Origin: an uncultured bacterium
GTDB lineage: Bacteria > Patescibacteriota > JABMPQ01 > CAVVCK01
NCBI GenBank assembly: GCA_963746775.1
Contig: CAVVCK010000001.1
Location: 339,050-403,049, forward strand
DNA length: 64,000 nt
Direction: 5' to 3'
Below the pieces are notes generated by a model. It saw only the letters and a list, made by a program, of their open reading frames with translations. It searched no databases and was not told the DNA's origin. Positions 1 to 64,000 of this stretch are shown one piece after another; position 1 is the stretch's first letter; each line of letters starts with the position of its first letter. The translations under genes were made by a program, and so were the position numbers.

Positions 1-708
1 ATAAGTCATAATTTTCAAACCATCTGTGATTTGTGCCAGATACTCAAAATCCATCCCACCCGCCCAATCTATGGCCGGTGTAGAAATTGTTACTTTTGAT
101 CCAGTAATATTATTGTGAATTGTATTAGTTAGATCATGCATGAAATCATTGAATTCCTCCTTTTCAGCTTTTCCAACATATTCAAAGTCAATATTTACGC
201 CATCGCAATTAGTACTTTGCACTTCCTTTAATATATTAGAAATGGCATTCTGCCTGTTAGTTTTACTTCCCAAGAGTTCTACTATTTGATCCGAATCAAA
301 GTTCATAATACTTAAAACAACTCTTACTCCATTAGAATGTGCCTTATTAATTAATTTTATATAAGGCCAGCCATGCCTATCTGTAATCTCACCCCTTTGG
401 TCTATAACTATGGCATGAAAGGCAATATCGGTTAAAAGTTCGTAATCATAATCTAAGTACGAATCAGAGCCCCAATAAGGATAAAAACCAAATACAGTCT
501 TTTTAACCCTTGGACTCTCTGAAGTCGAGAGAGAAATTATTTTTTCACTAGATTCAAACTCAGCAGCTTTAACACCCTCATTTTTCTCTGAATCAATTTG
601 ATGAACACTTTTATAATTTGAAATATCGGCTGCAAAAATATTATTTCCATAAATTAAAAAAGACAGAACTAACAAGAAACTTGATATGATTTTTGTTTTT
701 TGTTTCAT
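1..708 (-). CDS. Secreted glycoside hydrolase family 18-like protein, partial (C-terminus beyond window start). N-terminal signal peptide MKQKTKIISSFLLVLSFLIYG.
   Basis: Hand translation of the minus strand from the ATG at 706-708. It contains FGFYPYWG and the catalytic-type motif DGVNIDFEY (DxxDxDxE variant with N at the second Asp). It is not in the ORF track because it runs off the window edge. Confidence 0.55.
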   Translation of the reverse strand, partial: MKQKTKIISSFLLVLSFLIYGNNIFAADISNYKSVHQIDSEKNEGVKAAEFESSEKIISLSTSESPRVKKTVFGFYPYWGSDSYLDYDYELLTDIAFHAIVIDQRGEITDRHGWPYIKLINKAHSNGVRVVLSIMNFDSDQIVELLGSKTNRQNAISNILKEVQSTNCDGVNIDFEYVGKAEKEEFNDFMHDLTNTIHNNITGSKVTISTPAIDWAGGMDFEYLAQITDGLKIMTY

Positions 709-710
709 TA

Positions 711-1838
711 TTATAAATTTGGTTTAATATATTCTATTTCTCTAAAATCATCTTCTTCCCACTTTTCTTTGTCTTCTTCTAAATTAACTATAGCCATCTT
801 GGGAGTTTCAACTTTATTTTTATAATGACTCAATTTACTATTATTTCCCCCGCTAGAAAAAATCGTTACCAGTTGATTATTAAATATAATGTCCGCACCA
901 TTTTCTTTTGGCTCATGGCTTCTTAACATAACTCTAGCTCCAATTTGACTCATAAATTTTTTAAAAGCCCCTTCTCCGAATTCAACAAATTCAGCTTCTT
1001 CTGGTTTATCTTTTTTTTCAGGCTCTCTATCAATATTAGGGATTGTTTCTGCGCTTTTAAACCCCGGGTCATTCCAGCGCATTTGTTCTAATATTCTCTC
1101 ATTATTTAGTTGCCGCAAAGTATCTACTCCTTTGTTGGGAATACCACCATGAACTGCCGCTATTCCACTAGCAGTTAAAACTATTCCGGGCAGTTCTTTA
1201 AATAAATCAACATATTCTGACAGAAGCTCCAGGCCTTTAACACGATTATTATGCTCCCTTCTTGGATAAACCTCTTTAAGTATAGATTTAAATAAGCAAT
1301 TATATCCATATATTGTTCCCAGCATGCTTTGATCCATCCCTTCATGATTCCCCCTCATTAAAATAACATTTTCTGGGTATCTTTCCTTGAGCTTTAGTAC
1401 CAATCCTAATGCTCCGATGCTATCTTCCCCTCGATTAGCATAATCACCTTCGAAAATTAAAACTTTTTCTTGATCACCTCTTTCCATGCCCTCAATAAAA
1501 CCACTCTGCTCAACAGCTGAAATAACAGCCTCTGAATCACCATGAATATCACCAATAAAAATACCTTCCCCCCGACGCGGCAAATAAGCTACCTTGCCAT
1601 CAACAAAATATTCACTACCATAAGGACCATTTTCAATTTCTGAAATTTTTTTATTATCAGCCAAAAAACCTTTTCCCTTTTCTCGTTCTTTTTCTAATAT
1701 TCCCCTAATATTAGTTATTAATTCTTTTATTTTTTCTGGCCTTCTTTCGCTGGCCATTTCATAAATTTCCCTCTTTGCACCAATGATATGTTGTTCTAGT
1801 TCAATTTCCTCCTGTTCTTCTGATCCTCTTTCTGTCAT
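711..1838 (-). CDS. PPP-family Ser/Thr protein phosphatase (calcineurin-like metallophosphoesterase)
   Basis: Metallophosphoesterase motifs GDIHGD, GDYANRGEDS and RGNHE. Confidence 0.8.
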   Translation of the reverse strand: MTERGSEEQEEIELEQHIIGAKREIYEMASERRPEKIKELITNIRGILEKEREKGKGFLADNKKISEIENGPYGSEYFVDGKVAYLPRRGEGIFIGDIHGDSEAVISAVEQSGFIEGMERGDQEKVLIFEGDYANRGEDSIGALGLVLKLKERYPENVILMRGNHEGMDQSMLGTIYGYNCLFKSILKEVYPRREHNNRVKGLELLSEYVDLFKELPGIVLTASGIAAVHGGIPNKGVDTLRQLNNERILEQMRWNDPGFKSAETIPNIDREPEKKDKPEEAEFVEFGEGAFKKFMSQIGARVMLRSHEPKENGADIIFNNQLVTIFSSGGNNSKLSHYKNKVETPKMAIVNLEEDKEKWEEDDFREIEYIKPNL

Positions 1839-1861
1839 ACAATTTTTATTAATTAATTGAC

Positions 1862-2563
1862 TTACTCTTTACGACTCGCCTCCATCTTATCTTTAATTTC
1901 CTGCAAACGAGAAAGCCGTTCTGTTATAAATTGAGGTCCCCTGTCATTTGATATTTTTCCTATCTCTTCCATTAAATCATAGAATTCATTCATCTTTCTG
2001 CCATAAGGAGTATCAAGCATTTCTTCCCGAAATCCTTCAGCCTCTCTTTCTGCTCTTTCTAAATCTTCCTCCAAGACTTTTTTGTTTCCCTCTTTGGGAA
2101 CATTTATTTTTCTTTTTATTTCCTTAATTCTTCCCAAGGCTACTTCGTAATATTTGCTTAAATCTAAACAAATTTCATAACCATTTGAATCATCTTCTTT
2201 AGATTTTTCTCTCTCGCTAATAAGCTTGCTTATTCGCTTTAAAATTCCCCGATACTCACTGATCTCATCATCTATAAAAGATTTTATTAAATTTTTACTA
2301 TCTTTATTATCTTCTCTTTCTAAAATAACTTTTAAAATATCTTCTTTAAATATCTCTTCTCTTCCATCATTAGAAAATTTGGACAAATATAAATCTTTGC
2401 TTCTATCACCTGCCAAGGGAACTTCCGAATATAATCTTTCTCTTTCTTGAAGTTCATTCTTAATTTCATGAGCATAATTTAAGATATCGTCTTTCGGGTA
2501 TCTTTCTAACTCGGGATTATCCCATCTAAAATCGTTAGGACCCTCCCTATTAAATTCTCCCAT
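1862..2563 (-). CDS. Hypothetical charged/coiled-coil protein, co-directional with the phosphatase
   Basis: Long ORF with K/E-rich low-complexity sequence and no recognisable motif. Confidence 0.5.
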   Translation of the reverse strand: MGEFNREGPNDFRWDNPELERYPKDDILNYAHEIKNELQERERLYSEVPLAGDRSKDLYLSKFSNDGREEIFKEDILKVILEREDNKDSKNLIKSFIDDEISEYRGILKRISKLISEREKSKEDDSNGYEICLDLSKYYEVALGRIKEIKRKINVPKEGNKKVLEEDLERAEREAEGFREEMLDTPYGRKMNEFYDLMEEIGKISNDRGPQFITERLSRLQEIKDKMEASRKE

Positions 2564-2578
2564 AAATTTACTTTTTTA

Positions 2579-3469
2579 TTAAATTTTTATTCCTCTTAGA
2601 TTCTTAATCCGATCTTCAACCAAAGGATGGGTAGAAAAAAGCTTATTCATAAAACCTTTTTTTCGAAAAGGATTACTAATATAGAGATGAGCCGTTGCTT
2701 TATTAGCTCGAATGACACTAGAATTCTGGGAAATCTTTTCCAAAGCAGAAGCTAAACCTTCTGGATAACGAGTTAAAAGCGCTCCATCAGCATCTGCTAG
2801 AAATTCTCTTTTTCGAGATAAAGCGGCCTGCATAACAGCAGCAACAATAGGAGATAATATTGATAAAACTATAGCCGCAATCATCATAATCATACCAAAT
2901 TGCCCCGAATCTCTATCTTTTCCTCTGCGGCCAAAAAAACTCCAGCGCATAAACCAATCAGCAAGTAGAGTTACGAAACCCACTAAAACAACAATGACTG
3001 TTGATAACAAAATATCGCGATTGCCAATATGAGATAATTCATGAGCAATTACCCCCTCTAATTCTGATTTTTCTAAAGAATTTACTAATCCAGAAGTCAA
3101 AGCTATAACGGAGTGTTCCGGATTTCTGCCAGTGGCAAAAGCATTCATGCCGCTATCTTCTATTATATAAATTTTAGGGACAGATAGCCCCGCTGTAATG
3201 CATAAATTTTCCACCAAATGATAAATTTCTTTGTTATTTTCATGATTAATTTCATAAGCACCGCTCATCAATAAAACAATTTTATCCGACCACCAATAGC
3301 TAACAAAACTCATAATAACACTAAAAAAGACAGCCAAAAACAAAACTCCTTGGCTATCCATAACATAACTAAAAATATATCCGACTCCTATGACAAATAT
3401 AAAAAATAAAGTCATTAAAAGCCAAGTTTTTCTTATATTTGAATCTTTATGAGTATAGAGTGTGGCCAT
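2579..3469 (-). CDS. htpX: Zinc metalloprotease HtpX (M48 family)
   Basis: HELSH zinc motif, four TM segments and an HtpX-like N-terminus. Confidence 0.85.
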   Translation of the reverse strand: MATLYTHKDSNIRKTWLLMTLFFIFVIGVGYIFSYVMDSQGVLFLAVFFSVIMSFVSYWWSDKIVLLMSGAYEINHENNKEIYHLVENLCITAGLSVPKIYIIEDSGMNAFATGRNPEHSVIALTSGLVNSLEKSELEGVIAHELSHIGNRDILLSTVIVVLVGFVTLLADWFMRWSFFGRRGKDRDSGQFGMIMMIAAIVLSILSPIVAAVMQAALSRKREFLADADGALLTRYPEGLASALEKISQNSSVIRANKATAHLYISNPFRKKGFMNKLFSTHPLVEDRIKNLRGIKI

Positions 3470-3549
3470 AGATCAATATAACAAGATAACAAAATAACAA
3501 TAAAAAACAAGTTTTATAAAAATTGTTATTTTGTTTTTATGTTCTTGCG

Positions 3550-4125
3550 TTATTTTGATTCACTAAAATCAACCTTAGGTGCTTCTTTTTCCCCTTCTTC
3601 TATTTCAAAGAAATCAGCCGGCTTGAAACCAAACATAGAAGCAATTAAATTAGTTGGAAATTGCTCCTGTTTAGTATTGTAATCTCTAGTGTTACCATTA
3701 TAAAATCTTCTTGATGCTTGAATTTTGTTTTCTGTATCAGACAGTTCCTGCTGTAAAGCTAAAAAATTCTGATTAGCTTTTAAATCAGGATAAGCTTCAG
3801 ATACAGCGAATAATGATTTTAAAGCTCCCGACAACATATTTTCAGCTTGAGCACTTTCTGCTGCATTACCAGATTTTTCTGCCTGCATAGCTTTTGATCT
3901 AGCTTCAGTTACTTCCTGAAAAACTTTATTCTCATGCCCAGCATAACCTTTTACAGTTTCAATTAAATTTGGAATTAAGTCATAGCGCCTCTTTAACTGG
4001 ACATCAATGTCCGACCAGGCTTCCTTGACTCGGTTACGCATTTTTACCAGACCATTATAGGTAGCAATAAGCCAAGCTACCACTACTGCAATCGCACCCA
4101 TAAAAACGAAGAAAATAATACCCAT
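3550..4125 (-). CDS. LemA family membrane protein
   Basis: N-terminal TM segment plus the LemA signature (DVQLKRRYDLIPNL). LemA and HtpX are a common gene pair. Confidence 0.8.
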   Translation of the reverse strand: MGIIFFVFMGAIAVVVAWLIATYNGLVKMRNRVKEAWSDIDVQLKRRYDLIPNLIETVKGYAGHENKVFQEVTEARSKAMQAEKSGNAAESAQAENMLSGALKSLFAVSEAYPDLKANQNFLALQQELSDTENKIQASRRFYNGNTRDYNTKQEQFPTNLIASMFGFKPADFFEIEEGEKEAPKVDFSESK

Positions 4126-4157
4126 AGTTTTTATTTTAATTAATAAATTATATTATA

Positions 4158-4838
4158 TTATATTTTATCATTTATTAGTCCATCTTTCAATCTAATTGTC
4201 TTTTTGGCATATTCGGCAATTTCTTCTTCATGGGTTACCATAATGATTGTTTTACCAGCTTTATTTAAATTTTTTAAAATTTCCATTATTTCTAGCCCTT
4301 TTCGGGTATCAAGATTTCCCGTAGGTTCATCAGCTAATATAATTGAAGGACTATTAATTAAAGCTCTGGCTATAGCAATTCTTTGTTGCTCTCCTCCGGA
4401 TATCTCATTGGGCTTATGTTTCGTGCGATGAAATAAACCTACTTCTTTCAAGGCCTTTTCGGCTTTTCTTTTTCTATTTTTATAACTAATCCTCTTTTTA
4501 TTATACGACAAAGGCAGCATTACATTTTCGAGAGCACTATGGCGTGATAATAAATTAAACATTTGAAAAACGAATCCTATTTTGTTATTTCTAATTCGAG
4601 CAAGCTCTTTCTTACTTTTCTGGTCTACTCTTTTACCACTCAACAAATAACCGCCTGCGGTAGGAGTATCCAGAAGTCCTATCAAATTCATTAAAGTTGT
4701 TTTACCACTACCTGATGGCCCCATTAAGGCTATAAAATCTCCTTTCTCAACCTCCAAAGAGATATTCTGCAAAGCTTCAACTTTAACTTTGCCCAAGCTA
4801 TAAGTTTTCTTTATATTTTTTAATTCTATTAAGGGCAT
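4158..4838 (-). CDS. ABC transporter ATP-binding protein (MacB/LolD-type)
   Basis: Walker A GPSGSGKTT, ABC signature LSGGEQQRIAIARAL and Walker B ILADEPT. Confidence 0.9.
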   Translation of the reverse strand: MPLIELKNIKKTYSLGKVKVEALQNISLEVEKGDFIALMGPSGSGKTTLMNLIGLLDTPTAGGYLLSGKRVDQKSKKELARIRNNKIGFVFQMFNLLSRHSALENVMLPLSYNKKRISYKNRKRKAEKALKEVGLFHRTKHKPNEISGGEQQRIAIARALINSPSIILADEPTGNLDTRKGLEIMEILKNLNKAGKTIIMVTHEEEIAEYAKKTIRLKDGLINDKI

Positions 4839-4900
4839 ATTTAAATTTAATTAACTTTTTTATATTAAATAATTACACGCGGATTTAAAATTTATATTTT

Positions 4901-4962
4901 ATACATACAGGTTTGAAACCTAAACATATTTTGTACATACAGGTTTGAAACCTGTATCTACC
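4901..4962 (-). repeat. REP-like palindromic repeat family 1, two tandem units (ACATACAGGTTTGAAACCTGTAT) fused to the stop codon of the LCP gene
   Basis: Same ~26-bp unit is seen at 14801-14880, 22568-22652, 59694-59718 and 63343-63420. The last unit ends ...CCTGTATCTACC and overlaps the TAG stop. On the minus strand each unit starts with GTAG. Confidence 0.8.
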
Positions 4963-5996
4963 TACCTCAAATACTTCTCTACCATCTTCTCCTTCCCCTC
5001 TTCATCAATCACCCAAAAATACAAATTCTTTCCAAAATTTTCTACATACAAGGTTTCCCCATGTCCCGGAACAAAATCAGTTTTTATATCGCCTAAACTT
5101 AATTTTCCAAATCTTCTCACAAAAGTTGTCGCTCCAAACATTCCTGCTCTGGCAAAATCAATATTGATTTCAGCGTTATCACTTTCTTTCAAGTAATTAT
5201 AAACTTTCTGCGCAGTATCTTTATTTTTCATTTGACTTAAAACTGCTCTAAATACTTTCCTTTGATCATCAGTTCTAGCAAAGTCCCCTCCAGCTCTATA
5301 TCGATCACGCACCTGAGCTAGCGCTTTTTCCCCATCATAATACCCGTCATCAGTCCACACTCCACCTACCATATCCACAACATCTTTAAAGCTCTCAAAA
5401 GTAAATTCTACTGTGCCATTAATTTTTATACCTAAAAAATCTTCAATAGTCTTTTGGGTTAATTTAATATTACCAATACTAGATTTATCAGTTAAATCTC
5501 CATAAATATAAGCATGGGTAATTTTATCCAAACCATGTCCTTCAATATTTACCCGGCTATCTCTTGGAATGGTAATTAGGCTGGTTGGTTTACTAGGATT
5601 CTTGGGAATAGAAAAAATCATTAAAACATCAGAACGTGCCCGCTCCTCTCCCCTTCTATCACAACCTACAATTAAAATATTATATCGATCAGGCATTAGC
5701 GCATAAACAATTCCAAATAATAAAATTGGGATAATTATAATTAGAGGTAGGATTATTTTTAGGAATATTCGTCTTTTCTTTTTTTTCCCTTTGCCCGCCG
5801 TAGCTGCCTCCTTCGCCGAAGTAGCTACGGAGGCCGAGTTGGCGGAGGAGGGTTTGTCCGCCGAAGTTTTAACGAAGGATTTACCCGCTGTAGTTTTAAC
5901 AGAAGTAGACTTGTCCGCCACAGATTTGTCAAAAATAGATTCTTTTTTATTTATATTTTCTTCACTAACTTTTCCAAGCTTTATGATTTTTGGCAT
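4962..5996 (-). CDS. LytR-CpsA-Psr (LCP) family cell-envelope phosphotransferase
   Basis: N-terminal K/S-rich region, a TM segment, then the LCP core (ILIVGCDRRGEERARSDVLMIFSI...ITIPRDSRV). Confidence 0.8.
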   Translation of the reverse strand: MPKIIKLGKVSEENINKKESIFDKSVADKSTSVKTTAGKSFVKTSADKPSSANSASVATSAKEAATAGKGKKKKRRIFLKIILPLIIIIPILLFGIVYALMPDRYNILIVGCDRRGEERARSDVLMIFSIPKNPSKPTSLITIPRDSRVNIEGHGLDKITHAYIYGDLTDKSSIGNIKLTQKTIEDFLGIKINGTVEFTFESFKDVVDMVGGVWTDDGYYDGEKALAQVRDRYRAGGDFARTDDQRKVFRAVLSQMKNKDTAQKVYNYLKESDNAEINIDFARAGMFGATTFVRRFGKLSLGDIKTDFVPGHGETLYVENFGKNLYFWVIDEEGKEKMVEKYLR

Positions 5997-6026
5997 ATGT
6001 TTATATTATATTTTATTCTCTTCTGT

Positions 6027-6090
6027 AGGTTGGTTTAAGTGAAACGAACCTAACATTCAATTGTTGGGTTTCTTAACTTCAACCCAACCT
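6027..6090. repeat. REP-like palindrome family 2, long variant (GTAGGTTGG...CCCAACCTAC)
   Basis: Inverted termini GTAGGTTGG and CCAACCTAC flank ~45 bp. It is related to the short family-2 copies at 49358, 51890 and 59626. Confidence 0.6.
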
Positions 6091-6931
6091 ACTTTATTTT
6101 TTTTGATTTTGATCCTATTTTAAAATTTTGTCCACTTACTACTTTTTTACCTGTTTTCTTTTCTAATTCCAAACGCGCATTTTTAGCTACTCTGCCACCC
6201 TTCTTAGCTGGACCTTTATTTTCTTTTAAACCTTTTGCCTCTACGGTTTCTGCGATTTGACGAGTAGAGAGTTCAGCTAAAGCAGTAAAAACTAATTCTG
6301 CATCGGTCATATGGTCACGCAAATTTTCTCTTTTTAGATTTTTTAAATTCTTATGTTCCCTGACTGATAATTCGCTCCATTCTCGATGAATAATATTAGT
6401 CAAAATAGCATATTCGTCTTTTTCCTTAACCTCATTATCTTTCCAATAATCCGTTAGTTTATTTCTGATTTCTTGTCCCATCATTCTTTGTTGAACCCAT
6501 TTCTTGCTTCTGCCCATTTTTTGCCAATAATCTCGAGAACGATTTAGGGCTTTTTCCGGATCATTTATTTCTTCTATGCGCTCATAACCTACCCTAGCTA
6601 ACCATAATTTTACCGGTTCGGCTTTAGGGCTGGGGATAGATTGAATTAGACGTAGTAGAGTTTCTGTATCGGCTGTATCAGTTTCACGCATTTTTCCATC
6701 TTCTGCTACCATTTTCAACCGGTGACATTTTGTCACCGCTTCACTTCCCTCTTTTTTAAGCCTTTCTGATAGTTTATTCCAATATTTTCTGACAGTTTGA
6801 TAATTAGGTTGTTCAATTAAAATCTGAACAATATCAATAATAGAAAAATACCATTTTTCTTTTTTCTCATCCCAAATCCGCCTAATTTTTTTATCTTTAA
6901 ATATGGCTAATTTTTGAGATTGTTTTTTCAT
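6089..6931 (-). CDS. DNA-damage-inducible protein D (DinD/Bro-N-like) family protein
   Basis: Strong resemblance to the DinD family (YFSIIDIVQIL, HRLKMVAEDGKMRETDTADTETLLRLIQSIPSPKAEPVKLWLARVGYERIEEI). Confidence 0.7.
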   Translation of the reverse strand: MKKQSQKLAIFKDKKIRRIWDEKKEKWYFSIIDIVQILIEQPNYQTVRKYWNKLSERLKKEGSEAVTKCHRLKMVAEDGKMRETDTADTETLLRLIQSIPSPKAEPVKLWLARVGYERIEEINDPEKALNRSRDYWQKMGRSKKWVQQRMMGQEIRNKLTDYWKDNEVKEKDEYAILTNIIHREWSELSVREHKNLKNLKRENLRDHMTDAELVFTALAELSTRQIAETVEAKGLKENKGPAKKGGRVAKNARLELEKKTGKKVVSGQNFKIGSKSKKIK

Positions 6932-6943
6932 GACTTTTTTTGA

Positions 6944-7489
6944 TTAACTATTAGATTCCGATAGTTCAGCGTAATTCACATGTATTTTTCTATATTTTTC
7001 TTTATAAATTTCAATAACACTCCTTTTGTCATGTTTGCTTGAATCAATGCCAAATTCTTGTAAAAATTTATCAACCTTTCTTTTATCTGATAAATTAAAT
7101 TTTACTTCCAAAAACATTCCTAGTTCCTTTGTAGTATCAAGATCAAAACGAATAAACTCATTTTTCCAAGTTTGGCGATATTTATGAAAGGTAAAAATTG
7201 GCAAATATCCCAGTCTCTCAAGAATAGACTGAACTTGATCAGCTCTTTGTATATCCGACTCAAAATGTTCCCACTCACCAGTTTTATTATCACGAATTTT
7301 CATATCTAATTTTTGTACACCTTGAGACTTCTTAATTCGCAAGATTGAATAAAAATTATCATTAGTATTTGGAACTTCAAAATATATATACGCATATTTA
7401 ACAGCAGGACCAAACTCAACATTTTTTACTTTTACCTTATTTTTAAAATCATCTTCTACCTGAAATTTATATTGAACTTTCTTTTCCAT
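6944..7489 (-). CDS. CYTH-domain protein (CyaB/thiamine-triphosphatase-like). Start re-called at the internal Met MEKKVQYKF.
   Basis: The ORF-track N-terminal extension is R-rich and overlaps the upstream terminator hairpin. Downstream of Met52 the protein shows an EVKFNL-type CYTH beta-barrel pattern. Confidence 0.45.
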   Translation of the reverse strand: MEKKVQYKFQVEDDFKNKVKVKNVEFGPAVKYAYIYFEVPNTNDNFYSILRIKKSQGVQKLDMKIRDNKTGEWEHFESDIQRADQVQSILERLGYLPIFTFHKYRQTWKNEFIRFDLDTTKELGMFLEVKFNLSDKRKVDKFLQEFGIDSSKHDKRSVIEIYKEKYRKIHVNYAELSESNS

Positions 7490-7577
7490 AAAATATTTGT
7501 TATTTATACTCAAAATCACAAGAACATTGTGAAAACCCCTCCTACCTCCCCTTGGTAAGGGGAGAATTAAAATTATT

Positions 7578-8804
7578 CTATTCATACCGCAGCGCCTCAA
7601 TCGGATTCTTTCTCGCTGCCTTAACTGCCGGAGCCACTCCAAATATTATACCTACTAAAACTGAAATAGAAAAAGCCAAAACCAAAGCATATAAAGTAAT
7701 TTGTGGCTCAATTGGTGAATATTTCGATATAAAGAATGATCCTACATAAGCAAGCCCTACTCCCAATCCTCCACCTATTAAACTTATCACTGTGGCTTCA
7801 ATTAAAAACTGAACCATGATATTGCCAGACGTTGCACCCAAAGCTTTTCTAATGCCAATCTCTCGAGTACGTTCTGTAACAGATACCAACATAATATTCA
7901 TAATACCAATGCCGCCAACCAATAAAGATATAGCGGCAATACCAGAAAGCAAAGTGGTAATTAAGCTAATTATTTGCTCAAACATAGCTAACATATCTTG
8001 TTGAGTCATCACAGAAAAATCTTCATTGCCTTCATGTCTTTCCAATAATAATTCTTTGATTTGATTTTGTACGCTGCCAACTTCATCTTTATTACGTGCT
8101 TGCATAGTAATACGATTCAATTTATTAGTTTCAAACATCTCCTCAGCTACTGTAATCGGAATTACCGCCATTAAATTAGCATCGATTCCTATGCTACTTA
8201 ATCCTTCAGTTTTCATAGTACCTACTACTTCAAATTCTTCTTTATTTATTTCTATCTTTTTTTCCAAAGGGTCTTCTTCTCCAAATAAATCTTTTACTAT
8301 AGTATCACCTATTACCACAATTTTATTTTTATCATTCATGTCTTGATCATCAATAAATCTTCCTCTATTTAAATTATAAAATCCAATGAACTGCAATGTA
8401 GGCTCAGACCCTACTAGCATAGGTACTGCTTTTTTGCCCTCATAAATAAAATTGCCACCCACAAACATAATAGAAGAAACATTTTCTACCCCCTCAATCT
8501 TTTCTTCAATAGATTTTTTATCATCCAAAGTTAAAGTGGAAATACCAGCCACTCCGGCCATAGAAGACATACCGCCGCCATTACCATCATTATTGCCAGC
8601 TACTTGTCCCGGTAATACTATTATTAAATTAGACCCAATAGCTTCAATTTCAGAAGCTACTCCCTTTTTAACTCCTTCACCCATAGCTAGCAAAGTAATT
8701 ACGGAAGTAACTCCGATAATAATGCCAAGCATAGTCAAAAAAGCTCTAATTTTGTTAGATAGAATTGACTTTACAGCTATTTTTAGATTTTCTAATATAA
8801 GCAT
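7578..8804 (-). CDS. ABC transporter permease (MacB/FtsX family)
   Basis: N-terminal TM segment, a large periplasmic domain, then a C-terminal 3-TM FtsX domain. Confidence 0.85.
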   Translation of the reverse strand: MLILENLKIAVKSILSNKIRAFLTMLGIIIGVTSVITLLAMGEGVKKGVASEIEAIGSNLIIVLPGQVAGNNDGNGGGMSSMAGVAGISTLTLDDKKSIEEKIEGVENVSSIMFVGGNFIYEGKKAVPMLVGSEPTLQFIGFYNLNRGRFIDDQDMNDKNKIVVIGDTIVKDLFGEEDPLEKKIEINKEEFEVVGTMKTEGLSSIGIDANLMAVIPITVAEEMFETNKLNRITMQARNKDEVGSVQNQIKELLLERHEGNEDFSVMTQQDMLAMFEQIISLITTLLSGIAAISLLVGGIGIMNIMLVSVTERTREIGIRKALGATSGNIMVQFLIEATVISLIGGGLGVGLAYVGSFFISKYSPIEPQITLYALVLAFSISVLVGIIFGVAPAVKAARKNPIEALRYE

Positions 8805-8873
8805 GATAAGCTAGTATATAATTATTGTATTGTTATTATATCTAATAACTGCAAATCAAACAACCATCTAAAA

Positions 8874-9548
8874 ATGACATCAGAACGCCTCCAAAAAATA
8901 ATCGCCCAATCAGGACTTTGTTCCAGAAGATCCGCTGAAAAATTAATCGCTCAGGGCAAAGTTACTATAAATAATAAAATAGCTAAGCTTGGTGATAAAG
9001 CCACAAACCAGGATATTATTAAAGTTGAGAATAAAATTATTAAATCTCAAGAAGAAAAAATTTATATCGCACTAAATAAACCAGCCAGCTACACTACTAC
9101 TAATAAAGATAGGTTTGCCGAGAAAAAAGTTATTGATTTAATCAATATTCCTCAAAGAATTTTCCCAGTTGGACGATTAGACAAAGATACGGAAGGATTA
9201 ATATTCCTAACTAATGATGGTAATTGGACTAATAAAATTACCCATCCTAAGTTCGAGAAAGAAAAAGAATATTACGTCGAGCTAAATAAAATTTTAAAAA
9301 AAGAAATTTTAAATGAAATAAATAAAGGCTTTACATTAGAAGATGGATATATAAAACCTTTGGTAAAAATAATTTCCAATAAATCTTATTTAATTATAAT
9401 TCACGAAGGAAAAAATAGAATTGTGAAAAGGATATTTAGAAATTTTGGCTATCATGTAAAAAGACTTGTTCGAGTTAGAATTGGAAAATTTGAATTAGGT
9501 GATTTAGAATCAGGAAGATGGAAATATATTAAACCAAACTCTATCTAA
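8874..9548 (+). CDS. Pseudouridine synthase, RsuA/RluB family
   Basis: S4 domain (GLCSRRSAEKLI) and the catalytic motif GRLDKDTEGL. Confidence 0.85.
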   Translation: MTSERLQKIIAQSGLCSRRSAEKLIAQGKVTINNKIAKLGDKATNQDIIKVENKIIKSQEEKIYIALNKPASYTTTNKDRFAEKKVIDLINIPQRIFPVGRLDKDTEGLIFLTNDGNWTNKITHPKFEKEKEYYVELNKILKKEILNEINKGFTLEDGYIKPLVKIISNKSYLIIIHEGKNRIVKRIFRNFGYHVKRLVRVRIGKFELGDLESGRWKYIKPNSI

Positions 9549-9550
9549 CA

Positions 9551-9582
9551 GAAGTCCAGCTCCCTATAGGGAGCTGGACTTC
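9551..9582 (+). terminator. Perfect 14-bp-stem palindrome (GAAGTCCAGCTCCC TATA GGGAGCTGGACTTC) downstream of the pseudouridine synthase gene; likely terminator
   Basis: Perfect inverted repeat immediately after the stop codon, followed by TTATATT. It shares the CCCTATAGGG centre with family-4 palindromes. Confidence 0.5.
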
Positions 9583-9608
9583 TTATATTAACGATTTAGT
9601 TATTTTTT

Positions 9609-9670
9609 ATTCGTAACATTAGTACTCATTCGTATACATCTCTCGAGTATTCTCGAAAGATTGGCATTAT
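9609..9670. promoter_or_regulatory. ATTCGTAT direct-repeat element (copy 3, diverged) with a TTGGCATTAT tail
   Basis: ATTCGTAACATTAGTACTCATTCGTATA at 9609-9636 plus TTGGCATTAT at 9661-9670. Related to the elements at 48463-48499 and 55848-55883. Confidence 0.5.
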
Positions 9671-10509
9671 TATTTTATCAAGAAAAACAAAGCTCCCAAT
9701 AAAACCAAAACAATTCCCATCCCCAGCTTCATTTCCTTCTGCCTTTTCTCTTGCCATTCTTTTAAATCTGCGATTCTTTTGCCTAAAATAATTAAAATAT
9801 AAATAATTACTAAAGGCATTACGAACAACAAGTTGTAAATAAAAAGATAAGCAATCACATGCCCTCGTCCTAAGTTTTCATATAGAAGACTAATTGACCC
9901 GACATATAAAGGAAGTGAACAAGGCAGTTCAAAAAGCGTTACTATTATTCCTAAAATTATAGTAGCCGGTACAGAAGCTTTCTGCACAAATTTAGTTAAT
10001 TTCATTCTTTGAGACTGCGGAATCTGTAAAGAGAATCCTTTGCCATACCAAAAAAAGTCTTTAATATTTATCAGTCCGGCAATGATAATTATAGTGCCTA
10101 AAATATATTCAATAATTTTCGAAACATCACGATAATAAGGCTGAGAAACTAGCACGCTAATAAATTTATAAAAAATTATGCCAATAGAAAAATAAGTCAG
10201 AAAAATAGTAATAATATAAACAGCTCCAATTTTGGGTACTTGCTCTTTTTTCTTGGCAAAAACAATCATATAACCAAGCAGCAAAATCATCATGCCAATA
10301 GCGCAGGGATTAATACCATCAATCATTCCCGCCACCACAATAACCGGCAAAGTAAAATTAGATAAAGTGGTATTAAAAATAGAGCTTCGTCCGCAATTTA
10401 TTTCTGATTGAATGCCATTAATTTGACAATTTAAATCATCTGCAAAAGCAAAATTCGTAATAGAAAATAAACAAAGAAAAATAAACAAAAATATTACAAT
10501 TCTATTCAT
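9670..10509 (-). CDS. CcdA/DsbD-family thiol-disulfide transporter membrane protein with an N-terminal Cys-containing secreted extension
   Basis: Two conserved TM cysteines (GINPCAIGMM and FELPCSLPLY) typical of the CcdA/DsbD core. The adjacent gene is thioredoxin-like. Confidence 0.6.
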   Translation of the reverse strand: MNRIVIFLFIFLCLFSITNFAFADDLNCQINGIQSEINCGRSSIFNTTLSNFTLPVIVVAGMIDGINPCAIGMMILLLGYMIVFAKKKEQVPKIGAVYIITIFLTYFSIGIIFYKFISVLVSQPYYRDVSKIIEYILGTIIIIAGLINIKDFFWYGKGFSLQIPQSQRMKLTKFVQKASVPATIILGIIVTLFELPCSLPLYVGSISLLYENLGRGHVIAYLFIYNLLFVMPLVIIYILIILGKRIADLKEWQEKRQKEMKLGMGIVLVLLGALFFLIK

Positions 10510-10647
10510 TGTTTTAAAATTAATAAGTAGAAATTAGCCAGTAGTCAGTAGAAATAAATAATATTCTCTACTAACTACTAGCTAATCACTATTCTCTAAA
10601 ATAAAATTATATCACTTCCAAAAAATAAAAAAACCTTTTATCTATAA

Positions 10648-10679
10648 GAAATCCGAAACCCTATAGGATTTCGGATTCC
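10648..10679. repeat. Palindrome family 4 (AATCCGAAACCCTATAGGrTTTCGGATT)
   Basis: Near-perfect 32-bp palindrome between the DsbA-like and CcdA-like genes. A second copy is at 54621-54652. Confidence 0.7.
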
Positions 10680-10753
10680 CGCACTCACCTCCTCAAAAAA
10701 TAAAAAGTCCTGCTTTATTAGCAGGACAATTGTTAGCAATAATTAATATTTTA

Positions 10754-11383
10754 TTACTTTAATTCTTTCTCTATCATTCCAACTAATTCATCCCAAGTTT
10801 TATAATTTTGTAATTTCTTGCCATTCAAATAAAATGTTGGGGTAGCACTTATTTTCAATGCTTGAGCTTTTAATATTTTTTCATTTACATAAGATTTTTT
10901 CTCACCTGAATCTAGAGATTTATTAAATTGTTCGGTATTTAGGCCTAAACTTTTAGCATATTCTTTAAAATGTTTTATAGCTTCTTTTTCATTTAAAGAT
11001 TGTCCCCAGATACTTTGATTTTGAAACAATAAATCATGGTATTCCCAATATTTTCCTTGATCATTAGCACACTGAGCTGCCTCAGAAGCTAATATTGAAT
11101 ATTTATGAAAAGGTGTATCTTGGAAAACTACTTCTAGCTTATTAGGATATTTATCTTTTAACTCATCAACTATTTGTGAAGCTTGAGCACAAGCCGGGCA
11201 TTGAAAATCACTATATTCTTCTAAAACCACTTTCCCGTTATTGCTTTCCAAAGGTTTGGCTATTTCTCCTTCTAAACTTTCGTTTTTATTCTTAAAAGAA
11301 GCATTGGCATATATTAAAATCCCAGCAAATATCACTAAGATTCCTAATCCAATTATTATTTGTGTTTTATTTATTTTATTCAT
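10754..11383 (-). CDS. DsbA/BdbD-like thiol:disulfide oxidoreductase (thioredoxin fold, CPAC)
   Basis: N-terminal TM segment and the CxxC motif FQCPACAQ. Confidence 0.8.
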   Translation of the reverse strand: MNKINKTQIIIGLGILVIFAGILIYANASFKNKNESLEGEIAKPLESNNGKVVLEEYSDFQCPACAQASQIVDELKDKYPNKLEVVFQDTPFHKYSILASEAAQCANDQGKYWEYHDLLFQNQSIWGQSLNEKEAIKHFKEYAKSLGLNTEQFNKSLDSGEKKSYVNEKILKAQALKISATPTFYLNGKKLQNYKTWDELVGMIEKELK

Positions 11384-11476
11384 TAAATTATAATTATTTT
11401 TTATTACCTTAAAAGATACTAAAAAAGAAAATAAAAATCAACCCAGAATTACAGGGTTGATTTTTTAAATATTTTT

Positions 11477-11710
11477 TTAATCCTTATCCTTTCTACGAAA
11501 AGATATCATTCCTTTTTCTCTGTCTACTTCCATTTCTAATTTTCCTTCACTTTGTTTTGGTTTTGGTGGATAAGGATAACGTTCAACATTCCCACCCTTT
11601 ATAATTCTCGATCTAAAAAAACTTTTTTTTAATGGCGGTTTTCCTTCTTGATCCTTTCCTGATGTTTCTGGAATTTCTTCTGGCTTCGGAAAACCTTTTT
11701 CTCCTTCCAT
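11477..11710 (-). CDS. Hypothetical small basic protein
   Basis: ORF only. It is co-directional with and at the end of a three-gene unknown operon. Confidence 0.35.
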   Translation of the reverse strand: MEGEKGFPKPEEIPETSGKDQEGKPPLKKSFFRSRIIKGGNVERYPYPPKPKQSEGKLEMEVDREKGMISFRRKDKD

Positions 11711-11741
11711 ATTTTTTTGATTAATTAATAAGCTTTTATTT

Positions 11742-12455
11742 TTAAATATTGATCTTGATTTTCTCTAATCTTTCCATTTCTTTTTCTGAAGATTCAATTT
11801 TTCCTTTCAGTTCTTCCCTCTCTCTTGCTGATTGCTCATCTCTTTCTACAATTTTTTCTGCACTACTTTTTAAAACTATAAGCTTTCGCATAACCGCCTT
11901 ACCAGATTCTTTTTCTGCTTTAGTTTTGTTAGCTAAATGTTCCCCGGCTAATTCCACAACCTTTCCCCATTGTTCTAACTCAGCTCTATTCATTTCGATC
12001 TTTCCTTCTATTCCTTCCGCTCGTTGTTTCAGTTCTTCTATGTTTATTCTAACTTCTTCCTTTTTACTATCTAAAAAAGCTTGGGCTATTTCTTGATCAA
12101 TTACATTCCCTCCTTCATCTAAAGCCATACCTACCACTATATCAGCATCATCAACCACATTTGTTGTTAATATCAATTCTTTTAGTGTTTCAATGCTTTT
12201 TTCTTTTGTTTGTCCAGGATATGTCCTGTCAATAAATCTACCTAGGCTATCATCGTTAGAATCTCCTGATCTTCTTCCTAATATTTCTCTCATTTTATCG
12301 CTTGGCCTTCTAGAACTCATTATCACTTTTTTGCGTTTACTTTCTTTTGCTTTTCTTTCTGCAACAAAATCAATTACCTCTTTAAAATAAACCTGAGAAT
12401 CATAATTTTCTCCTCCCTCTCTAGCTCCTTCTGGTATTGGTTTATCAACTGACAT
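11742..12455 (-). CDS. Hypothetical coiled-coil protein
   Basis: E/K-rich C-terminal coiled coil. There is a 11-bp gap to the upstream 439-aa ORF. Confidence 0.5.
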   Translation of the reverse strand: MSVDKPIPEGAREGGENYDSQVYFKEVIDFVAERKAKESKRKKVIMSSRRPSDKMREILGRRSGDSNDDSLGRFIDRTYPGQTKEKSIETLKELILTTNVVDDADIVVGMALDEGGNVIDQEIAQAFLDSKKEEVRINIEELKQRAEGIEGKIEMNRAELEQWGKVVELAGEHLANKTKAEKESGKAVMRKLIVLKSSAEKIVERDEQSAREREELKGKIESSEKEMERLEKIKINI

Positions 12456-12466
12456 ATATTTTTAAA

Positions 12467-13786
12467 TTAATTAATAAATTTTTCTATCTCTTCCTTTGTA
12501 ATATATCCCTTATAAAAATTATCAATAATTAACTTTTCTATAGCTTCCTTTCCAAAATATTCGATAAATATTTTATTCCACATAGCTTCTTGGTGATGAT
12601 ATAAATACTTAATCATTTCCTTTTCTTTAACCAAAGACATCACGCTATCAATCAAATTCATACTGACCAAGCTCTCTATCTCCCCATTTTTTTTTATTAT
12701 TTTATTTTCCATTGTTCCATTAACATGTTTCCCTTCTCCCTTAAAAAAATCACCTACAAAATTTAGATTTTTCCAAAAAGTAAAATCTAAATCAGAATCA
12801 ATAGCATCGAGCTTGGAAATATCATTTTCTGCTTTATCCCAATGAATTGTTTCGGGATTTACGTGTGACTCTATTAATCTAAAATCGTTAGCATTATCTT
12901 TGGCTAAATATCTTTGTACGATTCGCCAACTACCCTGTGGTATATTTTTTTGATCAGAAACATCGCCGCGTAAGGCTGAAATTAATTTTTCTAAAAAATT
13001 TTCTTGTTTGGAATAATTTTCAATAATTTTTGAATAAAAATCAATCTCATGCAAATAATGTAAAAGTAAAGAAAAAACTCTTAAGGTCTCACCAGACGAA
13101 TTAATTTGTAGAGGTATAACAAATATAATTCCCAATTCTTTTAGATGACTGACATTGTGATATTTCTTTTTTATAAATTTCTCTGCTACCTTAAGCCATT
13201 TGTTATTTAAAATCAAAACTTTTATTTCTCGCCTTTCAAAATCTGAGACCTTTATATCACGATACCCCTTACTTAAAAATTCAGTCATCCATTCCTCACT
13301 TTCCACGAAACGCAAAGAAGAATACACTTCGTCAAAATCTTCTTTAGCTAGAAGATCTCCTACGTTTTTATAGCCTAAAGCTTTTATAATATTTTGCGGC
13401 GGATGCTTTTCTAGTATTTCCTTAGCTTTCTCTTTTTTTAAAAAAAACCCATCTCTAATATTAGCTATTTCCTTAGCTTTAGAAATTATTTCCCCGCAAT
13501 GATCCTGCGTTTTACAAGTAGGCTTTCCTAAAATTTCAAAAAGATCACTATCATCATTTTTTAATTTAGAGATTATAGCTCTATATACTTCCTCACTAGA
13601 AGAATTTTTAGAAAGTTTTAAATAACCTAATATTTCTTTAACTTTAAAATCGTTTTCAGCAATTATTTGATCTAAAATGCCAGATGTATCACACATCTTA
13701 TCCAAAGAAAGACAAAGCTTTTGTAAATATTCTGGTTTTGTTCTTAATATTTTAGATATTTTTTCTATCGCGTATAGATGTTCCAT
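12467..13786 (-). CDS. Hypothetical 439-aa protein; start abuts the stop of the PfkB kinase gene
   Basis: Long ORF with no recognisable motif. Confidence 0.55.
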   Translation of the reverse strand: MEHLYAIEKISKILRTKPEYLQKLCLSLDKMCDTSGILDQIIAENDFKVKEILGYLKLSKNSSSEEVYRAIISKLKNDDSDLFEILGKPTCKTQDHCGEIISKAKEIANIRDGFFLKKEKAKEILEKHPPQNIIKALGYKNVGDLLAKEDFDEVYSSLRFVESEEWMTEFLSKGYRDIKVSDFERREIKVLILNNKWLKVAEKFIKKKYHNVSHLKELGIIFVIPLQINSSGETLRVFSLLLHYLHEIDFYSKIIENYSKQENFLEKLISALRGDVSDQKNIPQGSWRIVQRYLAKDNANDFRLIESHVNPETIHWDKAENDISKLDAIDSDLDFTFWKNLNFVGDFFKGEGKHVNGTMENKIIKKNGEIESLVSMNLIDSVMSLVKEKEMIKYLYHHQEAMWNKIFIEYFGKEAIEKLIIDNFYKGYITKEEIEKFIN

Positions 13787-14755
13787 TTATTTCTTGTTTA
13801 CTTCTACTTTTTCAAAATTATTTAAATCTTTTTTATTCAATAATCCATTCTTGGCCCCAATTTTCTGAATTACCGAAGTAGCATTGGCCGATCCTAATTG
13901 GATAGCATAGGAAATATCATTTTTTAAAATCATACCGGATACAAATCCAGATCCAAAAGCGTCCCCTGCTCCAGTTCGTTCAATGCCTTCTCCACCCAAA
14001 GAAGGGGCATTATAAATTATACGGTTATCAGCTACCCTAACCCCTTTATTCCCCCTAGTCATAACTACTACATTCGGTACTAGACTATCTAATTTATTTA
14101 AAATTTCTTTTTCTTTCTCAGTATTTTCTCCGATTAGACTTGCTGCTTCTTCCTGATTTAAAATTAAAATATCAGTCTTGTTTAATAATGGCTTTAATTG
14201 CTCATCTTTTATTTCTTTAGAACCAGGATTAAAAGCTATTTTTGTATTATTTTCCTGAGCCTGTTCAAATATTTTATTAAGCAATTCAAAATTACCATTA
14301 GTTGAAGCAATATAAAACCACTTAGCTTTTAATTTATCCCAATCTATTTTTTCCGGATTGATATGGCTAGATGCTCCACGATAAACTAATATGGTCCGAC
14401 CTTCGTATTTAGACGACAGAATAACTGAATAGGCAGTTTTTTCTTTTCCATCTTTCATCACGAAAGATGTATCAACGCCATTTTCTTTTAACTCCTCTAT
14501 TATGTATTTTCCCGATAAATCTTCTCCGATTTGTGCAACACAAATGGTCTCAAACCCTAATCCAGCAAAAGATACTGCTGTATTCGTACCTCCACCACCA
14601 GTTGTAAAAACTACATTATCTATCTCAACCTTCGATCCCAAGTCCATAGCCAAAGCTTTGCCTGATAAAAATTCTTTATTTTCTAAAATTTTAAAATCAG
14701 GGCTATAGAAAAAGGCGTCCCTGGTGGCTGATCCAAATGTAATTACATCGTACAT
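13787..14755 (-). CDS. PfkB-family carbohydrate kinase (ribokinase-like)
   Basis: GGGGTNTAVSFAGLG N-terminal motif and the C-terminal TGAGDAFGSGF anion-hole motif. Confidence 0.85.
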   Translation of the reverse strand: MYDVITFGSATRDAFFYSPDFKILENKEFLSGKALAMDLGSKVEIDNVVFTTGGGGTNTAVSFAGLGFETICVAQIGEDLSGKYIIEELKENGVDTSFVMKDGKEKTAYSVILSSKYEGRTILVYRGASSHINPEKIDWDKLKAKWFYIASTNGNFELLNKIFEQAQENNTKIAFNPGSKEIKDEQLKPLLNKTDILILNQEEAASLIGENTEKEKEILNKLDSLVPNVVVMTRGNKGVRVADNRIIYNAPSLGGEGIERTGAGDAFGSGFVSGMILKNDISYAIQLGSANATSVIQKIGAKNGLLNKKDLNNFEKVEVNKK

Positions 14756-14800
14756 ATTTTATATTTATTCGCGAATTGATTTTATTTAAATTCATCTCTG

Positions 14801-14880
14801 GCACATACAGGTTTTAAACCTGCCTTGTACATACAGGTTTTAAACCTGCCTTGTACATACAGGTTTTAAACCTGTATCTA
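14801..14880 (-). repeat. REP-like family 1, three tandem units, fused to the gap stop codon
   Basis: ACATACAGGTTTTAAACCTG(CCTTGT) three times. The last unit ends CCTGTATCTAC. Confidence 0.8.
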
Positions 14881-15882
14881 CACCTTAATTCTACTCGCCT
14901 TTAATATATGCTCCAATAAAGTCCAAGAATATCCCATTTCGTTATCATACCAAGCTAAAATTTTTACCAAATCTCCATCTACAACATTGGTAAATTCACT
15001 ATCAACTATGGAAGGGCATTTATTTCCTACGATATCAGAAGAAACTAGAGGTACCCCAGATACTTTTATAATATTTTTCCATCTTGTTTCTTGTGATGCT
15101 TCTTCTAAAATTTTATTAACTTCTTCTTTGGATGTTTTCCTCTTAGCTATAAATGTAACATCAGCTATCGATCCACAAATATTAGGAACCCGAAGAGCTA
15201 GACCATCAAATAAATTTTCCAAAGATGTAACTACTTTCGTAACAGCAATAGCAGCGCCGGTTGTCGATGGAATAATATTTTCTGCTGCTGCTCTGCCACG
15301 ACGCATATCTTTTTTCTCCGAAGGACTATCAACCAAGCTTTGGGTTGCTGTATAGGCATGAACGGTATTGAGAATGGCTTTTTTTACACCTAATTTTTCC
15401 GATAAAATATCCATCACCGGTGCTACTGCATTAGTTGTACAAGAACCATTATTAGTAATTATATTGTCCTTTAATTTTTCTTCATTAATTCCTAATAGCA
15501 CTGTCTGCGCATCTTTAGAAGGAGCAGAAATAATTACTCTCTTTGCTCCTGCTCTAACATGTTTTTCCGCATCAGCTTTCTTGGTAAATACTCCTGTTGA
15601 TTCAATAACTACATCTATACCTAAATCTTTCCAAGGTAGCTTCTCCGGTTCTCTTTCTTGGCAAAATAATATTTCCTTGCCATCAACCATTAATTTGCCA
15701 TCACGGGTTTTAACATCTCCCTCATATTCCCCATAAACAGTATCGTAATCTAGAAGATAAGCTAAATTTTCTAAGTCTCCCAAATCATTTATACCAACAA
15801 TTTCTATTTCCGGATGCTGAAAAGCAAGACGAAAAAAGCCTCTTCCTATACGACCAAAGCCATTTATAGCTACTTTTATCAT
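14878..15882 (-). CDS. gap: Glyceraldehyde-3-phosphate dehydrogenase
   Basis: NAD-binding NGFGRIGR motif and the catalytic SCTTN motif. Confidence 0.9.
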   Translation of the reverse strand: MIKVAINGFGRIGRGFFRLAFQHPEIEIVGINDLGDLENLAYLLDYDTVYGEYEGDVKTRDGKLMVDGKEILFCQEREPEKLPWKDLGIDVVIESTGVFTKKADAEKHVRAGAKRVIISAPSKDAQTVLLGINEEKLKDNIITNNGSCTTNAVAPVMDILSEKLGVKKAILNTVHAYTATQSLVDSPSEKKDMRRGRAAAENIIPSTTGAAIAVTKVVTSLENLFDGLALRVPNICGSIADVTFIAKRKTSKEEVNKILEEASQETRWKNIIKVSGVPLVSSDIVGNKCPSIVDSEFTNVVDGDLVKILAWYDNEMGYSWTLLEHILKASRIKV

Positions 15883-15958
15883 ATGTTTTTTGTTTTATTG
15901 AAAAAATTAAAGACTATTATCTCTTTTATATATTATAGCATATTTTTGCCTTTAACAA

Positions 15959-15988
15959 AAGTAGGGAACAAAAATTTTTGTTCCTTAC
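15959..15988. repeat. GTAGG-headed palindrome (GTAGGGAACAAAAATTTTTGTTCCTTAC) upstream of gap
   Basis: 14-bp arms with one mismatch. Confidence 0.5.
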
Positions 15989-16132
15989 TAATACATAAAC
16001 AAGGTTTTATAAAAAGTGTAATTTGGGGGAAGCAGCCATCAATTTTTAATAAGCTACGATTATTAGGAAGGTTTGGTTAGTTTTCATACCATTCATTGCC
16101 GCTATTCCGGAAAACAGTAGCCCAACCAATAG

Positions 16133-17210
16133 TTACCGTTTAGAATCTGGTTGGTATTTAGAAATAATTTCAGGCATATTGGCCTGTTTTTTAATTGTTA
16201 ATTCAAGGGGATATTTACCATTTAGATATTTGAATTTCTGACTACAATCAGTATATTTTTTTGTTCTTCTACGGATTAAATAAGCATTAAGAAATCTTTC
16301 AGCATTCTTAAATGATTTGAATCCTTTAATACTTGTTAGTCTAGCGTTTAAATGTGAATTGAATAGTTCTATTAGATTAGTATCTCTAGGACAGTGGGGT
16401 ATATTTTGGTAAGTGAATAGGTTTTCTTCTTTCTTGTAGATATCTATTAGAACACTTTGTCTTAATAAATTCTTTCTCGCATACTTGGTAAATATATTAT
16501 GTAAAGATTTGTTTAATTCTTCTTTAGTTTTTTTCTCCTCTACTTTACTTTTAAAAATATATTCATTAAGCTTGTGAAAAAATAGTAGGTGTTGTTCTTC
16601 CGTCCTTATTCTTGTTTTTTGTCTTATGTTTTCTAGATAATGATTGTGGCAAAGCTGTATTTTGGCTTTAGGATAATAGTACAAAAGCCCTGGTTTTAGG
16701 GCAGGCAGTATATCGTCACAGATAACTACTTGTAGTGGATAGTTACAAGTCTTTAATAATCTAAAGTATCTTCTAAAGGCTTCTTCATTCTCTGAAGGAG
16801 AAAGTATTCCTACAGGAAGATCATGCTTTAGATAATCAATACCGTAAATGAACGGTATTTTTTTATGGTAGCCTTTTACTTTTATGAACTTACCATCAAC
16901 TACAATAACACCTGAGAAGCGATTGCAATAGCTCATTGTTAGCCAAGTGTTATTAGATAAGCTATTCATTTCTTCTTCTACCTGAAGAAAAACTTTAGCA
17001 GGAGATATATTATTCTCATCAGCTAGTTTTCTAAAAGATATTCCATCAACATGTTAAATCCATAACTTTTTCTTTTTACTCCGATGATCAATTGAAAATG
17101 AGCTTTTACATATTTTACAATAATATCTTTTCCTACCATCTCTGCTACCCCATTTAATAGTTCTTTTACTTTTACACTTAGGACACTTTAATTTACGTTT
17201 TTTTTGTCAT
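16133..17210 (-). pseudogene. IS1-family transposase (InsA-like Zn-finger N-terminus plus InsB-like DDE domain), disrupted
   Basis: The 278-aa ORF carries TNLIELFNSHLNARLTSIKGFKSFKNAERFLNAYL (compare IS1 InsB [27 protein letters not shown]...YL). Upstream in the same frame, the reading is continuous across a TAA at 17054-17056. A Zn-finger segment (KLKCPKCKSKRTIKWGSRDGRKRYYCKICKSSF) lies further 5' and is only in frame with the ATG at 17208-17210 if the A8 run at 17198-17205 is read as A7. Confidence 0.65.
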
Positions 17211-17297
17211 GTTTTGCTTAATTAACTAGTTAAATCAGTATATTTTAACTAAATTAAGCTTTAAAATCAAGATTTACCAACCGAAATCTAAACGGTA
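16134..17297 (-). mobile_element. IS1-family insertion sequence (~1.16 kb) with 23-bp imperfect terminal inverted repeats and a 10-bp target-site duplication
   Basis: Left IR is TACCGTTTAGAATCTGGTTGGTA (16134-16156) and right IR is TACCAACCGAAATCTAAACGGTA (17275-17297), matching at 20 of 23 positions. Flanking direct repeats CCAACCAATA lie at 16122-16131 and 17299-17308. The internal transposase has the IS1 InsB-type signature. Confidence 0.8.
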
Positions 17298-17550
17298 TCC
17301 AACCAATACGAAACTGAGCATTCCCCGCTCTAGCCGGACCTTGATGATCGGTCTCTGTCCTCTGACAGTAGACACGGCCTCCATGACTTTCCGGACAATG
17401 TTGTAATTCACTATCCCCAGAAGTTTCAGCCACCATCACAGGCTCTGCATCTCCTTCTCTTCCAATCTTTAGCCCAAGCCTAACACCGTCTCCTATCGAA
17501 AAACCGGTATCAACCACATGATCTCCTTTTCCCATCTTCACGTCACTCAT
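17254..17550 (-). CDS. Small GC-rich hypothetical protein whose last ~21 codons were replaced by the IS insertion
   Basis: Joining the flanks at the target-site duplication reconstructs an uninterrupted C-terminus ...AQFRIGWATVFRNSGNEWYEN*. The current ORF instead reads into the IS right end (...RIGWIPFRFRLVNLDFKA*). Local GC is ~50% against ~30% background. Confidence 0.4.
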   Translation of the reverse strand: MSDVKMGKGDHVVDTGFSIGDGVRLGLKIGREGDAEPVMVAETSGDSELQHCPESHGGRVYCQRTETDHQGPARAGNAQFRIGWIPFRFRLVNLDFKA

Positions 17551-17671
17551 CCTTCCCTTCCTTTCGTTATCCCCCTCAAAAAAATGTGCAAGTTTATATA
17601 ATAATTATATTTTAGACCTAGTCAAATAAAAAAGACTCCGATAAGGTCTTTTTTATAAAATTCAAAGATAC

Positions 17672-19180
17672 TTAAACCAAACTCTCTCCTGTCATCTCCT
17701 TCGGCTTTTCTAAATTCAACATCTTCAATATAGTCGGTGCCACATCCTGCAACCCTCCTTTATTTCTCAAAATTTTAGAATATTTATTACTTATTAATAT
17801 AAACGGCACAGGATTGGTCGTATGAGCAGTCATAGGTTCGCCTGTTTCCATATCTACCATTTCCTCAGCATTACCATGATCAGCTGTAATTATAATATGA
17901 TAGTTTTTCTTCAATCCTTCCCGAACGATATCACCAATTGCTTTATCTATAGTCTCCACCCCTTTAATAATTGGTTTAGGATTAGCTGTATGCCCCACCA
18001 TATCTCCATTACATAAATTGGTAAAAATTACTTCATGTGCTTCGTCTCTAGTATCTTGTATAATTTCACGAGCAATATCCGGAGTACGCATTTCTGGTTT
18101 TTCATCATGGGTTTTTATATCGGAGTACGAATCCAACATTATCCTATCCTCACCTTCCAAGGCCTTCATTTTTTTACAATTTAGAAAATAGGTTAAATGG
18201 TTAAATTTTTCTGTCTCCGTTACACGTAATTGTTTTAAACCTGCTTGAGATATTATTTCACCTAAAGTATTTATAATCTTCTCCGGCTGGAAGGCAACCT
18301 CGCAGTCAAATTCTTCTCTATATTGTGTCATAGTCACATATTTTAAATTCTTTATTTTTGATTTTAAAAATTTATCCGTCATTTGTACTGCTCTATCTGA
18401 TCTAAAGTTTACAAATATTACTGCATCGTTAGATTTAATACAGCCCTCTTCACCTTCACCAATTTCAATATGGCAGGGCCGTATAAATTCATCAGTCTCG
18501 CCTGATTTATAAGCATCATCAATAGCTTCGCAAGCATCTTTATATTTTTTTCCCTCTTTACCAACTAAAATATTGAAGGACTTATCCAAGCGGTCATAAT
18601 TATTATCTCTATCCATAGCATAATATCTGCCCGCAATTGAGGCTATTTTGCCAAATTCAATTTTATCAATATAGTCTTGCAGTTCTCCTACATATTTCTT
18701 AGCGCTCTTAGGTAATGTATCCCGTCCATCCGTAAAAACATGCACTAAAACATTTTTAACACCCATCTTTTTAGCTAAATCCAAAAGAGCATAAAAATGT
18801 TCCTGATGAGAATGTACTCCGCCCGGACTTACCAAACCCTTCAAATGCAAAGTGCTGTTATTTTTCTTAACATGTTCTATAGCTCCTAAAATCGCTTTAT
18901 TTTTTTCAATATCCTTAGATTCAATTGCCTTTTTTATTTTTAATAAATCTTGAAAAATAATTCGGCCTGCACCAATAGTCATATGATTTACTTCCGATGT
19001 ACCCATTTGGCCAACTGGCAACCCCACACTTTCTCCCGAAGCATTTAAAATTGCATAGGGATATTTTTTTAGAAATTTATCATAATTAGGGGTATTGGCT
19101 TGTGCTATAGCGTTATTTTCTGCTTCCTCTAAATAACCCCAGCCATCTAGAATTATTAAAATTAGTCTATCTTTGGTCAT
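17672..19180 (-). CDS. gpmI: 2,3-bisphosphoglycerate-independent phosphoglycerate mutase
   Basis: iPGM N-terminus (LIILDGWGY) and full length ~500 aa. Confidence 0.9.
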   Translation of the reverse strand: MTKDRLILIILDGWGYLEEAENNAIAQANTPNYDKFLKKYPYAILNASGESVGLPVGQMGTSEVNHMTIGAGRIIFQDLLKIKKAIESKDIEKNKAILGAIEHVKKNNSTLHLKGLVSPGGVHSHQEHFYALLDLAKKMGVKNVLVHVFTDGRDTLPKSAKKYVGELQDYIDKIEFGKIASIAGRYYAMDRDNNYDRLDKSFNILVGKEGKKYKDACEAIDDAYKSGETDEFIRPCHIEIGEGEEGCIKSNDAVIFVNFRSDRAVQMTDKFLKSKIKNLKYVTMTQYREEFDCEVAFQPEKIINTLGEIISQAGLKQLRVTETEKFNHLTYFLNCKKMKALEGEDRIMLDSYSDIKTHDEKPEMRTPDIAREIIQDTRDEAHEVIFTNLCNGDMVGHTANPKPIIKGVETIDKAIGDIVREGLKKNYHIIITADHGNAEEMVDMETGEPMTAHTTNPVPFILISNKYSKILRNKGGLQDVAPTILKMLNLEKPKEMTGESLV

Positions 19181-19306
19181 TTTCTATTATTATTAATTAT
19201 ATTCTAAGTATATAGTTTTTTATTAAATATTCAATAATTTCGAAAAGATAATTTTATTTTTTTTACCTTATTATAGCCAATTTTTGACTAGTTTACACTA
19301 AAATCC

Positions 19307-19335
19307 TTGACATAAATACAACTATATGCTATTAT
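19307..19335 (+). promoter_or_regulatory. Near-consensus sigma70 promoter (TTGACA-N17-TATTAT) driving the GC-rich ncRNA island
   Basis: TTGACA at 19307-19312, a 17-bp spacer, then TATTAT at 19330-19335. No protein gene lies downstream on the plus strand. Confidence 0.55.
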
Positions 19336-19389
19336 CTGCAAGTTATGCTTCCAAAATGCATATTTTTCTATTAAATTAGCATTTCATAG

Positions 19390-19787
19390 AAATAACGCAC
19401 ATTGGAAGGGAGGTGGCCGTGTTTTATTACGCGGTCCGGTTCGATTGACGAAGGGCCCTTGCGCCCAACACAAACGTCAAAGAGAAGAACCCGAAAACCA
19501 CAACCGGCTCTCGGCCATCGAGCGACGAACAGCCAGAGCCATAACTGTCCCTTTGGGACAAGGAAGGAAGGTAAAGCACCACCTGTTCTGACATACTCTG
19601 TCTGATCTGCCTGGTGAGCAGAGATGAAAGACAGAGAGAGCTCGTGCATCTGCGCGAGCTACCATCTCCTCCAAAAAAGGAGGTGGATCAGGCACGGTCA
19701 ATGGTGCTGGAGTTTTCTCTCGCAAGAGAGAAATACCCCGAAAAAAAGGGAGGTCACTGAGCTATTGCAGTTCAAACCTCCAGTCTC
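19390..19787 (+). ncRNA. Unclassified structured RNA in a GC-rich island (predicted mature RNA from roughly 19343 to the hammerhead cleavage site at 19787)
   Basis: ~52% GC against ~30% background. Multiple perfect helices are visible: AGCTCGTGC/GCGCGAGCT at 19640-19661, CTCTGTCT/AGACAGAG at 19606-19636, GGCTCT/AGAGCC, GTCCC/GGGAC, and GGAGGT...ACCTCC. Overlapping ORFs on both strands are short and mutually exclusive. The RNase P P4 motif (GGCTTA) and tmRNA termini were not found. Confidence 0.45.
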
Positions 19788-19844
19788 TCCCGCTAAAAGC
19801 GGGACTGATGAGTCCTGATTATACAATTTATAAGGACGAAAGAC
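19783..19844 (+). ncRNA. Candidate type III hammerhead ribozyme at the 3' end of the GC-rich RNA
   Basis: All core positions are present. Stem I is TCCCGC-TAAAA-GCGGGA (19788-19804), followed by CUGAUGA (19805-19811). Stem II is GTCCT...AGGAC (19812-19837) with the G10.1-C11.1 pair. GAAA is at 19838-19841. Stem III is GTC(19783-19785)/GAC(19842-19844) plus the A15.1-U16.1 pair. The cleavage triplet is CUC, with the cut between 19787 and 19788. Stem III is only 4 bp. Confidence 0.45.
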
Positions 19845-19847
19845 CAT

Positions 19848-19875
19848 AAAAAAGAATTTGGTAAAATCCAGGTTC
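19848..19875. terminator. Bidirectional terminator hairpin (AAAAAAGAA...TTCTTTTTT) between the ncRNA and ogt
   Basis: 9-bp A/T-rich stem with T-runs on both strands between convergent transcription units. Confidence 0.4.
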
Positions 19876-19879
19876 TTTT

Positions 19880-20176
19880 TTATTTGAAATTATACAGATA
19901 TTTATTTAAATCAATTTTGCCTGACTTAATTTCTACTCCCTCTTCTTTTAATTTCTCTTTTTTCTTCTTATGCCCCCACCTAAATCCACCTACAAACCCA
20001 TCAGATCTAACTACTCTGTGACAAGGAACCTGCTTACTTCTATTTTTATTCAAAGCATTGCCTACTGCTCGATATGCTTTTGGCATACCTAAAGCTCGAG
20101 CTATTTCTTTATAAGCAGAAACTTTTCCTCTAGGTATTTTTTGCGTAATTTCAAATACTTTTTCTTTAAAATTCAT
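19880..20176 (-). CDS. ogt: Methylated-DNA--protein-cysteine methyltransferase (Ogt/MGMT DNA-binding domain protein)
   Basis: Active-site PCHRVV motif. Confidence 0.85.
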   Translation of the reverse strand: MNFKEKVFEITQKIPRGKVSAYKEIARALGMPKAYRAVGNALNKNRSKQVPCHRVVRSDGFVGGFRWGHKKKKEKLKEEGVEIKSGKIDLNKYLYNFK

Positions 20177-20190
20177 ATGTTAATATAAAA

Positions 20191-20213
20191 GGCAGGATAA
20201 GATCCTGCCCTAC
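20191..20213 (-). terminator. Palindrome family 3 (GTAGGGCAGGATCTTATCCTGCC + T-run on the minus strand); terminator after dfx
   Basis: GC-rich 7-8-bp stem followed by TTTTAT on the minus strand. A second copy at 59662-59684 follows the RND gene. Confidence 0.65.
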
Positions 20214-20239
20214 ACTGTTTTTTATAGCAAAAACATATT

Positions 20240-20617
20240 TTATTCACTTTTCCACAATTCATGAATATTACAATATTCTCGAGCGCTAATATTATCAGCT
20301 TTTACACAAAATTCTGCTTCAGGACTATCACCGGGCTTTAGATATTTACGATAAGTTACTCCATCAGCCTCAATAGCAATCCATTCAATATAATGTTCCT
20401 CCTCCATAGGATGAAGAACTGAGCCAACCTTTACTTTCACGCCATTTTCTGTCTTCTCGATTACCGGCACATGTTTTTCATTGCCTTCGTCTTCACTCTT
20501 CTCTTTTTGCAACTTCATAGGCTCTCCACAACAAACTAATTCTCCTGCACCTCCATGTAATACCTCTACGATATTGCCACAAACTTCACATTTATAAACT
20601 TGTTTTTGTTCTGCCAT
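20240..20617 (-). CDS. dfx: Desulfoferrodoxin (2Fe superoxide reductase)
   Basis: N-terminal desulforedoxin Cys cluster (CEVCGN...VCCGEPM) plus the C-terminal SOR domain (HVPVIE, ...YCNIHELW). Confidence 0.85.
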
Positions 20618-20742
20618 TTTTTTTTATTTTATTCCTACGAAACCCGTAGGATTTATTAATATATTATTATATCAAAAAATCGATTAACATAAAATATGCT
20701 TCGTACTTCCCTTCGTTCAAGGGAGAGAGGTACGAACTCATA

Positions 20743-20871
20743 TTATTTGTCACACTGGCATTCACTTTTTACTTTACCACATTTTTCACATTTTTCTTCC
20801 ATGTTTTCTCCACAACACTCCTTCATCTCATCTGATTCGGTGTGACAATGTTTACATTTATATTTGTTCAT
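20743..20871 (-). CDS. Unannotated 42-aa Cys-rich small protein (MNKYKCKHCHTESDEMKECCGENMEEKCEKCGKVKSECQCDK)
   Basis: Not in the ORF track (under 60 aa). A strong RBS AAGGAGGTGAT lies 6 nt upstream of the ATG. It has 10 Cys in CxxC/CC/CxxC/CxC spacing, and a hairpin follows the stop. Confidence 0.55.
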   Translation of the reverse strand: MNKYKCKHCHTESDEMKECCGENMEEKCEKCGKVKSECQCDK

Positions 20872-20967
20872 TTTAATCACCTCCTTTGTCTGCCGAAACC
20901 TTAGTGTGAGTGGACATTGCCCACTTTAACTTCAGCCAGGGCTAATTTTTTATATCCCTTTATATAC

Positions 20968-21216
20968 TTAGTTAATTCCTAAAATTTCTGATATCTTTTC
21001 TTTATCAAAACCAATTATAATTTCTTCCTGGCCATCTTTTTCAATCATTATTACCGGCACTGACATTTGTTCTGTTTTTTTCACCATTTCTTCAGCTGCC
21101 TCTCTATTTTTCGCTACATTAATATCAGTATATTCTATCTTATTTTCATCAAAAAACTCTTTAACCATTATACAATAAGGACAAGTTGGAGTCGAATAAA
21201 TTTTTACTTTGAGCAT
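20968..21216 (-). CDS. Glutaredoxin-like protein (NrdH/Grx family, CPYC)
   Basis: TCPYC active site in an 82-aa thioredoxin fold. Confidence 0.8.
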   Translation of the reverse strand: MLKVKIYSTPTCPYCIMVKEFFDENKIEYTDINVAKNREAAEEMVKKTEQMSVPVIMIEKDGQEEIIIGFDKEKISEILGIN

Positions 21217-21242
21217 ATTATTTTTTAATTAATTTATAAATT

Positions 21243-21422
21243 CTATTTCTCCTTGAGTCTGCGACACGAAGGGCAATATTTATGAACATTACTTCTTATT
21301 TTAGCATCTCTTTCTTCCTCGTAATCAAAATCATTTACCCATGTTTCAAATTGTACTTTACACATATCACATTCTCTTTTTATTTTTTCCCCTACGGGAT
21401 TTGTAAAATTATCTTTTTTCAT
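21243..21422 (-). CDS. Unannotated 59-aa zinc-ribbon protein (CDMC...CPSC)
   Basis: Hand translation gives MKKDNFTNPVGEKIKRECDMCKVQFETWVNDFDYEEERDAKIRSNVHKYCPSCRRLKEK. It is one codon under the ORF-track cutoff. Confidence 0.45.
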   Translation of the reverse strand: MKKDNFTNPVGEKIKRECDMCKVQFETWVNDFDYEEERDAKIRSNVHKYCPSCRRLKEK

Positions 21423-21457
21423 ATTTTTATATTTTTAATTTTTTATATTTTTAAATC

Positions 21458-22051
21458 TTAAATTTTTCCTACTAAATTCAAACCTGGTTTTAGAGTCTTG
21501 CCTCCTGGTATCCAATTAACCGGGCAAGCATAACCTTTGTGCTCTGCTGTAAATTTAGCTGCCTGTAATTTTCTCAATATTTCTTCAATATTGCGTCCAA
21601 TATCATTATCATGTATTTCATAAGATTTGATTACACCATGAGGATCAACTATTATAGTGGTACGCAATGACACGCCTTCTTCTTTCAAATAAGTACCCAA
21701 GGCTCTACACATCTTGCCAGCCGGATCTGCCAGCATAGGATATTTAATTTTCTTAATAGCTTCTGAATTATCATGCCAAGCCTTATGGACAAAAACCGTA
21801 TCTGTACTAATACTCACAATTTCCGCTCCCTCGCTTTTAAATTTATTATAATTTTCAGCTGCTGCTTCTAATTCTGTTGGACAAACAAAGGTAAAATCTG
21901 CGGGATAAAATAGCATTATAAGCCACTTGCTTCTATAGTCTGATGGCTTAATCTTCCTAGTCTTACCTTTATAAAATGCTTCTAGCTCTATATCAGGCAC
22001 CATCTGCCCTATAATTGGAATATAATTTTCTTCAAAATATACTTCTTTCAT
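21458..22051 (-). CDS. Peroxiredoxin (AhpC/TSA family)
   Basis: Peroxidatic Cys motif FTFVCPTE. Confidence 0.9.
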   Translation of the reverse strand: MKEVYFEENYIPIIGQMVPDIELEAFYKGKTRKIKPSDYRSKWLIMLFYPADFTFVCPTELEAAAENYNKFKSEGAEIVSISTDTVFVHKAWHDNSEAIKKIKYPMLADPAGKMCRALGTYLKEEGVSLRTTIIVDPHGVIKSYEIHDNDIGRNIEEILRKLQAAKFTAEHKGYACPVNWIPGGKTLKPGLNLVGKI

Positions 22052-22085
22052 AAATTTTTTGTTAACCCCGTAGGGGTGTTTTTAA

Positions 22086-22457
22086 TTAATTATTTTTATT
22101 TTGGCATTTTTTACAAATACCATATAAATAAATTTGATAATTTTTAACTTTACCTACTTTTACACATTTACAATCCAACTTACAGAATTTTCCAAAAAGA
22201 TCATAAATTTTATTACATTTCTCACAAACAAAATGTCCATGAGGTGAAATATCAGCATCAAAATGTGAGATCTCAGTATTTATTTCACAAATCTCACCCT
22301 TTTCTTTAAAATTTTTTAATATTCTATAAACCGTCCCCTGACTGATCTGAGGTAATTTCTTTTTTACATTTTTATAAACCTCCTCAGCCGAAGGATGAGA
22401 TTCAACGCTCTTTAAATAATCAATGATCACTTTCTTTTGATTGGTTAATCTTTCCAT
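22086..22457 (-). CDS. Fur-family transcriptional regulator, PerR-like
   Basis: Winged-helix N-terminus, HFVCEKC...C metal-site motifs, and placement inside an oxidative-stress gene block. Confidence 0.7.
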   Translation of the reverse strand: MERLTNQKKVIIDYLKSVESHPSAEEVYKNVKKKLPQISQGTVYRILKNFKEKGEICEINTEISHFDADISPHGHFVCEKCNKIYDLFGKFCKLDCKCVKVGKVKNYQIYLYGICKKCQNKNN

Positions 22458-22567
22458 ATTTCTTATTAGTAATTATTACTAATTAAATATTATTACTATT
22501 AATATTTTATGTCAAGAAAATTTGTGGATAACTAAAAAATGGGTTATAAACCCATCTCTACGATATC

Positions 22568-22652
22568 GTACATGCAGGTTTGAAACCTGTATTCCCAAAT
22601 ATACGGGTTTTAAACCTGTATTCCTGTACATGCAGGTTTTAAACCTGCATCT
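22568..22652 (-). repeat. REP-like family 1, three tandem units, fused to the trxB stop codon
   Basis: TACATGCAGGTTTGAAACCTGTATTCC, ATACGGGTTTTAAACCTGTATTCC and TGTACATGCAGGTTTTAAACCTGCATCTACC. Confidence 0.8.
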
Positions 22653-23565
22653 ACCTCTTTCCCGCCAAATACCGCGCCACCTTCAACAAGGCCATACACC
22701 CCTGCCCCGCTGATATTACATATTGATATTCATGGCCTGAAGCAACATCACCAGCAGCATATATGCCTGGCACATTAGTTTGCATTTGACAATCAACTTG
22801 AATATGCCCATCTTCATCTAATTCTACTATATCTTTAAAAGACTCCGTATTGGGCCTACGGCCAATTTCTATAATTACTCCTCTAACATTTATCTCTTTT
22901 ACCACTCCTTCTTGTTCAAATTTTAAACCAGATACTATTTTTTCACCTAAAATTTCTTTGGTATCAACATTATATAATATTTCCACTTTAGGATCATTAA
23001 TTGTCCGTTCCATTAAATATTCATGGCCCATTAATTTATCATCACGTACTATCAAATAAATTTTGGAAGCAATATTTTTCATAAAATCAACTGCTTCCAT
23101 AGCTGAATTACCTCCACCAATCACAGCCACCGGCATATCAGGAAATAAGGGGCCATCGCAGATAGCACAATAAGTTACCCCCCGACGAGCAAATTTATCT
23201 TCTCCTGGCACATTTAATTTACGTGATTTAGATCCAGTCGTTATAATTATTGATTTTGTTCTATATTTACTTTTATCAGTAATAACTTCAAAATCTATCC
23301 CTTCTTTTCTGACACTTTTTACATATTCACTAACAATTTCTACTTGATTAATTTCCATTTGCTTCTTCATAATAGATCTCAATTCAATACCAGTCGTCTG
23401 GATAATGCCAGGATAATTTAATATTTCTCCACTAACTAGAAATTGACCACCAAAATCTGGTGCAATGATTTTATAATTCATTCTCTTGCGAGAAGCATAA
23501 ATAGCAGCCGTTAAGCCCGACATACCAGCACCAATAATAATTGTCTCTAATTTATTTTCTTTCAT
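22651..23565 (-). CDS. trxB: Thioredoxin-disulfide reductase
   Basis: FAD motif GAGMSGLTAA, redox-active CAICDG and NADPH-binding GGGNSA. Confidence 0.9.
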   Translation of the reverse strand: MKENKLETIIIGAGMSGLTAAIYASRKRMNYKIIAPDFGGQFLVSGEILNYPGIIQTTGIELRSIMKKQMEINQVEIVSEYVKSVRKEGIDFEVITDKSKYRTKSIIITTGSKSRKLNVPGEDKFARRGVTYCAICDGPLFPDMPVAVIGGGNSAMEAVDFMKNIASKIYLIVRDDKLMGHEYLMERTINDPKVEILYNVDTKEILGEKIVSGLKFEQEGVVKEINVRGVIIEIGRRPNTESFKDIVELDEDGHIQVDCQMQTNVPGIYAAGDVASGHEYQYVISAGQGCMALLKVARYLAGKR

Positions 23566-23653
23566 AAAGCCTTCTTAATTATTTTTTTAAAATATTTAGA
23601 TGAAATAAATTTCAACTTATTTCAATACCAAACCACTTCAACTTTTTCTAAAT

Positions 23654-24238
23654 TTAATAATTCTCACTCTTTAATTGATAATAGCTTCTGGGATGATCAC
23701 AAGAAGGACAAGTCTGAGGTGGTTCCTCACCAAAGTGAACATAACCACACTCCATACAAACCCACCATACTTTCTTTTCTTTTTTAAAAATAGTACCTGC
23801 TTCTATTTGCTCTAATAATTTTTTATATCTTCCTTCGTGGTGCCCTTCAGCCTTAGCAATAGATCTTAGCCGATCAGCTATTCTATTTAATCCATCTTCC
23901 TCTGCCTGCTTAGCAAAATCAGGGTACATTGTATTATATTCATAATTTTCTCCCTCGATAGCTGCTTTTAAATTATCAATAGTTTTGCCATATGTTAATG
24001 GTGCAGTTGCTTCTATTTTAATTTCTTTGAGGTCTTCCCCTAATTTTTTTTTCACTTCCTGAATATGCTCAAACAATCTTTTAGCATGTTCTTTTTCATT
24101 ATCGGCTGTGATTTGAAAAATTTCTCTAATTTGTTCATAGCCTTCTTTACTAGCTAATTTGGCATAAAAAGTATATCTATTACGAGCCTGACTCTCTCCT
24201 ATAAAAGCTTTGGTCAAATTTTCTAATGTTTCTTTCAT
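23654..24238 (-). CDS. rbr: Rubrerythrin
   Basis: Ferritin-like di-iron ExxH motifs plus a C-terminal rubredoxin CMECGY...CPSC. Confidence 0.9.
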   Translation of the reverse strand: MKETLENLTKAFIGESQARNRYTFYAKLASKEGYEQIREIFQITADNEKEHAKRLFEHIQEVKKKLGEDLKEIKIEATAPLTYGKTIDNLKAAIEGENYEYNTMYPDFAKQAEEDGLNRIADRLRSIAKAEGHHEGRYKKLLEQIEAGTIFKKEKKVWWVCMECGYVHFGEEPPQTCPSCDHPRSYYQLKSENY

Positions 24239-24260
24239 TTAATTGCTATTTAAAAAATAT

Positions 24261-25556
24261 TTATTCCCAAATATAGTTTGAAAATCCCCAATTTATCAAA
24301 TCCTCCATGGTCCTCTGTAAATCGCTATAACTATTATCTCCCATTATAACTCCAACGATTTCATGTCCTTCGCTATTTTTTGCCTTAATCATTAAATTAT
24401 AATTTATTCCACCCCAGGAATAAGGTAAATAGCCAGTTTTTCCACCTGTGATATAGAGACTAGAATTTAACAATTTATTAGTATTATTACAGTCCAAATA
24501 TCTACCTGAGTTAGTTGTATAAAATCCGTAGCTTTTAGTTGTGCTAGCTTGCAACATTTCCATTTTTCTATAGGCATAGCTAGATAATTCAGCATAATCT
24601 AGAGCTGAAGATTGATCACGGGAATCAAGTCCAGTCATTTCTACGAAACTAGTATTACTAAGACCCAACACGCTAGCTTTTTCATTCATTTTATTTACGA
24701 AATCTGTTGTTGACATTCCAGTTGACCGAGCCAATGCTTTAGCCGCATTATTTTTTGATCCTACTAATGTGGTATAAAATAAATCACCAGCCCTCACTAC
24801 CTCTCCAGCATAAAAACCTATGCGCGCTCCCTCAGCATCATCGTAAGGAGAAATCATTATTTCTTTATCAAAGCCTGGATTATTTTCCAAAAATATAGTA
24901 GCCGTCATTACTTTGGTCATACTAGCTAGTGGTAATTTTTGGCTACCATTCTTTTCCCATAATACCATGCCACTTTTACTATCTATTAGAGCAGCTGACA
25001 AAGCATTAACATTTATACCTCGGCTCTCACCAATTTTCTCCGGACCATTAGCATTATTTAGGTCTTCAAAAACAGCTACTTTAGAATAAGGAAAATGGAT
25101 ATAGGCTCTGGCTTCTTTATTATTATAATCAACCTGGGTAGGTATAGCTTGCCACTCATTCGTTACTCGATTATAAAAATTTATTTCTTTTTTATAAATA
25201 CTATCAGAATCATATTTTATCGCTAAAACAATCGGATCATCCAGCACATAAGGTTTATCCATGGAAATATTATATAAATAAAGATCACTAATTAATTTTT
25301 TTTCTTCGGGCATATTTTCTACTTCATTTTCATCTAATTTCTCTAGCTTTATGGAAGATTCCTCTTTAAAAACATTAGGAAATATACCTACTCGAAATTC
25401 CTGATCTAGCAAATCAACCGTATACCCTTTTACTATAGTTTTAGCATCTAAATGAATGCGGCGAGTTATGGTTTCAGCTGAAGATATTGAGGGAAATAAC
25501 AAAAATATACCCAAAATGACTAGACTTAAAATTTTTGATTTTCTTTTTATTTTCAT
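24261..25556 (-). CDS. D-alanyl-D-alanine carboxypeptidase (S11 family serine peptidase) with an N-terminal extra domain
   Basis: Signal peptide, SxxK motif ASMTK, SGN-like and KTG motifs. Confidence 0.7.
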   Translation of the reverse strand: MKIKRKSKILSLVILGIFLLFPSISSAETITRRIHLDAKTIVKGYTVDLLDQEFRVGIFPNVFKEESSIKLEKLDENEVENMPEEKKLISDLYLYNISMDKPYVLDDPIVLAIKYDSDSIYKKEINFYNRVTNEWQAIPTQVDYNNKEARAYIHFPYSKVAVFEDLNNANGPEKIGESRGINVNALSAALIDSKSGMVLWEKNGSQKLPLASMTKVMTATIFLENNPGFDKEIMISPYDDAEGARIGFYAGEVVRAGDLFYTTLVGSKNNAAKALARSTGMSTTDFVNKMNEKASVLGLSNTSFVEMTGLDSRDQSSALDYAELSSYAYRKMEMLQASTTKSYGFYTTNSGRYLDCNNTNKLLNSSLYITGGKTGYLPYSWGGINYNLMIKAKNSEGHEIVGVIMGDNSYSDLQRTMEDLINWGFSNYIWE

Positions 25557-25698
25557 ATTTTTAAAAAATTACTTTAAATACATAATAACACATTTTTACC
25601 AATATCCCCACCTTCTATTGTACTTTTAATATAAAGATGTATACTATATTTGAGGTAGGTTCATTCATTGAATCTCTTTTTTAGAAATCCAATAATGA

Positions 25699-26019
25699 GT
25701 GGTCGGCCTACAATTTAGTAATCAATATTCAAAAATGGAAAACAAGAAATTATACGTTGGAAATTTATCATACGACACTACTGAAGAAAGTTTAAAAACT
25801 ACTTTTTCAGAAGCAGGTACAGTTGAGACAGCAAACATCATTGTTGATAAATACACCAATCGTTCTAAAGGTTTTGGATTCGTTGAGATGTCTACTCCAG
25901 AAGAAGCTCAAAAAGCTATCGAATTATTCGATGGTAAAGAGCTTGATGGAAGAAATCTTAAAGTAAACGAAGCTAAGCCAATGGAAAAAAGAGCTCCTAG
26001 AGATGATTTTAATCGTTAA
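25699..26019 (+). CDS. RNA-binding protein (RRM domain)
   Basis: RNP2 LYVGNL and RNP1 KGFGFVEM. Confidence 0.85.
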   Translation: MVGLQFSNQYSKMENKKLYVGNLSYDTTEESLKTTFSEAGTVETANIIVDKYTNRSKGFGFVEMSTPEEAQKAIELFDGKELDGRNLKVNEAKPMEKRAPRDDFNR

Positions 26020-26080
26020 ACCTTTGCTTTTTAAGCTACGGTTTACTAAGTAAGGTTAAGATTTAAATAGGTAAGACTCA

Positions 26081-26108
26081 AAAACCCCGCTAATTGCGGG
26101 GTTTTTAT
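26081..26108 (+). terminator. Rho-independent terminator (CCCCGC TAATT GCGGGG TTTTT)
   Basis: GC-rich hairpin plus a T-run downstream of the RRM gene. Confidence 0.8.
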
Positions 26109-26239
26109 TATATACTCAATTATTTAAGTAAAGAAAAAGATATCCTATAGCTACTGTCTTTATTTAATTCAAATTCGGATAAAAAATAAACGTTTTTAAA
26201 ATATTAAAATTTAGAATTAAAAAAACGAAGGGGTATGAA

Positions 26240-27025
26240 TTATATATTTTTTAATGCTTTTAAAATTTTACTATGTATTAACCCATTAGAGCCCAAAATA
26301 TTTTCATCATTAATATTCCATTCTTGATTATCATAATTAGTTACCCTACCACCAGCTTCTCTAACAATTAAAGCTCCCGAGGCTACATCCCAAGGATTAG
26401 TTCCTTTGATCATAATAGAATCTATTCTTCCACAAGCAACCCAAGTGAATTCAACTACCGCACTACCCAAATGCCTTGTTTCAAAGCTATTCAATTTAAA
26501 GTGATTATAAATTTTAAGCAATTCCTTAACATGTGCTTGTTTATAACCATAACAAAAAGCTAAAAATGCTTTTTTTAAATCTTTCGTGTTTGATACTGCT
26601 ATTCTCTTATTATTTAAATAAGCACCCTTACCCTTCTCAGCCCAAAATAGTTCTTTAGAAAAAGGAATGTATATAACCCCTAAAACAATCTTATTTTTAC
26701 AAAGTAAAGCAATAGATACTCCAAATAAGGGATTTTTAGAAGAAAAATTTGTCGTCCCATCAAGGGGATCTATAACCCATAAGTAATCTGAATTTTTATT
26801 TTTTCCTAAACCTGCTTCTTCTGATAAAAATTGATGTGTAGGAAATTTTTTCTTGATTGCTCCTAAAATCATTTTTTCCGACTCATAATCATATTTGGTT
26901 ACAATTTCGTGCTTGCTTTTATGTTCATAATTTATTTTCAAATTATTCATAAAAACATCCCACAAATAATCACCTGATTCCTTAGCTAATTTTTTTGCTA
27001 ATAATAACTCCTTTGAAAAATCCAT
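26240..27025 (-). CDS. Inositol monophosphatase family protein (SuhB-like)
   Basis: WVIDPLDGTTNF motif. Confidence 0.85.
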   Translation of the reverse strand: MDFSKELLLAKKLAKESGDYLWDVFMNNLKINYEHKSKHEIVTKYDYESEKMILGAIKKKFPTHQFLSEEAGLGKNKNSDYLWVIDPLDGTTNFSSKNPLFGVSIALLCKNKIVLGVIYIPFSKELFWAEKGKGAYLNNKRIAVSNTKDLKKAFLAFCYGYKQAHVKELLKIYNHFKLNSFETRHLGSAVVEFTWVACGRIDSIMIKGTNPWDVASGALIVREAGGRVTNYDNQEWNINDENILGSNGLIHSKILKALKNI

Positions 27026-27092
27026 TTTTTGTACTTTATTTTTTAATATTTTTATTATGACCTTTTTATTTTAAATGGCAAACGAAAAATTT

Positions 27093-27114
27093 GTAGGGGC
27101 AGAACAGCCCCTAC
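27093..27114. repeat. Palindrome family 5, short form (GTAGGGGCAGAACAGCCCCTAC)
   Basis: 8-bp GC stem. The long form is at 30004-30032. Confidence 0.6.
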
Positions 27115-27192
27115 GTTAATAGGACTAATTTTCTTTGACTTTTGGACTAATAAAAACTATTATATTGCTACTAGTCTAAGCATATTTTGGAA

Positions 27193-27264
27193 TAGCGAAA
27201 TGAAACGAAGTGGAATTTCGCGCCAAACCACGAACGCGAAATTTCGCTCCGCTACATTTCGCTA
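27193..27264. promoter_or_regulatory. Nested inverted repeats with five ATTTCGC/GCGAAAT motifs immediately upstream of HMG-CoA reductase
   Basis: Outer IR TAGCGAAATG (27193-27202) pairs with CATTTCGCTA (27255-27264). Inner IR GGAATTTCGCG (27212-27222) pairs with CGCGAAATTTCG (27236-27247). Confidence 0.5.
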
Positions 27265-27281
27265 ATCCTTAATAAAAATCC

Positions 27282-28508
27282 ATGAAAAATATACTTAAAA
27301 AATTACAAGAAGGACACATTAAGTTTCACGAAATAGAAAAATATGCCTCAGCCAAAGAAGCATCTGAAATTAGATTACTTTTTATTGAAAAATTAGCTAA
27401 AAATAACTATTCCGAATTAAAAAACTATAATTTAGATCCTAAATTATTACAAAATAAAAATATAGAAAATTTTATAGGCTCAACTGAATTACCCCTAGGA
27501 ATTGCCGGACCGATTAAAGTCAAAGGAGAAAATTCCAATGGAGAATATTTTCTACCACTCGCAACAACCGAAGGCGCACTCGTTGCAAGTGTTAGTAGAG
27601 GCTGTAAAGTTGTAAATTTATCAGGAGGAACAAAAACTGATTTAGAATATATTGGCACCACCAGAGCACCGCTTTTTAGTGTTAAAGATTTAAAAACTGC
27701 CAGAGAATTTATAAATTGGGTTAATAAAAATATTGCTAAACTTAAAGAAGTCGTGGAAAAAGTTGATCCTTTTGTAAAATTAATCAAGATTGAACCATTT
27801 TCTTCCGGAAAAAATATTTGGCTTAGAATATATTTTAATACTTATGACGCTATGGGTATGAATATGGCTACCCAGGCTTCTCAGAAAATAGGAGAATATG
27901 CTGAAAAATATTTTAAATCCGTAAAATTAATTGCTACTTCAGGTAATTTGTGTGTTGATAAAAAAGCAAGTTCCATAAATGCTATCCTTAGCCGCGGCCG
28001 CAAGGTCCAAGCCGAATGTTTTATTAAAAATGAAGTTATAAAAAAATATTTACACACTACCCCAGAAAAATTAGTAGAAGTAAATCACAAAAAAACTTGG
28101 CAAGGAGCAGTTCTCTCTGGCAGCATCGCCGCCAATGCTCATATCGCTAATATTATTGCAGCTATCTTTATTGCCACTGGACAAGATGCCGCTCAATTAG
28201 TTGAATCCAGTTCAGGTAATACTACTTTTGAATTAGACAAAGATGGAGTTTATACTTGCGTCACCCTGCCTTCTTTAATGATCGGCACCGTTGGCGGTGG
28301 CACAGGTTTACCTAAACAAAGTGAAGCTATTAATTTAATGTTAAAGAATATAGGATCGTCCAAAGAAAAATCTAAATTAAATCGTACTAATAAATTAGCA
28401 GAAATTATAGCTAGTGCTTGTCTTGCAGGCGAGATAAGTTTGCATGGAGCCTTGGCTTCTGGACATTTGGCTTCTTCTCATATGAAGTTGGGGAAGGGAT
28501 TTAAATAA
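27282..28508 (+). CDS. hmgA: Hydroxymethylglutaryl-CoA reductase
   Basis: HMGR catalytic-domain motifs (EGALVASVSRGCK, DAMGMNM, GTVGGGT). Confidence 0.85.
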   Translation: MKNILKKLQEGHIKFHEIEKYASAKEASEIRLLFIEKLAKNNYSELKNYNLDPKLLQNKNIENFIGSTELPLGIAGPIKVKGENSNGEYFLPLATTEGALVASVSRGCKVVNLSGGTKTDLEYIGTTRAPLFSVKDLKTAREFINWVNKNIAKLKEVVEKVDPFVKLIKIEPFSSGKNIWLRIYFNTYDAMGMNMATQASQKIGEYAEKYFKSVKLIATSGNLCVDKKASSINAILSRGRKVQAECFIKNEVIKKYLHTTPEKLVEVNHKKTWQGAVLSGSIAANAHIANIIAAIFIATGQDAAQLVESSSGNTTFELDKDGVYTCVTLPSLMIGTVGGGTGLPKQSEAINLMLKNIGSSKEKSKLNRTNKLAEIIASACLAGEISLHGALASGHLASSHMKLGKGFK

Positions 28509-28916
28509 ATGAACAATATTATTGAGATAATTATATCCACTATAATAAGTACTGGAATTATTGCCGGAGTAATTAACTATTGGTTCGACAAAAAACTACG
28601 CACACACGAAATAAAACTTAAAAAATATATCGAATTAATAGAAGAGCTGGCTAAACTTATAGGAAGTGAAGCAAACTGGGATGATTTAAGGCCGCTACTT
28701 AATGAAGCTCTACTTTTTGCTTCCGATAATGTGGTCAAAGAAATATTGAAATTTAATATCCGGTTCAATGATAAAAGTAAAGATGCAAAAGAAGGTAAAT
28801 TTCAAATGACAGAGAAAGATATACAACCTTTAATTATTGCTATACGAGAAGAATTATATTTAAAATCAAAATCTATTAAAGAAAGTGGATTAACATTTTT
28901 TCGAAAAATAAATTGA
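28509..28916 (+). CDS. Hypothetical 135-aa protein (N-terminal TM) inserted between HMGR and HMGS
   Basis: ORF whose start overlaps the hmgA stop (TAAATG). Confidence 0.5.
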   Translation: MNNIIEIIISTIISTGIIAGVINYWFDKKLRTHEIKLKKYIELIEELAKLIGSEANWDDLRPLLNEALLFASDNVVKEILKFNIRFNDKSKDAKEGKFQMTEKDIQPLIIAIREELYLKSKSIKESGLTFFRKIN

Positions 28917-28917
28917 A

Positions 28918-29994
28918 ATGAAACCAAAAAACACCGTCGGCCTAATTTCCTACGGCACCGACATTCCTCAAAATAGAATAAAGATTAAAGATATAGCTCT
29001 CGCTTGGAATAAAGATCCTAAAGCAATAGAAGCTTCTTTAGGTGTGATTGAAAAAGCAATACCTTCTAAAGATGAAGACACTGTAACACTTGCTACTAAT
29101 GCAGCTCTTGAAGCAATGGAAAAATTAAAAAATAAACCAAATATAGGAGCAATTTATACCGGCTCAGAAAGTCATCCTTATGCAGTTAAATCCACTTCCT
29201 CAATAGTCGGTGAAGCCTTAGGTATTGGTAATAATTATACAGCCGCTGACCTAGAGTTTGCTTGCAAGGCTGGAACAGCTGGTGTACAAATGATAACAGG
29301 AATGGTCTCTTCTGGTATGATTGAATACGGAATAGCTATTGGAGCAGACACAGCTCAAAGTAAACCTGGCGATGCACTTGAATACGCTGCCGGTGCCGCC
29401 GGTGCATCATTTATTATTGGATCAAAGAAAGAAGAAATTATCGCTAAAATTTTATATACCGAAAGCTTTACATCCGATACTCCAGACTTCTGGCGCCGAG
29501 AACATCAAGTCTATCCTTCCCACGCTGGCCGCTTCTCCGGAGAGCCTGCGTACTTTAAACATATAATTAGAGCAGTTCAGAATACTTTAAAAAATACCAA
29601 ATCCCGAAGGGTCGCCGGAGAGGCGACAAAAATATCTGATTTTGATCATGTTGTTTTTCATATGCCTAATGCTGCCTTCCCCCGCAAAGCTGCTAAAATC
29701 TTAGGAGTTACAGATAAACAATTACAAGCAGGCTTTATCGGACCATATTTAGGAAATAGCTATTCTGCCTGTTCTTTGGTAGGTTTAGCCTCCGTTCTAG
29801 ACCAAGCTAAACCCAAAGATAAAATATTATTATGCTCATACGGATCAGGTAGTGGCAGTGATTGTTTTGTAATGGAAGTAACAGAGAATATTAAGAAGCT
29901 TAAGAAGACAAAAACAGTTCAAGATAAAATTGATAATAAAGAATATATTAGTTATACAGAATATTTAAAGAATATGGGGAAATTGAAGATGTAA
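28918..29994 (+). CDS. Hydroxymethylglutaryl-CoA synthase (archaeal-type)
   Basis: Active-site Cys context LEFACKAGTAG and the C-terminal SYGSGSG motif. Confidence 0.8.
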   Translation: MKPKNTVGLISYGTDIPQNRIKIKDIALAWNKDPKAIEASLGVIEKAIPSKDEDTVTLATNAALEAMEKLKNKPNIGAIYTGSESHPYAVKSTSSIVGEALGIGNNYTAADLEFACKAGTAGVQMITGMVSSGMIEYGIAIGADTAQSKPGDALEYAAGAAGASFIIGSKKEEIIAKILYTESFTSDTPDFWRREHQVYPSHAGRFSGEPAYFKHIIRAVQNTLKNTKSRRVAGEATKISDFDHVVFHMPNAAFPRKAAKILGVTDKQLQAGFIGPYLGNSYSACSLVGLASVLDQAKPKDKILLCSYGSGSGSDCFVMEVTENIKKLKKTKTVQDKIDNKEYISYTEYLKNMGKLKM

Positions 29995-30003
29995 ACGCTA
30001 GAT

Positions 30004-30032
30004 GTAGGGGCAGAACACTGTTCTGCCCCTAC
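30004..30032. repeat. Palindrome family 5, long form (GTAGGGGCAGAACA CTG TGTTCTGCCCCTAC)
   Basis: Perfect 13-bp arms between HMGS and the thiolase. Confidence 0.7.
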
Positions 30033-30046
30033 AATAAATAAAATCA

Positions 30047-31189
30047 ATGAAAGAAATCTACATAAAAGGCACCGGCCTAACAAAATTCGGTGAAGTTTGG
30101 AATAAAGATTTAAGAGATCTTGCTTTTGAGGCGGGAATAAAAGCTATTAAAGACGCTAAAATTGATTTGCAAGAAATCGATGCTATTTATGTTGCTAATA
30201 TGAAAGCCGGAGAATTCGCCGGACAAGATCACCTGGGAGCCTTAGTTTCAACTATTTTTAATTTAGATATACCAGCTTTCCATATAGAAGCTGCTTGTGC
30301 TTCCGGAGGTGTAGCTATAAACCAAGCCTATCTGAGTTTGCTATCTGGAAAATACAAAAATATCTTAGTCCTTGGAGTTGAGAAAATGACTGACCAAGAT
30401 GCAACCAATACTACTAAAGGATTAGCCGGAGCTGCTGACGAAGAATGGGAAGCACACTACGGCGCAACCTTCCCCTCCCTTTACGCCATGATCGCTCAAG
30501 AACATATGCGTAGATACAAAACCATCAGAAAAGATTTAGCTCTTATCGCTTGTAAAAATCATCACAACGCCACTTTTAATGAATACGCTCAATACCAAAA
30601 AGAAATAACCGTTGATAATGTCTTAAATGCTTCGCCCATCGCTGAACCTTTAGGATTGTTAGATTGCTCCCCTATCACTGATGGTGCTGCAGCAGTTATT
30701 TTGTCAAACAACAGAAAAAGTAAAGTTAAATTAATAGCCTCAGAAGTTACTACCAGTACTCTAGCCCTTCATGATAGAAAAGATATTACAACCCTAGATG
30801 CAGCCATTAAAGCTTCCCAGAAAGCTTATCAGTCCATCAATATTAAACCACAAGATATAGACATAGCCGAAGTACATGATTGTTTTACTATTGCCGAACT
30901 TCTAGCTTATGAAGATTTGGGCTTCTGTAAAAAAGGTGAAGGAGCAAAATTAATCAGATCAGGTAAATTAAATTTAGATGGATCACTACCTATCAATACT
31001 TCCGGTGGACTTAAAGCCTGTGGCCATCCAGTAGGTGCAACTGGTATTAAACAAGTCATAGAAATAGCTACTCAACTAGAAGGTAAAGCTGGAAAACGAC
31101 AAGTTAAGAAAAATTTAAAATACGGGCTAACACATAATATTGGTGGCAGTGGTGCCACAGCTGTAGTAAATATTTTAACCAAATCATAA
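30047..31189 (+). CDS. Archaeal-type thiolase (acetyl-CoA C-acetyltransferase / SCP-x-like)
   Basis: Thiolase fold with catalytic Cys context EAACASGG and the C-terminal GHPVGATG motif. Confidence 0.8.
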   Translation: MKEIYIKGTGLTKFGEVWNKDLRDLAFEAGIKAIKDAKIDLQEIDAIYVANMKAGEFAGQDHLGALVSTIFNLDIPAFHIEAACASGGVAINQAYLSLLSGKYKNILVLGVEKMTDQDATNTTKGLAGAADEEWEAHYGATFPSLYAMIAQEHMRRYKTIRKDLALIACKNHHNATFNEYAQYQKEITVDNVLNASPIAEPLGLLDCSPITDGAAAVILSNNRKSKVKLIASEVTTSTLALHDRKDITTLDAAIKASQKAYQSINIKPQDIDIAEVHDCFTIAELLAYEDLGFCKKGEGAKLIRSGKLNLDGSLPINTSGGLKACGHPVGATGIKQVIEIATQLEGKAGKRQVKKNLKYGLTHNIGGSGATAVVNILTKS

Positions 31190-31587
31190 TGTATAAAGGT
31201 TCATCGCCTAAATCCTGGCGAAAATATAAAACTAAATATAGACTACTGGGCAATCAAGGAACAAAATCAGGTAAAAAATATTATCCACCTGTTTTTGTAT
31301 CTAAAAAAAATCCCTCAGAAAAATTAAAAGAATATAAATTTAAACCAGAAGGAAAATTAATCACTTGGTCTATTGTTCACGGCGCACCTAAGGGCTATGA
31401 AGAATACGCACCCTATATCATTGGTATAATAGAACTAGAAGAGGGTGAACGAATAACCTCTCAAATAGTTAATGTAAAAAAATCACAATTAAAATACGGC
31501 CTTAAATTGAGAGCCGTCTTTAGAAAAATATATCAGGATGGTGATAAGGGAATTATTGATTATGGATTGAAGTTTACTTTAAAATAA
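31189..31587 (+). CDS. DUF35-family OB-fold protein (partner of archaeal thiolase/HMGCS complex); Zn-ribbon cysteines absent
   Basis: Start overlaps the thiolase stop (ATAATG). OB-fold-like core (GKLITWSIV...YIIGIIELEEGERITSQI). Confidence 0.55.
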   Translation: MYKGSSPKSWRKYKTKYRLLGNQGTKSGKKYYPPVFVSKKNPSEKLKEYKFKPEGKLITWSIVHGAPKGYEEYAPYIIGIIELEEGERITSQIVNVKKSQLKYGLKLRAVFRKIYQDGDKGIIDYGLKFTLK

Positions 31588-31671
31588 AATTAACAATCAT
31601 AAAAAGAGGCTAAACTTTTTTAAGTCTGAGTCTCTTTTTTATTCTTAATTTTTATTTCCTATTTTAAATTA

Positions 31672-33594
31672 TTAGTTCACACCATGCCAGTTTTCTATAA
31701 CTGCAATCCCTACTCCATTTCGAAGGGTAGGATCACCAAAAGCAAAGAAATTAGGAGTCGGTCTGAGGATACCTGAAGGCTCATAACCTAAGATATGAGG
31801 ACCATTAGAGCCTATAGGAGAAATAAGTAACTCTTGGGCTTCATCGGCAGGATCCAATTGAGCTGCTCGAATAGTAAAGTCTCCTCTAACTTGTTCTTCA
31901 TAGACCCACCAGAAATTCTTTCTTTCTCCCTCTTTGTCAAAGGCGTTTACTTGGGAAGAACCGTTATTAGGAGTAGTGTAGATCCTTTCTCCGGCACCGA
32001 CAGCAGTTAAACCTTGATTAATAGCTGTTTCATAAGCTAGAAAATGATTATACAATAATGACCCATCTGCTTTGTAAATATAGACGTAGGGATCAGCCGG
32101 ACCATGATTAGGGGTAACTAATATTTCATCAGCTCCATCATTGTATTGGAAAGTACCTAAATTACAGCCTACATCTTGAAAGGGTGCTTCAAATTCAGCA
32201 GACTTTACCCAGTTATCTATACCTGATACATCGGTATAAACTCGGACCAAAGGAGCCCTGTCACCAGTTAGACAAAAAGCAGCATCATCTTGAAAACCAT
32301 CATTATCAAAATCTCCTGATGTGGCCGATAATCCATCTCTAATAGATGAATCAAAGACAAACATTTGACCTAAAGAAGATAAAGAACTATCTTCTTTTAA
32401 CCCACGAACAAGAGCTTGAGGACCACCATTATTAATAGCAAATAATAAAAATTGATCTAAAACACCATTATTATTCTGATCTATAGGAATAATCCCTGCT
32501 CCACCTAGATATGATTCGGGAAAAAGATCGGTAATATCTTCTTCTAATAAAGAATTACTGCCATCCGTAGTTGCTTTGGAGTAAGCTTGAAGACGAGTTG
32601 GTTCGCCAGGACCAGAGGTTGTAAGAATTTTGGGAGAAATAGTTAGCCCTTCCGTCTCAGATTTTTCTTCGTCGGATTGTTCAGTGTTTGTAGCTACAAA
32701 ATAAGTGGCATGATCAACCGTAAAACTACATTGCTCCTCACTTACAGTACATTCAGTTTCATTGGCCCAAGCCTCCCCACCTTCTTCAAGTGACTGGATT
32801 CGCAAAGTCATACCTTCATATCCTGAACCAACATTTAGAGAAACAGTAACATTTTTACTAAAATTAAGGTTTAAACCAGGAATTCCTAATCTAATAGCTA
32901 AAACAGGATCACCTATTATATTAGTCGAAGGCAGATTATCAATATCGACAACCTGATTAACCATTCTATAAAATTCAAAGCTCCCTCCTTCACTACGTGT
33001 TACCACAGTATCTACAGGAAAAGTTACCGTCGTTCTATTTGAGCTAAATTCCCATTCTTCCTCAATAGTAACATTTGATGACTCGGCAGTATTAGCAATA
33101 GTTACCCCTTTAGCATCCGGTAGAGCAGCAAGTTCCTCAGGGGTATACCACTTTTGATTATTAAGCCTATCAGAAACAAGAAACCAGCCCACTTCCCAAA
33201 TCCCCACTTTAGACCATCTCGGAATAGTTGCTGTACCAGTATAAGTTCCAGATTTATCATCGCCCGAAACTCTTGTAATCTCAAAACTAGTATACTGCGT
33301 CCCAATCAACGCCTTTATAGCCAACCAAGGAGGACTTCCAACCTGAGTACCATCCCAATCACAGTCGTCATAGACACAAACCCCCGAAAGGTCATCAGAA
33401 ATAACAGCTTCAAAGGTAAGAGTTTGAGCGCTATCAGAAGTATTGATTTCTGCCGGCATTATACTAAATGACTCTATAACCGGAGGTGTTCGATCTTCTT
33501 CTGCCTTAACTTTCGGCACATTTATTGATAAAGTCAGAGAACAAAATACAATCATCAAAGCAACTACAATCAAATTACTTACTACTTTTTTCAT
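31672..33594 (-). CDS. Large secreted protein with FG-GAP/VCBS-like repeats
   Basis: Signal peptide and the motif SGDFDNDGFQDD. Confidence 0.5.
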   Translation of the reverse strand: MKKVVSNLIVVALMIVFCSLTLSINVPKVKAEEDRTPPVIESFSIMPAEINTSDSAQTLTFEAVISDDLSGVCVYDDCDWDGTQVGSPPWLAIKALIGTQYTSFEITRVSGDDKSGTYTGTATIPRWSKVGIWEVGWFLVSDRLNNQKWYTPEELAALPDAKGVTIANTAESSNVTIEEEWEFSSNRTTVTFPVDTVVTRSEGGSFEFYRMVNQVVDIDNLPSTNIIGDPVLAIRLGIPGLNLNFSKNVTVSLNVGSGYEGMTLRIQSLEEGGEAWANETECTVSEEQCSFTVDHATYFVATNTEQSDEEKSETEGLTISPKILTTSGPGEPTRLQAYSKATTDGSNSLLEEDITDLFPESYLGGAGIIPIDQNNNGVLDQFLLFAINNGGPQALVRGLKEDSSLSSLGQMFVFDSSIRDGLSATSGDFDNDGFQDDAAFCLTGDRAPLVRVYTDVSGIDNWVKSAEFEAPFQDVGCNLGTFQYNDGADEILVTPNHGPADPYVYIYKADGSLLYNHFLAYETAINQGLTAVGAGERIYTTPNNGSSQVNAFDKEGERKNFWWVYEEQVRGDFTIRAAQLDPADEAQELLISPIGSNGPHILGYEPSGILRPTPNFFAFGDPTLRNGVGIAVIENWHGVN

Positions 33595-33749
33595 TTTTAT
33601 AAATTAATTATTAAAAATAAAAAACCCGCATTAAAAAATACAGGTATCAATTAATCAAATCTATATAAACTTTTTTCATTTTGTTTTAATTTGTTTTTTT
33701 ATTATAGCATGAAAATATTATTTAACCAAATTATTTTTCGAGACTCCCT

Positions 33750-34739
33750 CTATCTAGTAATATTCACCCTATAAAAATCCATTTTATTCTCTTTTAAAAA
33801 ATTTTCTATCTTCTCCTGATCCCCACCAAAACAAATCAAAGCTCCACTCCCTTCACCTTTATGCGCTCCCGCCCCAGATACCTTTGTATGACCACCTAAA
33901 TTACTCAGATCATTAATTAACTTTTGCGTCTTAGAAGTTACAATCCCTAAATCAATTAGTTCTTCTCCTGCCATATCTATAATTTTATAAAATTTTTCTT
34001 TGTTATCTTCCTCCAAGGCATCAATTAAATCGTAAGTTAATTTTTCTAAATTCTTAAATATTTTCCCTGCTTTAGCAGGATCTTTTTTAATATTATTTTT
34101 AACAAATTCAACTACCTCGCCAGTCAAAGCTTCCGGATTTCCAGAATTTATTATTAAAATGTCATTCAAAATATCTGACTCTATTTCTAATTTCTCATAA
34201 TCAAATCCCTCTTTCTTCTTCCGATATTTCATCAACCCTCCATAAATTATAGCAATTTGATCTAGTCCACTGGACTTGTAACCATGAAATTTAGTCTCCA
34301 CTTCCATGGCAATCTTAAACAAATCTTCTTTGTTCAATTCTTTTTTAAAATTTTTTGATAAAGCCTTAGCCATGCTCACAATAACGCTAGTCGATACTCC
34401 GCATCCTCCAAGAGGTGCTTCTTTTTCAATCTCTATCACTATTGGTTGAACATCCTTAACCTTTAAATATTTTAAAACTACGTTTAAGCTAATTTTAAAA
34501 AGTTTATCCCTCTTATTATTATATTTAAAACTATCTCCTAGCTTTAAAATTTCTTTAATATTATATTCGCCCCTATAATTGTTCTCTTTGTCCTCAACAA
34601 TAATCATTTCTCCATTAAAAAGCTTAACTTCACAATAACAATACATATTTATCGCACAAACTAAAGCAGGCTTACCATACACAACACTATGCTCTCCTAT
34701 TAAAATTATTTTTGTTGGGGATTTTTCTCTTATAGGCAT
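33750..34739 (-). CDS. GHMP-family kinase, probable mevalonate kinase
   Basis: GHMP ATP-binding motif (APLGGCGVSTSV) and genomic proximity to HMGR/HMGS. Confidence 0.6.
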   Translation of the reverse strand: MPIREKSPTKIILIGEHSVVYGKPALVCAINMYCYCEVKLFNGEMIIVEDKENNYRGEYNIKEILKLGDSFKYNNKRDKLFKISLNVVLKYLKVKDVQPIVIEIEKEAPLGGCGVSTSVIVSMAKALSKNFKKELNKEDLFKIAMEVETKFHGYKSSGLDQIAIIYGGLMKYRKKKEGFDYEKLEIESDILNDILIINSGNPEALTGEVVEFVKNNIKKDPAKAGKIFKNLEKLTYDLIDALEEDNKEKFYKIIDMAGEELIDLGIVTSKTQKLINDLSNLGGHTKVSGAGAHKGEGSGALICFGGDQEKIENFLKENKMDFYRVNITR

Positions 34740-34741
34740 TG

Positions 34742-35491
34742 TTATATCTTTATTTCCATTAAATCTTTTGCCAAAACAATTTCCCCTTTAAATTCTTTTG
34801 CTGCTTCTTTTTTTATATTAATTTTTTCTACTTCTGGATAAAAATGAGTTAGAACTAATTTTTTCACATTAGCTTTATTCCCAATTTCCCCTGCCTGACT
34901 TGGAGTTAAGTGTCCGTCAAATTTAGTAGGCAGAGCTGCCTCAATTAAAAGTAAATTTGTATTTTTGGATAAATCTATAATATTTTTACAAGGACCAGTA
35001 TCACCAGCTATTACTACTGATTTATTATTATCTTTAAATCGATAAGCTGCTGTATTCATCCCTGGAACATGCTTTAAATATTTCACCCTAACTTTTCCAA
35101 AAGAAAATTTCTTAGATGCTTCGCTCATTTCGAAAACTTTTACGAATTTTATTTTCTTTAATAAACCAAAGGCTAATAGATATTTATTATAAAATTCCTT
35201 AAATCCCTTTGGTCCGATAATATTTAAAGTTTTTCTAGTTACACCCCATAATTCATCTACATAATATAGTTGTAAATAGACAATAAGATCAGACACGTGA
35301 TCAGGATGAATGTGGGTAATAAAAATATAATTTATTTTTTTATAATCAAAACCTGCATTATTGAAATTATTAAAAGTACCACAACCCATATCAACTAAAA
35401 TATTTTCTCTACCAATAGATAGAACATAACCTGGACTTTTTCTCTTTGGATTCGGCATACATGTACCTGAACCTAGGATTGTTAATTTCAT
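34742..35491 (-). CDS. MBL-fold metallo-hydrolase
   Basis: HxHxDH motif ITHIHPDHVSD. Confidence 0.75.
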   Translation of the reverse strand: MKLTILGSGTCMPNPKRKSPGYVLSIGRENILVDMGCGTFNNFNNAGFDYKKINYIFITHIHPDHVSDLIVYLQLYYVDELWGVTRKTLNIIGPKGFKEFYNKYLLAFGLLKKIKFVKVFEMSEASKKFSFGKVRVKYLKHVPGMNTAAYRFKDNNKSVVIAGDTGPCKNIIDLSKNTNLLLIEAALPTKFDGHLTPSQAGEIGNKANVKKLVLTHFYPEVEKINIKKEAAKEFKGEIVLAKDLMEIKI

Positions 35492-35504
35492 ATTTTATTT
35501 CTTA

Positions 35505-35545
35505 TTTTTTTGTACGTAGTACCGGCCTCTCCAGGCCGGTACACA
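35505..35545. repeat. GTAG-headed GC palindrome (GTAGTACCGGCC TCTCCA GGCCGGTAC)
   Basis: 9-bp GC-rich stem in an AT-rich spacer upstream of the MBL gene. Confidence 0.5.
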
Positions 35546-35827
35546 TTATTCACCAAACGAACTAATATCTATTTTTTTCAAATCATTTGGTTCTTTATTC
35601 AAACATAATTACCCAAGCATAATATGCAAAATGGAATTTATTTTTATAAAAATTTAAATTTTCTAAAATAATTTTACACAAAATTTGATCTTTAAAATAA
35701 GGGATTCTCTTATATGTACAAAAAGTTAAGAAATATATTTTTTTATTTAAAATTAATCTCAGTGGATGCATATATCTCATTAGCATACCAACCCTGGGGG
35801 GGTTGCTACTACGAAAACAAATAATAT

Positions 35828-36697
35828 TTATTTTCTCAATCCCTTTAAAACCTCCAAATCCTTCATTCTCTCCCTATCTCCCGGCGTTTCGATAACCATA
35901 TTAACATCTTTCAATCGACTATCTCCCACAATTGCTCTAAATCCTTCCAAACCTATTTTTCCCTTACCAATATGTTCATGCCTATCTTTCTTAGCATTAA
36001 AATCAACCATAGAATCATTGCCATGAATTAATTTTAAATATTTTAAACCTATTATTTTATCAAAATCATCAAAAGTTTTTTTGACTGTTTTTTTATCCTT
36101 TAGGTCATAACCAGAAGCAAAGGCATGCGCTGTATCAAAACAAACTCCAATTTTATTTTTAAAAATTTTTACCTTTTCTACTTCCTTGATAATATTAGCA
36201 ATCTCCTGAAAATCATCACCAATAATTTTCCCTGCTCCTGCCGCAATCTCTATTAAAAATTGTGTATTGCCTTTATAATTTTTTAAAACTTCACAAATTC
36301 CCTTAACTACTTTTTTAAAAGATTCTTTCTCACCTAAATCTTTGGCACTACCCAGGTGAGTCATTAAGTATTTAGCGCCTAACTTTGATCCTCGCTCTAA
36401 TTCTTCCTTTAAAACAGAAATAGAACCGTGATAGATTCTATTATTTTTCGATCCCAAATTAATATAGTAAGGAGTATGAATATAAAATTCCTTCTGTTTA
36501 TATTTTTTTAAATTATTTTTAAAATCTAAAACAACATCTGAAGTTAACTCTGGAGCCTTACCACCTCGAGGAGATCTAGAAAATATTTGAAAAACTTCAC
36601 AACCTAAATCCAAAGCTCGCTTGGGAGCATTTTGAATTCCTCCAGCTATTGAAACGTGAGCACCAAAATACATTTGAATTAAATTACTAATTTCCAA
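35828..36697 (-). CDS. nfo: Endonuclease IV (AP endonuclease family 2)
   Basis: Nfo-like N-terminus (GAHVSIAGG), TIM-barrel metal ligands HLGS and YLINL-type motifs. Confidence 0.8.
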   Translation of the reverse strand: MEISNLIQMYFGAHVSIAGGIQNAPKRALDLGCEVFQIFSRSPRGGKAPELTSDVVLDFKNNLKKYKQKEFYIHTPYYINLGSKNNRIYHGSISVLKEELERGSKLGAKYLMTHLGSAKDLGEKESFKKVVKGICEVLKNYKGNTQFLIEIAAGAGKIIGDDFQEIANIIKEVEKVKIFKNKIGVCFDTAHAFASGYDLKDKKTVKKTFDDFDKIIGLKYLKLIHGNDSMVDFNAKKDRHEHIGKGKIGLEGFRAIVGDSRLKDVNMVIETPGDRERMKDLEVLKGLRK

Positions 36698-36838
36698 TAC
36701 CCAATTTCCAATAAAAATTTTAATGTTAAATTACAAAAATAATTTAGACATTAGACATTTTGATTTTTATTAGAAATTAAAAATTATTAATTGGAAATTA
36801 TTCCGCCTTTTATAAATAACTTTTAACAAACTAAAAAA

Positions 36839-37285
36839 TTATTCCCTAATCAACAGCTTCACAATATCCGCTCTACTAACAATCCCCAATAATCTACCAT
36901 CTCTAACAACCGGTACTGGATTAATATGTTCTTCTTCAATTAAAGAAGCTACATCTTCTACGGAATAATCAGGATCTACCGTTACTACCTCAGCTGTCAT
37001 CAATTCACACGCTTTGGTCGCTAATATTTTCTCTAACTCGCTTTCAACTTCAGAAGGATCCTCTAAATAAAGAAAACTATTTAAAAGTTGAATATAACTA
37101 GGCATATGCAATTTTGCTTTTTGCATAATAAGATCTGCTTCAGTAACAATTCCCACAATTTCCTTACCTTTTACTACGGGTATGCCTGTTAAATTATTTT
37201 CAATCAAAAGTTTAGCCACTTCCTTTATAGAAGTATCTTCCCTACAGGTAATAACATTTTTCCTCATTATTTCCGATATTTTCAT
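36839..37285 (-). CDS. CBS-domain pair protein
   Basis: Two CBS motifs (GIPVVKGKEIVGIVTEADL and PVPVVRDGRLLGIVSRADI). Confidence 0.8.
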   Translation of the reverse strand: MKISEIMRKNVITCREDTSIKEVAKLLIENNLTGIPVVKGKEIVGIVTEADLIMQKAKLHMPSYIQLLNSFLYLEDPSEVESELEKILATKACELMTAEVVTVDPDYSVEDVASLIEEEHINPVPVVRDGRLLGIVSRADIVKLLIRE

Positions 37286-37387
37286 ATTTTTTATATTTAT
37301 TTTAATAATCGATACTAATATACAAATTTATACTAATAAATATTCATTTGTATAATTCGTATTCATTAGTATATTTGTATCGTGTAC

Positions 37388-38668
37388 TTATTTTACCATT
37401 TTCTTCACTAAATATTCAAATACTTTTCTGTTTTGTATTAATGTTCTTATATAATCCTCATACTCTGCTGATTTAATTTGTTCTATTATTTTTTTGTCAT
37501 ACGCATACCGAGCTAAAGTTTTATTTTTTTCTTCTTCAACTTCCTTGTTATTAGCTTCAATTTTTTCAATTTTAGCTATTTCTCTTAAAATTAATCCGTA
37601 TTTTGCCCGCTTAGAAGCTTTATCTTCAAATTCTTTTTTTAATTCTTCTTCTGTTTTTTTAATACTTTCTAAATATTTTTCATATTCACCACCTGAGGCA
37701 GCTACCATGTTTTTTAATTCAGCTATCATTTTATTTATTTCACCTTGAACTAAAACCTCTGGAAGTTCTAGCTCTGTTTTTTCAGCTATTTTTTCAAGCA
37801 TTGCTTCCTCTAATCTTGATTTTTCTTTTTGTTGTTCTTCTTTCTCTAAATTTTCTTTAAGCTTTGCTTTTAAATCTTCTAAATCCTTAAATTGTCCCAA
37901 AGATTTTATAAACTCATCATTTATTTCAGGTAAATTTCTTTCACTCACTTTTTTCATTTCTACTTTAAATTCAACATCCCTGTCTGCTAAATTATTTTGG
38001 TGATATTTCTTAGGAAATCTCACACTAAATTCCTTCTTGTCTCCAACTTTCATACCAATTAGATTATCTTCAAATCCTGGTACAAATTGTCCTTCGCCAA
38101 TTATTATGGGATGATTTTTACTCTCACCCTTATCTACGGGTACTTTATTTAAATAAGTCTTAAAATCAACCTCAACAACATCTCCTGATTTTGCTTCTCT
38201 TTTTACTTCAGAATTTTTAGCTCTGCTTTTTCTTAAATTTTCAATCATCTCCTCAACTTTTTTTTCCTCAACTTTTATTTCTTTCTTTTTAACACTAATT
38301 TTATCATATTCGGGTAATTTAAATTCAGATAAATAAGAAACTGTTGCCTTAAATTCAAAAGGATTGTCTGGAACTAATTTTTCCATCTTTATTTCTGGTT
38401 GAGCAATTGCTTCTATTTTATTCTCGGTTATCGCCTGAACATAAAATTTAACAATTGCCTTTCTGGAAGCTTGTTCCCAGAGACCAAAAGTTCCTACTTC
38501 TTTTTCCACAATATTACGTGGTACATGACCCTTTCTAAAGCCAGGAATACTTAAAGTATTAGAAATTTCTTTAGCCGCTTGTTCTAAAAAAGGTTCCATT
38601 TCTGAAACTTCTGCGGAAATATTTAATTCTACCTTACATTTAGGTAATTTTTTAACTTCTACTTGCAT
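37388..38668 (-). CDS. tig: Trigger factor
   Basis: Trigger-factor N-terminus, central FKBP-type PPIase, C-terminal domain, ~430 aa. Confidence 0.85.
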   Translation of the reverse strand: MQVEVKKLPKCKVELNISAEVSEMEPFLEQAAKEISNTLSIPGFRKGHVPRNIVEKEVGTFGLWEQASRKAIVKFYVQAITENKIEAIAQPEIKMEKLVPDNPFEFKATVSYLSEFKLPEYDKISVKKKEIKVEEKKVEEMIENLRKSRAKNSEVKREAKSGDVVEVDFKTYLNKVPVDKGESKNHPIIIGEGQFVPGFEDNLIGMKVGDKKEFSVRFPKKYHQNNLADRDVEFKVEMKKVSERNLPEINDEFIKSLGQFKDLEDLKAKLKENLEKEEQQKEKSRLEEAMLEKIAEKTELELPEVLVQGEINKMIAELKNMVAASGGEYEKYLESIKKTEEELKKEFEDKASKRAKYGLILREIAKIEKIEANNKEVEEEKNKTLARYAYDKKIIEQIKSAEYEDYIRTLIQNRKVFEYLVKKMVK

Positions 38669-38877
38669 AAATTCAATTTGTTAATAATTTAAATTTAACT
38701 AATTTTTTATTAATTAAGATACGTATTTTAAGAATATAATTTTTAAGTCATAAAATCAAGTCTAACTTGACAAAAGCATCTATAACCTTAAAATCTAGGC
38801 ATTGGAAGTCATTAGCCATTAATAATTCAAAATAACAGCTAATCTACTAATGACTAATTAACTAATTACTAAACTCT

Positions 38878-39453
38878 ATGGATTTAATACCCACTGTAAT
38901 AGAAAAATCAACTTATAGCGAACGTGCCTATGATATTTATTCCCGCCTTTTGAAAGAAAGGATTATTTTTTTAGGCGGTCCCATAGACGATAACGTTGCC
39001 AATACCATTATCGCCCAACTTCTTTTCTTGGAAAGTGAAGATAAACACAAAGACATTAAATTATATATTAATTCCCCTGGTGGATCAGTTACGGCTGGGT
39101 TAGCTATCTATGATACTATGCAATATGTTAAATCAAACGTCTCAACTATTTGTGTAGGTTTAGCTGCTTCTATGAGTGCAACTCTATTGGCCGCAGGAAC
39201 AAATGGTATGAGATATGCCCTGCCAAATTCGGAAATTATGATTCATCAGGTCATGGGTGGAGCCCAGGGACAAGCTACTGATGTAGCCATATCAGCCAGA
39301 CATATTATTAAAGTAAAAGAAAATTTAAACAAAATATTATCTAAGCATACCGGACAGAATATAGCCCGCGTAGAGAAGGATACTGACCGAGACAATTATA
39401 TGAATCCGCAAGATGCCAAAAAATATGGTATAATAGATCAAATTATTAAATAA
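38878..39453 (+). CDS. clpP: ATP-dependent Clp protease proteolytic subunit
   Basis: Catalytic Ser context [14 protein letters not shown] plus His and Asp motifs. Confidence 0.9.
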
Positions 39454-39538
39454 ATTATGCTTACTAATATACGAATTATAATTATATTAGTAATATTATT
39501 AGTATAATTCATACGTATTAGTATTGATATATTCACAT

Positions 39539-39688
39539 ATGACTAAAAAAGTTAAACAAAAAATAAAAAATGCTAAAACGAGACTTAAGAAAATTCCAAT
39601 AGCTATTATATCTCTAATATTCGGAACTTTTTTCTTTGCTTTTTTAGCTATTTTTATCAGAAAAAAAGGTAAAAATAAGAATAAATAA
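39539..39688 (+). CDS. Possible 49-aa single-TM small protein in the long clpP-rny spacer
   Basis: Unannotated small ORF MTKKVKQKIKNAKTRLKKIPIAIISLIFGTFFFAFLAIFIRKKGKNKNK. No other support. Confidence 0.25.
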   Translation: MTKKVKQKIKNAKTRLKKIPIAIISLIFGTFFFAFLAIFIRKKGKNKNK

Positions 39689-40107
39689 ACTACGTATGAA
39701 ATTCTGAATATATTAATATTAATTTTTTCTTTTAGAATAGTCCTGTTAACCAGAAAAAAGTGAACTTGTAAGCGTTAGAATTTAATACGTAGTAAATATC
39801 GTTGCAATTATTTCATAAACATGCTAGATTTTAAATAATCAATTTATTAAATAATAAATCGTAAACTTTCGTAGAAATTGAATTATCTTGAAATTATTAT
39901 GTTAGAAAACAATACTAAAATAAGAGAGCTTGGAGAAGATACAGTTAATTCTGTGGATTTTTTAAATTATCTTTCAAAAAAGACTATTAATTCTCTAATT
40001 AAGAAAAAGGCTATTAAAAAACTAGCTAAATCTCATATTTTAGTACTTTAAAATACTGTAATTCTTGATCAAAATTACGAAATTGCTTACGAAAGAAAGG
40101 CAAATAT

Positions 40108-41634
40108 ATGGAAATTTTAATTGTTGTTATTCCTATTGCAACTTTGTTAGGAGGACTGGGAACTGGATACTTCTTGCGTAAAAAACTTGCTATAAAACAA
40201 AAAGAGAGCGCTGAGTTCGATGCAGATAAAATCATTGGCGAAGCTAAAACTAAAGAAAAGGAAATTATTATCGCTGCCAAAGACCAAGCCCTAAAAATTA
40301 CTGCCGAGGGAAAATCCGAAGAACAAGAAAGAAAAAATAAAATATCTCATTTAGAAAATCGCTTAGAAAAACGCGAGGAGTTTTTAGATTCAAAACTTGA
40401 TGAAATAGAAAAAAATAGAAAAGACTTAGAAATCAGAGCTAAAAATGCTCAAAGAATAAAACAAGAATTAACCAGTATAAAAATAAAACAATTAGAAACT
40501 CTGGAAAAAGTAGCCGCTCTATCTAAAGAAAAAGCTAAAGAAGTATTATTAGAAATGGTAGAAAAAGACATGCAAGATCAGGTATTAGCTCGCATAGAGA
40601 AAGTAAAAAGAGTAACCAAGGAGAAAGCTGATGTTGAGGCTAGAAATATTATAGCCCAAGCAATACAGCGACAATCTCAATCTCAAGCATCTGAGACAAC
40701 CACCACAGTTGTAGCTCTTCCTTCTGATGAAATGAAAGGAAGGATTATTGGACGCGAAGGAAGAAATATTAAAAAACTTGAAGAAATGACTGGAGTAGAG
40801 ATTGTGGTTGATGATACTCCTGAAGCCATTGTTATTTCTGGATTTAACCCTATTAGACGCCACGTAGCTAAAATGACTTTAGAAAAATTAATTTTAGATG
40901 GCCGAATACATCCCGCCAGAATTGAAGAAAAAATAGAAGAATCAAAAAGAGAAATTGCTAAAAGTATTAAAGAAACAGGAGAAAACACAGTTTATGACTT
41001 AGGTATTGCCGACTTTGATCCTAAATTAGTTCAATTATTAGGAAGACTAAAATATAGAACTAGTTATGGACAAAATGTGTTACAACATTCTGTAGAAGTA
41101 GCTAACCTTTCGGCTATCATAGCCGAAGAGTTAGGTGCTAATGTTTCTGTAGCTAAAAGAGCAGGTATTATGCACGATATTGGTAAAGCGGTTGATCATG
41201 AAGTCGAAGGAACTCATATTGAAATTGGCCGAAATATTTTACAAAAATTCAAGGAATCACCAGAAGTTATTCATGCTATGGAATGTCACCATGATGATGT
41301 CGAACCAAGAACAGTTGAAGCAGTCATAGTTGATGCTGCCGATTCTATTTCAGGTGCCAGACCCGGAGCTCGTAAAGATACCTATGAAAATTATATAAAA
41401 AGACTTGAGGAACTAGAAAATATTGCTACTACTTTCAAAGGTGTTGAAAAATCATACGCCATTCAAGCTGGCCGAGAAGTAAGAGTTTTCGTTATGCCTA
41501 ATGAAATTGATGATTTAGCTGCTACCAAACTTGCCAAAAACATAGCTGATAAAATAGAAGCTGAACTTAAATATCCTGGTGAAATTAAGGTTAACGTTAT
41601 TAGAGAAACTAGAGCTATTGAATACGCTAGATAG
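40108..41634 (+). CDS. rny: Ribonuclease Y
   Basis: N-terminal TM, coiled coil, KH domain (GRIIGREGRNIK) and HD domain (MHDIGKA). Confidence 0.9.
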   Translation: MEILIVVIPIATLLGGLGTGYFLRKKLAIKQKESAEFDADKIIGEAKTKEKEIIIAAKDQALKITAEGKSEEQERKNKISHLENRLEKREEFLDSKLDEIEKNRKDLEIRAKNAQRIKQELTSIKIKQLETLEKVAALSKEKAKEVLLEMVEKDMQDQVLARIEKVKRVTKEKADVEARNIIAQAIQRQSQSQASETTTTVVALPSDEMKGRIIGREGRNIKKLEEMTGVEIVVDDTPEAIVISGFNPIRRHVAKMTLEKLILDGRIHPARIEEKIEESKREIAKSIKETGENTVYDLGIADFDPKLVQLLGRLKYRTSYGQNVLQHSVEVANLSAIIAEELGANVSVAKRAGIMHDIGKAVDHEVEGTHIEIGRNILQKFKESPEVIHAMECHHDDVEPRTVEAVIVDAADSISGARPGARKDTYENYIKRLEELENIATTFKGVEKSYAIQAGREVRVFVMPNEIDDLAATKLAKNIADKIEAELKYPGEIKVNVIRETRAIEYAR

Positions 41635-41760
41635 GGAATAAATCGAAATAAATTGAGATACAATAGAGATACATAAAAACTGATTATAATACATCTAAAA
41701 CAATGTATTTCTACAAATTTTAACTGTATTTCATTTTTTACTCTATATTAATATTAAGAG

Positions 41761-42555
41761 ATGAAAATAATTTTCTTCGGAGATGTGGTTGGCCAACCAG
41801 GCCGTAGCGCTCTTCGCCAAATAATCCCAGAAATTAAAGAGGAATACAACCCTGATGTAATTATTTGTAATGGTGAAAATTTAGCTCACGGTAAAGGTAT
41901 TACAGAAAAAACACTACAATCGATTATTGATGCTGGCATAGATGTAGTAACTTCTGGCAATCATATCTTTAAAAAGAAAGAAGGAATCGAAATTTTAATG
42001 CAGGAAAAATTACCTGTAATTAGACCAGCTAACTATCCCCCAGGAGTTCCGGGCAGAGGTTATATTTCTATAGATATTGGCACCGAAAAACTTCTAGTTA
42101 TTAACGTTATTGGACAAGCTTTTTTTGGAGAAGACTTTGATTCCCCTTTTAGAAAATTAGATGAAATTCTAGATTCGAAAGAAGCTTCAGGCGCTAATGC
42201 TATTCTTGTGGATGCCCATACGGAAGTAACTTCAGAAATTAAAGCTCTGGGATATTACTTAGATGGCCGAGTCTCCGCTTGTCTCGGCACCCATACTCAT
42301 ATTCCTACTGCTGACAGTAGAATTTTAAATAAAGGCACTGCCTATTTATCAGATGTCGGTATGGTTGGCATTAAAGATTCTGTTTTAGGTGTTAGAAAAG
42401 ATGAAGTTTTAGAAAAATTTCTAACTCAAATGCCCGCTAAATTTGAAATAGAAGATCATGGAATATGTGAAATTTCCGGTGTTTATATAGAAACTGAAGA
42501 AGGATCAATTAAAGCCAAAAAAATAGAACCAATATATAGGGAAGTGGAAGTCTAA
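41761..42555 (+). CDS. ymdB: YmdB-family metallophosphoesterase (2',3'-cyclic-nucleotide phosphodiesterase)
   Basis: N-terminus MKIIFFGDVVGQPGR and the conserved rny-ymdB gene pair. Confidence 0.85.
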   Translation: MKIIFFGDVVGQPGRSALRQIIPEIKEEYNPDVIICNGENLAHGKGITEKTLQSIIDAGIDVVTSGNHIFKKKEGIEILMQEKLPVIRPANYPPGVPGRGYISIDIGTEKLLVINVIGQAFFGEDFDSPFRKLDEILDSKEASGANAILVDAHTEVTSEIKALGYYLDGRVSACLGTHTHIPTADSRILNKGTAYLSDVGMVGIKDSVLGVRKDEVLEKFLTQMPAKFEIEDHGICEISGVYIETEEGSIKAKKIEPIYREVEV

Positions 42556-42686
42556 TAGTTTAAATTGTTAAATATTTTATTTTTAAAACCACTATTTAGG
42601 TTATCCACAATATAATTTGCTTAAATTTAAGTATTTGGCTATAATTAGGTAAATTTAAGATTCAATATTAATCTATAAGAAAGGGG

Positions 42687-42977
42687 GTGAGAAAAATGAA
42701 TAAAATGGAATTAGTTGCTGCCTTAGCTTCTAAGGCTGGCATTTCAAAGAGTGATGCTGAAAACTGTCTTAATGGTTTAGTTTCTATCGTTACTGAAAAA
42801 ATGAAAGCTGCAGAAAAAGTAGCTATTACAGGTTTTGGAACATTTGGCATTACTGACAGAAAAGCAAGAACAGGTGTTAACCCTCAGCATCCTTCACAAA
42901 AGATCCAAATCCCTGCTATGCGCGTACCTAAATTTACAGCTGGCAAGACCCTAAAAGATACTCTTAAGAACAAATAA
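42687..42977 (+). CDS. hup: HU-family DNA-binding protein (alternative start at the ATG at 42696)
   Basis: HU signature (MNKMELV...GFGTFGITDRKARTGVNPQ) with an RBS AAGGGGGTG upstream. Confidence 0.85.
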   Translation: MRKMNKMELVAALASKAGISKSDAENCLNGLVSIVTEKMKAAEKVAITGFGTFGITDRKARTGVNPQHPSQKIQIPAMRVPKFTAGKTLKDTLKNK

Positions 42978-43006
42978 GATAAATCTTTTATATAATAAAT
43001 AAGACC

Positions 43007-43040
43007 CATATTAATAGGGTCTTATTTATTTTACAAAATG
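43007..43040 (+). terminator. Rho-independent terminator after hup (AAGACCC ATATTAAT AGGGTCTT ATTTATTTT)
   Basis: Hairpin plus a T-rich tail. Confidence 0.7.
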
Positions 43041-43174
43041 TAAAATAAAAAATGATTATTTATCTTATCAGAGCACAGGGATTCTTCGCCTCCTCGGCGG
43101 ACCAGCCGACAGAGGCTGGGAACCCAGTACTTATTTTAAAAGGTTAAATTAAACAAAAATAATTGTTACATCTA

Positions 43175-43245
43175 TCGGGGCACAGGGATTCGAACCCAGG
43201 CTAAATCCTCCCAAAGGACTCGTGCTACCATTACACTATGCCCCG
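43175..43245 (-). tRNA. tRNA-Pro (anticodon UGG), no encoded CCA
   Basis: Hand-folded cloverleaf: C1-G72 acceptor (CGGGGCA/TGCCCCG), anticodon loop TTTGGGA, T-loop TTCGAAT, discriminator A. The T-stem has one U-U mismatch. Confidence 0.8.
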
Positions 43246-43477
43246 GATATATAGAAAATATAGGTCATAATTAATTCTCTGTCAATTAAACAAACATATT
43301 ACTAAAATTAAATGACTGCCTGACCTATTCACTATAATAATTCATCTAAGGTCTAATTCACCTAATAAAATAATCAAATCTTAAATTAATAATTAAAAAA
43401 ATATTTATTAATTTTGATATTTTATTATTTAACCTTTTATTAGGTGAATTAGATAAATTGTAATTTAGGTGAATTCA

Positions 43478-46417
43478 TTATTTATTTTTTAACTCATAAA
43501 TCCACTTTGGCAACAAAAAATAAGCAGTACATAGAAAAGAAAATATTAATAAAACAATCACATTCCCTCCGGCCTGAGGAATATTTCCGCCAATTTTATT
43601 TGTAATACTATCTAATATCCCTCCTTCTCCATTTCTTATATCGCTTTGATAACGAGGCAACACTCTATACCCGGAGGAAGTCTCACTCTCAATCCCTAAG
43701 ATTGTTATTTTATCACCCTTTTTCATTTCTGGTTTTTCTATACCAGTATTGGTATTAATATAAACCTTAGCCTGTCCGCTGCCATCATCTACATAAAAAA
43801 CATTGCCAGATGTTTTAGCTATTTCACCAGCAATTTTAATTAATTGTCCCTCATAATCTTCTTTTATGTCTCCTGTTTTAATTTCCCTAGGCTGCGGAGC
43901 AGATTTATGGCTAAAAATTTGAACATCTTCTTTGGCTGATACATTTATTTTCTTTTCATTACCACTTTCTGATGTTTTGCCAAAAACAGTTACTTCATCG
44001 CCTAATTCTAATTTGGGGAAATCTTCTTTAGAAAAATATATTTGCATACCAGCACTTGAATCCTGAATATAAAAAGTTTTCTTGCTAAATAATCCCGGCT
44101 CAGATATTACTGTGCCTTTTATTTTTACTTCTGTATTTTTTTCTTTAGCTCGGGCTTCTTTGATAGAAATAATACCTAAAGCATTACTATCTGACTGCTC
44201 ACTACTTTCTTCAGAATTAGTTGTTGTATTAGAAGTGTTATTACTATCTTCATTAGTAGCATCATTTTCTTCACTGTTTGTATCTTCATTACCCTCTTCA
44301 TCTTCATTTGAAATAATATTTTCTTTTCCTGGTGTCGGCGTGTTAGTCCACTCAAAATTATTTTCATCATTTAGAGCATAAGCATATCCTTCTTTGGCAC
44401 TTTCTTTATAATAAACTTCTGAAGCAATCTCACTATCAGGATAAATTAATCTTGCTTTCTCATCACTATTATTTAAGGAAAGTTTGGTTTCCCCTCTGTA
44501 AAACACTAAATATTCATTAGCTTTAATTGCTTTATCTGTGATAGTATATGGACTACTACCACCATCAGTATCATCAATTTGCCATGATTCTAAATCAACC
44601 TCTTCGCTTCCTTTATTATAAATTTCAATAAATTCTCCTTCGTCAGCTGTATCACTACCTGCTGGATTAGGTAATACTTCCGTTATAATTACATCCTTGG
44701 AAAAAGATTCAGAAATATTTTCTTCTGAATTTGTATTCGTGGTTGTATTAGAATCAGAACTTGGCGTTGTTTCATCTTCTGTTTCTGGCTCTATAATTTT
44801 AACTTTTAGAGTATCGCTATCTTCTCCTCCCCGGCTGTCACTAACAATAAGTTTAACTGTGAAACTGCCTGCCTTAGAATAGACATGCGTTGTTTTATTA
44901 CCTTCACCCTTATTTCCATCGCCGAAATCCCATTTGTAAGCTAATTCATCTCCATCAGAATCAGAGGATTTACTGCCATCAAAAGTAATTTTCTCATTAA
45001 TCTCTGCTTCCATATCGTTCCCTAATAAAGCTTCTGGATTATGATTTTCTGAAATTATTTGGTTCATTTGACCCGGAGTCGGCTCTATACTCCACTGCCA
45101 TAAACTTTCTAATAAATTATATGATTGCCCCTCGGGTGCTGATTCGGAATAAGTAACTGTGTCTAATAAATTACTATTGGGCTGATGCAAGTTTACGGTT
45201 TCCCCACCTGTATTATTTAGAGATATCCCACTAATATTTCTATAAATTATAAAATACCCCTGAGCAGCTATTGTTGTAGAAGTAAAATCATCACCAGAAA
45301 TAACATAATTTGTACTAGAATCACCCACTTGCCAATTCTTTAGATCAACTGCTTCATTGCTTTTATTATAAAGCTCAATATATTCTCCCTCGCTATCACT
45401 ACCAATTGGATTGGGTAAAATTTCATTAATTATTATCTGATCAGAATAAGTAGGTTCTATAATTTCAATTTCTATACTATCTTCTGCTTCATTAGAAGCG
45501 CTATCTATAACACTAATCGGTATTTCATAATTTCCAAAATTAATATTAACAGGTAGGCTATATTCATAGTTATAAATACCATCACTAGCCTCTATATCAC
45601 CATTAGTCCCATCATCAAACATTGATTGAGTATCACTGCCGCCTATGGCTGACAAATCAAGATTAACTGATTCAATATCGCTTAAACCATCTTCATCGGA
45701 AATTTCAGCTGTAAATAATATAGAATTTTCTTCACCTAAAATAAATGAATTGGGATTGGCTTCCAAAGATATTATTTCAGGCGATTCATTTACATATTCA
45801 TTAGAAATACCATAAGTTGGACTATTAAATTCTTGCCAATCACTAAGTTCATTGTTATCTTCACCATCAGCTATTAAACCTAAGGAATGTCCACTAGAAA
45901 TATCTTCTAAATATTCACCATCTTCCCAAATTCCAGCCAAAACTGCATTATTGTCATCCGTTCCGCTATCTCCACCCCAAGCCATAAAATCAACTATGGT
46001 TGTACTATCAAATACTGTTGAATTATTATAAATAGATACTTGATCTGAAGTATTAGCATAATGCGATTCATGTCCATAATTAGCATATATTATTCCTAAA
46101 CTATCGGAAAAATCTAAATCTTCTGTCCCACTATCTGATCTAATTATTAAAAAATTATTAGCTGGCAATATAACTGAGCATGTAAAAATATATTCAGGTG
46201 CTGCATCTTCATCTGTTATTGCCCAATCGTTTAAATCAACATCATCTGCTCCAGCATTATATAATTCCACCCACTCTACTCCATCTACCGGATCATACAT
46301 AACTTCATTAATTTTTATATTGAAATCAGCTGCTTTTATAACTTTCACCGGTAAAATAAAAAAATTTCCTAAAGAAATTAAGGAAATCATAAAGACATTA
46401 AAAAGTTTTTTGATCAT
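43478..46417 (-). CDS. Giant secreted protein with three lamin-tail (LTD) domains, a PKD domain, a C-terminal OB-fold and a TM anchor
   Basis: Signal peptide. LTD motifs are NIKINEVMYDP...EWVELYN, IIINEILPNP...EYIELYN and VIITEVLPNP...EFIEIYN. PKD motif is WDFGDGN. OB-fold is near FYIQDSSAGMQIYF. A hydrophobic C-terminus follows. Confidence 0.6.
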   Translation of the reverse strand: MIKKLFNVFMISLISLGNFFILPVKVIKAADFNIKINEVMYDPVDGVEWVELYNAGADDVDLNDWAITDEDAAPEYIFTCSVILPANNFLIIRSDSGTEDLDFSDSLGIIYANYGHESHYANTSDQVSIYNNSTVFDSTTIVDFMAWGGDSGTDDNNAVLAGIWEDGEYLEDISSGHSLGLIADGEDNNELSDWQEFNSPTYGISNEYVNESPEIISLEANPNSFILGEENSILFTAEISDEDGLSDIESVNLDLSAIGGSDTQSMFDDGTNGDIEASDGIYNYEYSLPVNINFGNYEIPISVIDSASNEAEDSIEIEIIEPTYSDQIIINEILPNPIGSDSEGEYIELYNKSNEAVDLKNWQVGDSSTNYVISGDDFTSTTIAAQGYFIIYRNISGISLNNTGGETVNLHQPNSNLLDTVTYSESAPEGQSYNLLESLWQWSIEPTPGQMNQIISENHNPEALLGNDMEAEINEKITFDGSKSSDSDGDELAYKWDFGDGNKGEGNKTTHVYSKAGSFTVKLIVSDSRGGEDSDTLKVKIIEPETEDETTPSSDSNTTTNTNSEENISESFSKDVIITEVLPNPAGSDTADEGEFIEIYNKGSEEVDLESWQIDDTDGGSSPYTITDKAIKANEYLVFYRGETKLSLNNSDEKARLIYPDSEIASEVYYKESAKEGYAYALNDENNFEWTNTPTPGKENIISNEDEEGNEDTNSEENDATNEDSNNTSNTTTNSEESSEQSDSNALGIISIKEARAKEKNTEVKIKGTVISEPGLFSKKTFYIQDSSAGMQIYFSKEDFPKLELGDEVTVFGKTSESGNEKKINVSAKEDVQIFSHKSAPQPREIKTGDIKEDYEGQLIKIAGEIAKTSGNVFYVDDGSGQAKVYINTNTGIEKPEMKKGDKITILGIESETSSGYRVLPRYQSDIRNGEGGILDSITNKIGGNIPQAGGNVIVLLIFSFLCTAYFLLPKWIYELKNK

Positions 46418-46605
46418 AGTAACCTCCTATTACTATTAATTAATTTTTATCTAAAATATTTATTTTATACACTTGGTTGACTAGGAAAAGGGTTAAAATT
46501 CTTTATTTCGGCAATATCTTCTTTTGATAATATTTTATTTCTACTGTGAATTTCAATTTCTTTATTCAGCTTATTATCCACCTTTTTAACTAAAGGTACT
46601 TGTTT

Positions 46606-46824
46606 TTAATCTTGCATTTTAGCGCTTAATCCATCAATCTTTTCTTCTAAATCTTCTTTTACTCCTCCTAAATCTTGTTTTACTCCTTCTAAATCTAGTC
46701 TTACTGTTTCCAAATCTGCTTTTGTAGCTAATTCTTCTAAGTCACTTTTTGTAGCTGTTTGATCAAAACCATTTTTAACCATAATAGCTAATTTTTCTAA
46801 TTCCTCTTTTGTTTCCTTATCCAT
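46606..46824 (-). CDS. Small coiled-coil protein with repeated xDLExxK motifs
   Basis: Internal repeats (KSDLEELATKADLETVRLDLEGVKQDLGGVKEDLEEK). Confidence 0.4.
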   Translation of the reverse strand: MDKETKEELEKLAIMVKNGFDQTATKSDLEELATKADLETVRLDLEGVKQDLGGVKEDLEEKIDGLSAKMQD

Positions 46825-46889
46825 ATAATTATAAATTTTTATTTTATATTCTCCATTTTAATACCTTCTAAATTCAAGTCAAAAAAATT

Positions 46890-47897
46890 TTAATCAGCCA
46901 TTTGTTTTTTAAAATCCTCTACCATAGCTACTGGTGTCGGATCCTGACCTGCTCCAATAGCTAAATAATAAGATACCCAATCAAATAAAATAAGAGCATT
47001 AAATATTTTTTCTAAATCATTTTCTTTATTCATATCTACTATAGTCACCTTCACTCCTTTTTCTTCCAATATTTTTGCAGTAATATCAAATCTTTTTAAA
47101 ATTCTTTCATGGTCCGCATAATCTCTAAAGATAATGACATGATAATTGCCATTTAACCTCGTATAACCCACCATTTCATTATGATTCATTTCTGGAAAAG
47201 CATTATAAAAAGCTTCAGTTTTAGAATTCTCATTTATTTTTATCTTACAAATCTGAGCTACAGACTTTCTATATTTTTCAGAAGCATAAATAATAGGTGT
47301 AAATCCATGCAAATCTTGAGCAATTTCCTTGCCACGTTCTTCCAGTTCTTCTGGCTTTAGAGATTCTGCTAATTCTTTTATTTCTTCATTAATATTATCA
47401 ATTACACCACAATTAGATAAAACTTTTATCATAGAAGTAAAAGAATAACCTAGGGCGCAACGAGGCTGAAAATCTGGTCCATCATTAGGATATTCTACAA
47501 AAGGCATGTTATAATTTTGACAAGCATTAGCTAATTTGCTGCCACCCCTAGCAAAGCCTACAGTTCTATAATTTTTACCCGTTAATTCTTTAAAACAAGA
47601 CAGTGGTTCTTCAGTGTTTCCTGAGTAAGATGAGGTAAATATTAAAGTTTTTTCATTTACCCCAACTGGCAGAGTATAATTACGATTAACTATCGCTGGA
47701 AAATCTATATTTTTATAATCTAAATAAGCTTTGACTAAATCACCTGGCAAAGCAGAGCCACCCATCCCGCAAACTACTAATTTATTAAATTCTCCTTCTA
47801 ATTTTTTATCTTTGGCAAAATCTAGTGCTTTTAAAAATTGATTAGGAAAATCTAAAATAACCTGTCTAAAATTTGATTTGTCGATTGGATTATTCAT
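46890..47897 (-). CDS. Bifunctional phosphoglucose/phosphomannose isomerase (archaeal-type SIS-domain PGI/PMI)
   Basis: SIS-domain N-terminus and length typical of the PGI_PMI family. Confidence 0.7.
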   Translation of the reverse strand: MNNPIDKSNFRQVILDFPNQFLKALDFAKDKKLEGEFNKLVVCGMGGSALPGDLVKAYLDYKNIDFPAIVNRNYTLPVGVNEKTLIFTSSYSGNTEEPLSCFKELTGKNYRTVGFARGGSKLANACQNYNMPFVEYPNDGPDFQPRCALGYSFTSMIKVLSNCGVIDNINEEIKELAESLKPEELEERGKEIAQDLHGFTPIIYASEKYRKSVAQICKIKINENSKTEAFYNAFPEMNHNEMVGYTRLNGNYHVIIFRDYADHERILKRFDITAKILEEKGVKVTIVDMNKENDLEKIFNALILFDWVSYYLAIGAGQDPTPVAMVEDFKKQMAD

Positions 47898-47994
47898 AAT
47901 TAATAGCTATATTTTAAAAAAATTTGAATTAGTGATTGAGTAGAATTTATTAGAACTTTAACCCTACTCTATATAAAGAAGTGCGAAAAAAGAA

Positions 47995-48228
47995 CTATCG
48001 CTTGTCATTCAATTCTACAGAAATTAAGAAATTTCCTTTTGACATTTGTTCATCCGGAGAAATAATAATCTTTTCTTCAAATCCTATACAAGTAATTTCA
48101 ACTCCATCTCTTCCCTCTAATAAGCAAACGAAAACTCCTCGCCCCACTGGTACATTAATACCGGTTTTCAAAGAAATATTCCGCTGCCTACCGGATCTTT
48201 TATCTTTGATTGTTAGCTCAGCTTCCAT
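47995..48228 (-). CDS. Hypothetical 77-aa protein (chosen over the overlapping plus-strand ORF 47981-48286)
   Basis: The minus-strand ORF has a balanced composition. The plus-strand overlap is S/L/F-rich AT-frame noise. Confidence 0.4.
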   Translation of the reverse strand: MEAELTIKDKRSGRQRNISLKTGINVPVGRGVFVCLLEGRDGVEITCIGFEEKIIISPDEQMSKGNFLISVELNDKR

Positions 48229-48310
48229 CTTCCTCTCCTCCTCTCAAGGAAACTCATTATTTAATAAAATAGTCTTTATTAAATAATTAATTTCCTTATA
48301 TTTCAAAAAA

Positions 48311-48392
48311 TGCCCAGGGTGGGACTCGAACCCACAAGAGTTGCCTCACTAGCTCCTAAGGCTAGCGTGTTTGCCAATTTCACCACCTGGGC
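48311..48392 (-). tRNA. tRNA-Leu (anticodon UAG), long variable arm, no encoded CCA
   Basis: Acceptor GCCCAGG/CCTGGGC, anticodon stem CTAGC/GCTAG with loop CTTAGGA, T-arm GTGGG-TTCGAGT-CCCAC. Confidence 0.85.
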
Positions 48393-48430
48393 TCAATATA
48401 ATACTAATCTGCCTCTAACGTCAGACATGT

Positions 48431-48499
48431 ATACGAATTATACCAATTATACTAATTATCTATTCGTATCATTAGTACCCATTCGTATATTGGCATTAT
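48431..48499 (-). promoter_or_regulatory. Conserved ~70-bp ATTCGTAT direct-repeat element upstream of tRNA-Leu (copy 1)
   Basis: ATTCGTATCATTAGTACCCATTCGTATATTGGCATTAT is preceded by TATACCAATTATACTAATT. Almost identical to 55811-55883. Confidence 0.6.
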
Positions 48500-48531
48500 A
48501 ATTATACTATCAAAATATTCACATTTGGCAA

Positions 48532-49302
48532 TTACTTTTTATCTTTTTTCTTTCTATTTAAAGGACTTCTAAATAAATTTAAAATCAATAAAACAATACT
48601 TCCAATAAAAAAATATTTAGTATACTTATAAATCTCTCTATAAATATCTTCTTTCTTTTTAATTATTTCAAAATCAGTCAAATATACCACTTCGCAGGCA
48701 TTATTACCTGTATCTAACCTAGTAGTGCTTGTACTGCGCTTAAATTGTCCGTCATTAGCAGAATATTCCACTAAATATCCTTTGAAATGAATTTGATCCC
48801 CTATCTCTACCGACATAATTTTTTTAGCAATTTCTTCATTATCAGCTAGCAAATGATTATTAGACAAATGACTAAAAGAAAATTTAGATTGTACTTCCTG
48901 TCCTGCTCCATTTTTACTTTCCATATAGCAAGTCCAGCTACCGCTTTTAAATTTCATTTGCTTATAAACTTCTGTATCAATATTACTCCCCCAAATAACA
49001 CAAACATCTTTCAAATTAATAAAATCATTCCATGCTTTATGATAATAGTCCCACCATTTATTGGCATTATGATAAGTTACCACTAAGCCATAAAGCTCAT
49101 AACTAGTTATTGGTTTTATATTATAAGTAACATCGCCTACCCTTTTTTCAAAAGACTCTTTGTCAGTATGCTCTTGTATCGGCTCCTGGAATAGCCTCTC
49201 ATCAATTTCTCCTTTCTCTGGTAATTGATCTTTTAGAAAATATGAAGTAATTAAAATAATAATGCTGAGCAGTAGAATAATTTGTAATATTCTTTTAAAC
49301 AT
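48532..49302 (-). CDS. Hypothetical membrane-anchored/secreted protein
   Basis: ORF with an N-terminal TM and a C-terminal TM plus basic tail. Confidence 0.5.
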   Translation of the reverse strand: MFKRILQIILLLSIIILITSYFLKDQLPEKGEIDERLFQEPIQEHTDKESFEKRVGDVTYNIKPITSYELYGLVVTYHNANKWWDYYHKAWNDFINLKDVCVIWGSNIDTEVYKQMKFKSGSWTCYMESKNGAGQEVQSKFSFSHLSNNHLLADNEEIAKKIMSVEIGDQIHFKGYLVEYSANDGQFKRSTSTTRLDTGNNACEVVYLTDFEIIKKKEDIYREIYKYTKYFFIGSIVLLILNLFRSPLNRKKKDKK

Positions 49303-49357
49303 GGTTTTATGGTAGGATTATAACATAAATTTTATAATTTTATTGATATTTTATATG

Positions 49358-49387
49358 TAGGTTGGGTTGAGTACTCGAAACCCAACA
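49358..49387. repeat. REP-like palindrome family 2 (GTAGGTTGGGTTGAGTACTCGAAACCCAAC)
   Basis: 8-bp stem GTTGGGTT/AACCCAAC. Copies are at 51890 and 59626. Confidence 0.75.
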
Positions 49388-49463
49388 TTAAATTAAAATA
49401 GACATTTTTCACCCCCAAATTACGTATAAATAATATATTTAAAATATTTTTAACTTAAACTCT

Positions 49464-50783
49464 TTGAAAACCATTACCGAAAAACTAAAAAAAAATCAAG
49501 GATGGATCCTTGTTATTCTACTCTCTATCATCCCCTTCCTGCTTTGGCTCACTACTTCTAAGCTTGATCCTCCCCTAGAAAATATTAAAACCCTTAGCGC
49601 TAGTTTAGGTGAAATATTAGGACTAACAGGTATTGTTTTGTTGTCACTAAATTTTATACTTGCTTCCCGCCTGCCTTTCATCGAAAAATTATTTTACGGA
49701 CTCAATAATGTTTACAAACAACATAACACAATAGGCCAACTGGCTTTTATTTTTTTACTTTTTCATCCTCTGCTGCTTATCGCCCGCTACGCAACTAATT
49801 CTACTGAGGCAGCTAAATTTTTATTGCCAAGCCAAATTTGGTCACGCGATTATGGCAATATTGCTCTTGGTGTAATGATTATATTAATTATTCTAACTCT
49901 TTACCTACAACCAAAATACAATATCTGGAAAATAACTCATAAATTTTTTGGTCTAGCTATTTTATTCGGTTCTCTCCATGCCTATTCAATTCCCGGATAT
50001 GTTATGAAAAATTTCTTTCTTAAAGGTTACATTATAATTATTACCCTGTTAGGAATTACCGCTTTCCTATATAAAGTTATTTTTGAAAAATTTTTATTAA
50101 AAAAATATAAATACCAAGTAGAAGAAATAAAAAAACTTAATGACTTCATCATTGAAATTACTCTCAAGCCTCTAGATAAAAAAATTAATTTTAGGCCCGG
50201 TCAATTTGTTTTTATTTCTTTTAATCAGAGAGGATTATCCAAAGAAAGTCATCCCTTTTCTATCACTTCTGCACCTTGGGAAAACAATTTGAAATTAGCT
50301 ACCAAAAAGCTTGGCGATTATACTAGCAATCTGCCTTATGATTTAGAGAAAGGCGCTCTCGCTCAAATAGAAGGACCTTTTGGAGTTTTTTCCTATACTA
50401 ATATCAATAATCAAAATCAAATTTGGATTGCCGGAGGTATTGGCATTACTCCTTTTATTAGCATGGCCAAGGATTTGCTAAATCAAAATTATCCTTATCA
50501 TATTCAATTATTTTATTGTACAAAGGATGAAAAAGAAGCTATCTATTTAGATTTTTTAAAGGAAATTCAGGCTAAATTTAGTAATAATTTTCAAGTTATT
50601 CCTTTTTTATCAAATACTAATGGCCATATTAATTTTGAAAAAATTAATAATTTAGTTACCAATCTACGTAGTAAAGATATATTAATTTGCGCCCCGCCAG
50701 TTATGATAAATGCCCTAAAAAATGATTTTATAAATCATGGATTAAATAAGGATAAGATGCATTCAGAAGAGTTTAATTTCTAA
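49464..50783 (+). CDS. Ferric-reductase-like transmembrane oxidoreductase (FRE/NOX family) with FAD/NAD(P)-binding domain
   Basis: Multi-TM heme domain with conserved His, HPFSI FAD motif, and GGIGITP NAD-binding motif. Confidence 0.75.
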   Translation: MKTITEKLKKNQGWILVILLSIIPFLLWLTTSKLDPPLENIKTLSASLGEILGLTGIVLLSLNFILASRLPFIEKLFYGLNNVYKQHNTIGQLAFIFLLFHPLLLIARYATNSTEAAKFLLPSQIWSRDYGNIALGVMIILIILTLYLQPKYNIWKITHKFFGLAILFGSLHAYSIPGYVMKNFFLKGYIIIITLLGITAFLYKVIFEKFLLKKYKYQVEEIKKLNDFIIEITLKPLDKKINFRPGQFVFISFNQRGLSKESHPFSITSAPWENNLKLATKKLGDYTSNLPYDLEKGALAQIEGPFGVFSYTNINNQNQIWIAGGIGITPFISMAKDLLNQNYPYHIQLFYCTKDEKEAIYLDFLKEIQAKFSNNFQVIPFLSNTNGHINFEKINNLVTNLRSKDILICAPPVMINALKNDFINHGLNKDKMHSEEFNF

Positions 50784-50789
50784 AAAACT

Positions 50790-51209
50790 ATGAAAAAAGT
50801 AACACTAATACTATTAATGATTTTCTTCGCCGTAAGCGGTTTAATATTTATTTTGGGATCTCTGAACCGTCAAAATAATTCTAATACTGCTCTTAACCAA
50901 AACACGATTATTAATACTAATAGCTCATCTCAAACTAACACTTCTCCTACCACAAATACCCCCACCACAAATTCAACACCAACTTTTACGCTAGCTGATA
51001 TTTCAAGCCATAACATTAGAAGTAATTGTTACCTGGCTATCAATAACAATGTCTATGATGTTTCTTCTTACATTAGCTTTCATCCTGGCGGATCAAGTTC
51101 TATTACTTCAAATTGTGGAAAAGAAGTAACCGGAATATTCAGCAGAATTCATTCTAATAGAGCTTGGGATTTGCTGGCTAAATATAAAATAGGAGTTCTT
51201 AGTAATTAA
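50790..51209 (+). CDS. Secreted/anchored cytochrome b5-like heme-binding domain protein
   Basis: HPGG motif in a cyt-b5 fold, adjacent to the FRE gene. Confidence 0.75.
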   Translation: MKKVTLILLMIFFAVSGLIFILGSLNRQNNSNTALNQNTIINTNSSSQTNTSPTTNTPTTNSTPTFTLADISSHNIRSNCYLAINNNVYDVSSYISFHPGGSSSITSNCGKEVTGIFSRIHSNRAWDLLAKYKIGVLSN

Positions 51210-51321
51210 TGCCAGGAATTTTCCTTGATAAATAAAATAAATCTATAAAAAGGTTTATTTTTTTTAATTTAATTGCAATATTCCCTATTTAACTTAAAAT
51301 AATAAATAACATCATAAAAAT

Positions 51322-51846
51322 ATGAGAATGTTAAAATTTCCTTTATTTCGTCAAACAAAAAGCTACGACTGTGGTGCTATTACCACTCAAATGGTTTTGG
51401 CTTATTTTGGTATAAATATCAGGGGTGATATTATTATTAAAGAAGTTAAAACCAATAAATCGGGTACTAAAATTGAAAATATTATAAAAGTATTAAAAAA
51501 GTATAAATTAAAATATAAAGCAGGCCAATCAGACATCAAAAATCTAAAAAAATTTCTTAAAGAAAATAAGCCAATTATTATTCCCCTGCAAGCCTGGACA
51601 AACAAAAAGGAAATTAATTGGCAGAATGATTGGTCAGACGGACACTATGTTGTCGCTATAGGCTATGATAAAAATAAAATTTACTTTGCTGATCCTTCTT
51701 CTATTTATAAAACCTATTTAACTTATACTGATCTAGAAAAAAGATGGCATGATATAAGCGTAGATGGTAAAAAATATATTCATTTTGGAATTGCTGTTTC
51801 AGGCAAAAGAAAATATACTCGTCATAAAATAATACATATTGATTAA
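51322..51846 (+). CDS. Papain-like (C39-like) cysteine peptidase domain protein
   Basis: N-terminal QTKSYDCGAITTQM catalytic Cys context and a downstream His (GHYVVAIGYD). Confidence 0.5.
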   Translation: MRMLKFPLFRQTKSYDCGAITTQMVLAYFGINIRGDIIIKEVKTNKSGTKIENIIKVLKKYKLKYKAGQSDIKNLKKFLKENKPIIIPLQAWTNKKEINWQNDWSDGHYVVAIGYDKNKIYFADPSSIYKTYLTYTDLEKRWHDISVDGKKYIHFGIAVSGKRKYTRHKIIHID

Positions 51847-51889
51847 TATGCATAGTTTAATTTTAATATTTGTTGGTGAAGTAAATAAA

Positions 51890-51919
51890 GTAGGTTGGGT
51901 TGAGTATTCGAAACCCAAC
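51890..51919. repeat. REP-like palindrome family 2 copy
   Basis: GTAGGTTGGGTTGAGTATTCGAAACCCAAC. Confidence 0.75.
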
Positions 51920-51947
51920 CATTAAAATATATTAATAAAAAATAATT

Positions 51948-52310
51948 ATGCCAGAAACACCACCAGAAAATAGACCAAATGAACAAATTGAAAAATCAAA
52001 AGAAATAAATCTTGCAGAATTAAGTTTTGAGGAATTAGAGAAATTACTTAAAGAAACTAAAGAATTAGCTAGAAAAACATTTAAACAAGTAGAAAATGGA
52101 TTTGTTAACGCTAAAGGAGAGGGTATTTATATTGGTAAAGTATATGATCAATATAAAATAAGTGAAGCCTCTAAATCAATACCTGAATTTCATCGTTTTC
52201 TAGAAAATAATACTAATCCAATCTTAACCAGAGGTTCTTCTAATAAAGAAGAAATGATGCAAGCATTAAAAGAAATGATTGAGGAGTTAGAATTTAGAAT
52301 AATTAAATAA
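51948..52310 (+). CDS. Hypothetical 120-aa protein
   Basis: ORF only. Confidence 0.45.
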   Translation: MPETPPENRPNEQIEKSKEINLAELSFEELEKLLKETKELARKTFKQVENGFVNAKGEGIYIGKVYDQYKISEASKSIPEFHRFLENNTNPILTRGSSNKEEMMQALKEMIEELEFRIIK

Positions 52311-52320
52311 ATATTCTTTA

Positions 52321-53040
52321 ATGAACATTACCCCCATCAAAACCCGCAAAATAAATCCTCCTCAAGATGATTTATATAAAATATTAGACAAATATTGCCC
52401 TAAATTAGAAGAGGGCGATATTCTTTTAATTACTTCGAAAATTTTAGCTATACATCAAGGTCAATGCTTTCCTATGAAAGAGGTAAAAGATAAAGATAAG
52501 TTAATTAAATCTGAAGCAGACATTTCTATTCCCCGTAAAGAATGCCCAGGAGAATATGCTATGTTAACTATTAAAAATAACACCCTTATCCCCTCGGCCG
52601 GCATTGATGAAAGCAATGCTAATGGCTATTATATTCTATGGCCCAAAAGTCCCGAAAAAGAAGCTAAATTAATTTGCCAATATTTAAAAAAGAAATTTAA
52701 AATTAAAAAATTAGCAGTTATAATTACTGACAGTCATACTACTCCACTGCGTTCAGGAACACAGGGTATTTCCATCGGTTTTTATGGCCTGAAACCATTG
52801 CGAGACTACAGAGGCAAATTAGATTTATTCGGTAGAAAATTAGAAGTATCTCAAATAAATATTGTCGACTCGCTAGCTTCTATAGGAACTCTAGCTATGG
52901 GTGAAGGGAAAGAATGTACACCCCTAGCTCTAGTTAGAGAAGCTAGAGTTCAATTTACCAATAAAGAAACTTTTAAAGATCTATTTATTCCTTTTAAAGA
53001 AGATATTTATTACCCTTTATTAAAATATTTTAAACAATAA
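52321..53040 (+). CDS. CofE-like F420-0:gamma-glutamyl ligase family protein
   Basis: Motifs SAGIDESNANG, VIITDSHTTPLRSG and GEGKECTPLALVR. Confidence 0.65.
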   Translation: MNITPIKTRKINPPQDDLYKILDKYCPKLEEGDILLITSKILAIHQGQCFPMKEVKDKDKLIKSEADISIPRKECPGEYAMLTIKNNTLIPSAGIDESNANGYYILWPKSPEKEAKLICQYLKKKFKIKKLAVIITDSHTTPLRSGTQGISIGFYGLKPLRDYRGKLDLFGRKLEVSQINIVDSLASIGTLAMGEGKECTPLALVREARVQFTNKETFKDLFIPFKEDIYYPLLKYFKQ

Positions 53041-53125
53041 TTCTTTTATATAAATGACAGGTATGCTTGTCATCTATAAAAATATTTAAGAAGATTTGGA
53101 TTAAATTTAAAAAATAGTCAAAACT

Positions 53126-54568
53126 ATGCCTATAAAAAAAACCTCCACCATCCATGACCTTATCCATAATCAAGACATGCATTATTTTGAATCTAAAAGA
53201 AAAAATCGCAGCCGCTATACTGTGCTTGGCAATCCTAAAAAAATTAGAAGAATTTTGATCCATAAAGCAAGATTCGTTATCACTGTTAATAAAGATGATC
53301 GTTTGAAAATTTTGCCAGATTACTCTATTTATATCATCAACGGCCGCATTAAAGAAGTTTTTCCTGGAGATAAGAGTAAAATTTCCATTAATGACATAGA
53401 TTTAATTTATGATGCTTCTAAGAGAGGCGGTATAGTTATTACTCCTGGCTTTATTAATGCCCATACCCATCCGCCTATGTATATGCTCCGCTCTTCTATG
53501 ACTCTTGATAAAGGATCTATAGAGAAGCAAGTAGAAAAAATGGCTAGATTGGAAAATAAGATGAATGACGATGATTTTTTTCTTGGTGCAGTTGGTGATC
53601 TAACCGAAGAACAAAAAAACGGCATTACCACTACCCTAAGCCATTACGGAACATTTGAACCCGTTGAAAAAGCAGCCAAACTTATTAAACAAAACGTAAT
53701 TAATGCTATTTCAGCTGTATCAAATTCTCATCCTCAAAATTCACCAGAAATGGTAGAAAAAATATTAAATAATAAAAAGAAATATTATACAACCCCGGCT
53801 ATCGCTATCCACTATTTGCATAAAGCTGATAGAAATCAAATAGAAAAAATAAAGAAATTAATTAAAAAACACAATGTGCTTTTCACTATGCATGCAGCTG
53901 AGAGTGAAAAATGGGCGCAAGAGTGCGTTAAAAAGTTTGGCAAAAGAACAGTCGAGGCAGCCGTTGACTTAGGCATTGCTAACTCTAATTTATTATTATC
54001 ACATTGCGTTCACTTCAGTGAAGAAGAAATAAAATTAGTTAGAAAACATAAAATTGGCATAGTACATCTCCCTACCTCCAATAGAATTCATAATACCGGG
54101 GATTTTAAATATCCTGAATTTGCTGCTATCGGTGCTAATAAACAAATTTGCCTGGGAACTGATAGTGTTATCTCTAAAAATAGTCTAGATCTATTAACCG
54201 AAGCTCTACAAACTAGAATTGTCCACATAAATAAAATGAGAGTTCTGTACGAAGACCTATTTAAAATGATGACTTCCCAGGCAGCTCATATTTTAAAGTT
54301 GGGTCGGGTGGGTAAAATTATGGCTAATCATCGAGCAGATTTGTCTTTCTGGAAATTAAAAGATAGAGGTTTTCTCCCTTATAATGAGAAAGAACCCTTG
54401 AGTTTGGTTGGCAATATGATAACCCATGGCGGACGCAATATTAGAGACCTAATGATTAACGGCGAGTTCGTTATTTCTAATAGAATGCATAATTTAATTA
54501 ATGAAAGTGAACTTTTAATTAAACTTCAGGAATCTCATATGAAATTAAGGAAAAGAGCTAGAATATAG
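53126..54568 (+). CDS. Amidohydrolase-superfamily metal-dependent deaminase/hydrolase
   Basis: N-terminal metal ligands INAHTHPPM (HxH), central His and C-terminal Asp. Confidence 0.75.
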   Translation: MPIKKTSTIHDLIHNQDMHYFESKRKNRSRYTVLGNPKKIRRILIHKARFVITVNKDDRLKILPDYSIYIINGRIKEVFPGDKSKISINDIDLIYDASKRGGIVITPGFINAHTHPPMYMLRSSMTLDKGSIEKQVEKMARLENKMNDDDFFLGAVGDLTEEQKNGITTTLSHYGTFEPVEKAAKLIKQNVINAISAVSNSHPQNSPEMVEKILNNKKKYYTTPAIAIHYLHKADRNQIEKIKKLIKKHNVLFTMHAAESEKWAQECVKKFGKRTVEAAVDLGIANSNLLLSHCVHFSEEEIKLVRKHKIGIVHLPTSNRIHNTGDFKYPEFAAIGANKQICLGTDSVISKNSLDLLTEALQTRIVHINKMRVLYEDLFKMMTSQAAHILKLGRVGKIMANHRADLSFWKLKDRGFLPYNEKEPLSLVGNMITHGGRNIRDLMINGEFVISNRMHNLINESELLIKLQESHMKLRKRARI

Positions 54569-54620
54569 AAAATAGAGATTAGAAATTAGTTATCAAATTT
54601 CCATACACCAATTATAAAAA

Positions 54621-54652
54621 GGAATCCGAAACCCTATAGGGTTTCGGATTCC
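54621..54652. terminator. Palindrome family 4 (perfect 32-bp GGAATCCGAAACCCTATAGGGTTTCGGATTCC) between convergent genes; probable bidirectional terminator
   Basis: Perfect 15-bp stem. Second copy at 10648-10679. Confidence 0.6.
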
Positions 54653-54693
54653 TGCATCAAATTTCTTTAGTTTTCAACAATTTAACAATTTAT

Positions 54694-55764
54694 TCAATAA
54701 TTCGGCGCCTTCTCTACCCTCCCTAAATCATGCGGATGACTCTCTTTCAATCCCGCATTAGTAATTTTTACAAACACCGCTTTCCTCCATAAATCTTTAA
54801 TATCTCTAGCCCCACAATAACCTAAGCCCTGTTTTAATCCACCTACTAATTGTTTTATAATTTCTATTACACTGCCTTTATATTCATTATAGCCTACTAC
54901 CCCTTCAGCAGTCATATCTCTTTTATTCTTCTTATCACTTTGCATGTATCTATCACTGGACCCTTTTTGCATAGCCTCTATTGATCCCATACCTCTATAT
55001 ATTTTATATTTTTTTCCTTTGTAAAGTAAAATTTTACCTGGTGCCTCATCTGTTCCAGATAAAAGTCCACCAAGCATTACGCAACTTGCCCCAGCCGCCA
55101 AAGCTTTTACTATATCACCAGAATATTTAATCCCTCCATCAGCAATGATAGGAGTTTTTGTTTTTTGGGCTACTTTAACTGCTTCCATGACTGCAGTTAA
55201 TTGAGGTACGCCAATACCAGCAATAATTCTGGTCGTACAAATGGAGCCAGGCCCTACTCCTACTTTAACAATGTCTGCGCCAGCTTTAACTAAATCATTA
55301 GTTGCCTTGCCTGTAGCTACATTTCCTCCAACTATTAAGACTTTTGATCCATATTTTTTCTTCAGTTTTTTTATAATTTCCTGTACTTTATAATAATGGC
55401 CATGAGCTACGTCTATAATTAATAAATCCACACCTGCCTCAACTAATAAATCTGCTCTCTCTAATGAATCTTTGCCTACCGATATAGCTGCTCCACATTT
55501 TAAATTTTCTGATTTTACTTTTTTTACTTCTTCCGCTTGCTTTTCCGGTGGTAAATTTTTATGTATTACGCCTAGTGCTCCCATTTTTCCCAATTCGATG
55601 GCCATTTTACTTTCAGTTACAGTGTCCATAGCAGCTGACAAGATTGGCACTTCTAATTCTAAATTTTTACCTAATCTTGTTTTTGTACTTACCTTGCTGG
55701 GTGAATATTTTGATGCTTGAGGTACTAATAATACATCGTCGAAGGTTAGAGCTTCTTTTATCAT
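54694..55764 (-). CDS. guaB: IMP dehydrogenase (CBS-less short form) / GMP-reductase-like
   Basis: IMPDH catalytic loop [11 protein letters not shown], phosphate-binding [17 protein letters not shown], adjacent to guaA. Confidence 0.8.
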
Positions 55765-55810
55765 ATTGTTTTATTTAAATATTTTTACTGTTTGTATAAT
55801 GCTAATATAC

Positions 55811-55883
55811 TAATCTATACCAATAATACTAATTGACAGTAGGACAATTCGTATCATTGTAAACATTCGTATATTGGCATTAT
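55811..55883 (-). promoter_or_regulatory. Conserved ~70-bp ATTCGTAT direct-repeat element upstream of guaB (copy 2)
   Basis: ATTCGTATCATTGTAAACATTCGTATATTGGCATTAT plus CTATACCAATAATACTAATT. Confidence 0.6.
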
Positions 55884-55941
55884 TGATCTTTATTTTACCT
55901 AAAAACTCAGCTATAATCAATATACTATTTTTTAAAAATTT

Positions 55942-57741
55942 ATGACCAATCAAATAGCCATTCTAGACTTCGGCTCTCAATATACCCATCTTATTACCCG
56001 TCGAATAAGGGAACTAGGAGTTTTTTCGAAAATTTTCCTACCCAATATTAAATTATCTGATTTAAAAGACGTAAAAGGAATTATTTTGTCTGGAGGACCA
56101 CAAAGTATAGGAAACCAAAAAATTAAATTCAACGGAGATATATTTAATTTAAATATCCCTATTCTGGGACTTTGCTATGGCCACCAATTAATCGCCCATC
56201 ATTTTGGAGGAAAAGTAAAAAGTGGCCAGACAAAAGAATATGGCCTCGCTCAAATTAATATTTCAAAAGATAATGGATTATTTAAAAATCTAAAAAAAAG
56301 TGAGCAAGTCTGGATGAGCCATGGTGATTCTGTTATAAAATTACCCAAAAATTTTCAAGCAACCTCCAAAACTTCTAACTGCCCTATTGCCTCTATAGCT
56401 AACATTGAAAAAAATATTTATGGTTTGCAATTTCATCCTGAAGTAACTCATACTGTAAATGGATTAAAAATTATAGAAAATTTTGTCTTTAATATTTGTA
56501 AGTGCCAAAAAAATTGGTCTACGAATCAATATTGGATTGAGCTAGAAAAAAATATTAAAAAGCAAGTCGGAAACAAAAATGTATTTTTGTTAGTCTCTGG
56601 CGGAGTAGACTCAACAGTTTGTTTTGCTCTTTTAGAAAAAGTATTAGGTAAAAAAAGAGTTTTTGGTCTTCATATAGATAATGGATTTTTAAGACACCGA
56701 GAATCTAAATGGGTTAAAAAAAGCCTATCTAGAGCCGGCTTTAGCGATTTAACCGTAATCGATGCCTCCAGGGAATTTCTTAAAAACACTGCCAAGATAA
56801 CTGATCCAGAAAAAAAGCGAGCCATAATCGGTAAAACATTTTTATATATCAAAGATAAGATAATGAAAGGAAATAAAATGAAACAAGATGATTGGATACT
56901 CGCTCAAGGCACTATTTATCCAGATACCATAGAGAGCGGATCAACTAAGCATGCCGATAAAATTAAAACTCATCACAATAGAGTTAAGGAAATTTTAAAA
57001 TTAATGAAGGCTAGAAAATTAATAGAACCTTTATCAGAATTATATAAAGATGAAGTAAGAGATTTAGGGAAAAAATTAAAATTACCCAAAAAATTATTAG
57101 CAAGACATCCTTTCCCTGGCCCAGGACTTGGCATTAGAACGCTCTGTAGTAATGGTAGAAATACGATTAAAAATAAATCCAATCTTGATAAAAAATTAAA
57201 GAAATTTGTTGGATCTAAAATAAATATTACTGCCCTCCCCATAAAAAGCGTAGGCGTACAAGGAGATAATCGTACTTACAATCATCCTACTTTAATTTCT
57301 GGAAACTTGAATTGGAAAAAGCTATCAGAACTTTCTCCTAAAATAACTAATAAATTCAAAGAAATTAATAGGGTCGTTTATTTAATAGCACCTAGCAAAA
57401 TAAACTTTAAAAAAATAAGGATAAAAGAAGCATATTTAACTGAAAAACGCTTAAATTTGCTAAGAAAAGTAGATAAGATTATTATGGATGAAACTAAAAA
57501 ATATAAAATATATAAAGATATATGGCAATTTCCAGTAGTGCTTGCTCCTCTTTCTATTAATTCCGGCGAAACTATAATCTTGCGACCCATACAATCCAAA
57601 GAAGCCATGACTATTAATTTTTACCAAATGAATAAGAAAATTTTAAATTCTATAGCTTCTAAAATTATGAAAATTCCTGGAATTGATATGGCTTTATACG
57701 ATATCACTAATAAACCACCGGGTACTATTGAGTGGGAATAA
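55942..57741 (+). CDS. guaA: GMP synthase (glutamine-hydrolysing), 599 aa with extra inserts in the C-terminal dimerisation region
   Basis: GATase catalytic GLCYGHQL, PP-loop SGGVDS, C-terminal KPPGTIEWE. Confidence 0.9.
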   Translation: MTNQIAILDFGSQYTHLITRRIRELGVFSKIFLPNIKLSDLKDVKGIILSGGPQSIGNQKIKFNGDIFNLNIPILGLCYGHQLIAHHFGGKVKSGQTKEYGLAQINISKDNGLFKNLKKSEQVWMSHGDSVIKLPKNFQATSKTSNCPIASIANIEKNIYGLQFHPEVTHTVNGLKIIENFVFNICKCQKNWSTNQYWIELEKNIKKQVGNKNVFLLVSGGVDSTVCFALLEKVLGKKRVFGLHIDNGFLRHRESKWVKKSLSRAGFSDLTVIDASREFLKNTAKITDPEKKRAIIGKTFLYIKDKIMKGNKMKQDDWILAQGTIYPDTIESGSTKHADKIKTHHNRVKEILKLMKARKLIEPLSELYKDEVRDLGKKLKLPKKLLARHPFPGPGLGIRTLCSNGRNTIKNKSNLDKKLKKFVGSKINITALPIKSVGVQGDNRTYNHPTLISGNLNWKKLSELSPKITNKFKEINRVVYLIAPSKINFKKIRIKEAYLTEKRLNLLRKVDKIIMDETKKYKIYKDIWQFPVVLAPLSINSGETIILRPIQSKEAMTINFYQMNKKILNSIASKIMKIPGIDMALYDITNKPPGTIEWE

Positions 57742-57745
57742 TTTT

Positions 57746-58660
57746 ATGACTAAAAACAAAGAAAAAACAGGAACAATTTTAATAATTTTAAGCACAGCTA
57801 TTTGGGGTATGTTTCCAGTACTCACAAATTATGGTACAAAAAATATTTCTCCCCTAACTTTTGCTGCTCTAACTACTTTAGTATCTAGTATTGCTACTTT
57901 TCTCTACATGATTTCAGAGAAAAAGTTCTACCAGCTAAAGGAAAGAAAAACACATTTCCCTCTTTTAATGATCACCATTTGCATCGTAATAATTCCCTAT
58001 ACTCTTTTGTTTATAGGTTCAAGTATGACTTCCGGTATAAATACTTCACTTTTGCTTTTGTCTGAAGTCGTTTTTACTCTTATTTTCACCCCTTTCATAG
58101 GCGAGAGAACTACTGGCTACAAATTATTAGGCGCAGGAGGAATATTCTTTGGTGCTTTATTTATACTTTATAATGGAACACTGGCTATAAATACTGGCGA
58201 CTTGCTTATTATTCTAAGCACTTTAACCTATCCTATTGGTAATTTTTATGCTAAAAAAGCACTAAATACTCTATCACCTTCTGTAATATTATTTGTTCGT
58301 TTTCTTTTTGGTGGATTATTTATATTATTTTTATCAATTATATTTGAAAAAGACGCCAATATAATTCATATTTTTATTAATTTCTGGCCCATAATCATTA
58401 TAACTGGATTTCTTGTCTTAGGTTTAAATAAAATAATCTGGTATGAAGGTCTAAAAAGAATAGATATTTCTAAATCAATATCCCTAGGAGCTACCTCACC
58501 TATATTTAGTTTAATAGTCTTAATATTATTTTTCGGAGAAAAAATATCTATATATCAAACTATAGGCATATTCATTATGGCTATCGGAGTCTATTTTTCT
58601 ATAAAGAGAAAATCAGTAGACAAGAAAATAACTAAATATGCCCAAAGTATTGATAATTAA
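57746..58660 (+). CDS. EamA/DMT-family transporter (start re-called at MTKNKEK to avoid overlap with guaA)
   Basis: Ten predicted TM segments in two EamA repeats. Confidence 0.7.
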   Translation: MTKNKEKTGTILIILSTAIWGMFPVLTNYGTKNISPLTFAALTTLVSSIATFLYMISEKKFYQLKERKTHFPLLMITICIVIIPYTLLFIGSSMTSGINTSLLLLSEVVFTLIFTPFIGERTTGYKLLGAGGIFFGALFILYNGTLAINTGDLLIILSTLTYPIGNFYAKKALNTLSPSVILFVRFLFGGLFILFLSIIFEKDANIIHIFINFWPIIIITGFLVLGLNKIIWYEGLKRIDISKSISLGATSPIFSLIVLILFFGEKISIYQTIGIFIMAIGVYFSIKRKSVDKKITKYAQSIDN

Positions 58661-58785
58661 ACTTATTAATAATATAATTAAGTCTCTCCTAAAGAATAGT
58701 TATTTAAAAATTTAATATTTTCTTGGCAAATGAAAGTTTTGGACAATAGAGGTGAAAAACTTCCGTATGCTAAGAAACATTTTAA

Positions 58786-58828
58786 ACTTAAAAAGACCGC
58801 ATTAATATGGAACTATGCGGTCTTTTTT
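58786..58828 (+). terminator. Rho-independent terminator (AAGACCGCA...TGCGGTCTT TTTTGG) ~130 bp after the EamA gene
   Basis: 9-bp GC-containing stem plus a T-run. It lies inside ORF 58730-59038, which argues that ORF is spurious. Confidence 0.6.
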
Positions 58829-59099
58829 GGTTTGAGGAAACGGAGGAAGAAAGATGGCTCTTTGGTCAAAGTTATGGTCGTACCTGTATTCTCTAGAAAT
58901 AAGAGCTCAAATAAAATACTGGAAAAGACTTGGCGAAGAGCTCAAAAAATAGGTTATGATGATGTTAATATTCATAACCTAAATAGGCTTCATAGAGGAA
59001 TAATCAGGCACATCCAAATAAAAATCGCTTCTGGGTAGCAATCTTATCCGGAATCAGCTGGATAATCATCTTCCTTTCCACCCACGTTTATTAGTTCCA

Positions 59100-59135
59100 A
59101 CTAAAAAGGAACACAAATTTCTCGCCCGTGTTCCC
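59100..59135 (-). terminator. Rho-independent terminator for msrB (GGAACAC...GTGTTCC + TTTTTAG on the minus strand)
   Basis: 7-bp stem followed by a T-run on the minus strand just after the msrB stop. Confidence 0.65.
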
Positions 59136-59159
59136 TAAAATTTTGTCTAAAATTATTTT

Positions 59160-59579
59160 TTAATCAAATAACTTTTTATATTCCCCATACCCTTCTTTTT
59201 CTAAATCCTCTTTGGAAATAAATCTCAATGAAGCAGAATTAATACAGTATCTCGGCTGTCCTTTCGGCCCATCATCAAAGACATGGCCCAAATGTGATCC
59301 TGATTTTTTTGTTTTAACTTCTACTCTTTTCATGCCCAAACTGCTATCTTCTTTTTCCACTACGCTTTCTTTATTGATAGGTTTAGTAAAAGAAGGCCAG
59401 CCTGTACCGGAATCAAATTTGTGGTGAGAACTAAAGAGTGGCTCGCCGGAGACAACATCAACATATATTCCCTTTTTTTTATTATCCCAATATTCATTAT
59501 TAAAAGCAGGTTCAGTCCCACATTGCTGGGTTACTTTATATTGTATCGGTGTTAATTTTTTCTTTAAATCTTTTTTCAT
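59160..59579 (-). CDS. msrB: Peptide-methionine (R)-S-oxide reductase
   Basis: SelR motifs GTGWPSF and [10 protein letters not shown]. Confidence 0.9.
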
Positions 59580-59625
59580 ATGGTTAAAAATTATTTATTT
59601 ATATTTTTATTATAGCATAATTCAA

Positions 59626-59718
59626 GTAGGTTGGGTTGAGTACTCGAAACCCAACAAAAAAGGCAGGATACGATCCTGCCCTACAATATTGTTGTACATA
59701 CAGGTTTCAAACCTGTAT
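59626..59718 (-). repeat. Cluster of three different REP-like palindromes between the RND gene and msrB: family 2 (59626-59655), family 3 (59662-59684) and family 1 (59694-59718)
   Basis: GTAGGTTGGGTTGAGTACTCGAAACCCAAC, GGCAGGATACGATCCTGCCCTAC and GTACATACAGGTTTCAAACCTGTAT lie consecutively, 6 bp after the RND stop. Confidence 0.8.
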
Positions 59719-59724
59719 TTCTAA

Positions 59725-62700
59725 TTAGCCAACAACCTTCCTCCCAAACCTCCCCCTAAACCACCCAAATATTCTCTCCACCATATTAATTACAATCGGC
59801 AAAACTATCAAATTACCAATAGTGGCAAAAGTTAAACCGAAAATTACAGTTGTCCCCAATCCTCTCCAGAAAGGATCTTGAATTGTTAGGGGTACAATGG
59901 CGGCAATAGTAGTAATAGAAGTAGAAAAAATAGGTTTAAATCTCATCTTGCCAGTCTCAACTAGCGCTTCAGATAATTTTTGATTTTTATCTCTCTTTCT
60001 TAATCTATTGAAATAATCAATAAAGACAATGGCATCATTAACCACAATACCTACTAGAGTTATTACACCTAAACCGGAGATCATATCCAGTGAACTTCCT
60101 ACCGCATAAAGTGCTGGAAAAACACCAATCAAAGCCACTGGTACTGCCAACATAATCATTAAAGGCTGTAAGTAAGAATTAAATTGATAAGCTAAGATCA
60201 AAAAAACAGCTATAATAGCAATAATAAAGGTAACTAAAAGCTTGTTAAAGTCAGTAGCAATATCAGAAGCAAAGCCGCCGTAAGCAATACTATCTTCATC
60301 TAGACCAAAATCATTCAGTCTGTCTTTATTTAGATAATCTTGGATATCTTTTTGTACTTTAGTAATTTCAGCTGCCTTATCCTCATCAGCTACATCTAAA
60401 TATATTTGGTAAGAAACCGACCTTGCCCCATCAATAAAGTTAATCGATTGAGCCTTGTCCTCCGACTTTACTTCCGCTATATCAGACAATTTAATAGGCT
60501 TTATACCTTGCACTCCTACAATTAAATTTTTTATATCATCGATAGATTTTTTAGAATTTTCATTGAATAATAATTTTACTCCATCTTGCCTACCGCCTTC
60601 TCCAATAGTTACTTTGCCTAAATCAGATTCAGAAAAGACGCTATTTACAATCATAGAAGTAGTCAGCGGTGCAATACCATATTCTTCTATTTTATTTTTA
60701 TCAAAATTAATCTCTATAGAAGGAACTAAATTATCTTTTAGCTCATTGCTAATCTTATTAATTTTAAAATCTCCATTATCTTCTTTTCCTACAACAAAAC
60801 TGTCTAACCCCTCTATAGTTTTTTTAATAGCTTCTCCATCGGTATTTTTTACTTCTACAATAACATCATAAGAGGAAGAGGTTGGGCCATAGCCTTGAGC
60901 ACCAACACTAATAGTAGTATCTTGAGGTGCCCTATCTCTAATATAATTAATTTTTTCGTTCAAATTATCTACAATAGTATAGACTGTAGTATCTTTATCA
61001 TTTCTTCTTTTTGATGGATCAGTTATTAAAATAAATAGCTGCCCTTGCATCATAAATGAACCTTCGAAATACGGTACTTTTATGGCTTCTTTCATTAAAT
61101 CAGAAGTTATTTCTTTCTTTACTTCATTGCTTGTCCCTACTGGAAAATCCATGCTTATACTAAATTGCTGGGTATCAGTCATAGGAAATTGAGAAGATTT
61201 CACCTTGCCTGTTCCTACTAAAGACATACTATAAATAAATCCAGCCAATAGAATCAAAACTATAGCTAATTTATAAGTCCATTTTCTATAAACCCTAGAC
61301 ATAAATCGGCCATAAACTTCCACTAGTTTATCAATCATTTTCTGGCCATAAAAAACTATAGCTGGCAAAACTAAATATTTTTGTGATTTGGTTAATCTTC
61401 TTTCTTTTCTTTCTTCTTCTGTCTCTTTCTTTAAAATCCATTTACCTAGAAGTGGAGTAATACTAATGGCTAAAAAATAAGATACCACTAACATAATAAT
61501 CATAGTATAGGGAATATATTTCATAAATTCCCCTATAATTCCACCCATTCTGGCAGCCGGAATGAAAACTACCACTGTTGTCGCTGTAGCTGAAGTTACC
61601 GCCGGACCTAAATCGCGAATAGTACTCAGTGCTGCTTTTAATTTGCTGTCTCCGTACTTACTCATGCGATGCTGCATACCTTCAGCAATAACAATAGCAT
61701 TATCAACTATAATACCTAGGGTCAAAATCATAGCAAAGGTTGTCAGAATATTAATAGTAAAGCCCAGCTCGTAGAGAATAAATAAAGTTATTAAGAAAGA
61801 AAAAGGGACAATCAGTGATACTACTAAGCCTGCCCTAATATCAATAAAAAACATAAAGACAACCAATATAATAATTAAACCAAAAATCCCATTGCGAAGC
61901 AGCGTTGATATTTGAGTCTCTACATAGGTTGAAGAATCATAAGTTAAATCGATATTAATATTTTCATCTAGAATATTTTTATCATAAATTTTATCTATGG
62001 CCGCCGTAATATCTTTTTTCATCTTAATAACATCTCCCTTGTCTTGTTTAATCAACATTAGATATACTGCCTGATCACTATATTGAGGCTGCCCATCTCT
62101 TAAAAATCCAGCTGCCAATTGAGTATCACCTGACTTCGCTTCTTCCGTTATCTCGGCTATTTCCGATAATTTAGAACCATCAGCCAAAGTTATATTTTTA
62201 ATATCGTCTATTTGGCTTACAGGATTATTAATAGTAATTTGCTTAGAAATATTAGTCTCCTCATCTGTAATGCTTCCTCCAGGCAAGACCTGTAAATTAG
62301 CTTGGATAATTTGCTTTACAGTATTTACATCCAATCTTTTCTCCTGAAGCGCTTTGGCATCAAGCTTGATTTTTACATCAAAATCAGTTTCTGGCATTAC
62401 CTGCACTTCTTTGATTTCTTTACTTTCTTTTTCTAAATATTCTTTTACCTTGGGTGCTTTTTTAATTATTTCATTGTAGGAAATTTTATCACTAGATAAA
62501 ACGTAAACCAAAGAAGGACCAGCTGCATCCTCTGTACCCACATTAATATCCACACCATCCGGCAAGCTAGCTTTATTAGCTAGCTCATTAAATTCAGTAA
62601 TAGTTTTATTAATAGTTTCTTTATCAAAACTCTTAGTCTCGATTACTACGCTTCCATAATTAGCATAAGCTGATGATCTCATCTTTGCTACTTCCTTATG

Positions 62701-62961
62701 ACCCTTGATTTGGTTCTCTATAGGTTTGATAACATCAGAACCTATTACTTCTGGACTAGCACCAGGATAAGTGGCTGATACAAAAATATAATTAATAGGA
62801 ATAGAAGGAAAATCCTGCCTTTGGTTATTACTTGCTCCGAAAAGCCCCAAAATAACTAAAGCAATTAGTAAAATAATGGTTAATTTATATTTTGTAATAA
62901 AAAATTTAGCCCATTTGCTAAAAAAGTTTAGTTTTTCTTCTTTTATATTATTATTTCTCAT
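59725..62961 (-). CDS. RND-superfamily efflux/exporter permease (AcrB/MMPL-like, 12 TM)
   Basis: Two large periplasmic loops each followed by TM bundles, ~1080 aa. Confidence 0.7.
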   Translation of the reverse strand: MRNNNIKEEKLNFFSKWAKFFITKYKLTIILLIALVILGLFGASNNQRQDFPSIPINYIFVSATYPGASPEVIGSDVIKPIENQIKGHKEVAKMRSSAYANYGSVVIETKSFDKETINKTITEFNELANKASLPDGVDINVGTEDAAGPSLVYVLSSDKISYNEIIKKAPKVKEYLEKESKEIKEVQVMPETDFDVKIKLDAKALQEKRLDVNTVKQIIQANLQVLPGGSITDEETNISKQITINNPVSQIDDIKNITLADGSKLSEIAEITEEAKSGDTQLAAGFLRDGQPQYSDQAVYLMLIKQDKGDVIKMKKDITAAIDKIYDKNILDENINIDLTYDSSTYVETQISTLLRNGIFGLIIILVVFMFFIDIRAGLVVSLIVPFSFLITLFILYELGFTINILTTFAMILTLGIIVDNAIVIAEGMQHRMSKYGDSKLKAALSTIRDLGPAVTSATATTVVVFIPAARMGGIIGEFMKYIPYTMIIMLVVSYFLAISITPLLGKWILKKETEEERKERRLTKSQKYLVLPAIVFYGQKMIDKLVEVYGRFMSRVYRKWTYKLAIVLILLAGFIYSMSLVGTGKVKSSQFPMTDTQQFSISMDFPVGTSNEVKKEITSDLMKEAIKVPYFEGSFMMQGQLFILITDPSKRRNDKDTTVYTIVDNLNEKINYIRDRAPQDTTISVGAQGYGPTSSSYDVIVEVKNTDGEAIKKTIEGLDSFVVGKEDNGDFKINKISNELKDNLVPSIEINFDKNKIEEYGIAPLTTSMIVNSVFSESDLGKVTIGEGGRQDGVKLLFNENSKKSIDDIKNLIVGVQGIKPIKLSDIAEVKSEDKAQSINFIDGARSVSYQIYLDVADEDKAAEITKVQKDIQDYLNKDRLNDFGLDEDSIAYGGFASDIATDFNKLLVTFIIAIIAVFLILAYQFNSYLQPLMIMLAVPVALIGVFPALYAVGSSLDMISGLGVITLVGIVVNDAIVFIDYFNRLRKRDKNQKLSEALVETGKMRFKPIFSTSITTIAAIVPLTIQDPFWRGLGTTVIFGLTFATIGNLIVLPIVINMVERIFGWFRGRFGRKVVG

Positions 62962-63034
62962 CTATTTTTATATTTAAAATTAATAAAAAAAATCCCTTCC
63001 AATAATTTAAGGAATAAATAAATTGAATTACTAT

Positions 63035-63262
63035 TTACTCGTCTTGCTCTATCCCAAGCATTCTTCTAACTTCTTCTTCGATTGCACCTAGTCTTTCGCT
63101 AAAATCATCAAATTTAAAATCACTACCCAATTTTTTCTGAGCAGCTAATAATTCTTGTTGCAATCTATAAACCACGCTGGTTGCAATCTCTTTTTTTCTA
63201 TCCTCTATGCTTTTTTCTGATTGACCGCTCTCTTTTTCAAATTGATTTAACATTTCCGACAT
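63035..63262 (-). CDS. Hypothetical small coiled-coil protein
   Basis: ORF only. Confidence 0.35.
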   Translation of the reverse strand: MSEMLNQFEKESGQSEKSIEDRKKEIATSVVYRLQQELLAAQKKLGSDFKFDDFSERLGAIEEEVRRMLGIEQDE

Positions 63263-63342
63263 AAAATTGTATTTATTACTATCTCTATTTAATTATTTTT
63301 TAATGTTTGTGTCAATTTTAAAATCTTCGAAACCACATTCTT

Positions 63343-63420
63343 ATACATGCAGGTTTTAAATCTGTATTCCAATATATAACCTATATTCCAATATATACAG
63401 GTTTCAAACCTGTATCTACC
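63343..63420 (-). repeat. REP-like family 1, two units with a degenerate middle unit, fused to the rlmN stop codon
   Basis: ATACATGCAGGTTTTAAATCTGTATTCC ... ATATACAGGTTTCAAACCTGTATCTACC. The overlapping ORF 63289-63498 is rejected. Confidence 0.75.
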
Positions 63421-64000
63421 GTTCTCCTGCCAATTGCCCGCAAGCTCCTTTAATATTTTGCCCAAATTTATATCTCTCCACAACTGTAATATTTTCATTT
63501 TCTAATATTCTTTTAAATTTTCCTATCTGATCAGGATAAGATGATTTGAATTTACCAGTTTCATTATAATTAATTAAATTTACAAAAAATAAATGTTTTA
63601 AATTATCTTTCAAAAGATTAGCTAGCTCCCTGGCCATATCTTGCGAATCATTTATATCCCGAAGCATTACATATTCTATCATTACTTTTCTATTGGTTTC
63701 TTTTATATATTCTTTGACCGCCTTTAATACTTTTTCTATAGGATAATTGGTATTAACAGGCATTAATTGGCTGCGTAATCTACCATTTGGTGCATGCAAT
63801 GATAGAGCTAAATTAATCTGCTTGCCCTCGCTAATCAATCTCCTAATCCCCTCAGGAATACCACAAGTAGAAATAGATATTCTACGTGACCCTATATTAA
63901 ACTTTTCTTTATCATTTAAAATATGAATAGCTTTTATTACTTCTTCATAATTAAGTAATGGCTCACCCATTCCCATAAAGACAACGTTATCTATTTTCTC
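63416..64000 (-). CDS. rlmN: Radical-SAM 23S rRNA/tRNA methyltransferase RlmN/Cfr family, C-terminal part (N-terminus beyond window end)
   Basis: GMGEPLLN motif, and the ORF runs off the window. Confidence 0.75.
   Translation of the reverse strand, partial: EKIDNVVFMGMGEPLLNYEEVIKAIHILNDKEKFNIGSRRISISTCGIPEGIRRLISEGKQINLALSLHAPNGRLRSQLMPVNTNYPIEKVLKAVKEYIKETNRKVMIEYVMLRDINDSQDMARELANLLKDNLKHLFFVNLINYNETGKFKSSYPDQIGKFKRILENENITVVERYKFGQNIKGACGQLAGER

Follow-up and report, generated by a model that had tools for sequence, protein, structure and literature searches.

The spacer between an RND gene and msrB in a Patescibacteria (Parcubacteria-type) metagenome-assembled genome raises the question of why three unlike palindromes should stand side by side within 93 bp (59626-59718), and of whether they belong to a mobile repeat population served by a dedicated transposase or are stem-loops that arose where they now lie. 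The window referred to below is the whole stretch of DNA analysed, 64 kb long, and all copy numbers and hairpin counts apply to it. The spacer carries the following features:

59626-59655, plus strand: family 2 unit GTAGGTTGGGTTGAGTACTCGAAACCCAAC, GTAG and then a hairpin of GTTGGGTT and AACCCAAC around a 10-nt loop, not followed by a T-run
59662-59684: family 3 unit GGCAGGATacgATCCTGCCCTAC, GTAG on the minus strand with T6 after it on that strand
59656-59684, minus strand: family 3 unit including its T-run, GTAGGGCAGGATcgtATCCTGCC then TTTTTT, predicted intrinsic terminator of the RND gene
59692-59718 (feature 59692-59724), minus strand: family 1 unit GTACATACAGGTTTCAAACCTGTAT, directly 3′ of the RND stop codon

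The stacking of families 2, 3, and 1 described in the initial annotation is therefore real, and the spacer folds as three separate hairpins with z-scores of -6.6 (DNA) and -4.8 (RNA). The family 1 copy has a degenerate head, with TTAG in place of GTAG, and the family 3 unit has a counterpart in a related contig (L052), where an orthologous GTAGAGCAGGATtatATCCTaCTCTTTTT lies 3′ of the RND gene. A ‘tRNA-Ser’ called by ARAGORN at 59655-59742 was rejected, being unreported by the Rfam tRNA model and made up of the family 3 and family 1 hairpins.

The palindromes of the initial annotation are all present at, or within 1-2 nt of, their reported positions, and its count of six or more GTAG-tagged families holds for the 64-kb window, in which about 26 hairpin units fall into at least six such families. 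The units are simple hairpins of about 20-35 nt with perfect stems of 8-14 bp, every one of them intergenic, and those bearing the tag occupy about 0.8 kb of the roughly 10.6 kb of intergenic DNA. Family 1 contributes 11 units at five loci and family 2 five units at four loci, the others being found at one or two loci each. A census of intergenic hairpins with stems of at least 8 bp and at least three G/C pairs (n = 27) revealed GTAG at the 5′ side or CTAC at the 3′ side in 14 of the 27 and the reverse arrangement in one, against a background of 4.7% at random intergenic positions. This proposed enrichment of the heads is significant by locus (binomial p = 2.6e-12) and by family (6/17, p = 8e-5), as is their orientation (sign test, p = 0.001). 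The plain tetranucleotide shows no intergenic enrichment (observed/expected 1.06), and the enrichment is specific to hairpin heads. The earlier wording that nearly all palindromes are GTAG-headed was too broad, however: with the REP tag defined as a conserved, strand-specific GT[AG]G at the 5′ foot of the hairpin, family 4 lacks it and the hairpin CCTACGAAACCCGTAGG at 20633-20651 carries it reversed, within the stem. In five genes the TAG stop codon lies inside a GTAG head, TAG being the stop of only 10 of the 58 ORFs in the window.

The most abundant palindrome is family 1, whose core CAGGTTTNAAACCTG occurs in 11 copies versus 0.19 expected in the window, in five clusters. Besides the copy in the RND-msrB spacer, these are:

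4889-4961, minus strand: two family 1 units 3′ of the LytR gene; the stop is G-TAG, followed by a second GTAG and hairpin
14789-14881, minus strand: three tandem family 1 units with a 26-nt period, 3′ of the GAPDH gene; TAG stop within the GTAG head
22539-22654, minus strand: three family 1 units 3′ of the TrxB gene; TAG stop within the head
63336-63419, minus strand: two to three family 1 units 3′ of the RlmN gene; TAG stop within the GTAG head

In four of the five clusters the GTAG head thus forms the TAG stop of the upstream gene. Family 1 units mostly stand in tandem arrays with periods of 26-32 nt, which could have grown by slippage rather than transposition. A CRISPR array, with repeats of 24-48 nt and unique spacers of similar length, was rejected for these arrays, as only 5-11 nt separate the 21-nt hairpins and no array exceeds three units. 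The mobility of family 1, for which a comparison of orthologous spacers in sister genomes had been proposed, is borne out by its absence at four sites. The LytR-ABC spacer of L051 measures 16 nt and the RlmN spacer of L052 35 nt, both with a TAA stop; the GAPDH-PfkB spacers of L049 and L051 measure 37 and 6 nt; and the TrxB spacers of L054 and L055 are likewise free of family 1. The genes preceding such empty spacers end in native TAA stops (TAG in L049), and their last codons differ from those of the window, as exemplified by the GAPDH C-terminus, which is ..RIKV* in the window versus ..NKI* in L049, the window reading past the position of the L049 TAG. At the level of sequence, this comparison establishes family 1 as a lineage-specific insertion at the four orthologous sites. 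Its history is read from one genome: scans with ATRCAGGTTTNAAACCTGYAT returned only 10 single, unrelated, chance-level matches among GTDB representative genomes and only 35 single, unrelated matches among JGI metagenome contigs, the source genome and its close kin being absent from both collections.

Families 2 and 5, with five units and two loci in the window, respectively, and a further two-hairpin repeat follow a similar pattern:

6025-6092, no strand assigned: inverted, REPIN-like pair of family 2 units whose heads point outward; the TAG stop of a Bro-N gene lies in the CTAC on the right
49357-49386, plus strand: family 2 unit in a divergent spacer
51890-51920, plus strand: family 2 unit 3′ of a C39 peptidase-like gene, no T-run
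27093-27114, no strand assigned: GTAGGGGCagaacaGCCCCTAC, a family 5 unit, between the divergent inositol phosphatase and HMG-CoA reductase genes
30003-30033, no strand assigned: TGTAGGGGCAGAACactGTTCTGCCCCTACA, a full family 5 palindrome lacking a T-run, in the spacer that separates the HMG-CoA synthase gene from the thiolase gene
7480-7564, minus strand: two-hairpin repeat CTCCCCTTaccAAGGGGAG-GTAGG-AGGGGTTTTCACAA..TTGTGA, 3′ of the FtsX gene

What had been taken for a long variant of family 2 at 6027-6090 is indeed family 2 sequence, but in the form of the inverted pair of two units listed above. Family 2 may resemble cyanobacterial repeats (GGTTGGGTT...AACCCAACCTAC). A search of viral contigs gave no family 2 sequence. 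At the orthologous spacers open to comparison, the mobility check was positive for families 2 and 5 as well, and both can be regarded, on this comparative evidence, as lineage-specific insertions there. In relatives, a different multi-hairpin spacer separates the HMG-CoA synthase and thiolase genes. In the spacer of the family 5 unit at 27093, whose conserved flanks are shared, L058 carries a family-1-like unit that has no GTAG, L055 a pair of the palindromes REPa and REPb described below, and L054 no repeat unit, so that three REP types, each in a different lineage, are found in this one conserved divergent spacer, and a fourth lineage has no repeat unit there. Near-identical units of 25-30 nt recur at unrelated loci of the window and at other loci in other genomes, where REPa, REPb, family 2-like, and family 1-like units all occupy non-orthologous positions; the tested 29-nt core of the two-hairpin repeat is found again, with a single mismatch, at a locus of L055 that is not orthologous.

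A candidate for the enzyme behind these movements came to light through a syntenic relative. The window contains a decayed gene for a RAYT, with a palindrome on either side:

35545-35771, minus strand: RAYT (TnpAREP) pseudogene, codons 1-58 at 35598-35771, with 3′-end DNA remaining below 35597
35516-35542, plus strand: REPa GTAGTACCGGCCTCTCCAGGCCGGTAC, flanking the remnant on its 3′ side; previously listed as a single palindrome at 35505
35788-35812, minus strand: REPb GTAGTAGCAACCCCCCCAGGGTTGG, upstream of the remnant

The related metagenomic contig L055 encodes an intact 174-residue RAYT at the same position between the MBL and Nfo genes. The remnant shares 78% identity with it (tblastn, E = 5e-26) and the flanks 73-81% (blastn); the part of the window copy encoding the catalytic HUH and Y motifs is deleted. 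The L055 protein bears the motifs DHLH, WQ, and YIHYNP, matches Pfam Y1_Tnp (6.6e-13), and has as its sole PDB match at E values up to 0.01 the E. coli TnpAREP structure 4ER8 (1.8e-17), the alignment covering the HUH and Y motifs; no IS608-type TnpA was matched among the solved structures. Both RAYT copies are flanked by GTAGTACC... palindromes. REPa occurs three times in L055, twice flanking the intact gene and once dispersed, and REPb-related copies lie next to the L055 gene, at dispersed sites in that contig, and twice in L061; at 7292-7365 of L055 the two form a dispersed inverted pair, REPa-12 nt-REPb. In the window, REPa and REPb are single-copy, found only at the remnant, and their stems differ from those of families 1, 2, and 5. 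When E. coli RayT and IS608 TnpA served as phmmer queries against all six frames of the window, nothing was found, and the remnant was missed because only the poorly conserved N-terminus survives. A search with those 58 residues among 1.84 billion representatives yielded a single cluster at E < 1e-10; this RAYT subfamily is very sparsely sampled. The lineage evidently has a REP-type transposase, intact in a relative and, as the alignments indicate, deprived of its core at the same locus in the window. The postulated REP hallmark and RAYT link accordingly hold insofar as heads are enriched in the right orientation and a truncated RAYT is flanked by REPa, but the sole RAYT copy that the window contains is inactive. 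No RAYT adjoins a family 1, 2, or 5 unit within the window, and we infer the link of this RAYT to those families.

Taken together, the window hairpins are probably GTAG-tagged REP elements of a Patescibacteria genome with a link to a RAYT. Each unit is 20-35 nt long, can form a hairpin, and carries GTAG at the 5′ foot of that hairpin. On the model of characterised REP/RAYT pairs, the transposase (TnpAREP, a Y1 HUH enzyme) would bind the folded single strand, reading GTAG and hairpin, and would cut and rejoin next to the hairpin, thereby spreading units into intergenic DNA, often flush with gene 3′ ends. Where family 1 and family 2 units inserted, they overwrote native TAA stops, so that the GTAG head now supplies a TAG stop. 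The mover of families 1, 2, and 5 could be this RAYT before its decay or a second RAYT elsewhere in the genome. A bolder version, which we put forward only tentatively and regard as rather doubtful, holds that one RAYT reading little beyond GTAG and a hairpin serves several structurally different GTAG families in this streamlined genome, or that these spread on after its decay; existing REP sites would then be preferred landing pads, with sister lineages refilling one and the same spacer with different families, and insertions would routinely rewrite last codons and stops.

Among the alternatives, the one that fares best, albeit unlikely, is that REP-like repeats spread here independently of a RAYT, through slippage, gene conversion, or recombination, or in a MITE-like manner with another transposase acting in trans. 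The mostly tandem family 1 arrays with their 26-32 nt periods and the inactive window RAYT would fit such a history, as would an IS256/Mutator-type fragment at 16133-16969; the literature also knows REP families of the CGTC type lacking a dedicated transposase, and REPtrons may be missing from some species that host GTAG repeats. Yet slippage accounts for arrays and not for new loci, no IS256-type terminal inverted repeats or target duplications flank the units, and a RAYT with GTAG-tagged flanks exists in the clade. The shared tag itself, which RAYT cleavage requires in the systems tested (PMC8266576), also speaks for the transposase. Derivation from a MITE of a DDE transposon was rejected, given that the units are simple hairpins of 21-35 nt with no flanking duplications and that the sole DDE gene is the truncated IS256-type fragment, unrelated to them in sequence.

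It is somewhat less probable still that all hairpins are ordinary terminators or mRNA-stabilising stem-loops that arose in place, with GTAG a by-product of adjacent TAG stops. This reading draws on the five GTAG heads that overlap stop codons and on a group of elements bearing a T-run in the sense of the upstream gene:

20191-20213, minus strand: family 3 unit with T-run, predicted terminator of the superoxide reductase gene
15961-15988, plus strand: single palindrome GTAGGGAACAAAAATTTTTGTTCCTTAC; on the transcribed minus strand a hairpin, then CTAC and a T-run, predicted conserved terminator
within 22539-22654, minus strand: GTAG-headed hairpin ATGGGTTtatAACCCAT with T-run, after the TrxB family 1 cluster
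10648-10680, minus strand: family 4 palindrome, no GTAG, terminator-like
54620-54653, minus strand: family 4 palindrome, no GTAG, predicted terminator of the IMPDH gene

Relatives also retain family 3 (two loci in the window, with six to seven T in eight), family 4 (two loci, neither with GTAG), and the single at 15961 at orthologous positions, where the stems differ by compensatory or one-sided changes. In L055/L056 the counterpart of the 20191 unit contains a G-U pair and has no GTAG, and a similar hairpin pairing through G-U lies downstream of a cold-shock gene in L052; the L049 orthologue of the 15961 hairpin shows compensatory stem changes and T8, and that of family 4 at 10648 compensatory C-G to T-A changes and a T-run. 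These three behave like ordinary conserved terminators, and they and the 22539 hairpin probably act as intrinsic terminators, a reading that for the first three is based on the T-runs together with conservation at orthologous sites. The terminator function proposed for family 3 is thus upheld, its T-run being accompanied by conservation of both copies, and family 3 and the 15961 single may be GTAG-tagged elements kept for this role. The T-run does not extend to the remainder, however, and the refuting case named in the initial annotation, in which every palindrome would be an ordinary terminator with a T-run, does not apply. Families 1, 2, and 5 and the RAYT-flanking REPa and REPb have none, several units (27093, 30003, 49357) are located within an operon or in the promoter spacers of divergent genes, GTAG heads are also found far from any stop codon, and neither the near-identical units at unrelated loci, in other genomes as well, nor the clade RAYT gene flanked by such units is expected of stem-loops formed in place.

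That the palindromes are binding sites of one DNA-binding protein with many targets, such as operators, nucleoid or gyrase sites, or uptake signals, is highly improbable: their palindromic form and the hypothesised involvement of REPs in DNA supercoiling (PMC3733652) would suit such a reading, but at least six unrelated stems share only GTAG, most units lie at gene 3′ ends or over stops rather than at promoters, and orthologous sites in relatives have no units. An artefact of the metagenome assembly can be practically dismissed. Short-read contigs of the same organism do break inside family 1, 2, and 4 and the two-hairpin repeat, but in the independent Logan assembly ERR11571143 contig L001, which ends inside the family 2 unit at 59626-59655 and the family 4 palindrome at 54620-54653, agrees with the window at 100% identity across the 5,030 bp that were compared, and the 8.4-kb Logan contig L047 spans the 4889-4961 family 1 cluster and the 6025-6092 family 2 pair unbroken.

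As GTAG-tagged REP elements, the window units can be placed among known systems. The GTAG superfamily of Di Nocera, De Gregorio and Rocco 2013 comprises 24 families in 8 phyla (PMC3733652) and shares with them extragenic palindromes of 20-40 nt with GTAG unpaired or partly paired at one end, stems of 6-14 bp, loops of 3-10 nt, several families per genome, and an arrangement as singles, inverted dimers, and tandem groups mostly downstream of ORFs; termini that supply the TAG stop of flanking genes have been described there too, and occasional copies may lie inside genes (PMC3733652). Unlike that superfamily, the present elements have a Patescibacteria host, 32% GC, AT-rich stems, and new stem sequences, and in families 1 and 5 GTAG itself is paired with GTAC or CTAC at the far end. 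The L055 locus, a RAYT-type Y1 HUH transposase with its own GTAG palindromes both flanking and dispersed, resembles a REPtron or REPIN-RAYT system such as E. coli TnpAREP (PDB 4ER8) and the Pseudomonas REPINs (PMC3116915, PMC8266576), and GTAG-dependent binding and cleavage of single-stranded REP is known for the E. coli, S. maltophilia, and Marinomonas RAYTs (PMC8266576). REPIN-like inverted pairs occur at 6025-6092 (family 2) and at L055 7292-7365, most window units being singles or tandem. Unlike a REPtron, the window RAYT is a 58-codon stump, and the palindromes flanking it are not the abundant families. Family 3, family 4, 15961, and 22539 resemble intrinsic (Rho-independent) terminators in their GC-containing stem and T-run, from which families 1, 2, 5, REPa, and REPb differ as set out above. 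The L055 RAYT belongs to the same Pfam Y1_Tnp fold family as IS200/IS605 and, by analogy, may likewise recognise subterminal hairpins on single-stranded DNA; it differs from IS200/IS605 in its WQ and YIxxNP motifs, which are of the RAYT type, and the repeats neither represent IS ends nor carry tnpB.

Work on REP/RAYT systems has dealt almost exclusively with Proteobacteria, and surveys extend to Cyanobacteria, Bacteroidetes, and a few other phyla. No description of REP/RAYT in Patescibacteria was found in the searchable literature, and a literature search for the repeat sequences gave only unrelated primer matches; by that measure the element type is well known and the bacterial group of its host is new for it. 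In the window, GTAG units give housekeeping genes altered C-termini and stop codons, take the place of a conserved structured spacer, supply predicted terminators, and interrupt short-read assemblies. Annotators of candidate-phyla genomes need to be prepared for spurious tRNA calls and broken contigs at REP elements. One lineage carries an intact RAYT where another has a decayed copy, and this natural experiment could show the fate of REP populations after transposase loss.

The palindrome sequences listed in the initial annotation were all recovered from the window, and the 93-bp spacer between the RND gene and msrB does carry the three stacked families that had been described there:

Within 59626-59718, family 2 unit, GTAGGTTGGGTTGAGTACTCGAAACCCAAC
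Within 59626-59718, family 3 unit, GGCAGGATacgATCCTGCCCTAC, on the minus strand GTAGGGCAGGAT..ATCCTGCC and then TTTTTT
Within 59626-59718, family 1 unit, GTACATACAGGTTTCAAACCTGTAT

Folding of this spacer gives three separate hairpins (z = -6.6 for DNA, -4.8 for RNA). A tRNA-Ser(tga) called by ARAGORN at 59655-59742 had no Rfam call; built of the family 3 and family 1 hairpins and the end of the RND gene, it is probably a false positive due to the repeats. The family 1 core is present in 11 copies in the window against 0.19 expected, in five clusters that each lie directly 3′ of a minus-strand gene:

4889-4961, family 1 cluster
14789-14881, family 1 cluster
22556-22654, family 1 cluster
59692-59718, family 1 cluster
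63336-63419, family 1 cluster

Family 2 contributes three single units and an inverted pair (6025-6092), and families 3, 4, and 5 occupy two loci apiece in the window.

Among intergenic hairpins of the window with a perfect stem of 8 bp or more and three or more G/C pairs, 14 of 27 bear GTAG at the 5′ foot or CTAC at the 3′ foot, and one of 27 shows the mirror arrangement. The GTAG-foot rate at random intergenic positions being 4.7%, the proposed enrichment at palindrome heads is borne out (p = 2.6e-12 by locus, 8e-5 with each family counted once). The bare tetranucleotide is not over-represented in intergenic DNA, so the signal belongs to the hairpins. Family 4, one of the families listed initially, lacks the tag, and in the small CCTACGAAACCCGTAGG it is inverted; the family 1 copy of the 93-bp spacer is present as described but is headed by TTAG. 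Long palindromes at 9550-9583, 10648-10680, and 54620-54653, two of which make up family 4, have a common centre, CCCTATAGGG (CCCTATAGGA in one copy); the stem is 15 bp long in two of the three, and none carries GTAG.

Syntenic DNA of relatives was compared: with L049 (85% identical GAPDH), with L051, L052, and L054 (one 1.05-Mb contig, proteins 68-85% identical), with L055-L057 (80% identical HMG-CoA synthase), and with short contigs of other relatives (L058, L060, L061). In L055, a 174-aa gene lies between a metallo-beta-lactamase-fold gene and nfo. Its product carries the motifs DHLHLL, WQ, and YIHYNPVKH, which agree with the signatures given for class 2 RAYTs in PMC6006769, and matches Pfam Y1_Tnp (6.6e-13); its sole solved-structure match is E. 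coli TnpAREP (4ER8, 1.8e-17), in an alignment spanning the HUH and tyrosine motifs. Copies of GTA(A/G)TACCGGCCTCTC(C/T)AGGCCGG border the gene on either side, with ACCAACCCAGGGGGGTCGGTACTAC additionally upstream. The same two neighbours are adjacent in the window, and their 336-nt spacer holds:

35516-35542, palindrome REPa, listed initially as the "single" GTAGTACCGGCCTCTCCAGGCCGGTAC
35598-35771, minus strand, RAYT remnant (codons 1-58), between REPa and REPb, 78% identical to the L055 RAYT (E 5e-26)
35788-35812, palindrome REPb, upstream of the remnant

The DNA flanking the remnant is 73-81% identical to L055. The window thus holds a RAYT remnant and the relative an intact RAYT with cognate flanks; the window copy is dead because the stretch coding for the HUH and Y motifs is missing. 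REPa-REPb also form a dispersed inverted doublet in L055 (7292-7365), and REPb has two copies in L061. This layout is the REPtron arrangement known from other phyla (PMC3733652). With the 58-residue remnant as query, one cluster was found at E < 1e-10 among 1.84 billion representatives, and public data contain few members of this RAYT subfamily.

The repeats were rejected as CRISPR arrays and as MITEs of a DDE element. That they are all ordinary terminators was also rejected: T-runs, sought in the sense of the upstream gene, accompany family 3 (6-7 T in 8), family 4, the single at 15961, and a GTAG-headed hairpin at 22539-22555, and none was found at families 1, 2, and 5 or at the palindromes 35516 and 35788. 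Since units of families 2 and 5 also lie in divergent promoter spacers and within the mevalonate operon, a blanket terminator reading fails. The family 3 unit that follows the RND gene is matched in L052 by an orthologue (GTAGAGCAGGATtatATCCTaCTCTTTTT), and in that relative a hairpin resembling it, 3′ of the adjacent cold-shock gene, uses G-U pairing, which points to a function in RNA; the L055 orthologue of family 3 after the superoxide reductase gene lacks GTAG; and compensatory stem changes and T-runs are present in the L049 orthologues of family 4 (10648) and of the single at 15961. Families 3 and 4 and this single are, by these alignments, apparently old, conserved terminators.

Presence and absence in sister-genome spacers, suggested as a sign of mobility, do differ for family 1. 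The GAPDH-PfkB spacer measures 122 nt with three family 1 units in the window versus 37 nt (L049) and 6 nt (L051), both without family 1, and the LytR-ABC spacer 123 nt versus 16 nt in a relative, again without it; family 1 is likewise absent in relatives after RlmN (35-nt spacer) and TrxB. No perfect-stem GTAG-headed hairpin occurs in ~57 kb of the 1.05-Mb relative, and searches for the 21-nt family 1 core found it repeated in no GTDB representative genome or JGI metagenome contig. Family 1 represents a recent expansion specific to this lineage.

Turnover is seen in the divergent inositol phosphatase/HMG-CoA reductase spacer, whose flanks are conserved in four lineages: the window carries family 5 there and L055 the REPa-REPb doublet, L054 lacks any repeat unit, and L058 has a family-1-like hairpin inserted beside a GTAC already present at the unoccupied L054 site. 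Between HMG-CoA synthase and thiolase, the window has a 31-nt family 5 palindrome instead of the conserved multi-hairpin element (~120-200 nt) of four relatives:

L055 9825-10008, HMG-CoA synthase-thiolase spacer
L054 11060-11179, same spacer
L058 3242-3373, same spacer
L060 2366-2565, same spacer

The three hairpins of these relatives (CTCCCCTT..AAGGGGAG, AGGGGTTTCGTG..CACGAAACC.CCCC, and CCCCTCCTT..AAGGAGGGG) may constitute a structured RNA. A family-2-like unit, GTAGGTTGGATTGAAGCTTTAGCGAAACCCAAC, is found at an unrelated locus in L061, and the 29-nt core tested from a two-hairpin repeat (7480-7564) has a copy with a single mismatch elsewhere in L055, at another locus; related units at different loci of different genomes are what mobile repeats predict.

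Gene ends are affected as well. TAG is the stop codon in just 10 of 58 ORFs, and in five of these ten the TAG and the G before it either make up the GTAG head of a unit of family 1 or 2 or lie immediately next to that head:

Genes with TAG in or abutting a GTAG head, starts 4962, 6089, 14878, 22651, and 63416

In relatives, the orthologous genes stop at TAA or, in L049, at a TAG in another position, and their last residues differ: ..GKE* or ..GKEG* against ..GKR* in the window for TrxB, ..GEDK* against ..GER* for RlmN, ..YLK* against ..YLR* for LytR, and ..NKI* or ..NKYK* against ..RIKV* for GAPDH. These differences show that the repeats overwrote stop codons and gene ends.

Several further features were recorded. 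Between FtsX and LytR (6089-7642) lie two genes, one with a Bro-N and one with a CYTH domain, which the syntenic L051 region lacks; the two-hairpin repeat borders this block on one side and the family 2 inverted pair on the other. In L061 (1858-3300, 83% identical GAPDH), an insertion 3′ of GAPDH carries an MNT/HepT toxin-antitoxin pair; ~60-nt direct repeats containing REPb lie on both sides of it, and a duplicated, stop-interrupted GAPDH 3′ end follows. The mevalonate genes of this Parcubacteria genome (27282-34739) comprise HMG-CoA reductase, HMG-CoA synthase, thiolase with an OB-fold partner, and mevalonate kinase. The synthase has several archaeal proteins among its next-best matches and bears an in-frame 24-nt insertion at 29605-29628 (CGAAGGGTCGCCGGAGAGGCGACA, coding RRVAGEAT) absent in five close homologues; with its palindrome GTCGCC-GGAGA-GGCGAC, whose loop resembles that of REPa, this may be an intragenic REP-like insertion. 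An IS256/Mutator-family transposase ORF (16133-16969), within which one Logan contig terminates, is truncated, its Pfam model matching in the C-terminal half only. A G+C-rich 98-aa ORF in an AT-rich spacer (17254-17550) has recognisable homologues at the same position in L049 and L050 (120 and 101 aa), and for these homologues no Pfam match is on record. At 19400-19850, ~450 nt reach 47-55% G+C versus 32% for the genome, without a convincing ORF, and fold far above shuffles on both strands (z = -7.6 plus, -5.5 minus); at its 3′ end the plus strand shows a core resembling a hammerhead (CUGAUGAG ... CGAAA; Rfam Hammerhead_3 24 bits, under the gathering score), and the orthologous L051 spacer is just 215 nt.

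G+C of the window itself is 32%, and its genes are mostly on the minus strand. For GAPDH, the RND transporter, and HMG-CoA synthase, the sources label close homologues as Patescibacteria, Parcubacteria, or Paceibacterota, and the identical proteins map to a single NCBI/ENA contig of 547,309 bp. Logan run ERR11571143 contains the same organism: a 5.0-kb contig matches the window at 100% identity, and window genes occur as exact protein matches on two others (8.4 and 2.0 kb). A literature search on REP or RAYT in Patescibacteria or the candidate phyla radiation returned nothing relevant. In anatomy, GTAG enrichment and orientation, window copy number, and insertion differences between lineages, the elements display the testable features of GTAG-tagged REPs, and REPa and REPb, in L055, those of a REPtron. 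Characterised RAYTs bind the folded single strand, need GTAG for cleavage, and disseminate the units (PMC8266576); by analogy, the RAYT described here would bind a folded single strand, would require GTAG to cleave, and would disseminate REP units. Families 1, 2, and 5 may have been moved by this RAYT, by a second RAYT elsewhere in the genome, or by slippage and recombination.
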